A stretch of 64,000 nt of DNA from assembly GCA_002269645.1 (NCBI GenBank), contig NIVC01002470.1, positions 1 through 64,000 of the forward strand, in the 5' to 3' direction. The notes beneath the pieces are model-generated. The model was given only the letters and a program-made list of their open reading frames with translations, was not told where the DNA came from and searched no databases. Shown in pieces: positions 1 through 64,000 of the stretch (positions are counted from its first letter, which is position 1; the number at the start of each line of letters is the position of its first letter). The position numbers and the translations under genes are program-made. Source of the stretch: Macrostomum lignano (Eukaryota).

Positions 1-442
1 ACGGTCAACACTTTTCTGCCAGCGTGGTGACAGTCAGAAAGTCTGATCTTCTATTAAGAAAAGAAGAGAAAGCGAAATGAAAGAAAACTGAGAAGCCCAA
101 TGAGCGCCCCAAAAATCCGGCTAGAAATTTTGAGCTGAGAGACGCAGTAATGTAAGCAAATCTTGGGCAGGAAATTCTGTGCTGAACCAAGCTTTGCTTT
201 GCGGCTTTAATCCCCCCTAAGTGTTTTTATTAAGGAAAATTTCGGAGTTACCTTCGAAACACAACAACCCATAGGACATGAAATTTCGTGATTTAAAAAA
301 ATCCAAAATCGCTCAAGCACGAGGGAAAAAGTGAAAACTGTTAAAATTTGAAATTTTAGCAATGCGCAAAGTTAGCTACTTGCAGTCGCATATTTAAGCA
401 AAGTTTAACACGATTTTTTTTTTTCAACAGCTATCGAACGCG

Positions 443-1503
443 TCAAAGTCCCTTGGTGATGCTCATGGAGATGATTTTGTACACCGAGAACAGAATTCCT
501 AGCGACAGCAATGTGGGAATTATAATGGCAGCTGCCTGGCTGCTGCCGCTCAGGTAGGTGCGCAAGTTCTGCTCCATCACAGCCTGCGAGTCGGTGTGAC
601 TGCCGCCTCTGCTGTTGCTGTGGGTGCTGTAGTTTGTTGTGGTGGGTTGTGTAGTTGTTGTGGTGGGTGTTGTAGTTGTTGTTGTTGGCTTGTGTAGTTG
701 TTGTGGTGGGTTGTGTAGTTGTTGCTGTGGGTGGTGTAGTTGTTGTGGTGGTTGTCTGTAGTTGTTGTGGTGGGTTGTGTTAGTTGTTGTGGTGGGGTTG
801 TGTAGTTTTTTGTGGTGGTGTCTGTAGTTGTTGTGTGGCGGGTGGTGTAGTTGTTGCTCTGGGTGTTGTAGTTGTTGTGGTGGGTGGTGTAGTTGTTGCT
901 GTGGGTGTTGTAGTTGTTGTGGTGGGTTCTGTAGTTGTGGTGGGTTGTGTAGTTGTTGCTGTGGGTGTTGTAGTTGTTGTGGTGGGTTCTGTAGTTGTTG
1001 TGGTGGGTTGTGTAGTTGTTGCTGTGGGTGGTGTAGTTGTTGTGGTGGGTTGTGTAGTTGTTGTGGTGGGTTGTGTAGTTGTTGTGGTGGGTTGTGTAGT
1101 TGTTGTGGTGGGTTGTCTAGTTGTTGTGATGGGTGGGTAGTTGTTGCTGGTGTGTTGTAGTTGTTGTGGTGGGTTCTGTAGTTGTGATGGGTGTTGTGCC
1201 AGGTGTCGCGGGTTGGCGTGTTAGATGTTGTCATAGCAGTGTTAACCAGGGTCGTCGCTGCAGTAGGCTGTGTGGGTGTGTTCCATCAGACACAGTAGCC
1301 ATTGTGGTAGACACCGCAGACGCAGGTGGGTCGGTGCTCATCGCAGTGGTGGCAGAGTCTGTCTTCACGTTTGATTCAAAGAAGCCGAGCTGCCCGGGCC
1401 TCAGTCTGTGTCGTCTGAGCATCGATGTTGTGGAAGTCAACGACCTGACGGGCCTCTGTATAACCAGCAGCAGCAGCAGCAGTGTGCAAAGTTCACTGCT
1501 CAT
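443..1503 (-). CDS. Putative small single-pass membrane protein (signal peptide, Ser/Thr-rich ectodomain, C-terminal TM), about 146 aa, 2 exons
   Basis: Exon 1 is 1503..1247 (MSSELCTLLLLLLVIQRPVRS...QRRP; weak donor TG|GTTAAC). Exon 2 is 626..443 (acceptor ACTACAG|C; ...AAIIIPTLLSLGILFSVYKIISMSITKGL*). Phases match (2+1) and the intervening GT-rich array is removed as an intron. No family recognised. Confidence 0.4.
630..1200. repeat. GT-rich minisatellite, about 21-bp unit gttgtggtgggttgtgtagtt
   Basis: Tandem copies visible; lies in the predicted intron of the 443..1503 gene. Confidence 0.9.
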
Positions 1504-1879
1504 GTTTGAGGCCTTTGGGACTACTGAGTATGATCTGAGCAGGATGCTGGCAGAGAAGACTAACGCGTTACAAACGAGTGGGCCTAAGTGCTTATGTATG
1601 CGGAATGCAATTAACCAATTAACTGTGCATTGGTTTGCCAAATTCAATCAAATCACGGGGCTTCTATTGTCTTCAAGTCTGGAAAAAACAAAGGATCAGT
1701 GCGTGTGGATTGGATTGGTGCTCTCATCAGATTTCCCAATGACGATATATATTGACTGCATGGTTAACTGGTATTGGCGACTCCTGTGAGATCAAGAGAT
1801 CACGTGACGTCTTCTCAAAGAGCAGAAGATTTATATTTATAAATTGGCTAAAAGAACCGACAGAAGAGTTCAAGAAACA

Positions 1880-2810
1880 GAGGGTGGGTGGTGTGTATTT
1901 GTGGTGGTGGGTGGTGTATTTGTGGTGGTGGGTGGTGTATTTGTGGTGGTGGGTTGGTGTATTTGTGGTGGTGGGTGGTGTATTGTGGTGGTGGGTGGTG
2001 TATTTGTGGTGGTGGTGGTGTATTTGTGGTGGTGGGTGGTGTATTTGTGGTGGTGGGTGGTGTATTTGTGGTGGTGGGTGTGTATTTGTGTGGTGGGCGG
2101 TGTTGTATTTGTGGTGGTGGGTGGTGTAGTTGTGGTGGTGGGTGTGTATTTGTGGTGGTGGGTGTGTATTTGTGGTGGTGGTGGTGTATTTGTGGTGGTG
2201 GGTGGGTGTAGTTGTGGTGGTGGGTGGTGTAGTTGTGGTGGTGGGTGGTGTATTTGTGGTGTGTGGGTGGTGTATTTGTGGTGGTGGGTGGTGTATTTGT
2301 GGTGGTGGGTGGTGTATTTGTGGTGGTGGGTGGTGTATTTGTGGTGGTGGGTGGTGTATTTGTGGTGGTGGGTGGTGTATTTGTGGTGGTGGGTGGTGTA
2401 TTTGTGGTGGTGGGTGGTGTATTTGTGGTGGTGGTGGTGTATTGTGTGTGTGGGTGGTGTATTTGTGGTGGTGGGTGGTGTATTTGTGGTGGTGGGTGGT
2501 GTATTTGTGGTGGTGGGTGGTGTATTGTGGTGGTGGTGGTGTGGTGGTGGTGGGTGTGTTGTGGTGGGGTGGTGTATTTGTGGTGGTGGGTGGTGTATTT
2601 GTGGTGGTGGTGGTGTATTTGTGGTGGTGGGTGGTGTATTTGTGGTGGTGGGTGGTGTATTTTGGTGGTGGTGGTGTGGTGTATTTGTGGTGGTGGGTGG
2701 TGTATTTGTGGTGGTGGGTGGTGTATTTGTGGTGGGTGGGTGTGTATTTGTGGTGGTGGGTGGTGTATTTGTGGTGGTGGGTGGTGTATTTATGGTGGTG
2801 GGTGTTGTTA
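1880..2810. repeat. GT-rich minisatellite, about 21-bp unit gtggtggtgggtggtgtattt
   Basis: Tandem copies visible; source of the poly-V/W/T/H ORFs in the track. Confidence 0.9.
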
Positions 2811-3144
2811 TGATTTTGGATGTTGTAACCAACAAAATCGTTCAACAAACAATTTTTTGTCTCATTCTTTCATCTCTGAACAACTTTTTTAAAAGAAACT
2901 GGTGAAATCCAGGTTAAAAACTTAATTAGAGATCCTACAAAGGCATCAAAACTTTCATTTTCACACTTCTATAAAGACGGCACGCACTTCCTCAAACCGA
3001 TGTGGCGGTGACTCAACGAACTTCCTGCCATAGACAAAACAATTGTTGCAATTCCAGGCGTCCCTGCAGCGGCACCAGCTTCATCAAATTTTAGCCAAGT
3101 TTTCTGTTTCACTCAATCAGTGCAAGCCTCGGGAGGCGCCATAA

Positions 3145-3662
3145 TTGGACATCCGCCACTCTCTATTCAGCATGAGGCAAGGCACCGCCCTGCAGCCGCT
3201 GCCAACACACCGGGCCCGCCAACGCCGCTGCCTGAGCCACCTCGAGTCCCGCCTGCTGCCCCCCGCCGACGGGGCCAGTCGGGGCCTGGAGATCCGCGTG
3301 GAGTTCCTGGTGGCCAGGCCGAGGCGCTGGCGCCGGCCCAGAAGCAGCCAGATTCAGCGCCGGCAACTCATCGTGCACTCGCAGTTCCCGCTGCCGCAGG
3401 CGGACAAGCAGCCGGGGCGCAGCGAGGGCGGCAGTCTGGTGCGCCAGTTCCTGGAGGCAACCCTCGTACAGGTGAAGACCGGCTGTCGCACCCGCAGGCG
3501 CAGCCAAGTGCCCACCAGCGGCACGGAAAATCCGTGCAAGTCGCCAGCGTCCAAGGAGACGCAAAGAAAGATAGCAACGGCGGTTTACCCTGCGATAGCA
3601 ACGCAGGCTGGCTGGCCCCGTTTTGCTGCTGAAGATGCCCAGCCGCCGGATCTTGACCAGGC
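3145..3662 (+). CDS. Possible upstream coding segment of the GPCPD1-like gene (different frame from 3663..6365), or a separate small ORF
   Basis: Coding-like GC-rich ORF (MDIRHSLFS...GLEIRVEFLVARP...RQLIVHSQFPLP) after an acceptor-like ttttctgtttcactcaatcag ending at 3120. It is not in frame with the 900-aa ORF, and I found no splice junction that reconciles them. Confidence 0.25.
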
Positions 3663-6365
3663 GTGCTGCCACCTGGCCAGCGTCCCGTCATCTCCCGCTC
3701 CATCCTGGGCTCGGACCTGGCCGGTCGGTTTGCCACGCAGCACCGGCTTGTGGTGCCCGGCGCCGTCTGTGGCGAGCGCCCGCCGCAGCTGTCGCAGCAG
3801 TTCTGCCAGGCGCTGCAGCTGTCCGCTCCCCGACTGCCATCAGTCGATGAAGCCGCCGCGGTGCGACTGCCTGGCGAAGTCGTGGAGCTCAACAGCTGCG
3901 GCCTCCGCCAGATTGCCGGCCTGCCGGGGTCGACGGCAAAGCGCTGGGCCTCCCACCGGCTGCTACCCGGCCGGCCCGGATCCGCGCGCATCGCTGCAAC
4001 CTGCCGATTTGGCACCCAAACTGTCGCCGTCGCCATCAGGTTCGGGCCGATGACGCCGGCCTTCGCCGAGATCAAGAAACCGCAGGTCAGCAAAGCCGCC
4101 GCCGCCGGCAGGCGGTTCTGCTACGCCGCCAGCCACTGCCTGCGTCTGTCGGTGCGACCGGTAGCCGATCTCGGCATCCGACGCCTCCACCCGCTTCGTC
4201 CGGATGGCCGGCACCGCGGCGAGCTGGCGATGGCGTCCGCATCGGCCGCCACAATTCACTTCGGCAGAATCTTCACCGCCAACCCGAGCTGGCAGTTGGA
4301 GGCGCAGAAGCGGCCAGGCGGCCAAGCGGCAGTGCTTTTCTCCGGCGATGTCGGCGGAGATGCCAGCGGCTTCGATGACTCAAAGAAGGCGCCGAGCGAC
4401 GCCAGCGGAGACCGGCGACTGTCCGCCGGCTCTGCCGGGCCGCGGTGGCAGGGGAACAACAGCAACACGAATGACTCGGAATCGCACGGAAGCTCGCGCA
4501 ACTCCGGCTGCTGGGACTATGTGTACCTGAAGTCTGAGAAGGAGGAGATGAGACTGGTTGAGCTGCACGACACGCAGGAGCGCTGCAGCACCGTCAGCAC
4601 CGTCATGGGCGTCGTCGGCTTCAAAGCTCCAATCTTCCTGGCCGTGCCGAACCACCTACTGCCCGCCCGCGCCATCCCCGTCATCTGCGGCAACGTCATC
4701 GAGCTGGGAGACTGGGACGTGAACTGCTCGGAGCCGATGGCGCACACGGCCCAGCTCATGGCGCCTGGCTACGCCTTCTTCGAGGCCAGCGTCTGCTCCA
4801 ACTACAGCGACGAGGAGGAAGTCGAGTTCCGCTTCGCCATCGTGGTGCCCGCGCCCGGCTCTGACTGCCCGGCCAAGTCGGAGCTGTTCGCCTGGGAGGG
4901 CGGCTTCGTCCGCCGGATGTCCGACTACAACAGGCATCCGGACGGCTTCCTGCTGTTCGGCCGGCCCGATCAGCTGCTCGATCCGCGCGACCTGCTGGAG
5001 CTGCCGGCCGGCCCGCCGGCGCGGTCGAAGTCCGTCTGGCCCGGCTGGCTCACCGACGTCGGCCAGGCAATGCTACTATTGCGCCTGCGGCCGCCGCTGC
5101 TGCAGCCCGACCGGACGAGCCTGCTTCACCGGCCACTCGGCGTGGAGCTCTCGGCCAAAGACGCCTCCGGGGCGACGCTGACGCCCAACCTGCGAGGACC
5201 TCTCCTGCTGGAGGGCGCCGAGCTGTACTCGCCGCTGCCTCCGCCTCCGCCTCCGCCTCCGCCTTCAACGGTGAAATCGTCGCCGCTTTCATCGCTGGAC
5301 GGCGTCGAATGCTCATGTAGCTCGGACGACATGGACGACGATGGCAGCGGCATCAACTGGGTCCGGTTGGCCTCGGCCGCCAGTGCCCGGGTGGAATTCG
5401 CCCAGCAGGTGCCGCTAGGAGGCCCCGTGACCTGCCGCTTCCTGCTGCGCTTCCACGACACCGGCACAAACAGCTGCGACCGCGGCACCTGCGTGGAGGC
5501 CGTCGCCCTGCTGCCCCTGACCGTCGACCTGGCCACTCCTGAGAAGCAAACTGTGACCTGCGACCTGCTGCTGACCGCCTCATCGCAGCAGCACATCGGC
5601 CAGCTGACTGTGGACATTGGAGTGGCCCACTGCTTCCAGCACAGTCCCCTGGACCTTGCTCGCTTTGTAGATCGGTGCGGCGCGACCGCGCCACTCCAGG
5701 ACCCGGCGCCGATTCTTGTCCTGCCAATGCCAGCCACTTGGCTCCTGCCGATGGGCCCCGACACCTGGTCAGCGGCGACTGCGGCGTTTGCGGCAGTGAC
5801 GCCGACCTCCAGGTACTTCGAGCTGCCTGTCGGGGTCTCACAGTCCGGAGTCCTGCGGCTTCTGCGGGCCGACGGCGCCAAGAGCAGCGGGCAGGCGCAG
5901 GACGGCGACCTCTGCCTCGCCTTCCCTCCGGACGCTCGGCTTGTGGTGCGCGTCGTCCTTGACGACTCCGCGCAGGTGAACCGGGGCGCCGACGCCCTGC
6001 TGGCCTCTCTTTTGCCAGCCTCGGAGCGCTGCGTCCTCGTGGCCGCCCACGACCTGCAGCTGTGCCTGGCGCTTAGCCTCAAGCAGTCGCGGCTATCGTT
6101 GGCCTTCTTTGCCGCCAGCGTCTCCGAGGCTGCCGCGGCTCTTGACATCTGCCGGCACTTCGGCCTGCGCGCCGTGGCAGTCCCGGCCGAGCAGCTCTTT
6201 GACGATCGGCCAGATGGGCGGGCGCTGGCGGATGCGGCGAGAGTCTGTGGAGTTGCCCTGTACGCCTACGGCGGCTGCGGGGGTGCTTACGACGCCGGCC
6301 AAGCGGCGACCTTCCATCTGGAGGGAGTCTTCGGCAGCGGCACCGTGGTGGGCACCGCGCATTGA
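3663..6365 (+). CDS. GPCPD1/GDE5-like protein: CBM20 + C2-like + degenerate glycerophosphodiester phosphodiesterase domain (probable pseudoenzyme); start uncertain (in-frame ATGs at 4050, 4230, 4548)
   Basis: CBM20-like VICGNVIELGDWD...EVEFRFAIV...WEGGFVR. GWLTDVGQAMLLLRL resembles GDE5 GWLTCQTEIRLRL. IGQLTVDIGVAH resembles IGKVRVDYIIIK. The C-terminus DLQLCLALSLKQ...GLRAVAVPAEQL...GVALYAYG follows the GDPD barrel pattern (DICTMVRQKQ...LVIFCWG). Comparisons are from memory. Confidence 0.65.
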   Translation: MLPPGQRPVISRSILGSDLAGRFATQHRLVVPGAVCGERPPQLSQQFCQALQLSAPRLPSVDEAAAVRLPGEVVELNSCGLRQIAGLPGSTAKRWASHRLLPGRPGSARIAATCRFGTQTVAVAIRFGPMTPAFAEIKKPQVSKAAAAGRRFCYAASHCLRLSVRPVADLGIRRLHPLRPDGRHRGELAMASASAATIHFGRIFTANPSWQLEAQKRPGGQAAVLFSGDVGGDASGFDDSKKAPSDASGDRRLSAGSAGPRWQGNNSNTNDSESHGSSRNSGCWDYVYLKSEKEEMRLVELHDTQERCSTVSTVMGVVGFKAPIFLAVPNHLLPARAIPVICGNVIELGDWDVNCSEPMAHTAQLMAPGYAFFEASVCSNYSDEEEVEFRFAIVVPAPGSDCPAKSELFAWEGGFVRRMSDYNRHPDGFLLFGRPDQLLDPRDLLELPAGPPARSKSVWPGWLTDVGQAMLLLRLRPPLLQPDRTSLLHRPLGVELSAKDASGATLTPNLRGPLLLEGAELYSPLPPPPPPPPPSTVKSSPLSSLDGVECSCSSDDMDDDGSGINWVRLASAASARVEFAQQVPLGGPVTCRFLLRFHDTGTNSCDRGTCVEAVALLPLTVDLATPEKQTVTCDLLLTASSQQHIGQLTVDIGVAHCFQHSPLDLARFVDRCGATAPLQDPAPILVLPMPATWLLPMGPDTWSAATAAFAAVTPTSRYFELPVGVSQSGVLRLLRADGAKSSGQAQDGDLCLAFPPDARLVVRVVLDDSAQVNRGADALLASLLPASERCVLVAAHDLQLCLALSLKQSRLSLAFFAASVSEAAAALDICRHFGLRAVAVPAEQLFDDRPDGRALADAARVCGVALYAYGGCGGAYDAGQAATFHLEGVFGSGTVVGTAH

Positions 6366-6564
6366 GCTCTCGAGAAACTGTTGACTTTGATTTTGTAGGC
6401 CATTGAATGTCCCTTCGCGGTTGCCGTAGAAACGCCACCGCCTGGAAAGCTTTAGGCGAACTTATTCAAATATAATTTTCCATCGAGGCGCACTAGCTGA
6501 AGGCAAAACTTTTCTGTTTGAAATCGGCTGCGGCATTTTCGAGTGCTTTCGTATCAGGTAACAC

Positions 6565-6912
6565 TGCTGTGCCTGTCACCTGTCACTGGTGTACCTGTCA
6601 CCTGTCACTGGTGTACGTGTCACCTGTCACTGGTGTACCTGTCACCTGTCACTGCTGTACCTGTCACCTGTCACTGATATACCTGTCACCTGTCACTGGT
6701 GTACCTGTCACTGCTGTACCTGTCACCTGTCACTGGTGTACCTGTCACCTGTCACTGCTTTACCTGTCACCTGTCACTGGTGTACCTGTCACCTGTCACT
6801 GGTGTACCTGTCACCTGTCACTGGTGTACCTGTCACCTGTCACTGGTGTACCTGTCACCTGTCACTGCTGTACCTGTCACCTGTCACTGCTGTACCTGTC
6901 ACCTGTCACTGC
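6565..6912. repeat. 22-bp minisatellite ctgtcacctgtcactggtgtac
   Basis: Tandem copies visible downstream of the GPCPD1-like stop. Confidence 0.9.
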
Positions 6913-7349
6913 TATCTCAGTCCCCTGTCATCTCACTCAGCCCTATCCCTCAGCCCTCCAAAACTCACAAACTCTCCATCTCATCTCTCCAGACAAATTC
7001 ATAAATCAATAGAAAGATATAAAACTGCTACATCAATAGGCTTTCAAATGCGGGCTTCCAGAAACTTGCTACCGCTGCGGCTGATTCGCAGGTGCTGCGC
7101 CATGGCTTAGTCAGGTTTATTTTTAGGTTTCACACAGTCGGAGTGTCTACTATCAGTAATATTTACAGTTGCTCAAAGTTACAATACAGTACAGTTTTTT
7201 TTCAAACCAGGTAGTGTATAACGCTATTGAACTACGAGCTATGCGCTGTGGCGGCATAAGGCCAAAATTTAAGCAGAACAAACACCTATTTATTTTCTTC
7301 TTTTGCATTTGGAGTAAGCATTTAGCTGGCTACGGGAAATGGGTGGGGA

Positions 7350-7628
7350 TCTAAAGGCTGAGAATAGATTTGGATTGGGATCTATAGGCTGAGGATAGAT
7401 TGGGATCTATAGGCTGGTAATAGATTGGGAGCTATAGGCTGGGAATAGATTGGGATCTATAGGCTGGGAATAGATTGGGATCTATAGGCTGAGAATAGAT
7501 TGGGAGCTATAGGCTGAGAATAGATTGGGATCTATAGGCTGGGGATAGATTGGGATCTATAGGCTGGGAATAGATTGGGATCTATAGGCTGGGAATAGAT
7601 TGGGATTCGGATCTATAGGCTGAGAATA
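7350..7628. repeat. 25-bp minisatellite gatctataggctgggaatagattgg
   Basis: Tandem copies visible 3' of the Hox stop. Confidence 0.9.
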
Positions 7629-7764
7629 GAAGGCGAATGAAAATAACTAGAATTCTAAAAGCACAAGAAAGGATCAGGTACAGTGGCAGATAAGTTTGTA
7701 GAGAGCAAGTGACAGTGGAGGTCAAACAGAAGCGGTCCAAGCGATATTCTGGCCATTTCGATCA

Positions 7765-10700
7765 TCAGCTGTTCCTGTTCTGCCGGCCGCCTCGCCTGCG
7801 GCGCTCCACGTAATTTACCACCGCGGCAAGCTGTCCAGCATCCTCTTCATCTTCATCATCCTCTTCTTCGGCCTCATCTTTCGGTTTGACGCCCGGCCCG
7901 CAGGTGGTGGACAGGTTGATGAAGCGGATCTGCTGCTTCTCCTTTTTCAGCTTCATCCGGCGATTTTGGAACCAGATTTTCACCTGCCGCTCGGACAGGT
8001 CGAGCTGGTTCGAGATCTCGATGCGCCGCCGCCTGTTCAGGTAGTTGCTGAATTTGAACTCCTTCTCCAGCTCCAGCGTCTGCTGCCGGGTGTACGTCTG
8101 CCTGCCGCGCCTGCGGTGCACCGAGTTCGGCCCTGGACGGGGCGGCAAGGGCTGCGAGCTGTCACACGCTTGAGTAGGCCGCCCCCCTAATCCTTCAGTA
8201 GGCCGCCCCCCTAATCCTTCAGTAGGCCGCCCACCTAATCCTTCAGTAGGCCGCCCACCTAATCCTTCAGTAGGCCGCCCCCCAAATCCTTCAGTAGGCC
8301 GCCCACCTAATCCTTCAGTAGGTCGCCCACCTAATCCTTCAGTAGGCCGCCCACCTAATCCTTCAGTAGGCCGCCCACCTAATCCTTCAGTAGGCTGCCC
8401 CCTAATCCTTCAGTAGGCTGCCCCCTAATCCTTCAGTAGGCCGCCCACCTAATCCTTCAGTAGGCCGCCCACCTAATCCTTCAGTAGGCCGCCCACCTAA
8501 TCCTTCAGTAGGCTGCCCCCTAATCCTTCAGTAGGCCGCCCACCTAATCCTTCAGTAGGCCGCCCACCTAATCCTTCAGTAGGCCGCCCACCTAATCCTT
8601 CAGTAGGCCGCCCACCTAATCCTTCAGTAGGCCGCCCACCTAATCCTTCAGTAGGCCGCCCACCTAATCCTTCAGTAGGCCGCCCACCTAATCCTTCAGT
8701 AGGCTGCCCCCTAATCCTTCAGTAGGCTGCCCCCTAATCCTTCAGTAGGCTGCCCCTCTAATCCTTTAGTAGCCCCCCCATCCTTCAGTAGGCTGCCCCC
8801 CCAATCCTTCAGTAGGCTGCCCCCCCCCAATCCTTCAGTAGGCTGCCCCCTAATCCTTCAGTAGGCCGCCCCCTAATCCTTCAGTAGGCCGCCCACCTAA
8901 TCCTTCAGTAGGCCGCCCACCTAATCCTTCAGTAGGCCGCCCACCTAATCCTTCAGTAGGCCGCCCACCTAATCCTTCAGTAGGCTGCCCCCTAATCCTT
9001 CAGTAGGCCGCCCACCTAATCCTTCAGTAGGCCGCCCACCTAATCCTTCAGTAGGCCGCCCACCTAATCCTTCAGTAGGCCGCCCACCTAATCCTTCAGT
9101 AGGCCGCCCACCTAATCCTTCAGTAGGCCGCCCACCTAATCCTTCAGTAGGCCGCCCACCTAATCCTTCAGTAGGCCGCCCACCTAATCCTTCAGTAGGC
9201 CGCCCACCTAATCCTTCAGTAGGCCGCCCACCTAATCCTTCAGTAGGCCGCCCACCTAATCCTTCAGTAGGCCGCCCACCTAATCCTTCAGTAGGCCGCC
9301 CACCTAATCCTTCAGTAGGCCGCCCACCTAATCCTTCAGTAGGCCGCCCACCTAATCCTTCAGTAGGCCGCCCACCTAATCCTTCAGTAGGCCGCCCACC
9401 TAATCCTTCAGTAGGCCGCCCACCTAATCCTTCAGTAGGCCGCCCACCTAATCCTTCAGTAGGCCGCCCACCTAATCCTTCAGTAGGCCGCCCACCTAAT
9501 CCTTCAGTAGGCCGCCCACCTAATCCTTCAGTAGGCCGCCCACCTAATCCTTCAGTAGGCCGCCCACCTAATCCTTCAGTAGGCTGCCCCCTAATCCTTC
9601 AGTAGGCCGCCCACCTAATCCTTCAGTAGGCTGCCCCCTAATCCTTCAGTAGGCTGCCCCCTAATCCTTCAGTAGGCTGCCCCTCTAATCCTTTAGTAGC
9701 CCCCCCATCCTTCAGTAGGCTGCCCCCCCCAATCCTTCAGTAGGCTGCCCCCCCCCCCAATCCTTCAGTAGGCTGCCCCCTAATCCTTCAGTAGGCCGCC
9801 CACCTAATCCTTCAGTAGGCTGCCCCCCCCAATCCTTCAGTAGGCTGTGTCCTAATCCTTCAGTAGGCTGCCCCTCTAATTCTTTAGTAGCCCCCTCCCC
9901 AATCCTTCCGTAGGCCGCCCCCCTAATCCTTCAGTAGGCTGCCCCCACATCCAACTCAGTAGGCTGCCCCCATCCTTCAGTAGGCTGCCCCCACATCCAA
10001 CTCAGTAGGCTGCCCCCATCCTTCAGTAGGCTGCCCCCATCCTTCAGTAGGCTGCCCCCCATCCTTCAGTAGGCTGCCCCCACATCCAACTCAGTAGGCT
10101 GCCCCCATCCTTCAGTAGGCTGCCCCCCATCCTTCAGTGGGCTGCCCCCATCCTTCAGTAGGCTGCCCCCATCCTTCAGTAGGCTGCCCCCCCTCCCTAA
10201 TCCTTTATTGGGCCGCATCAAATCACACCCCAAATGCCTGATACGTTTATAAACAAGCTAGAAGCACTCTTATGCTGCTAATATTTAGTAGTCTGTTAGG
10301 TTAGTGTTTGTAAATGATAAAAGACTCAAATTAAAAGTATTAATAGAACCATGGCATAATCTGCTATACATTTCTCGCTGCAAGATCACTCTGTTTTGCA
10401 CTAAAAACTTTTCACTTAAATTTTTCTCAGCGCGCCCCAGACGGGGAGTAAGGGCTCAGCGAATGCTAATGCGATCCAGCGGGGGTTAACTGCATGGCTC
10501 TCATTGCTGGCTTGCCTGGCACAGTTTGCTGACACTTTCGGTGCCGGGCAAAAGCAGAGGGTGGAATTGAGACCGGCTTAACATCTGGCTGTCTCTGTTC
10601 TGTCTCCTCACTGTGCTCCGGCTTGACTGCAGGTCTAGAAGGGGGCTCTACATAGTGTGGGTTGAATTAATTAGCAAATTATGTGGAAAACCTTGACAAA

Positions 10701-13700
10701 AATTCTATTCTGCGTCAAATGCATTAGTGTGAAAGCAGGGAACTCTATAGGCTCAATTAACCTCGATGCTGGCAAAAGGAAGGTAGGGGGAAGTGAGACA
10801 GAGAGGGAGAGTGAGACTGAGAGGGAGAGTGAGACTGAGAGGGAGAGTGAGACTGAGAGGGAGAGTGAGACTGAGAGGGAGAGTGAGACTAAGAGGGAGA
10901 GTGAGACTGAGAGGGAGAGTGAGACTAAGAGGGAGAGTGAGACTGAGAGGGAGAGTGAGACTGAGAGGAGAGTGAGACAGAGAGGAGAGTGAGACTAAGA
11001 GGGAGAGTGAGACTGAGAGGAGAGTGAGACTGAGAGGAGAGTGAGACAGGGAGGGAGAGTGAGACTGAGAGGCGAGTGAGACTGAGAGGAGAGTGAGACA
11101 GAGAGGAGAGTGAGACAGAGGGGAGAGTGAGACAGAGAGAGAGAGAGTGAGACAGAGAGGGAGAGTGAGACAGAGAGGGAGAGTGAGACAGAGTGGGAGA
11201 GTGAGACTGAGAGGAGAGTGAGACAGAGAGGGAGAGTGAGACAGAGAGGGAGAGTGAAACTGAGAGGGAGAGTGAGACAGAGAGGGAGAGTAAGACAGAG
11301 AGGGAGAGTGAGACAGAGAGGGAGAGTGAGACAGAGAGAGAGAGTGAGACAGAGAGGGAGAGTGAGACAGAGAGGGAGAGTGAGACAGAGAGGGAGAGTA
11401 AGACAGAGAGGGAGAGTGAGACAGAGAGGGAGAGTAAGACAGACAGGGAGAGTGAGACAGAGAGGGGGAGTAAGACAGAGAGGGAGAGTGAGACAGAGAG
11501 GGAGAGTAAGACAGAGAGGGAGAGTGAGACAGAGAGGGAGAGTGAGACAGAGAGGGAGAGTGAGACAGAGAGGGAGAGTAAGACAGAGAGGGAGAGTAAG
11601 ACAGAGAGGGAGAGTGAGACAGAGAGGGAGAGTGAGACAGAGAGGGAGAGTAAGACAGAGAGGGAGAGTGGGACAGAGAGGGAGAGTAAGACAGAGAGGG
11701 AGAGTGAGACAGAGAGGGAGAGTGAGACAGAGTGGGAGAGTGAGACTGAGAGGGAGAGTGAGACAGAGAGGGAGAGTGAGACAGAGAGGGAGAGTGAGAC
11801 TGAGAGGGAGAGTAAGACAGAGAGGGAGAGTAAGACAGAGAGGGAGAGTAAGACAGAGAGGGAGAGTGAGACAGAGAGGGAGAGTGAAACAGAGTGGGAG
11901 AGTGAGACTGAGAGGAGAGTGAGACAGAGAGGGAGAGTGAGACAGAGAGGGAGAGTGAGACAGAGAGGGAGAGTGAGACAGAGAGGGAGAGTGAGACAGA
12001 GAGGGAGAGTGAGACTGAGAGGAGAGTGAGACAGAGAGGGAGAGTGAGACTGAGAGGGAGAGTGAGATAGAGAGGGAGAGTGAGACAGAGGGGAGAGTGA
12101 GACAGAGAGAGAGAGTGAGACAGAGAGAGAGAGTGAGACAGAGAGAGGAGAGAGAGAGAGAGAGAGTGAGAGAGAGAGTGAGATAGCGAGATAGCGAGAG
12201 TGAGATAGTGAGATAGCGAGAGTGAGATAGTGAGATAGCGAGAGTGAGATAGTGAGATAGCGAGAGTGAGATAGTGAGATAGCGAGAGTGAGATGGCGAG
12301 ATATCGAGAGTGAGATGGCGAGATAGCGAGAGTGAGATAGTGAGATAGCGAGAGTGAGATGGCGAGAGTGAGATAGCGAGAGAGTGAGAGAGAGAGTGAG
12401 AGAGAGTGAGATGGCGAGATAGCGAGAGTGAGATAGCGAGATAGCGAGAGTGAGATAGTGAGATAGCGAGAGTGAGATAGCGAGATAGCGAGAGTGAGAT
12501 GGCGAGATAGCGAGAGTGAGATGGCGAGATAGCGAGAGTGAGATGGCGAGATAGCGAGAGTGAGATGGCGAGATAGCGAGAGTGAGATAGCGAGATAGCG
12601 AGAGTGAGATGGCGAGATAGCGAGAGTGAGATGGCGAGACAGAGACAAACACAATGTGTCACAGAGCGCACACAGAAGCCTGAGGTGAGACTTTCCCCTC
12701 GCTTCCGCAGTGGTTTATGCCGGCTCAGTGTGCAGAGCTGGCGCCAAAAGCGTGGGCGGCCATCTGCCCTGAAGCCCCCCCCAACGCTTCTGTCGCATTC
12801 ACTTTCGACTGGCGCACCCGCCTGACACCCGCTGAATTCCGCTCCAGTAGCTGCTGACAAATGCCCCCAAATCCCCTCTGCTCAGCTGAGCAGTTTTCAC
12901 TTCCTGGCTTCTCAACGCTCCAACTCGCGGTTGATTAGCTTAAAGCTGAAAGAGACTTCAAAGTCAAGCCTTGATTTTCAAAACATTTGTTTAAGAATGA
13001 TTGCCATGAGAGGGGGAGGGCGCAGCTGGGCCGGAAATGGGGAGTCAATTTGCTATGGAATTTTATTTAGCGGAAATATAGACTAACTGCCGGTCTCGGG
13101 CCCAATGACCCCGAAGAGACAGCTCAGCCTGCTTTGCTGGCTCACGAATTTGAGAAGAGAGCAATGAAGGCATTAAATTGTGGACATTGTGGAGCTAAAC
13201 TGGACATTGTGGAGCTAAACTGGACATTGTGGAGCTAAACTGGACATTGTGGAGCTAAACTGGACATTAGGGAGCTAAACTGGACATTGTGGAGCTAAAC
13301 TGGACATTGTGGAGCTAAACTGGACATTGTGGAGCTAAACTGGACATTAGGGAGCTAAACTGGACATTAGGGAGCTAAACTGGACATTGTGGAGCTAAAC
13401 TGGACATTAGGGAGCTAAACTGGACATTGTGGAGCTAAACTGGACATTGTGGAGCTAAATTGGACATTGTGGAGCTAAATTGGACATTGTGGAGCTAAAT
13501 TGGACATTGTAAAGCTAAATTGGACATTGTGGAGCTAAATTGGACATTGTGGAGCTAAATTGGACATTGTGGAACTAAATTGGACATTGTGGAGCTAAAT
13601 TAGACATTGCGGAGCTGAATTGGACATTGTGGAGCTGAATTGGACATTGTGGAGCTAAATCGGACATTGTGGAGCTAAATTGGACATTGTGGAGCTAAAT

Positions 13701-15193
13701 TAGACATTGCGGAGCTAAACTGGACATTGTGGAGCTGAATTGGACATTGTGGAGCTAAATTGGACATTGTGAAGCTAAATTGGATATTGTGGAGCTAAAT
13801 TGGACATTGTGGAGCTAAATTGGACATTGTGGAGCTAAATTGGACATTGTGGAGCTAAATTGGACATTGTGGAGCTAAATTGGACATTGTGAAGCTAAAT
13901 TGGACATTGTGGAGCTAAACTGGCCATTTTAAACTAAATTGGACATTGTGGAGCTAAATTGGACATTGTAAAGCTAAATTGGACATTGTAAAGCTAAATT
14001 GGACATTGTGGAGCTAAATTGGACATTGTGGAGCTAAACTGGACATTGTGGAGCTAAACTGGACATTGTGGAGCTAAACTGGACATTGTGGAGCTGAATT
14101 GGACATTGTGGAGCTAAATTAGACATTGCGGAGCTGAATTGGACATTGCGGAGCTGAATTGGACATTGTGGAGCTGAATTGGACATTGTGGAGCTGAATT
14201 GGACATTGCGGAGCTGAATTGGACATTGCGGAGCTGAATTGGACATTGCGGAGCTGAATTGGACATTGTGGAGCTGAATTGGACATTGTGGAGCTAAATT
14301 GGACATTGCGGAGCTAAATTAGACATTGTGGAGCTAAATTGGACATTGCGGAGCTAAATTGGACATTGCGGAGCTGAATTGGACATTGTAGAGCTAAATT
14401 TGACATTTTCGAGCTAAATTAGACATTATGGAGCTAAACTAAACCTTAGGGAGCTAAACTGGTCACTTTAGACTAAACTGGACATTGGTGCACTAAATCA
14501 AACACACTGGCAGCTCGCAGCCTCACCGATGACGGTCATCCAAGGCCACAACTTGGCCGCATCGCCGGGCCCGCCCGTCTCGTCGGCCGCAGCCGCCGCC
14601 GCAGCCGCCGCCGCCGCTGTGTCGTCCAAATCCACCACGGCGTCTGCATCTTCCTCGTCCTCGTTGTCGATATCGATGTCGTTCGGGTCGTCGTCTGGCC
14701 CGCTAGCGGCCACGGCGGCCACGGCGGTCAGACCGCCGCGAACCCGGTGCTGCAGGCTTCGCACCGCGGCGTCCATCTGCAGCAGTGAGGCGCTCGTCGG
14801 CGCCGCCGCCCCCGTGGCCGCCGACACTCCGCCGCTGAAATAGCTGGCAGCCACCGCTGCTCCGGCGGCTACGGCGGCCGCCGCGGCCGACTGAGCGGAG
14901 GAGAAACGCTCTGTCCAGGGCTGCGAGTCTGGCTGAGGGTACTGCTGCTGCTGCTGCTGCTGCTGCTGATGGACATGCGGATGCTGCGGGTGATAATGAT
15001 GAAGCTGCAGATGCTCGGGATGCTGCTGCTGCTGATGGAGCTGATGCTGATAGTTTGACAGCGGTTGAAATGTCAGACTGTCTGACTGGTGCGCCGGGCT
15101 GACCGTCGACGCGGCCGCGACCGCCGCCGCGCTGAAAGCCGAAGGCTCAGCCACCGGTTCGTGCAGGACGCCGCCCAGACTGAAATAGTTCAT
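7765..15193 (-). CDS. Central-class Hox homeodomain protein, Ubx/abd-A (Lox4/Lox2, Hox6-8) type; 2 exons
   Basis: Exon 1 is 15193..14527: MNYF start (SSYF-like), poly-Q/A, hexapeptide LWPWM, donor ATCG|GTGAGG. Exon 2 is 8132..7765: acceptor CCAG|GG. The spliced junction reads [33 protein letters not shown]...[14 protein letters not shown], followed by a UbdA-like parapeptide KQQIRFIN. Phase 1+2 is consistent. Confidence 0.93.
8172..10205. repeat. 24-bp minisatellite cctaatccttcagtaggccgccca in the Hox intron
   Basis: About 2 kb of near-identical copies ending about 40 bp from the exon 2 acceptor. Confidence 0.95.
10790..12640. repeat. GA-rich minisatellite (about 18-bp gagagggagagtgagaca, grading into gagatagc/gagatggc units near 12180) in the Hox intron
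   Basis: Tandem copies visible; source of the SL/HS-rich 575-633 aa false ORFs. Confidence 0.95.
13178..14490. repeat. 20-bp minisatellite tggacattgtggagctaaat in the Hox intron
   Basis: Tandem copies visible, starting about 40 bp from the exon 1 donor. Confidence 0.95.
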
Positions 15194-15195
15194 GC

Positions 15196-15480
15196 CAGCT
15201 GGGAACTGCCGGAGCTGCTTAGCTGGGAACTGCCGGAGCTGCTTAGCTGGGAACTGCCGGAGTCGCTTAGCTGGGAACTGCCGGAGCTGCTTAGCTGGGA
15301 ATTGCCGGAGCTGCTTAGCTGGGAACTGCCGGAGCTGCTTAGCTGGGACTGCCGGAGCTGCTTAGCTGGGAATTGCCGGAGCTGCTTAGCTGGGAACTGC
15401 CGGAGCTGCTTAGCTGGGAACTGCCGGAGCTGCTTAGCTGGGAACTGCCGGAGCTGCTTAGCTGGGAATTTTCGGAGCTG
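15196..15480. repeat. 24-bp minisatellite agctgggaactgccggagctgctt abutting the Hox start codon
   Basis: About 12 copies; the last partial unit ends a few nt before the ATG at 15193. Confidence 0.9.
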
Positions 15481-16489
15481 CGAGTAATTTTCCTGTCTCT
15501 TGACCCTTCAAGCTATTGTTTTTGAGCCTAAAACTAGAGAATTGAGTTGCTGCTTGAGCTGAGCAGAGGGAAGCGGCTGCTCAGCCAATGGCGGTGAAGA
15601 CCGAGTCCGGGAGGGTGAGTCGCACTGGCCGAGATTGGCTGGGGGGCGGTGAGCTGCGGCGCTGAGCTCAAAAGAATTCAGTTGGTTAAAAATTGAAGGG
15701 GCCACTTTTTTAATTCAAATATTTAATTCGAATTTCATTTGCAAAGTGGACAATACTTTTGGATGCTGAAGGCCCCAGAAAAAACAAATTAGGCAACGAT
15801 CTCTCCATTATTTAGCCTCCCACATCCCGCTTATCCTCTGTCCCCTCACACACTGCTAGACATCTCAATTTATCCAATTTTTAATCCTCAGGTATTTTCC
15901 CCTGTTCAATAATTAGTGGTGAAATCATTGTTGAGTTTACATGGAATCTGTAGCCGCTAAAACACTGGTGGAGTTCGATGGAGCACATTGTGCTCAGACT
16001 CATTCTAGGGGTTCATTCTAGACTCGTTATAAATCACACCCTGAGCCGATGCCTATCAGCGGCCTCAGGCGGTCTGTCCCGCTCCACTGACAGGGCTTGG
16101 CATGGCGGGGCATAAATATTTGACTTTCTCAACCCCCCCTACTCAGACATCCAGTGGGCGGGGCAGCCAGCAAAGACAATAAATAACTCCCCTTCTCCCC
16201 TTCTCCCCTTCTCCCCTAGCTGAGACTCTGCTCTATTACCAGCGCTTTATCTGCTTGATAGAAATGTATACGAGCTGCGCTGGCCCGGGTTGAAGCTGAG
16301 CAGTAAATCAGCTCAAGTGCGGATGGCCGGGCGAGGCCTGATGCCGAGCTCAGATAGTCTGGGGATTCCCACTGAGAGCCACCCCTGGATGGCTCCGTTG
16401 AACATGGGAGCAGAGTGGGAGCAACTAAGCCGAGTGTTGCTGTTGTTTCAGGTCCGAGTTTGCGAATAATTATTTCTGATAAATTTTAA

Positions 16490-17330
16490 GTAGCCATCAC
16501 TACCCATGTTCCCTAGTCATTCAATGAGCCATCACTACCCCTGTTCCCTAGTCATTCAATGAGCCATCACTACCCCTGTTCCCTAGTCATTCAATGAGCC
16601 ATCACTACCCCTGTTCCCTAGTCATTCAATGCGCCATCACTACCCCTGTTCCCTAGTCCTTCAATGCGCCATCACTACCCCTGTTCCCTAGTCATTCAAT
16701 GCGCCATCACTACCCCTGTTCCCTAGTCATTCAATGCGCCATCACTACCCCTGTTCCCTAGTCATTCAATGCGCCATCACTACCCCTGTTCCCTAGTCAT
16801 TCAATGAGCCATCACTACCCCTGTTCCCTAGTCATTCAATGCGCCATCACTACCCCTGTTCCCTAGTCCTTCAATGCGCCATCACTACCCCTGTTCCCTA
16901 GTCATTCAATGCGCCATCACTACCCCTGTTCCCTAGTCATTCAATGAGCCATCACTACCCCTGTTCCCTAGTCATTCAATGCGCCATCACTACCCCTGTT
17001 CCCTAGTCCTTCAATGCGCCATCACTACCCCTGTTCCCTAGTCATTCAATGAGCCATCACTACCCCTGTTCCCTGGTCATTCAATGAGCCATCACTACCC
17101 CTGTTCCCTAGTCATTCAATGCGCCATCACTACCCCTGTTCCCTAGTCCTTCAATGCGCCATCACTACCCCTGTTCCCTAGTCATTCAATGAGCCATCAC
17201 TACCCCTGTTCCCTAGTCATTCAATGCGCCATCACTACCCCTGTTCCCTAGTCATTCAATGCGCCATCACTACCCCTGTTCTCTGGTCATTCAATTAGCC
17301 ATCACTACCCCTGTTCTCTGGTCATTCATT
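16490..17330. repeat. 35-bp minisatellite gagccatcactacccctgttccctagtcattcaat
   Basis: Tandem copies visible. Confidence 0.95.
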
Positions 17331-17616
17331 CAGCTTTTTGCCAATTCTCGAAACAGTAAAGAAAGCAACTGAAATTTTCCGTGCCTTCTTTCTGCCTCAG
17401 CAAAATGTTAATTATAAAAAGTGTGCCAAAATAGTCAGTTCTCACACTTTTTTCTTTTTCTGCTACGCTCGTAAAAAGCAGGCTCTCACCTGCTCTGGAG
17501 ATCAGGCATTTAATAAAGAATAAGCGCAGTCCGAATTGAATTTTTAATTAGCCTCTCAGACCGGCACTCACCTCGCTCTGTTGTTGCAACAAGTAATGTG
17601 TGTTTTAGAGTGCTTA

Positions 17617-17716
17617 TGGCCATACCCATGCCCATACCCATACCCATACCCATGTCCAAACCCATACCCATGCCCATACCCATACCTTTACCCACATACC
17701 CATACCCATACCCATG

Positions 17717-17775
<59 letters not shown>

Positions 17776-17776
17776 G

Positions 17777-17853
<77 letters not shown>

Positions 17854-17940
17854 GCCCATACCCATACCCATACCCATGTCCAAACCCATACCCATGCCCA
17901 TACCCATACCTTTACCCACATACCCATACCCATACCCATG

Positions 17941-17971
<31 letters not shown>

Positions 17972-17972
17972 A

Positions 17973-18024
<52 letters not shown>

Positions 18025-18025
18025 A
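17617..18025. repeat. (CCCATA)n hexamer array with an internal duplication
   Basis: Visible; source of the PI/HT/YP ORFs. Confidence 0.95.
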
Positions 18026-18349
18026 CCGTAACAGTTCCGATGCCAGCGGCGCTCTATTCATCCCCGTGCCAAATCAAAGCAAGTCACTGTAGAAAGGTGA
18101 CAGGTCAGCAAAAGTAATGAGTCAGATGCAAGCTTAGTTATAAACACGAATACCGGTAAAGATCCTCTCCCATGCAGAACTGCGCCCAGTAACTGGGTCG
18201 CTTAAGTACTCGCTTCAGCCAAGGCGCTCTTGACAGCGATCTGGAAGTTGAGTTCTGGAATTCACCGACACCCACCCCGGATATCTACCTTGGTAACACT
18301 ATGGCCAAGTTATTGATTTACAATCTTAGCCATTTTAGATCAAGCTAAG

Positions 18350-19440
18350 ACTAGATTTTAGCGCCAAATGAGCTCACAGACTAGATTTTAGCGCCAATTT
18401 AGCTTGTAGACTAGATTTTAGCGCCAATTTCGCTTGTAGACTAGATTTTAGCGCCAATTTAGCTTGTAGACTAGATTTTAGCGTCAATTTAGCTTGTAGA
18501 CTAGATTTTAGCGCCAATTTAGCTTGTAGACTAGATTTTAGCGCCAATTTAGCTTGTAGACTAGATTTTAGCGCCAATTTAGCTTGTAGACTAGATTTTA
18601 GCGCCAATTTAGCTTGTAGACTAGATTTTAGCGCCAATTTAGCTTGTAGACTAGATTTTAGCGCCAATTTAGCTTGTAGACTAGATTTTAGCGCCAATTT
18701 AGCTTGTAGACTAGATTTTAGCGCCAATTTAGCTTGTAGACTAGATTTTAGCGCCAATTTAGCTCACAGACTAGATTTTAGCGCCAATTTAGCTTGTAGA
18801 CTAGATTTTAGCGCCAATTTAGCTTGTAGACTAGATTTTAGCGTCAATTTAGCTTGTAGACTAGATTTTAGCGCCAATTTAGCTCACAGACTAGATTTTA
18901 GCGCCAATTTAGCTTGTAGACTAGATTTTAGCGCCAATTTAGCTTGTAGACTAGATTTTAGCGCCAATTTAGCTTGTAGACTAGATTTTAGCGCCAATTT
19001 AGCTTGTAGACTAGATTTTAGCGCCAATTTAGCTCACAGACTAGATTTTAGCGCCAATTTAGCTTGTAGACTAGATTTTAGCGTCAATTTAGCTTGTAGA
19101 CTAGATTTTAGCGCCAATTTAGCTTGTAGACTAGATTTTAGCGTCAATTTAGCTCACAGACTAGATTTTAGCGCCAATTTAGCTTGTAGACTAGATTTTA
19201 GCGCCAATTCAGCTTGTAGACTAGATTTTAGCGCCAATTTAGCTTGTAGACTAGATTTTAGCGCCAATTTAGCTTGTAGACTAGATTTTAGCGCCAATTC
19301 AGCTTGTAGACTAGATTTTAGCGCCAATTTAGCTTGTAGACTAGATTTTAGCGCCAATTTAGCTTGTAGACTAGATTTTAGCGCCAATTTAGCTTGTAGA
19401 CTAGATTTTAGCGCCAATTTAGCTCACAGACTAGATATTG
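18350..19440. repeat. 30-bp minisatellite gactagattttagcgccaatttagcttgta
   Basis: Copies align column-wise in the 60-nt lines (period 30). Confidence 0.97.
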
Positions 19441-21471
19441 GCGCCAATTCAGCGCCAGACCTAGATTTTCTCCTGGAAGCATAACCCCCAATTTTCATCG
19501 CAAGGGGGCAACAGACCCACCTTAACCCCATCGGACAGACTCCTTCATTTGTAGCTACTACGAGTACGTAATAGTTTCAGGGGGGGGGGAATTGTCCCCT
19601 CTGCCCTCTCCCTGTGCCGCAGTCTCTGAAGACTTGAACTCCTCTCAGTTTGCAGTTTGGCCTCCTCTCCAGATGTCTAGGTCTAAGAGCTCCGTGGCTC
19701 CAATGCCCCCGCCAAGAAGTGCCGCTCGCTCGTAAATTGCCAAGACAAAGCCAGCCCCCCTTGAGCCTCTCGAACTCTGCGCTCCGCACGTTCGTCAATG
19801 CCAGAGTTGAAAAAAAGTTATGTGGCTACATGCCCGTTGTTGACTTTAATTTATGACCATAGCGAGTACCAACTTTTTTCTCTCTTCTTCTGACGGTGGG
19901 GGGGTGGCGTACCATCTCATCGGGCAATGTCGGCCTGTAGGGAACCTGGGGATTTTTTTACCACTGCTTTGGGTTTAACAGCTTCTCAGCCGACACACCT
20001 GGCCTGCTCTGTGATGCGTGACAGTAATATTGGGGGGGGGGGCAATAGAAATTCAAGCTTGAAAAAAGACAATCGAAAATATGTTTATATAGATGTGAAA
20101 CAATATACCAGCTGTCTTTTGTAGCCCCTATTGTTAGAATAAAATAAATCACTCATCTATAAGATGATGAGCATATCTAAATTAAAGTGTGAAACAGAGA
20201 TCAGTGACCTTCATTTGGACGCCGCCATTCCCTCAGTGACCTTCAGTTGGGAAACACCACTCCCTCAGTGACCTCAGTGAAGCTTTTCTTCTCTTTTTTT
20301 CTGCTCCTTTCTGGCAGCAATGCTTCACTATTGCGTTGAATTAATTATCTAATAAGACCCTTGTCTCTGCCTGATTTTAAGTGCATTTTAATTTCTTATA
20401 TTAAATCTCCAGCAGTCTTTCTCCTTTCTTGTAGTTGTTTTTTTGTCCAAAATTTCTGCTAGGCACCGGATGTAGCCTCATTTCTCCCTGTATCCGACTC
20501 TCGCTTCCCCCGAGTCCCCAACCCTCCTATTTAAGGCAAATTTATGCGAGTGCCGCCAGGCTCTCGCATGCGCCAGGAGGCGCATTTCCCCCTTGGAAGG
20601 GGGGGGGCACAGCGCTGCAGACGGGTGATCTACGCGTGTGGGATCCCCTGCGAGACAGCGGCAGCGAGAAGGAAATGAAGGGAAGAAAGGCGCGTCTCAT
20701 ATCCTGATGGGAAAGAAACTGAAGGTGCTCTGCAGCTCTTAAATCTTTGTCTTGGGGAAGCCTCTTGAAGCCTGAAATCCCAAACAAATGAAGTATTCGT
20801 GTCTGAATCAGTCCGATTTCTGATGAATTTGAGGCTTTCATGGCTAAAAACGTTTCTACTGAAGTTTCTACTTGAAGTAGCACTCGAGAGACATAGTCTA
20901 AGTTGATCCGACAAAAGCTTACAGCATGCATGCAGCCAGGCAGGCAGGTGCAAGAGTATACAAAGATAAAGACCTGCAGATTGATAAGGCTGACTAAACT
21001 AAATTGAGCCGATCTTGTTTGCAGCTCATATTCATACATTTTATAGCATTACACTGGAAGCCGCTATAAGGTTTGATAAAGTGCGAGTTCGTCGGATCAG
21101 GTAAAATTGCTTCAAACCTATTTGAGAATACCAAGAGTTTGAATATTCCTCGTGCCCGAGATGAGGACCGGTGGAAAGTCAACTGGCTCCGCGACGGGTC
21201 CCAGCAGGACTGCGCGACCAGCTGGAAGGCGGTTCCGGCGTGAGTGACAATTCCTTTGGATCTGAGAGGACCAATGATTAGTGAATTATTAATTTAGACA
21301 GGCTATTTAGCGAAGGATGGGTTGCTGTCTGTTCTCAATCTGAATTGATTCCGTCTTTGATCCTCGAAAGCGGCCTTAACTTGTTCCATACTTTCACCAG
21401 TACGCATCAAATCCGAAATCCAAGCAATTAACAATCCCCTTTTTTCAGGATCCCGTTTCTTTTCCACCCGG

Positions 21472-21897
21472 ATGTTCCCGACCAGACAGAGGACGGTAGC
21501 AGCGACAGCCGGATCAGCAGCTGTCGGCGGGCCGGAGACCGAAAGAGATCCGAAGGTGTCCCAGCAAAATCTAGCAGTTCCCTTCTCACTGCTGTTCATG
21601 ACACTTTCAGCTGGAGGTCTGGCTGCGTGCATCATCTACGCCAGGCACTTGGCGGCCATCATAGCTGCTCTCGGCCTATTGTTTGCCACCTCTATGCTGA
21701 GCTTCTTCTCGTTGATTATCAAGAAGATTTTAATGAAAGTCAAGGAAGAAAGAAGTCAGCAACAGCAGCGAAATTTACAGAGTGTGGAGTTAGGGAATCA
21801 GCCACAGTCCTCATCGTCATCACCACAGACACCGCTACCAGCACCATCTCCCTATTCATCGGTAGATGAACTTGATCGTGGGGAGGATTTGCATTAG
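21472..21897 (+). CDS. Hypothetical 141-aa protein with two hydrophobic segments
   Basis: ORF with LAVPFSLLFMTLSAGGLAACIIY and LAAIIAALGLLFATSMLSFFSLII followed by a basic/QS-rich tail; acceptor-like cttttttcag ends at 21448. No family recognised. Confidence 0.35.
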   Translation: MFPTRQRTVAATAGSAAVGGPETERDPKVSQQNLAVPFSLLFMTLSAGGLAACIIYARHLAAIIAALGLLFATSMLSFFSLIIKKILMKVKEERSQQQQRNLQSVELGNQPQSSSSSPQTPLPAPSPYSSVDELDRGEDLH

Positions 21898-22009
21898 TGA
21901 GCCCAGAAGTTTTCATAGAAATGATAAAGCAACAAAAACTTGATATTTTGTAAATATTTCTATCCAACCAACATTTTAATGACTCGCGATCGCAATACTG
22001 TGCTGCAAA

Positions 22010-22323
22010 CAGGGGCGTCGCCATGGATTTTATGGCGAGGGGGACCAGAGCCAAGAATTCTACATGTACGTGTACATGACTAATTAAATTCCTACATGTA
22101 AATTCTTTTCAGAATCCGTGTTGTAAGCGCTCATTTTAGCGCCGCAGGCACTCATTTTAGCGCCGCAGGCACTCATTTTGGTGTCCTGAAGCAAAATTAT
22201 TGATTTCCATAACGGGTCACAAATTGGGCTGGGGGGCAATGCACTGGCATTCATGTCCCCCCATAGATTTTACTGGGGGGGGGGACATGTTTCCCCCTCC
22301 TCCCCCCGGTGGCGACGCCCCTG
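22010..22323. mobile_element. hAT-like MITE, 314 bp
   Basis: Perfect 14-bp TIR CAGGGGCGTCGCCA / TGGCGACGCCCCTG. Flanks gctgcaaa and gctgcaat match at 7 of 8 positions, consistent with an 8-bp TSD. Confidence 0.8.
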
Positions 22324-22417
22324 GCTGCAATAATATAGTGGCTATTATATAACCACCAGCTCAACTTTTTTCAAATGAAAATCGCACGCGTTACTACAGG
22401 TGCTATACATGTACAGT

Positions 22418-23118
22418 TGTGGTATATGATCCTCTATAGTCTCTCTTTTCTGCCATAGACTTATTTTGTCATGATTCTGCTCTGACACTTTCTTTTAAGT
22501 ACTAAGCCGCGAGCTGCCTTGAAGTAAATAAAAAAGGGAAAAGGAGAAAGAAATATACTCTCGCGCAAACTCTAAAGAGCATTCCTGGAATTTATTACTG
22601 AAACCGGATGCTACATTGGCGACGAAAATATGACTGCCGCACCCAACACCGCTTCAAGAATCAGTGCATTCGATACGGTAAGACCAGAGAGATGGTCGGT
22701 GTACGAAGAACGGTTGGAGCAATATTTCATTGCCAAAGCCATCATCGATGAAAACATAAAGAAGGCTGAGCTCATCACAGTGGTGGGTGAAGATTGCTAC
22801 TGCCTGCTGCGAGATCTGCTGTCTCCAGACCTCCCGAAAAGTAAGTCTTATGACGAGCTGATAACGGCGCTAAGAAACTATTTCGCACCGACGCCAAAGA
22901 AAGTTGTAGAGCGTTACAATTTCTACAATCGAAATCAACAAGAGGGCAAAGTAATCTCAGAGTATCCTTAAATATAGCAAATTTAAGGAAGCTGGCTGCA
23001 ACCAGTATGTTTGGGGCCTTTCTGAATGAAGCTATCAGAGATAAGTTTGTTTGCGGATTGCGCAGCAAGCTCATTCAGCAGCGTCTTCTGCAAGAAGATG
23101 ACATCGCGCTAGACGAGC
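22418..23118 (+). mobile_element. 5' fragment of a Ty3/Gypsy LTR retrotransposon: LTR, PBS and truncated frameshifted gag
   Basis: Putative LTR TG(22418)...CA(22615) containing AATAAA. PBS TGGCGACGA at 22617. Gag-like ORF from 22630 (WSVYEERLEQYF...YDELITALRNYF...VVERYNFYNRNQQEG) continues after a frameshift as ANLRKLA...IRDKFVCGL...IQQRLLQE. The LTR start is approximate. Confidence 0.75.
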
Positions 23119-23119
23119 C

Positions 23120-26100
23120 GCCATCATCTAACGCGACTTCTGCCTGTCGGGGGTGCGGCCTGTTGGCGAGTGGGACGTCCTGGTCGCCTGTTGGCTCGGG
23201 CAGGCCGGTTAGTTCATCCGGCCGGCTGTTCTGTCCGCTGTCGCGTTTCCCGGGGCCACTCGGCCACTCGCCTGGGAGACTCGCTTGACGTGGGTGGCGT
23301 GCCTGGAGCACCTCTGGCCGCCCCTCTGGAGCTGCAGGGTGTTGCCGTGGACTTTTGTCACAGTCCATGGCGAGACCTCAAAGAAGGGGTCGGTCTTGCT
23401 GCGGTTGGTGAGCCGGCGGAGTAAGCGGTCGCCTTCGGTGATCTGGTGGTCGGTGGCGCCCCTCTTGCTGTCGGCGAAGGCCTTCATCCGCTACTTGGCC
23501 CTGAAGTCGTGGTCGCGGACGGTCCGTCGCCTGGCATCAACCGGACGGGAGTGGCGCAAGCTGGGGATCGTGTCGTTGAGCTGTCGGCCGAATAGCAGGT
23601 CGGCTGAGGCCATGCCGGTTGCTGCGTGCGGTGTTCGCCGGTATGCAGCTAGGTAGTCGTCCAGTGCCACCTGCCAGTCGCTGCCTTCCAGGATCGCCGC
23701 TCTGATTGCCTTATTGAGGCCTCGGTTGCATCTCTCTACGAGTCCCTTGGCTTGGGGATGCAACGGCGTAGTCCGATGGTAGTGGACGCGCTGGCTGCTC
23801 AAGAAGGCGTTGAATTCTGCGGCCGAGAATGGCGGGCCGTTGTCAGTGGTGATCTTGACTGGCTGGCTGAATATGCTGAACCACTGGCGGAGGGTTCGGA
23901 TGACCGGAGCTGCCGCTGTCGACCCCGACATCGTCTGTACCAGTGGGAAACGTGAAAAGTAGTCGGTGCACACCAGCAGCATGTGGCCTCTGATCGGTCC
24001 CAGGAAGTCCAGGCCCAGCTCTAGCTACGGCCCCCACTCCAGCTTAGTCGGCTGGAGTGGGGCTGCCTTCAGTTCGGCTGTATTCGAGCAGGCCTTGCAG
24101 CTGAGGCAGGAGTTTACAAAGTTCTCGACGGAGGCCCGCATTGAGGGCCACCAGACCTTTGTCTGGAGGCGTGCCATTGTTTTCTGGACATCCAGGTGGC
24201 CTTGGTGCGCCAGCTGCAGGCAGCGGTAGCTCAGAATGGCGGGAACGACGATTCGGTGCCCTTTGAGCAGGAGTCCGTCGTGTTGTGAGAGCTCGTGCCG
24301 CAGGCCGTGCAGGCTGCGCGTGTCGTGGCTATCGAGTTGCCACCGATGGGACCGGAGCCTGGATACGGCGGCTTGGATCGCCTTGTCGCCTGCGGCGGCA
24401 ACCTCCTTGATCGTGTCGAGGCTGATGCTGTTCGGCGCTGCTGCCTGTGCTGTCAATGCGATGTAGGCCGTGTCGAGGTCCTCGCCCTCGTTGTTCGGCG
24501 GTGTTGGACGTGGCTGCAGGCGGCTCAGGACATCTGCCGGGTTGTCTGCGCCCGGCTGGTAGGTGACTTCGAAGTGGAGATCCTGCAGCCGAAGTGCCAT
24601 GCGCTCGATCCGCGGCGGGGGCCGCGAGCCGGGGCTGAGCAGGCTGACCAGCGGCTTGTGGTCGGTGATGACCTTGAACTTTGGGCAGCCGCTAAGGTAG
24701 TGGTGAAACTTGAGGCAGCCGAATTTTTGACGACCAGCGCCTCCCTCTCTGTCTGCGAGTAGCGCTGCTCGGTGTCACTGAGGCTGCGGCTGGCGTAGGC
24801 GATTGGCCTGGTGAGGCCGCCAGGTTGCACCTGGGCGAGGATCGCCCCGAGGCCGGTCGGGCTGGCGTCGACGATCAGCCTGGTCTCGCAGTTCTTGTTG
24901 AAGTAGGCAAGCGTCGTGCTGTGAGCGATCGACTGCTTGATTGACTGAAAGGCTGAGGCTTGCTGTGGACCCCACGACAATTTCACGCTCTTCTTGGTCA
25001 GCTCTCGAAGTGGCCTCGCTTTGTCGGCGAGGTTTGGGATGAAGCGGGCTACGAATGTGACGAGCCCGAGGAAGGACCGCACCTCCGTTGCATTTTCTGG
25101 TCGCTTGAAATTGGCCACAGCTTCCAGCTTTTCCTCGGTCGGTTGGATTCCGGCCGCCGAGAGGCGCATGGCCAGGAAGTCGGCCTGCTGGGTTGCAATG
25201 CGGCATTTGCGGGGGTTCAGAGTCACGTTGTGTTGGCACAGCCTGTCAAGGCAGTTGCGCAGCCTCTCGTTGTGCTCCTTTATGGTGCTGGCGAAGATAA
25301 TGATGTCGTCGTAGACCCACCGCACGCCTCTCAAACCGCTCAGGATAGATGTCATGACGCGCTCTAGGATTTCGGATGCTGAGGTAAATCCCATGCAAAG
25401 GCGCTTGAGGCGGAGCAGGCCCAGAGGCGTTGAGAAAGTGAGCAGCTGCCGGGACTCCTCGCTGACCTCGAACTGGTGGAAGGCCTTGGCAACGTCTAGT
25501 TCGGAGAAATAGGTGGAGCCGGCCATCTCGTCGGTGACTTCTTCGAATGTCGGTATTGGCTGTTTTTCTGGGATGACGTACTTATTCACGTCCCTCAGGT
25601 CCTGCGTGATGCGGATCTCGCCTGGCGAGGCCTTTGGAACGACCACCATGCGTGAACTCCAAGCGCTGGGCCCCGTCACTCGCTCCAGGATGCCGGCTGC
25701 TAGCTGGTCCTTCAGCTCCTTTTCCACGGCGGTTCGAAGATGCACCGGAACTCGAGACGGAGGGTGGCAGACAGGCACCGCTTCTTCCTTCAGCTGGATG
25801 CTGACTGAGACGCCCTTGACGCAGCCGATTCCTTGAAACCTGTCGCTGAACTCCTTCATGATCGATGACAGTCGCAGGTCTTGCGGAAGGTGCTGGTCGT
25901 TGACTGTTGGTGTCAGTCCGGCAGTGAGAGCTGTCTCGGCCTGCGGTCCGACCCTCAGCATCCCCATCTGCGTGCTTGTTTCGCGACCTAGAATTGTGAT
26001 GCAGTCTTCTCTGATGACGATGAAGCGCACTCTCTCCGAATTGCCGTTGATCTTCGTGTGCAGAGTGATCTGGCCGGCGGGTGTCAGGGGCCTCGCTGCT

Positions 26101-26447
26101 CCGAGAGGATAGACTCTTGTGTGCGTGGGCTGAAGCGCCCTCTGGGGTTCTCCCGTTAGACGAAGGGTCTGCTGGCTGAGCACGTTGCAGCTCGCGCCAC
26201 TGTCGATCAGGACGGATACGTTCGAGCCGTTGATGACCGCTTTGAAGGTGGCGCTTTTGCGGCTGGGGTCGAGGCTGGAGAATACCTCCAGACTGCTGGT
26301 TCCTCTGGCTCAGGCTCTACCATGTTGATGCGTGCGCGGCTGCTTAGGCACGCCTTCGCCAGGTGGTGCAGCTTTCCGCAGTTGCTGCAGCGCTTGCCTT
26401 GGGCTCGGTTGCATGTGCGTTGGCCGGGCTCTCCCGGTTCCATAAAA
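23120..26447 (-). mobile_element. Decayed Ty3/Gypsy gag-pol fragment (zinc knuckle, protease, RT, RNase H, integrase); several frameshifts, no LTRs seen
   Basis: CSNCGKLHHLAKAC (CCHC knuckle); LIDSGASCN protease (~26196-26204); RT with LCMG and YDD (~25305-25313); RNase H DAS...YSQTERE; integrase zinc finger HQGHL...CLSC, VCTDYFSRF, TTDNGPPF, GLVERCNR. The PR-RT-RH-IN order is the Gypsy arrangement. Confidence 0.92.
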
Positions 26448-26449
26448 AA

Positions 26450-29400
26450 AGTTCCATATTTTTTAGGCTCTTCGATCTGGTTAAAAGAGCGTAATATCAA
26501 AGAGAATACGGATCAATTTTATTCAGCAAGAATGGCGAAAGGTACAGCCTATAAGCTCATAAATTGAATGGACTAAAAACAATTTCTACAATGAGCTTAA
26601 AATCAACTAGCACTCGCGATACATGTACTTAGGGTCATCCATTAATATTGAACAGCAAAATATAACTGACTTGGAAAGACATCAAGGAGTGACTGCTTCC
26701 GATAAATTTGAAGTCGGTTTTTAACTTTAACTTTTCACTTTAAAGACGAGTCCATTAGATCGTTTGTTGCCGCGGTATTTTTGCGTACTACTTTTTGAAA
26801 CGCGATTATAAGAAAAACGACTTCCAATTTTTGATGTGCGAGAAGTCAATTTCAACATGCGCGATACGCTTTGAATACTTATAAGTTGATAATCAAATTA
26901 TATATTTCAGATTCTAAAAATCATCGTTTTAAGTTAGGCAGTTTCTTCTTTAATATAATAACGTTCGACTGAATCTAAAGTCAAGAAGAGCAGGGGTTTA
27001 AACTCACACATTTCTATTTTATTAGTGAAACTATTTTGAGTATTGACCTTTTTTATTTAATTTCTTCTAAGGTTTTCGCTGAAAAATGTCATGTCATGAC
27101 ACATCAGCTTTACTTTGGCATCCTGAATTTGGAGCCCAAATGCCAAATTGGCACCCATTCTCCAAACAAGGATGCTAATGCCATTTAATTTTAGTTTAAT
27201 ATAATTCAATATTTTTAGTCAATTTTTTATTGGAAGCATTAATAATTTTATACTTTTTGGGATTCTTTGGATTTCAAGACTTATAGTAATTTAAAAATTC
27301 ATGCACTCTGTCAAAAGTAGTTGATTAGAATAAGATATTTTTTAATAAAATTAAAAATCATACTTTATTTAGTTTTGTAATTGTTTACTAATGCCAATAG
27401 GGTCAGTGTGCAGTCATTTTGTATGCCATATTAAACTGCTAGCAAAAATATAATGTTTATAAAAATAAAATAAAAAAATTTAATATTTTGCTTAGACAAA
27501 ATGTGTTATATGGTACTTTCTTTAATAATAATATCCCCAATACTATCACCAGCACCAGCAGTTGTAGGGCTATTCTAATTCTTATTTTCTGGTTTCCTAA
27601 AGTGGCCACCAAAGTGGTTGCAGGTGTTGTGTTCTAATTAACACAGAGAGTTTCTTTGATTGAAGCTTTTGAGTTCAGAGATACACATCTCGCTCACAAT
27701 ATATTTATAGAGGTGAAACTCCTACTTGCACGTTGCATTGCCAAATCGATACGCAATCACCTACACATTCTAGTCTGAGTACAGTATACGCCCACGCATT
27801 CAATAAGGTCAATAGTTAATTGTCAGTGGTCAGTTCATTGTGCAAGCATTGTCAATCACAACAGCAGGGTTAAACTTCTCTCTATTAATTAATGTACTTT
27901 TGTATCAATGTATATATACTTATTGGTAGTGTGACTACTTCTCTATCTACTTCTATGTTAGTAGGATCTACTTATCTTATTGGTAGTATTTGTATATTCA
28001 TTTTACTCTTTGGCCTAAGCAGTCTAATGGCATTATCTATTCCTACTATCTCCCAGTCCTGGGCATTCTTGGGATCAGTGTCACAGCCTTATGCATTTTC
28101 CCTGCCCTGAGGCAATTTTCCTGCCCTGAGGCAATCTTACTACTCTATAGTGCTTTCCTGTGATTCTCATTCTTAATGGTTTCTGATACTCCCAAAAAGG
28201 GGCTTAATACTCTAGAAAATGAGTAAAGCTTTTGAATACTGCAATCTAGCAATTTAATATAGGAACAAATATATTCAGAGCAAGTTATTTAGCTCGTAGA
28301 ATTGTAACACGAAGGAAACAAGTTAACACGATTTATTTTTCTTGGCCTCTTTAGGCTCCTATTTATACTAAGATTTCTTACTGTTTCAAACAAATAATAA
28401 TTGCAAAAATATTTTTATAACTCATAACATTTAAACAAAAGATAAAAGATTTGTTTTTAGTGTGGATTCAAAATAGTTTTCTAAGAAATATAAAAATGAG
28501 TAAACTATAAGAACTATTATACAGTATTATACTATTATTAACGCACTATCTCCAATGATTATATTTATATCATTTTTGTAGACAAACAAAAGAGTGGCAA
28601 CTGTATTGCAAACAAACAAAATGATTATCAATGCCATTTTCCCATTTTTTTTAAATTATTTTTTTGGTATCTTGAATTTTTATCAAGGATGTTTTCTGAT
28701 CCTTTAATTGCACCTCTTCAAAATTCTGAATGTTTTAGAATTAAAATCTTAGGTTAAAAGCAAAACTAAAGTTTAGAAATAAATTATGTCATCTTATATT
28801 TTTGATTTATAACTTGAACTTAATTATTTAATTGGAAAATGGTTCTTGTAATAATAATCGTAATAGTATTTAAATATACTTAATTATTACTTTGATTAAA
28901 TACTTTTAATTAAGTACTTTAATTGTATATAATTATAATTAATAATTATATTATTTTTGTATCAAGTAACAAGCAAAATTTTACATAAATTATTATAAGG
29001 CATACGGAAAATCATATTTATATTATTTTGTTTATAGAATGTAAAATATTTTTTTGTATTCAAAAAGAATTAATTATTTTTTTTTCTAATTTGTTAATAT
29101 TATTTTATCTTGCAATCCCCTACCATTGTCCCTATGATAGTTGGTTGGGGCTTTTGTTATATGATCCCTAGTAACAATGGCTAACAATCTTTAAAATCAA
29201 AAATCATTGAGGAAGGCCTATACTAGATTTGACTTACATCTTTACAATTGGAGCCTATGTATTCATTTTCATTCTATGATCATTTAAATGGGGAGGTTAT
29301 ATGAAAATGATTGTAGGGTTGTAGGACAAAAGTGAGATATCTATTTTGGTCTATAATTATATCAATAGTCAAATTATAATATAAGGGATCATAGCATGAA

Positions 29401-29990
29401 AATAAAAAAATTGAACATATTAAACTGAAACATGCAGAAAAACAAACAAGACAGAAAGCAGGTATTAGATTTGAGTTATATCTTTACACATGAAGCCTAA
29501 ACAGGTATATTAAATAATCACTTTCATTCTGCAATCATTTAATTGGGGAGATTGTATGAAAATGATTGTACAAGCGTGGGACAAAAGTGAGGAAGATGTC
29601 TATTTCATTTTATGATCACCTCAATGGAAAAATTATATAGAGGAGATCATAGTGCAATTTAAGTAAATAGAATTAAATTTAGTTTGCAAACTAACAAATG
29701 TCATTCAGTCATTCCAGAGAAACAGAGTCCCAAGCAACATCAAAGCATTGAAACTGAATATATAGGCTATGTTCATGTTTGTTGTTCTAGCTTATTTTTT
29801 GTTTGTTTGTTAAATCTAAAATAGAAATTTACTATATTATTTAACTTTTTCTTTCTGTGTTACTCTGTCACAAATTTCTACTAGATCAAATATGGGTGCA
29901 GCATATTCCATTGGATCTCCAGTAGGCGTTCTTTGCAACCGTGTGAATTTATGGCAAAATCTACAGGGTATAGACTTGGTAGTAAGCAAG
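26450..29990. other. AT-rich island of unknown origin
   Basis: Sharp compositional step at both edges; no convincing ORF; contains a diverged direct repeat at about 29222-29652. Confidence 0.6.
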
Positions 29991-30088
29991 AACTTCTTAT
30001 TTGTTGATCAGGCTGCTGTTATGCTTTCATGCTACTGCTAGCACAGCGGCAGCAGCCACCAGCGCCGCCCTGACGGAATCGCAGCGCG

Positions 30089-47348
<17,260 letters not shown>

Positions 47349-48052
47349 AGTATTTGGACGATGCTTTGCGTTATTGTAGAGGCAGATTTTCATCTTAGCT
47401 GTTTGCGGTGCAGCGCTTCCCTAAGTTTGCTTGTAGAATTTGAATAGCAACCTGTGCCATTTTCCTGACAATCTGTCTATCTAATTATTGCTTCTAAAAG
47501 CAAAAGCAACATCGCGTCTTCCCGAGGTGTTAAGAAAGTATTGCAGTGCCCTATGGTATTCTATTGTCACCCTACTGGTATAAACTTCCCATTGCGAATT
47601 GCAATTAACCGCCGCAACGCTTTGTTTAACCTGTCTTAATCCTCTTGGAATTATCTGACAACAGACAATGGGAGCTCGCTTTTGATCGCTTATTTTATTT
47701 ATTATTCTCCAATGCTTAAATTTCTGTCAACTCTCAGCTTCCGCTGTTTTTTTCGGCTTTTGTCTCCGCCCATGCATACGAAGTTGTAATTGCATTAGCC
47801 AGCATGTTCAGCATGTTTAAATAAACTCCCCACTATTTTCACTGTGCGTCTTGTCAATGCTTTGTTATTTCGCTATTTCTGAGCTTCGAGTTTATCGGTC
47901 CAGCGATAGGCAGCTACACTACTGAAAGTAGTTGATTATATGAGCGCCTATCGCATTTCAGCTTGATGTCGCTTTAGCGCCAGTGTCGCAAAAACACTAA
48001 CAAAAATAGCTTTTTGCGCGCAATTTTTCGGGCGGCAAACATCAAACAAGAC

Positions 48053-50247
48053 ATGGCGACATCAAAGGCGCCGCCGGTATCAACAGCTGATGACGGAGAT
48101 GGCAGCGACAGCGACTGCCAGATCGTTGGCTGCACCCTGTCACCGCCGAAGAAGCAGCCCAGCCGGCAGAGCAGCTTGTTCGACTTCTTCGGCCCCAAGA
48201 GTGCCGGCTGCGGCGGCGGTGGAGAGACAGAGTCTGCTTCCAAAAAGAAGAATCGGCCTCAGCAGAAGCAGAAAGAGAACCGTCGCAAGAGAAGCCTCGA
48301 ATTCGACGATCTGGATCACTTCGCTAGCGGCAGCATTGAGCAGCGGAAGAAAGCGGAGGCTGAGGCGGATGCGGCGGCTGATGAAGATGACGAAGCGACG
48401 AGGGACTCCACGGCGGCGGATGCTGTTGAGCAGCCCTACTATGCCAGGTGGTTTGCCCACATTGTGTCCACGGTGAGTCATTGGCCCTGAGTCATTGTCC
48501 CTGAGTCATCGTCCTTTAGTCATTGGCCCTGACTCATTGTCCTTTAGTCATTGTCTCTGACTCATTGTCCTTTAGTCATTTACCCTGACTCATTGTCATT
48601 TAGTCATTGTCCCTGACTCATTGTCCTTTAGTCATTGTCCCTGACTCATTGTCCTTTAGTCATTGGCCCTGACTCATTGTCCTTTAGTCATTTGCCCTGA
48701 CTCATTGTCATTTAGTCATTGGCCCTGACTCATTGTCCTTTAGTCATTGTCCCTGACTCATTGTCCTTTAGTCATTTGCCCTGACTCATTGTCATTTAGT
48801 CATTGTCCCTGACTCATTGTCCTTTAGTCATTGTCCCTGACTCATCGTCCTTTAGTCATTGGCCCTGACTCATTGTCCTTTAGTCATTGGCCCTGACTCA
48901 TTGTCCTTTAGTCATTGGCCCTGACTCATCGTCCTTTAGTCATTGGCCCTGACTCATTGTCCTTTAGTCATTGGCCCTGACTCATTGTCCTTTAGTCATT
49001 GGCCCTGACTCATCGTCCTTTAGTCATTGGCCCTGACTCATTGTCCTTTAGTCATTGGCCCTGACTCATTGTCCTTTAGTCATTGGCCCTGACTCATTGT
49101 CCTTTAGTCATTGGCCCTGACTCATCGTCCTTTAGTCATTGGCCCTGACTCATTGTCCTTTAGTCATTGTCTCTGACTCATTGTCCTTTAGTCATTGGCC
49201 CTGACTCATTGTCCTTTAGTCATTGGCCCTGACTCATCGTCCTTTAGTCATTGGCCCTGACTCATTGTCCTTTAGTCATTGGCCCTGACTCATTGTCCTT
49301 TAGTCATTGGCCCTGACTCATTGTCCTTTAGTCATTGGCCCTGACTCATCGTCCTTTAGTCATTGGCCCTGACTCATTGTCCTTTAGTCATTGGCCCTGA
49401 CTCATTGTCCTTTAGTCATAGTCTCTGACTCATTGTCCTTTAGTCATTGTCTCTGACTCATTGTCCTTTAGTCATTGGCCCTGACTCATCGTCCTTTAGT
49501 CATTGTCTCTGACTCATTGTCCTTTAGTCATTGTCCTTTAGTCATTGTCATTTAGTCATTTATTCCTTTAGTAATTGGCTGGCCGGATGAAGTGTGTGCT
49601 AAATAGTTAGCTTTCAATCTGCGATTTGTGCAACACGCACGAGTCCGGGTGCTGATGGATCTGCATGCCTGTGATTTGTGCCTGCCCTGCGGCGCTGGCT
49701 CACGCATGCATCAATAAATATCGGCTCGAGAGCGAGTTCGAGTTCGAGACTGCTCTGAGCTGTTTTGTAATTTTTTGAAAATCTCTTTAAACATGGCTAC
49801 AAGCTGGTGTGAGCACCTTTTGCTTAGCTTGGTTGGTTTGGAGTGGCCTCGCCATCCGTTTCCGCTGCAACTGAATGGCGGACTGAGATGCCTGCGCACT
49901 TCATCACCTTCTGCTCCACTGATCAATAAGCGGCCCCGCTTTTGTTGTGGGAGGAGAAAGGAGGGAATAGGATGGATAGGAGAGCTGCATAGTGCGGCAG
50001 GCAGACACACTAAGACCTAGGACACAGGTACAGACACAAAAATACTAAGGCAAAGCATAAAACCACTGGGACAGTAGGAAGCTAAAATAATCTTTCAACA
50101 ATATCACTGAAGCAGGCTTAGTCTCGTGTCTTCACAGAACTTGTACATCAATTCCCATTACTTTTTTTACATCAGTTATATAGTTTCATAGTTACTTTGA
50201 TGTGACTTTAGTTACTTTAACCATGAAACTAAAGAACTAATGCACTA

Positions 50248-50304
<57 letters not shown>

Positions 50305-50311
50305 CTAAGGC

Positions 50312-50388
<77 letters not shown>

Positions 50389-50411
50389 CTAAGACAGACA
50401 GACAGACACTA

Positions 50412-50468
<57 letters not shown>

Positions 50469-50491
50469 CTAAGACAGACAGACAGACAGGC

Positions 50492-50547
<56 letters not shown>

Positions 50548-50599
50548 GGACAGAGACTGAGACAGACGGACAGACACTGAGACAGACGGACAGACACTG

Positions 50600-50631
<32 letters not shown>

Positions 50632-50665
50632 GGACAGAGACTGAGACAGACGGACAGACACTGAG

Positions 50666-50696
<31 letters not shown>

Positions 50697-53600
50697 CTAA
50701 GACAGACAGACACGAAGGCAGACGGAAGGCAGACATAGTATCTGACCAAGCCACACCAATCCTCTGTCCCCAGGTGTCGGAGGACGCCGACCTGGCCTTC
50801 TTGTTCTCGCCTGAGCAGCGCCACCTGCTGGCCGCCGCGGCTCGGCTTTCGCCGGAGAGGCCGGAGCTGCGCTTGCTGGCCCGCCTGCTGTGCCGGGCGC
50901 GCCGCTTCCACCGGCCCGGCCGGCTGCGCTACCCGGAGCTCGGCGCGCCGCCAGAGCTGGCTGCCGCGGGTCTCGCCGAGCTCGGCCTGGTCGAGAGCCT
51001 CGCCGAAGCGTCGCCGGCGCCGGAGCTCGCTGAACTGCTGTCGCTGTGCAGCTGCCCGGAGCTGATCGACGTTGCCAAGCGGCTCGGCGGCGGCGTCGCC
51101 AGCAGCCTCGTCGGGGCCGGGCGGCGGCGCGACGGCCTCACCCGGACACTGCTGCGGGCCAGCGCCAACTCGCTGTCTGGCGGGGCTTTCTGCTCAACGC
51201 CGCGGCCCGCCGCCGCATGCCGGGTGCGCCGCGCCGTCCTGGCCGCCATCGGGCCGGCGTGGCGGCTGCGACCGGCGGCTGCCGACCTGCTGGAGGCCGC
51301 CTTTCTGGCGTTCCACATCGAGCTGCACGATACGGAGGCCGCTAACGTGTTCCAGGTGTGGACTGATTTGAGAGCAGCATGAGAACTTTGCAACAGGTCT
51401 CCACTTGATCCCATTCGTTCCCAATTGATCTCATTCATTCCCAATTGATCCCATTTATTCCTAATTGATCCCATTCGTTCCCAATTGATCCCATTTATTC
51501 CTAATTGATCCCATTCGTTCCCAATTGATCTCATTCATTCCTAATTGATCCCATTCATTCCCAATTGATCCCATTTATTCCTAATTGATCCCATTCGTTC
51601 CCAATTGATCTCATTCATTCCTAATTGATCTCATTCATTCCCGATTGATCCCATTCATTCCCGATTGATCCCATTCATTCCCGATTGATCCCATTCATTC
51701 CCAGTTGATCCCATTCATTCCCAGTTGATCCCATTCATTCCCAATTGATCCCATTCATTCCCAATTGATCCCATTCATTCCCAGTTGATCCCATTCATTC
51801 CCAGTTGATCCCATTCATTCCCAGTTGATCCCATTCATTCCCGATTGATCCCATTCATTCCCAGTTGATCCCATTCATTCCCAGTTGATCCCATTCATTC
51901 CCAATTGATCCCATTCATTCCCAATTGATCCCATTCATTCCCAGTTGATCCCATTCATTCCCGATTGATCCCATTCATTCCCAGTTGATCCCATTCATTC
52001 CCAGTTGATCCCATTCATTCCCAGTTGATCCCATTCATTCCCAATACAACAGGTACTATCGATTTTCAATGTGTTTCATCCATTATTGATAGATCCCAAT
52101 GGTCCTCACTAGATCCCAATGGTCCTCACTAGATCCCAATGGTCCTCACTAGATCCCAATGGTCCTCACTAGATCCCAATGGTCCTCACTAGATCCCAAT
52201 GGTCCTCACTAGATCCCAATGGTCCTCACTAGATCCCAATGGTCCTCACTAGATTCCAATGGTCCTCACTAGATCCCAATGGTTCTCACTAGATGCCACA
52301 AAAAATACCAGTAGAACAACCAGCTCCATCAATTCTCTCGCCCAGGACCTGCTGTACCGCCTGCGCCGCATCGAGCTGGGCGCGGAGCCGGAGCCGCTGC
52401 CGGCCGAGCTGGTGCAGGGCAAGGCGACCGCCTACTGCAGCCTGTACCCGGACCCCGCAGCCCTGCTAGCCTACCTGGAGGCCGTGCGGCTCGAGCGCCG
52501 GCTTCGCGACCTGCAGCAGCGCCGCCAGTTCCTCCAGCTGGAGGACGCCTTCACTGAGGCCGGCTGGCCGGGCCGACTGCAGCGGGCCATCGACGGCAGC
52601 GACGGCGGGTGCCTTAGCTGCCTGGCCGAGTCCGTGCCGGTGCACCTGCGGCGCTTCACCGAGCTGGGTGCCGTGTTTCGCGCGGCCGACATTCGGGCGG
52701 CGACATTGGAACGGCTGCGGCGCTACCCGGAAGCGGTCAGGCAGTACAACCTGCTGCTGGGACCCGTGTGGCCATCCGATCAGGTTTTTCGCCCGGTTTT
52801 GCTCTGGCTTGCTATGTTTTTTGCCCCATTTCCAGGCGAAGAACATAAACCAGGCGAATTTATCCGGTTTTTCTCTGCCTTTCTAAACCAGGCGAAATTC
52901 CGGAGGAAAAACCGTACGAGTGCTCTGGTTTTTTACCCGGTCCTTCGCCAGGTTTGGAACCAGTTTAGTAACGCAGGCAAATCCGGAGTAAAAGCGGATG
53001 AAATAACAATTCCGCCTGGAATTTTGCCCGGTTCTTTCTCTGGTTCTTCGACCGGACAAGAGCCGGAGAAAAGAGCTGGTGAAAGCCTTTAATTCAGGAT
53101 TGGGTTGAAAATGGTATGGGAGACACAGTGTATAATTGACAATTGACATGAAGATTTTCTTGTAATTGTATGTCCTGTAATGTGCTCCTGTTTTGTTCTC
53201 TTGCAGTATTTTTTCCGCTCGTCTTTATATATACCATATGAGCGTCTTCGTATGTTACATTACGAGCGTAGTTCACGTAAACTGAGAATAAAAATATTGT
53301 CATTTTAATGCTGTCATCGCACACATTTCTGAAGGCTGCATGCTACTGTGGGATTCCAACATACTTTTGGCCAGTCAGAAGTGATTTTAAATTCCCGCAT
53401 TTATGCGCCTAGATGACTAGCGACTATGCGCCTACTGACTGTATTCTACAACATCTTTGGAATAAAAAAACAGAGGAGTATATTGATCTTGTAGGTGATT
53501 TGGAACAGTTTGATGAATTGCAAGATGGAACGTTACATATTTTGTATTAACACTGACAATTGTCTTACTTCTTCACTCTTCACGGTATCCGTTGACAGAA

Positions 53601-56298
53601 GCGCACTGTAGATGTTTTACTAAGTCGGCACTACATATTTCCGAGAGTAGACACAATTTGATAGGGATGCAGGGTTTTTCGTCCGGTTTGATCGTCGTGT
53701 CGCTTTCGTTAGGTTTTAGTCTTTTTGCTCCGGGTATTCGTCCGGTTGGGTCGTCGTGTCGCTTTCGTTAGGTTTTAGTCTGATTTTGCTCCGGATATTC
53801 GTCCGGTTGGGTCGTCGTGTCGCTTTCGTTAGGTTTTAGTCTGATTTTGCTCCGGATATTCGTCCGGTTGGGTCGTCGTGTCGCTTTCGTTAGGTTTTAG
53901 TCTGATTTTGCCTCGGTTATTTGCCGGGTTCTGCTATTGCACTTTCATCCGGTCATTTGTCGGGTTTTATTCAGGGTACTCATCAGTTTGAGTAGCCGAA
54001 GAGAAACCCGAGAAAATACCTGATGTCCTCTACGAAATTCCTGACGAACAACCAGACGAAACTGCCGTCTTCGTCCGTTTTCGAGACCACTTTCCCGAGG
54101 ATTTTCGGGTTTTTAGATAGGAAAAAATGTATTACAAACCGGGCAAAAATCCCGATCGCCTACCGGGCTAAAAACCTGATCAGATGGCCACACGGGGACA
54201 ACAGGTGCGCTGTGGTGGCGTCTGTTGGGGTTTCTGTTCGGGTTTCTGTTGCGGTTTCTGTTGCGGTTTCTGTTGGGGTTTCTGTCGGGGTTTCTGTTGG
54301 GGTTTCTGTTGGGGTTTCTGTTGGGGTTTCTGTTGCGGTTTTTGTTGGGGTTTCTGTTCGGGTTTCTGTTGCGGTTTCTGTTGGGGTTTCTGTTGCGGTT
54401 TTTGTTGGGGTTTCTGTTCGGGTTTCTGTTGCGGTTTTTGTTGGGGTTTCTGTTCGGGTTTCTGTTGCGGTTTCTGTTGGGGTTTCTGTTCGGGTTTCTG
54501 TTGCGGTTTCTGTTCGGGTTTCTGTTCGGGTTTCTGTTGCGGTTTCTGTTCGGGTTTCTGTTGGGGTTTCTGTTGGTGTTTCTGTTGGTGTTTCTGTTGG
54601 TGTTTCTGTTGGTGTTTCTGTTGGGGTTTTTGTTGCGGTTTCTGTTAGGGTTTCTGTTGGCGTTTCTGTTGGCGTTTCTGTTAGGGTTTTTGTTGGTGTT
54701 TCTGTTGGTGTTTCTGTTGGTGGTGTTTCTGTTGGGGTTTCTGTGGTTGTTTTTGTTGGGGATTTTACTAGGTGTTTCGGTGGGTGTTCGGGTTTGGCTT
54801 CAGAGGGTTTCTGTATTTCGAATGTGGTTCCCGAATGTCGCCGGGTTCAGGCCTCTAAGCCCGCAGCCCGCCCCCCCTTCCCCACCTGTCCGCAGGTGCT
54901 GCTGACGCGGTCTCGCCACCGGCGCCACCTCCGCCTTGCGCTGCTGCTCGATCGGCACCAGCGGGACCCCAGCGCCGCATTTAGCGTCATTTCCCGCGCC
55001 CTGGCCGAGCCGGGCCTCTGTCCGGCCGCCCGGCGCGAGCTCGCCCAGCGGGCCGCCTCTTTGGCCGCCCGCACCGGTGTCCCGTCCACCTGTCCGCTGG
55101 TGGCTGCCGCCCTGGCCGAGCAACCGCGGGAGCCGCCGGCGCGAGCGGAAATCTACGGCGCCACCGTCTCGCACAGCCTGCCAGGCAGGGTGAACGTTTT
55201 CCTAGAAAGCGGCGCCGGCGCCGGCGAGGACGCCGTCTGCAGCGTGGAGCGCGTGGCCCTGGACCACTACCGCTCCCTGGACGGGGGCGCCTTTCCGCGC
55301 GGCCTGCACGCCGAGGGGGCGCCATTTCACGCGCTATTTTTCTTATTACAGCGCGAGGCCCTGTTCGCGCCTCTGCCTGGCGCTTTTCTATCGCGCTATC
55401 AGCGCCGAGCGCCACTCGATCTGCGCTATCCGGCCCAGTTTCTGGCCGCCGGCGGCCGGCGAGCGGCCCTCGAGGCGGGGCTGCGGCGACTACGCAGCGC
55501 GGAGCTTCAGGAGGCCGGCCAGCTGGAGCTGCTGATCCGGCAGGAAGCAGAGAGAGACCCGGGACTCCTGCTTGGGGAGCGGGTGAGGACGCAGAATCCA
55601 TCCCGGATGGCACTTTCGTAAACTCTTATTATGGGGATTGCACTCTCACCTGACTGAGGTCATAAATCCCTATTATGGGGATTGCACTCTCACCTGACTG
55701 AGGTCATAAATCTCTATTATGGGGATTTTACCCCCACTTGAGGTCATAAATCCCTATTATGGGGATTTTACTCCCACCTGAGGTCATATATCCCTATTAA
55801 TGTGATTGCACTCTCACCTGAATGAGGTCATAAATCCTCAAGTTCCTTCATCCCCACATCAAAATCCAAATCGAACTCCCGCAGGTGAGCCTGGATGACC
55901 TGTGCAGCCTGGCTGAGGCCCTGCCCCGGGACCTTCTGGCCGGCATTCTGGCCGAGCTGGGGGAGAACTATGACCAGCTGCATGCCGGCATGCCCGACCT
56001 GCTGCTGTGGTGCCCCGCCAGCCGGCGCTGCCTGTTCGCCGAGGTCAAGGGCCCCGGGGACCAGCTGTCCGCCAAGCAGACCCTCTGGCTCGCCCGGCTT
56101 GAGCGCCTGGGCGCCCGCTCCGAGGTCTGCGTGGTGCGCGCCGAGCAGGGCGGCCTTCTGCGGCGCCGGCTGCGGCTCTCCGCGGCCGCCGACCAATCGA
56201 CACAGCCGGAGGCGGTTGAGGAGGCGCAGGCGGAAGCTGCAATGGAGCCGAAGCGACTGCGAGGGGAGCACGAAGATGAGGGACAAGCCGCTGGGTGA
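48053..56298 (+). CDS. FAN1: Fanconi-associated nuclease 1 (FAN1) ortholog, 5 exons, about 846 aa, with VRR-NUC domain
   Basis: Exons: 48053-48472, 50774-51355, 52346-52783 (donor lies in a transposon TIR, see findings), 54896-55582, 55885-56298; all phase 0. Motifs: PYYARWF (FAN1 PYYLRSF), [37 protein letters not shown]...[18 protein letters not shown] (PD-(D/E)xK nuclease). The C-terminus may be spliced further. Confidence 0.9.
48473..49570. repeat. 28-bp minisatellite gactcattgtcctttagtcattggccct (2 x 14-bp subunits) (FAN1 intron 1)
   Basis: The array grows directly out of the donor GTGAGTCATTGGCCCT. Confidence 0.95.
50250..50735. repeat. (GACA)n microsatellite (FAN1 intron 1)
   Basis: Visible; ends about 40 bp before the acceptor. 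Confidence 0.95.
51405..52292. repeat. Two related 20-bp arrays, gatcccattcattcccaatt (51405-52045) and agatcccaatggtcctcact (52090-52292) (FAN1 intron 2)
   Basis: Visible; both share a gatccca core. Confidence 0.92.
52763..54196. mobile_element. Non-autonomous DNA transposon (CACTA/EnSpm-like by its CCC termini and 2-bp TSD), 1434 bp, inserted in FAN1 exon 3
   Basis: 35-bp TIRs at 52763-52797 and 54162-54196 (CCCGTGTGGCCATCCGATCAGGTTTTTCGCCCGGT; 2 mismatches). GA is duplicated at 52761-62 and 54197-98. About 60-bp subterminal tandem repeats at 53680-53910. No transposase ORF. Confidence 0.85.
54222..54765. repeat. 12-bp minisatellite gggtttctgttg (FAN1 intron 3)
   Basis: Begins about 17 bp after the ancestral donor at 54205. 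Confidence 0.92.
55628..55830. repeat. About 44-bp degenerate tandem repeat tattatggggattgcactctcacctgactgaggtcataaatccc (FAN1 intron 4)
   Basis: About 5 copies visible. Confidence 0.85.
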
Positions 56299-56760
56299 CT
56301 CCCAGATCCCTAATCCGCTCTCCCAGATCCGCTGTCTACTCTCTCCCAGATCCCCCAATCCGCTCTCCCAGATCCTCAGTCTACTCTCTCCCAGATCCTC
56401 AGTCTACTCTCCCAGATCCTCAGTCTACTCTCTCCCAGATCCTCAGTCTACTCTCCCAGATCCTCAGTCTACTCTCTCCCAGATCCCCCAATCCGCTCTC
56501 CCAGATCCTCAGTCTACTCTCTCCCAGATCCTCAGTCTACTCTCTCCCAGATCCTCAGTCTACTCTCCCAGATCCTCAGTCTACTCTCTCCCAGATCCCC
56601 CAATCCGCTCTCCCAGATCCGCAGTCTGCTCTCTCCCAGATCCCCCAATCCGCTCTCCCAGATCCTCAGTCTACTCTCTCCCAAATCCCCAGTCTACTCT
56701 CTCCCAGATCCGCAGTCTGCTCTCTCCCAGATCCTCAGTCTACTCTTCCAGATCCTCCGA
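56299..56760. repeat. Pyrimidine-rich array ctctcccagatcctcagtctact immediately after the FAN1 stop
   Basis: Visible. Confidence 0.9.
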
Positions 56761-57281
56761 CCCGTTGCCTAATTTTCGAGAAGCTCCTTGGAGTTTATAT
56801 ATCAAATAAATAGCACACTTTGGCAGGTACGCGTATTTCTTCTGGTAGCAGCAAAAACTTTGAGTTTAAACTGTTTGTATACCGGTTAGTCATAAATTAT
56901 CTGATTGTATTTTTTTTAAATTGACGGAGCATTTGTTTGTAATAATTAGTATTCTAATTATGGCCGGTACTGAATTCAACTATGTTCAGTTCATCCTGTG
57001 CTCTCTCATTGCTGTTTGTTTTCTTTGCTTGAAGGCCAACTGCTTGAAGGCCAACTGATGCGCTTTATTTATTAACAAAGACCGTGCATTGATAGCAATA
57101 AAGCCTGTTGCTATGCGGGCTGTTGCTTCACCTATTTTGTATATTTCAAAGCCTGCGTTATATTGCCTTGACTTCTACTTCCATCCAGCAAAGCTTAGGA
57201 AAAAAAGCCTTAGTAGAACGGCCCAAGGATACTATATGATAGCAGTACTGGCAAAGAATTTTCCTAGGTTAGCTCTTCAAA

Positions 57282-57462
57282 GTTTCTTAGAAAATGTTAA
57301 GTAGGCTGGTTTTCACTGAAAAATACACTACGGAGATAGGAAGTTTCCATTTTTTCAACACGAAAACTGTGTTGAAATCTATGCTGAAATCTGTGCTGAA
57401 ACCTACCTCCGTAGTGTATTTTTTTCGGAAAAAAAGCTGCCTTCTAAAATTTTCTAAGAAAC
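57282..57462. mobile_element. Imperfect foldback (MITE-like hairpin), about 180 bp
   Basis: gtttcttagaaaat pairs with attttctaagaaac; the inner gaaaaatacactacggag pairs with ctccgtagtgtattttt. Confidence 0.6.
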
Positions 57463-57695
57463 GTTGTTTCCCGTCCATCTACTTTAGTAGTCCTTGTAGT
57501 TCTTGAAGAAAATCAAAATCTCTGTTATAAAATGCGCATAAGCTACTAGACTAAAAGAGTAGTGTATGACTGGGTCAAGAGTGACCGTATTTTGGGGCCC
57601 CAAAGCTCTCTGTAGCTGTTTCCTGCTGCCGACCTCTCTAGAGCATCTTCCGCTCGCTTACTGACGCTCCGTCGCGACACGACTGTCGGCACGTC

Positions 57696-58433
57696 ATGAC
57701 GTCGGCTTCGACCACGCCGCCGCCGCCGCCGCCGCGATCATCGAGCGCCGCCGACTGGAAGCCGCGCGATCTCCGCCTGCTGACCGAGATGGTCCTGCGG
57801 CCGCTCAGGGCTGCCGAGGATCTGCAGAACCAGCAGCAGCGGCGCTCCGAGCCCAGCCGCCCGCCGCCTCCGCCTTCGCAGTCGCCGCCTCGGCAGTCGT
57901 TGCCGTCTCAATCGCCGCCTCCGTCGCCTTCTTCGCCTTCTCGCCCGTCAGCCGCTATTGAAATTGTCAACGGCGCCGCTGCTTGCTGCGACAAGTCCGT
58001 GCAGGCAAACTGCCCGACCCCGCTGCCGCCGGCCTCCGAGGCCGCCGCTGCCGCCACCACATGGCTCGTCCCGCTTGACCAGCGGGTGCCGGACCGCTTT
58101 CTGTCCGCCCCCAGCGCCGCCCGGGGCCTGCCGCGCCTCATGCTGGCGGACCCGTCGGCTGCTGCCGCTGCGGCCGCCCTGCCCTCTCCGCTGCCTGCGT
58201 CGCCGCCGCCGCACCCCCGGTCGCAGCTGCAGCAGCTGCTTTCCTCCTCGTCCTCGTCTGGCGCGTCGCTCGCCTCGGCTGCCGGTGTTACCGATTGGAG
58301 AGGCCGCAGCCCGCTGCTGATTGGCGGGTTCGTGCCCGGCGGCTTTGGCGGACTGGCGCCGCAGCACCGCAGCTTGCCGGAAAGATTCCTGACCAGCGGC
58401 GGCCGGCCTAACGGTGCGGCCCGGCGGCAGTGA
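57696..58433 (+). CDS. Orphan Pro/Ala/Ser-rich protein (245 aa, or the first exon of a longer gene)
   Basis: ATG-initiated GC-rich ORF with the low-complexity style of true exons in this window. The TGA overlaps a perfect donor CA|GTGAGT at 58430. Confidence 0.55.
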   Translation: MTSASTTPPPPPPRSSSAADWKPRDLRLLTEMVLRPLRAAEDLQNQQQRRSEPSRPPPPPSQSPPRQSLPSQSPPPSPSSPSRPSAAIEIVNGAAACCDKSVQANCPTPLPPASEAAAAATTWLVPLDQRVPDRFLSAPSAARGLPRLMLADPSAAAAAAALPSPLPASPPPHPRSQLQQLLSSSSSSGASLASAAGVTDWRGRSPLLIGGFVPGGFGGLAPQHRSLPERFLTSGGRPNGAARRQ

Positions 58434-58539
58434 GTGGCCCGGTCTGCTCGCGTCATGGGCGCTAGCTGTTGCGACTCAACTGATTAAGCAGTTTATTTAG
58501 GATGCCCGTTCAGGTGTAACAGGTGTAACATCCAAATCA

Positions 58540-60296
58540 CCATCCCGATTCACCAACCCCAAAACACCCATCCCAAAACAACCACCCCAAAACATCAACC
58601 CCAAAATACTCACCCTAAAACACTCACCCCAAAACACTCACCCTAAAACACTCACCCCAAAACACCCACCCCAAAATACTCACCCCAAAACACTCACCCC
58701 AAAACACTCACCCTAAAACACTCACCCCAAAACACCCACCCCAAAACACCCACCCCAAAACACTCACTTCAAAACACCCACCCCAAAATACTTACCCTAA
58801 AACACTCACCCTAAAACACCCACCACAAAACACCCACCCCAAAACACCCACCCCAAAACACCCACCCCAAAACACTCACCCTAAAACACTCACCCCAAAA
58901 CACTCACCCTAAAACACTCACCCCAAAACACCCACCCCAAAATACTCACCCCAAAACACTCACCCCAAAACACTCACCCTAAAACACTCACCCCAAAACA
59001 CCCACCACAAAACACCCACCCCAAAACACTCACTCCAAAACACCCACCCCAAAATACTTACCCTAAAACACTCACCCTAAAACACTCACGCCAAAACTCT
59101 CACCCCAAAGCACTCACCCCAAAACACTCACCCTAAAATACTCACCCTAAAACACTCACCCCAAAACACTCACCCCAAAACACTCACCCTAAAATACTCA
59201 CCCTAAAACACTCACGCCAAAACTCTCACCCCAAAACACTTACCCTAAAACACTCACCCTAAAACACCCACCCCAAAACACCCACCCCAAAACACCCACC
59301 CCAAAACACTCACCCTAAAACACTCACCCCAAAACACTCACCCTAAAACACTCACCCCAAAACACCCACCCCAAAATACTCACCCCAAAATACTCACCCC
59401 AAAACACTCACCCCAAAACACTCACCCTAAAACACTCACCCCAAAACACCCACCCCAAAATACTCACCCCAAAACACTCACCCCAAAACACTCACCCTAA
59501 AACACTCACCCCAAAACACCCACCACAAAACACCCACCCCAAAACACTCACTCCAAAACACCCACCCCAAAATACTTACCCTAAAACACTCACCCTAAAA
59601 CACTCACGCCAAAACTCTCACCCCAAAGCACTCACCCCAAAACACTCACCCTAAAATACTCACCCTAAAACACTCACCCCAAAACACTCACCCCAAAACA
59701 CTCACCCTAAAATACTCACCCTAAAACACTCACGCCAAAACTCTCACCCCAAAACACTTACCCTAAAACACTCACCCTAAAACACCCACCCCAAAACACC
59801 CACCCCAAAACACCCACCCCAAAACACTCACCCTAAAACACTCACCCCAAAACACTCACCCTAAAACACTCACCCCAAAACACCCACCCCAAAATACTCA
59901 CCCCAAAATACTCACCCCAAAACACTCACCCCAAAACACTCACCCTAAAACACTCACCCCAAAACACCCACCACAAAACACCCACCCCAAAACACTCACT
60001 CCAAAACACCCACCCCAAAATACTTACCCTAAAACACTCACCCTAAAACACTCACGCCAAAACTCTCACCCCAAAGCACTCACCCCAAAACACTCACCCT
60101 AACATACTCACCCTAAAACACTCACCCTAAAACACTCACCCCAAAACACTCACCCTAAAATACTCACCCTAAGACACTCATCCCAAAACACTCACCCCAA
60201 AACACTCACCCTAAAATACTCACCCTAAGACACTCATCCCAAAACACCCACTCAAAACACCCACCCAAAACACCCACCCCAAAACACCACCTAAAA
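58540..60296. repeat. 14-bp minisatellite aaaacactcacccc/aaaacactcaccct with higher-order blocks
   Basis: The marker block acgccaaaactctcaccccaaagcac recurs near 59090, 59605 and 60055. Confidence 0.93.
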
Positions 60297-60699
60297 TCGA
60301 GAGACCCTTATCTCTTTCTATGCATATCGAATTCAATCAGCAATCGTCTTCCCTTGTTGAATTTAAGGCTGCAATTTTTCTTGATGCCAAACTTTGTGTA
60401 ATTTTAACGAGGCCGATGTAACAGAGAAAATTGCTTGCTTTCTGTCTTCCCCTGAGCTTACTGCACTTTTTATACGGTCGCCACAATCAGTTCAATTATT
60501 AACTCAAATCTGTCTATCTACAAATATATTGCTAATTCTAGATTGATGTTTTATACCCATATTTTTATCAACGCGATAAATTTGATGCCTTATGCAAACA
60601 GAGCAAAAATGACTGGTCTCTTGTGCCTCTGTTCCCTTCTTGATGGCTGCTGGCATTTCTATTGCACGCATTTGGTCTACTTCTCCACCTGCATGTACC

Positions 60700-63600
60700 T
60701 GTACCTGTCTATCCATCTACCTGCACACCCACTCACCTGTCTATCCATCTACCTGCACACCCACTCACCTGTCTATCCATCTACCTGCACACCCACTCAC
60801 CTGTCTATCCATCTACCTGCACACCCACTCACCTGTCTATCCATCTACCTGCACACCCACTCACCTGTCTATCCATCTACCTGCACACCCACTCACCTGT
60901 CTATCCATCTACCTGCACACCCACTCACCTGTCTATCCATCTACCTGCACACCCACTCACCTGTCTATCCATCTACCTGCACACCCACTCACCTGTCTAT
61001 CCATCTACCTGCACACCCACTCACCTGTCTATCCATCTACCTGCACACCCACTCACCTGTCTATCCATCTACCTGCACACCCACTCACCTGTCTATCCAT
61101 CTACCTGCACACCCACTCACCTGTCTATCCATCTACCTGCACACCCACTCACCTGTCTATCCATCTACCTGCACACCCACTCACCTGTCTATCCATCTAC
61201 CTGCACACCCACTCACCTGTCTATCCATCTACCTGCACACCCACTCACCTGTCTATCCATCTACCTGCACACCCACTCACCTGTCTATCCATCTACCTGC
61301 ACACCCACTCACCTGTCTATCCATCTACCTGCACACCCACTCACCTGTCTATCCATCTACCTGCACACCCACTCACCTGTCTATCCATCTACCTGCACAC
61401 CCACTCACCTGTCCATCCATCTACCTGCACACCCACTCACCTGTCTATCCATCTACCTGCACACCCACTCACCTGTCTATCCATCTACCTGCACACCCAC
61501 TCACCTGTCTATCCATCTACCTGCACACCCACTCACCTGTCTATCCATCTACCTGCACACCCACTCACCTGTCCATCCATCTACCTGCACACCCACTCAC
61601 CTGTCTATCCATCTACCTGCACACCCACTCACCTGTCCATCCATCTACCTGCACACCCACTCACCTGTCTATCCATCTACCTGCACACCCACTCACCTGT
61701 CTATCCATCTACCTGCACACCCACTCACCTGTCTATCCATCTACCTGCACACCCACTCACCTGTCTATCCATCTACCTGCACACCCACTCACCTGTCTAT
61801 CCATCTACCTGCACACCCACTCACCTGTCTATCCATCTACCTGCACACCCACTCACCTGTCTATCCATCTACCTGCACACCCACTCACCTGTCTATCCAT
61901 CTACCTGCACACCCACTCACCTGTCTATCCATCTACCTGCACACCCACTCACCTGTCTATCCATCTACCTGCACACCCACTCACCTGTCTATCCATCTAC
62001 CTGCACACCCACTCACCTGTCTATCCATCTACCTGCACACCCACTCACCTGTCTATCCATCTACCTGCACACCCACTCACCTGTCTATCCATCTACCTGC
62101 ACACCCACTCACCTGTCTATCCATCTACCTGCACACCCACTCACCTGTCTATCCATCTACCTGCACACCCACTCACCTGTCTATCCATCTACCTGCACAC
62201 CCACTCACCTGTCTATCCATCTACCTGCACACCCACTCACCTGTCCATCCATCTACCTGCACACCCACTCACCTGTCTATCCATCTACCTGCACACCCAC
62301 TCACCTGTCTATCCATCTACCTGCACACCCACTCACCTGTCTATCCATCTACCTGCACACCCACTCACCTGTCTATCCATCTACCTGCACACCCACTCAC
62401 CTGTCCATCCATCTACCTGCACACCCACTCACCTGTCTATCCATCTACCTGCACACCCACTCACCTGTCCATCCATCTACCTGCACACCCACTCACCTGT
62501 CTATCCATCTACCTGCACACCCACTCACCTGTCTATCCATCTACCTGCACACCCACTCACCTGTCTATCCATCTACCTGCACACCCACTCACCTGTCTAT
62601 CCATCTACCTGCACACCCACTCACCTGTCTATCCATCTACCTGCACACCCACTCACCTGTCTATCCATCTACCTGCACACCCACTCACCTGTCTATCCAT
62701 CTACCTGCACACCCACTCACCTGTCTATCCATCTACCTGCACACCCACTCACCTGTCCATCCATCTACCTGCACACCCACTCACCTGTCTATCCATCTAC
62801 CTGCACACCCACTCACCTGTCTATCCATCTACCTGCACACCCACTCACCTGTCTATCCATCTACCTGCACACCCACTCACCTGTCCATCCATCTACCTGC
62901 ACACCCACTCACCTGTCTATCCATCTACCTGCACACCCACTCACCTGTCCATCCATCTACCTGCACACCCACTCACCTGTCCATCCATCTACCTGCACAC
63001 CCACTCACCTGTCTATCCATCTACCTGCACACCCACTCACCTGTCCATCCATCTACCTGCACACCCACTCACCTGTCTATCCATCTACCTGCACACCCAC
63101 TCACCTGTCTATCCATCTACCTGCACACCCACTCACCTGTCTATCCATCTACCTGCACACCCACTCACCTGTCTATCCATCTACCTGCACACCCACTCAC
63201 CTGTCTATCCATCTACCTGCACACCCACTCACCTGTCTATCCATCTACCTGCACACCCACTCACCTGTCTATCCATCTACCTGCACACCCACTCACCTGT
63301 CTATCCATCTACCTGCACACCCACTCACCTGTCTATCCATCTACCTGCACACCCACTCACCTGTCTATCCATCTACCTGCACACCCACTCACCTGTCTAT
63401 CCATCTACCTGCACACCCACTCACCTGTCTATCCATCTACCTGCACACCCACTCACCTGTCCATCCATCTACCTGCACACCCACTCACCTGTCTATCCAT
63501 CTACCTGCACACCCACTCACCTGTCTATCCATCTACCTGCACACCCACTCACCTGTCTATCCATCTACCTGCACACCCACTCACCTGTCCATCCATCTAC

Positions 63601-64000
63601 CTGCACACCCACTCACCTGTCTATCCATCTACCTGCACACCCACTCACCTGTCCATCCATCTACCTGCACACCCACTCACCTGTCTATCCATCTACCTGC
63701 ACACCCACTCACCTGTCTATCCATCTACCTGCACACCCACTCACCTGTCCATCCATCTACCTGCACACCCACTCACCTGTCTATCCATCTACCTGCACAC
63801 CCACTCACCTGTCTATCCATCTACCTGCACACCCACTCACCTGTCTATCCATCTACCTGCACACCCACTCACCTGTCTATCCATCTACCTGCACACCCAC
63901 TCACCTGTCTATCCATCTACCTGCACACCCACTCACCTGTCTATCCATCTACCTGCACACCCACTCACCTGTCTATCCATCTACCTGCACACCCACTCAC
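60700..64000. repeat. Highly homogeneous 32-bp minisatellite ctgcacacccactcacctgtctatccatctac, about 100 copies, running off the window
   Basis: Period 32; essentially one variant position (gtctat/gtccat). Confidence 0.97.

Follow-up and report, generated by a model that had tools for sequence, protein, structure and literature searches.

A DNA transposon in coding exon 3 of one FAN1 copy of Macrostomum lignano and its probable bypass through a host splice donor

At least three copies of FAN1, 98-99% identical to one another, are present in Macrostomum lignano line DV1, and one of them carries a DNA transposon within coding exon 3, inserted 6 nt before the donor of that exon. Through the insertion the normal donor came to lie 1.4 kb away, and translation reading into the element now meets an in-frame stop. 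Overall, the explanation that best fits these observations, and which is considered probable, is that the insertion is bypassed mainly through a host donor ending at position 52735, that the allele is tolerated, and that the donor-like GT in the terminal repeat of the element is no adaptation. The copy is contained in M. lignano scaffold NIVC01002470.1:1-64000, referred to here as the window, that is, the whole 64,000-nt stretch of DNA that was analysed, and to which all positions refer.

The FAN1 gene and its copies

Both the source and the gene are established by M. lignano FAN1 models, which matched at 91-100% identity. On the forward strand, exon 1 (48053..48472) starts at the ATG, ends at the donor ACG|GTGAGT and is part of the exact reconstruction of the GenBank protein PAA57576.1; exon 2 (50774..51355) ends at CAG|GTGTGG; the host part of exon 3 as far as the insertion point (52346..52762) encodes DLLYRL...RQYNLLLG of the TPR domain and is spanned by a Pfam FAN1_TPR match; exon 4 (54896..55582) follows the acceptor ccgcag|GTG; and exon 5 (55885..56298) encodes the VRR-NUC nuclease domain, with an intact PDLLLW...EVKGPGD, and includes the stop codon. 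All FAN1 introns are in phase 0. Removal in silico of 52763-54196 together with one GA copy gives an open FAN1 frame of 841 aa, in which LLLGQQ is followed by GTGCGC at 54205.

The encoded protein has the architecture of a FAN1 nuclease, with VRR-NUC at the C-terminus (PF08774, 68.5-68.7 bits) and the FAN1 TPR domain upstream of it (PF21170, 48.2 bits in the intact copy). Human FAN1 structures (4RI8, 4RI9, 4REA and others) were matched at E about 1e-47 and share with the M. lignano protein the succession of HTH/SAP-like region, TPR and VRR-NUC; both species retain the PD...(D/E)xK motif, PDLLLW...EVKGPGD being aligned with human PDLVVW...EVKGPND. At about 841 aa, M. lignano FAN1 is shorter than the full-length human entry 9gy0_A, which has 1,021 residues, and no UBZ region was identified in it, since the alignment with the human protein leaves out the N-terminal 125 residues. 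A resemblance to vertebrate FAN1 around the insertion site had been noted when the DNA was first read; a 24-residue segment of the human protein aligns without gaps to its M. lignano counterpart across that site.

The exons of the FAN1 copies are 97-99.8% identical, and the element is found solely in the window copy. The empty site reconstructed in the sequence-only reading, and proposed there as something to look for in paralogs, was recovered to the letter in two further genomic copies (L001 and L003) as CTGCTGCTGGGACAACAG|GTGCGC, which encodes LLLGQQ|VLLTRSR. Both have a single GGGACAAC and contain the exact string CTGCTGCTGGGACAACAGGTGCGC, without the repeat, and their DNA around the ancestral exon-3 donor is identical. 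Three M. lignano proteins (P0006, P0007 and P0009) read one 13-residue string across the exon 3/4 junction. The insertion is later than the divergence of the FAN1 copies. Just upstream of it, the window copy is marked by the variant GACATTGGAACGG, with ACACTAGAACGG as the counterpart in the other copies, and ACATTGGAACGG is a nearby window-copy variant for which the other copies again have ACACTAGAACGG. Lineage-specific synonymous and non-synonymous changes number 8:8 in the window copy and 10:8 and 14:5 in the others, counts that give no clear sign of decay in the window copy and are too small to show relaxed constraint on it. An inverted second copy of the locus lies on the same scaffold, NIVC01002470.1.

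The inserted element

The inserted DNA (52763..54196, no strand assigned) is a class II cut-and-paste DNA transposon of 1,434 bp and about 42% GC, non-autonomous, with terminal inverted repeats and repeated 17-nt subterminal motifs. The left repeat CCCGTGTGGCCATCCGATCAGGTTTTTCGCCCGGT (52763..52797, forward strand) and the right repeat (54162..54196, reverse strand) are each 35 nt long and complementary at 33/35 positions (94%). A 27-nt repeat probe matched only these two arms in the 64 kb, and none of 100 shuffles gave a match. All 6 occurrences of the 17-nt motif GGTTTTTCGCCCGGTTT in the 64 kb fall within the element, against an expectation of 0.15, and the element also includes an internal tandem repeat (53678..53911) with a 61-bp unit, 3.9 copies and 97% matches.

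The flanks read ...CTGGGA|CCCGTG... on the left and ...CACGGG|GACAACAG on the right. The target-site duplication is either GA, with its left copy at 52761..52762 on the forward strand, or GGAC (52760-52763) if the element begins at 52764, and in both cases the empty site equals the flanks minus one duplicate. Since the 2-bp and 4-bp duplications fit equally well, no superfamily is named; duplications of 3, 8 or 9 bp were considered and are incompatible with the flanks. On the right, the second GA copy is followed by the stranded hexamer CAACAG, which encodes QQ and once closed the ancestral exon 3 (54197..54204, forward strand), and by the ancestral donor GTGCGC (54205..54210, forward strand), which is still used in both empty-site copies. 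A minisatellite with a 12-bp unit (54221..54761) belongs to host intron 3, outside the element, and is likewise found in the empty-site copies. The repeats, the duplication and the empty site bear out the initial interpretation that a DNA transposon landed in coding exon 3, 6 nt upstream of the original donor.

The element lacks a transposase gene of its own. Its longest reading frames, of 45-109 aa, had no Pfam match at E <= 1 and, when concatenated, no relative at E <= 10 among 5.8 billion proteins; an Rfam scan of 52000-55000 matched no RNA family. When the complete element was compared by blastn with the window and with L001-L003, L005 and L006, about 150 kb in all, it matched itself alone, and the repeat pattern gave 0 matches in viral contigs. 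A single metagenome match to the repeat pattern was dismissed as chance, being in a bacterial contig beside a cysteinyl-tRNA-synthetase-like gene and having no similarity past 21 nt.

Splicing around the insertion

Upon retention of the element, read-through translation meets its first in-frame stop, a TAA, at 53090..53092 on the forward strand, exactly where it had been anticipated, and use of the old donor would truncate FAN1 before the nuclease domain. The GenBank protein PAA57576.1 (P0005) corresponds exactly to exons 1-2, positions 52346-52735 and exons 4-5. Its donor at 52735|52736, 27 nt upstream of the insertion, is the host sequence GCG|GTCAGG (52733..52741, forward strand, last exon base 52735), the use of which removes 11 residues from the TPR domain; the empty-site copies carry this donor sequence too, and it is identical in all three. 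The GenBank models were derived from RNA-seq, not ab initio, by means of STAR, StringTie and TACO (isoform-frac 0.75) together with a mapped de novo transcriptome (PMC5730564). On a matrix built from only 10 local donors the 52735 site scored 7.7 bits, the ancestral donor 5.9, CCC|GTGTGG 4.4 and the CAG|GTTTTT of the left repeat -0.1; among the GT dinucleotides of the window, the 52735 site is at the 96.6th percentile and the repeat donor at the 61st.

From the annotated model, we infer that the mRNA of the window copy would be kept in frame mainly by this pre-existing host donor, spliced to the normal exon-4 acceptor, with the element, the stranded 6 nt and the old intron 3 forming a single intron of 2,160 nt. 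The cost would be the loss of 11 residues from a helix of the TPR domain, a deletion that may or may not be compatible with FAN1 activity. Minor outcomes may include splicing at CAG|GTTTTT or CCC|GTGTGG, skipping of exon 3, and retention of the element with nonsense-mediated decay. Because two intact FAN1 copies remain, it is likely that the window allele is tolerated, as a hypomorph or with near-neutral effect. The strings for the respective junctions into exon 4 are CCCGGAAGCG|GTGCTGCTGACG for the host cryptic donor, CCATCCGATCAG|GTGCTGCTGACG (or GGCCATCCGATCAG|GTGCTGCTGACG) for the repeat donor, CTGCTGGGACCC|GTGCTGCTGACG for a further junction and GGGACAACAG|GTGCTGCTGACG for the intact copies; a repeat-to-repeat splice would give CCATCCGATCAG|ATGGCCACACGG, and the unspliced string is CTGGGACCCGTGTGGCC.

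The RNA-seq mapping behind the annotation allowed up to 1,000 multi-mappings (PMC5730564), and the donor at 52735 is identical in three copies, so that the intact copies, through a minor alternative splice, could be the source of the PAA57576.1 junction in place of the window allele. A rival reading is that the window allele is effectively null, its transcripts using the old donor at 54204 or retaining the element, with the stop at 53090 leading to decay or to a protein without nuclease, and the 52735 junction being contributed by intact-copy reads. The old donor and its intron are indeed unchanged, and loss would be tolerable given two intact copies. However, the old donor requires an exon of 1.86 kb, against 0.58-0.69 kb for the other internal exons, whereas the 52735 donor outscores the ancestral one and sits at a normal exon length; moreover, the remaining frame is fully intact and the synonymous to non-synonymous ratio resembles that of the other copies, an argument that is weak if the insertion is young. 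A null allele is considered unlikely, though by no means far-fetched.

It had also been suggested that the element supplies its own rescue, the left repeat reading GGA CCC GTG TGG CCA TCC GAT CAG|GTTTTT. The reading of the letters was correct: the candidate donor CAG|GTTTTT (52781..52789, forward strand, last exon base 52783) is in phase 0, free of stops and has a perfect exon side, CAG, and its junction from 52783 to 54896 gives an open protein of 846 aa in which QQ is replaced by PVWPSDQ. The rescue as such fared less well, since the RNA-derived PAA57576.1 uses 52735 and the repeat donor scores so poorly. On this reading, with CAG|GTTTTT as the main donor, FAN1 would be left near-intact and the element family would be adapted to self-masking in the manner of introners. 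In favour of this possibility, exactly this junction is present in UniProt A0A1I8IV46, which contains PVWPSDQ and is the sole model with the repeat donor, and the FAN1_TPR profile (PF21170, cut-off 24) scores 35.4 bits for the repeat-donor isoform, compared with 48.2 for the intact protein and 20.9 for PAA57576.1 with its 11-residue deletion. In addition, the GenBank gene set omits transcripts that overlap annotated repeats, a filter that would drop a repeat-donor isoform if the element is annotated as a repeat, so such an isoform may exist and have been hidden.

Against it, A0A1I8IV46 is chimeric, a neighbouring ion-channel gene being fused to FAN1 via a translated 5' UTR and exon 5 being frame-shifted, and it is for these reasons unreliable as transcript evidence; furthermore, an exact look-up among 15 billion proteins returned neither the clean 846-aa product nor those of 840 and 853 aa. 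Of the 11 local donors, 9-11 are GTRAG-like, and CAG|GTTTTT has none of the +3R, +4A and +5G found in them. An in-frame GT in the repeat is unremarkable, because 8/19 of the GT dinucleotides from 52700 to the first stop are in phase 0 and stop-free, and it also speaks against an adapted family that the roughly 150 kb of M. lignano DNA compared held the element only once. The repeat donor as the main donor is held to be distinctly unlikely, and its donor-like GT is probably a by-product of the GGTTTTT contained in the repeated subterminal motif.

A0A1I8IV46 has a bearing on the assembly as well. It belongs to an earlier annotation, presumably that of Wasik et al. 2015, for which the line would have been assembled separately and the models made partly ab initio; the presence of the repeat-encoded PVWPSDQ in it makes an assembly artefact, for instance from a chimeric long read, unlikely. 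The genome is highly repetitive, and the inverted second locus copy on the scaffold suggests that assembly was difficult, but the junctions are clean, showing the inverted repeats, the duplicated target and an empty site that fits to the letter, and the GenBank model of the window copy skips the element using canonical GT-AG sites. Taken with the evidence of the earlier model, an artefactual insertion is scarcely credible.

Relation to other exonic insertions and to introners

The FAN1 case is a fresh example of a known phenomenon, namely an exonic transposon tolerated via cryptic splicing and gene redundancy. Exonic DNA transposons are reportedly removed from mRNA by cryptic splicing in maize Ds, dSpm and Mu alleles, in work attributed to Wessler and colleagues, and the same is said of an exonic Tc1 insertion in C. 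elegans, as described by Rushforth and Anderson in 1996. As in these systems, an inverted-repeat element has landed in a coding exon, the frame is wholly or partly saved by splice sites of the nearby host exon or of the element ends, and small protein deletions or insertions and leaky alleles are the result. Unlike them, the FAN1 insertion lies 6 nt from an existing donor, and a shifted donor would lengthen the intron 3 already there, with no new intron arising; its RNA support consists of annotation that is not allele-specific, and the host has two further intact copies of the gene.

Introners are a kind of transposon from which spliceosomal introns arise (Gozashti et al. 2022, PMC9860276; 2025, PMC12130899; review PMC11282704). 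In certain introner families, for example in Aureococcus, a small number of additional codons stays behind in the transcript. Neither flatworms nor Macrostomum are mentioned in the main text of Gozashti et al. 2022 (PMC9860276). The FAN1 element shares with introners the repeats, the short target duplication and the GT and AG dinucleotides in its ends. In the right repeat, CTGATCAG|ATG is a candidate acceptor, though a weak one, with 54184 as its first exon base; its upstream pyrimidine fraction of 0.45 is the poorest of 12, compared with 0.50-0.85 in 11 real acceptors. Splicing from repeat to repeat would leave 36 nt, made up of 21 nt of the left repeat, 13 nt of the right repeat and the 2-nt duplication, which recalls the Aureococcus introners and, being a multiple of three, would keep any frame, a property that also agrees with an element adapted to self-masking. 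In contrast, introners are defined by many near-identical copies acting as introns in unrelated genes, and a single copy was found here in about 150 kb; the repeat donor is weak, the RNA-derived model takes the host donor, and at the level of annotation it is the pre-existing intron 3 that is extended from 52735, with no new intron at element-carried or duplication-derived sites. It is very improbable that this element represents a flatworm transposon family whose symmetric ends (…GATCAG|GTTTTT on the left and …CTGATCAG| on the right) serve as donor and acceptor respectively, so that a copy in an exon is spliced out in any phase with 36 nt (12 codons) left behind; if true, an animal introner-like element would have been caught at a young, polymorphic insertion. 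The element has no bearing on intron origin at present, unless a genome-wide survey shows that the family repeatedly supplies splice sites.

With the insertion and the precise empty site represented by neighbouring gene copies of a single genome, the locus is a clean natural example of an existing intron that would swallow an element by a change of donor, for which the protein would lose 11 residues (or gain 5). The damage is buffered by the redundancy of the gene, the DV1 karyotype being partly duplicated. For users of M. lignano, it is of practical relevance that the annotated FAN1 PAA57576.1 has a TPR deletion caused by a transposon, that UniProt A0A1I8IV46 is chimeric and that knock-down and knock-out work has to reckon with three FAN1 copies of unequal kind. 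A retrotransposon pol reading frame also lies within the window and, used as a query, led to one further M. lignano locus only.

The interrupted FAN1 copy and its empty sites

Proteins of M. lignano match the spliced translation of the GC-rich frames around the insertion at 91-100% identity, and sequence comparison identifies the gene as FAN1: its product contains a VRR_NUC domain (68 bits) and a FAN1_TPR domain in Pfam, and is matched by crystal structures of human FAN1 (E ~1e-47). The locus (GenBank NIVC01002470.1:38053-66298, assembly Mlig_3_7) begins at window position 38053, with a large ion-channel gene upstream of FAN1. There are five coding exons, at 48053-48472, 50774-51355, from 52346 to an end that depends on the donor used, 54896-55582 and 55885-56298; all four introns (48053-56298) are in phase 0, so that the frame would be kept if any internal exon, exon 3 included, were skipped. 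The copies also differ by one codon near 55235 in exon 4 (EDAVCSVE in the window copy, EDAVVCSVE in the other two).

The cluster of the first protein match includes three GenBank models, and the exon junction reconstructed in the sequence-only reading is read exactly in PAA57584.1 and PAA49476.1. These are encoded by a second, inverted copy that shares the window's scaffold (L001) and by a copy on scaffold NIVC01003866.1 (L003), both of which carry the empty site, CTGCTGCTGGGACAACAGGTGCGC, and lack the repeat. Exons of the three copies are 97-99.8% identical and the copies are roughly equidistant; since the element is confined to the window copy, the insertion is later than their divergence. 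Human FAN1 aligns with the intact flatworm sequence at the site without gaps, in keeping with the vertebrate likeness proposed in the sequence-only reading, which indicates that GQQ followed by the donor is the ancestral state. The peptide encoded by the repeat is also carried by UniProt A0A1I8IV46, which we take to be the product of an earlier annotation on a separate assembly, and this argues against an assembly artefact.

The inserted element (1,434 bp, 52763-54196) has a GC content of ~42%, against ~65% in the exons, and is bounded by the inverted repeat already proposed, with 35-nt arms at 52763-52797 and 54162-54196 that are complementary at 33 of 35 positions; this repeat is unique within the window and did not arise in 100 shuffles. 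The flanks read ...CTGGGA/CCCGTG and CACGGG/GACAACAG, and the target duplication is GA (2 bp), or GGAC (4 bp) if the element starts one base further in. Inside lie a 61-bp tandem repeat and a 17-nt motif, GGTTTTTCGCCCGGTTT, that occurs six times, mostly clustered near both ends, and is absent from the rest of the 64 kb (0.15 expected). Clustered end-proximal repeats are the usual appearance of transposase-binding subterminal repeats. Protein-database and Pfam searches of the element's reading frames found nothing recognisable encoded, and Rfam gave no match. Removal of the element and one GA restores an open FAN1 of 841 aa, with LLLGQQ followed by GTGCGC as had been claimed, and read-through into the element meets a TAA at 53090-53092.

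Donor choice in exon 3

The two public models of the window copy differ in the donor used. A0A1I8IV46 is joined at the donor inside the repeat (52783/52784), the site that the sequence-only reading had proposed as the rescue; compared with window 45810-56298, however, this model fuses the C-terminus of the ion channel to FAN1 through a translated 5' UTR and is frame-shifted at the start of exon 5, and is therefore untrustworthy as transcript evidence. Similar fusions or frameshifts occur in three other proteins (P0002, P0003 and P0009). PAA57576.1 (830 aa), on the other hand, corresponds residue for residue to exons 1-2, 52346-52735 and exons 4-5, which places its donor at a host site, GCG/GTCAGG, 27 nt upstream of the insertion; its junction reads ...RRYPEA/VLLTRSR and 11 residues are missing. 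RNA-seq underlies the Mlig_3_7 annotation, which used STAR, StringTie and TACO (isoform-frac 0.75), de novo transcripts mapped with BLAT, and TransDecoder (PMC5730564).

Donor strength agrees with PAA57576.1. The 11 protein-supported donors of the window are GTRAG-like (+3R in 11/11, +4A in 9/11, +5G in 11/11), and in a matrix built from ten of these few donors the host cryptic donor (last exon base 52735) scored 7.7 bits, at percentile 96.6 of all window GT dinucleotides. The ancestral donor CAG/GTGCGC (last exon base 54204) reached 5.9 bits (percentile 91.4), CCC/GTGTGG (52765) 4.4 bits (87.7) and the repeat donor CAG/GTTTTT (52783) -0.1 bits (60.9). An in-frame GT at the element end is in itself unremarkable: from 52700 to the stop there are 19 GT dinucleotides, 8 of them in phase 0 and stop-free. 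The GGTTTTT of the repeat donor is simply part of the repeated subterminal motif. Two features of the annotation bear on this choice. Transcripts overlapping annotated repeats were left out of the GenBank gene set, so that an isoform using the repeat donor could have been lost; moreover, reads were permitted to map at many places and the three copies share one sequence at the 52735 donor, so that its junction could come from minor splicing of the intact ones. No clean full-length alternative isoform was found in a collection of 15 billion proteins. Rescue would most likely proceed through the host cryptic donor rather than through the element's own repeat. Because this cryptic donor (52733-52741, also in L001 and L003) outscores the one normally used, the intact copies may themselves yield a minor isoform shorter by 11 aa.

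Known parallels and effect on the protein

After splicing from repeat to repeat (52784..54183), 21 + 13 + 2 = 36 nt would remain in frame and would encode PVWPSDQMATRG; the pyrimidine tract of the acceptor (0.45) is the poorest of 12 sites, the others ranging from 0.50 to 0.85. Classic cases in which cryptic splicing removes or bypasses a DNA transposon lodged in an exon are maize Ds, dSpm and Mu and C. elegans Tc1, and the FAN1 insertion behaves as they do. To introners (PMC9860276, PMC12130899, PMC11282704) the likeness extends only to the repeats, the short target duplication and GT/AG at the ends; introners are defined by many genic copies and by the creation of an intron whose splice sites are carried by the element or co-opted, and the available annotation has no such new intron. 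No second copy of the element was found in ~150 kb of M. lignano DNA, and no relative among proteins or viral contigs. Metagenome contig Ga0116156_10036582 matches the repeat exactly over 21 nt (517-537 of locus L004), beside a cysteinyl-tRNA-synthetase-like gene, but this was dismissed as chance, the contig being bacterial and showing no likeness beyond the pattern. The observation is real and the ancestral reconstruction correct, and the insertion is a fresh instance of a known phenomenon, of modest significance unless the element's family proves, across the genome, to act repeatedly as an intron.

The insertion site falls within the Pfam FAN1_TPR match, which scores 48.2 bits in the intact copy, 35.4 in the repeat-donor isoform (+5 aa) and 20.9 in the annotated -11-aa product (cut-off 24); the downstream nuclease domain is intact in every spliced version. 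As the genome holds two intact copies, it probably tolerates a third that is hypomorphic or even null. Lineage-specific synonymous to non-synonymous counts are 8:8 for the insertion copy and 10:8 and 14:5 for the others, and show no clear decay of the former.

Surroundings of the locus

The inverted second ion-channel and FAN1 locus (L001, NIVC01002470.1:93746-121096, reversed) has exons 98-99% identical to those in the window. Either it is a genuine inverted segmental duplication belonging to the partly duplicated DV1 karyotype, or the assembly contains a fold-back or a mis-join of haplotypes here. A fragmented LTR retrotransposon pol (23491-26183, minus strand), with reverse transcriptase, RNase H and integrase across three reading frames, occupies a gap that separates GC-rich blocks and is apparently within an intron of the ion-channel gene; its closest relative is M. 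lignano BOX15_Mlig023251g6 (52% identity). Minisatellites with 12-32-bp units crowd introns and intergenic DNA (45001-45654, 48474-49560, 51401-52298, 54221-54761, 56318-56757, 58556-60291 and 60703-64000), the one at the window's end repeating a 32-bp unit 103 times at 99% identity, a load that fits the reported repeat-rich genome of M. lignano. Near the window start, a GC-rich open frame of 900 aa (3663-6365, plus strand) is probably part of another gene or a large exon.
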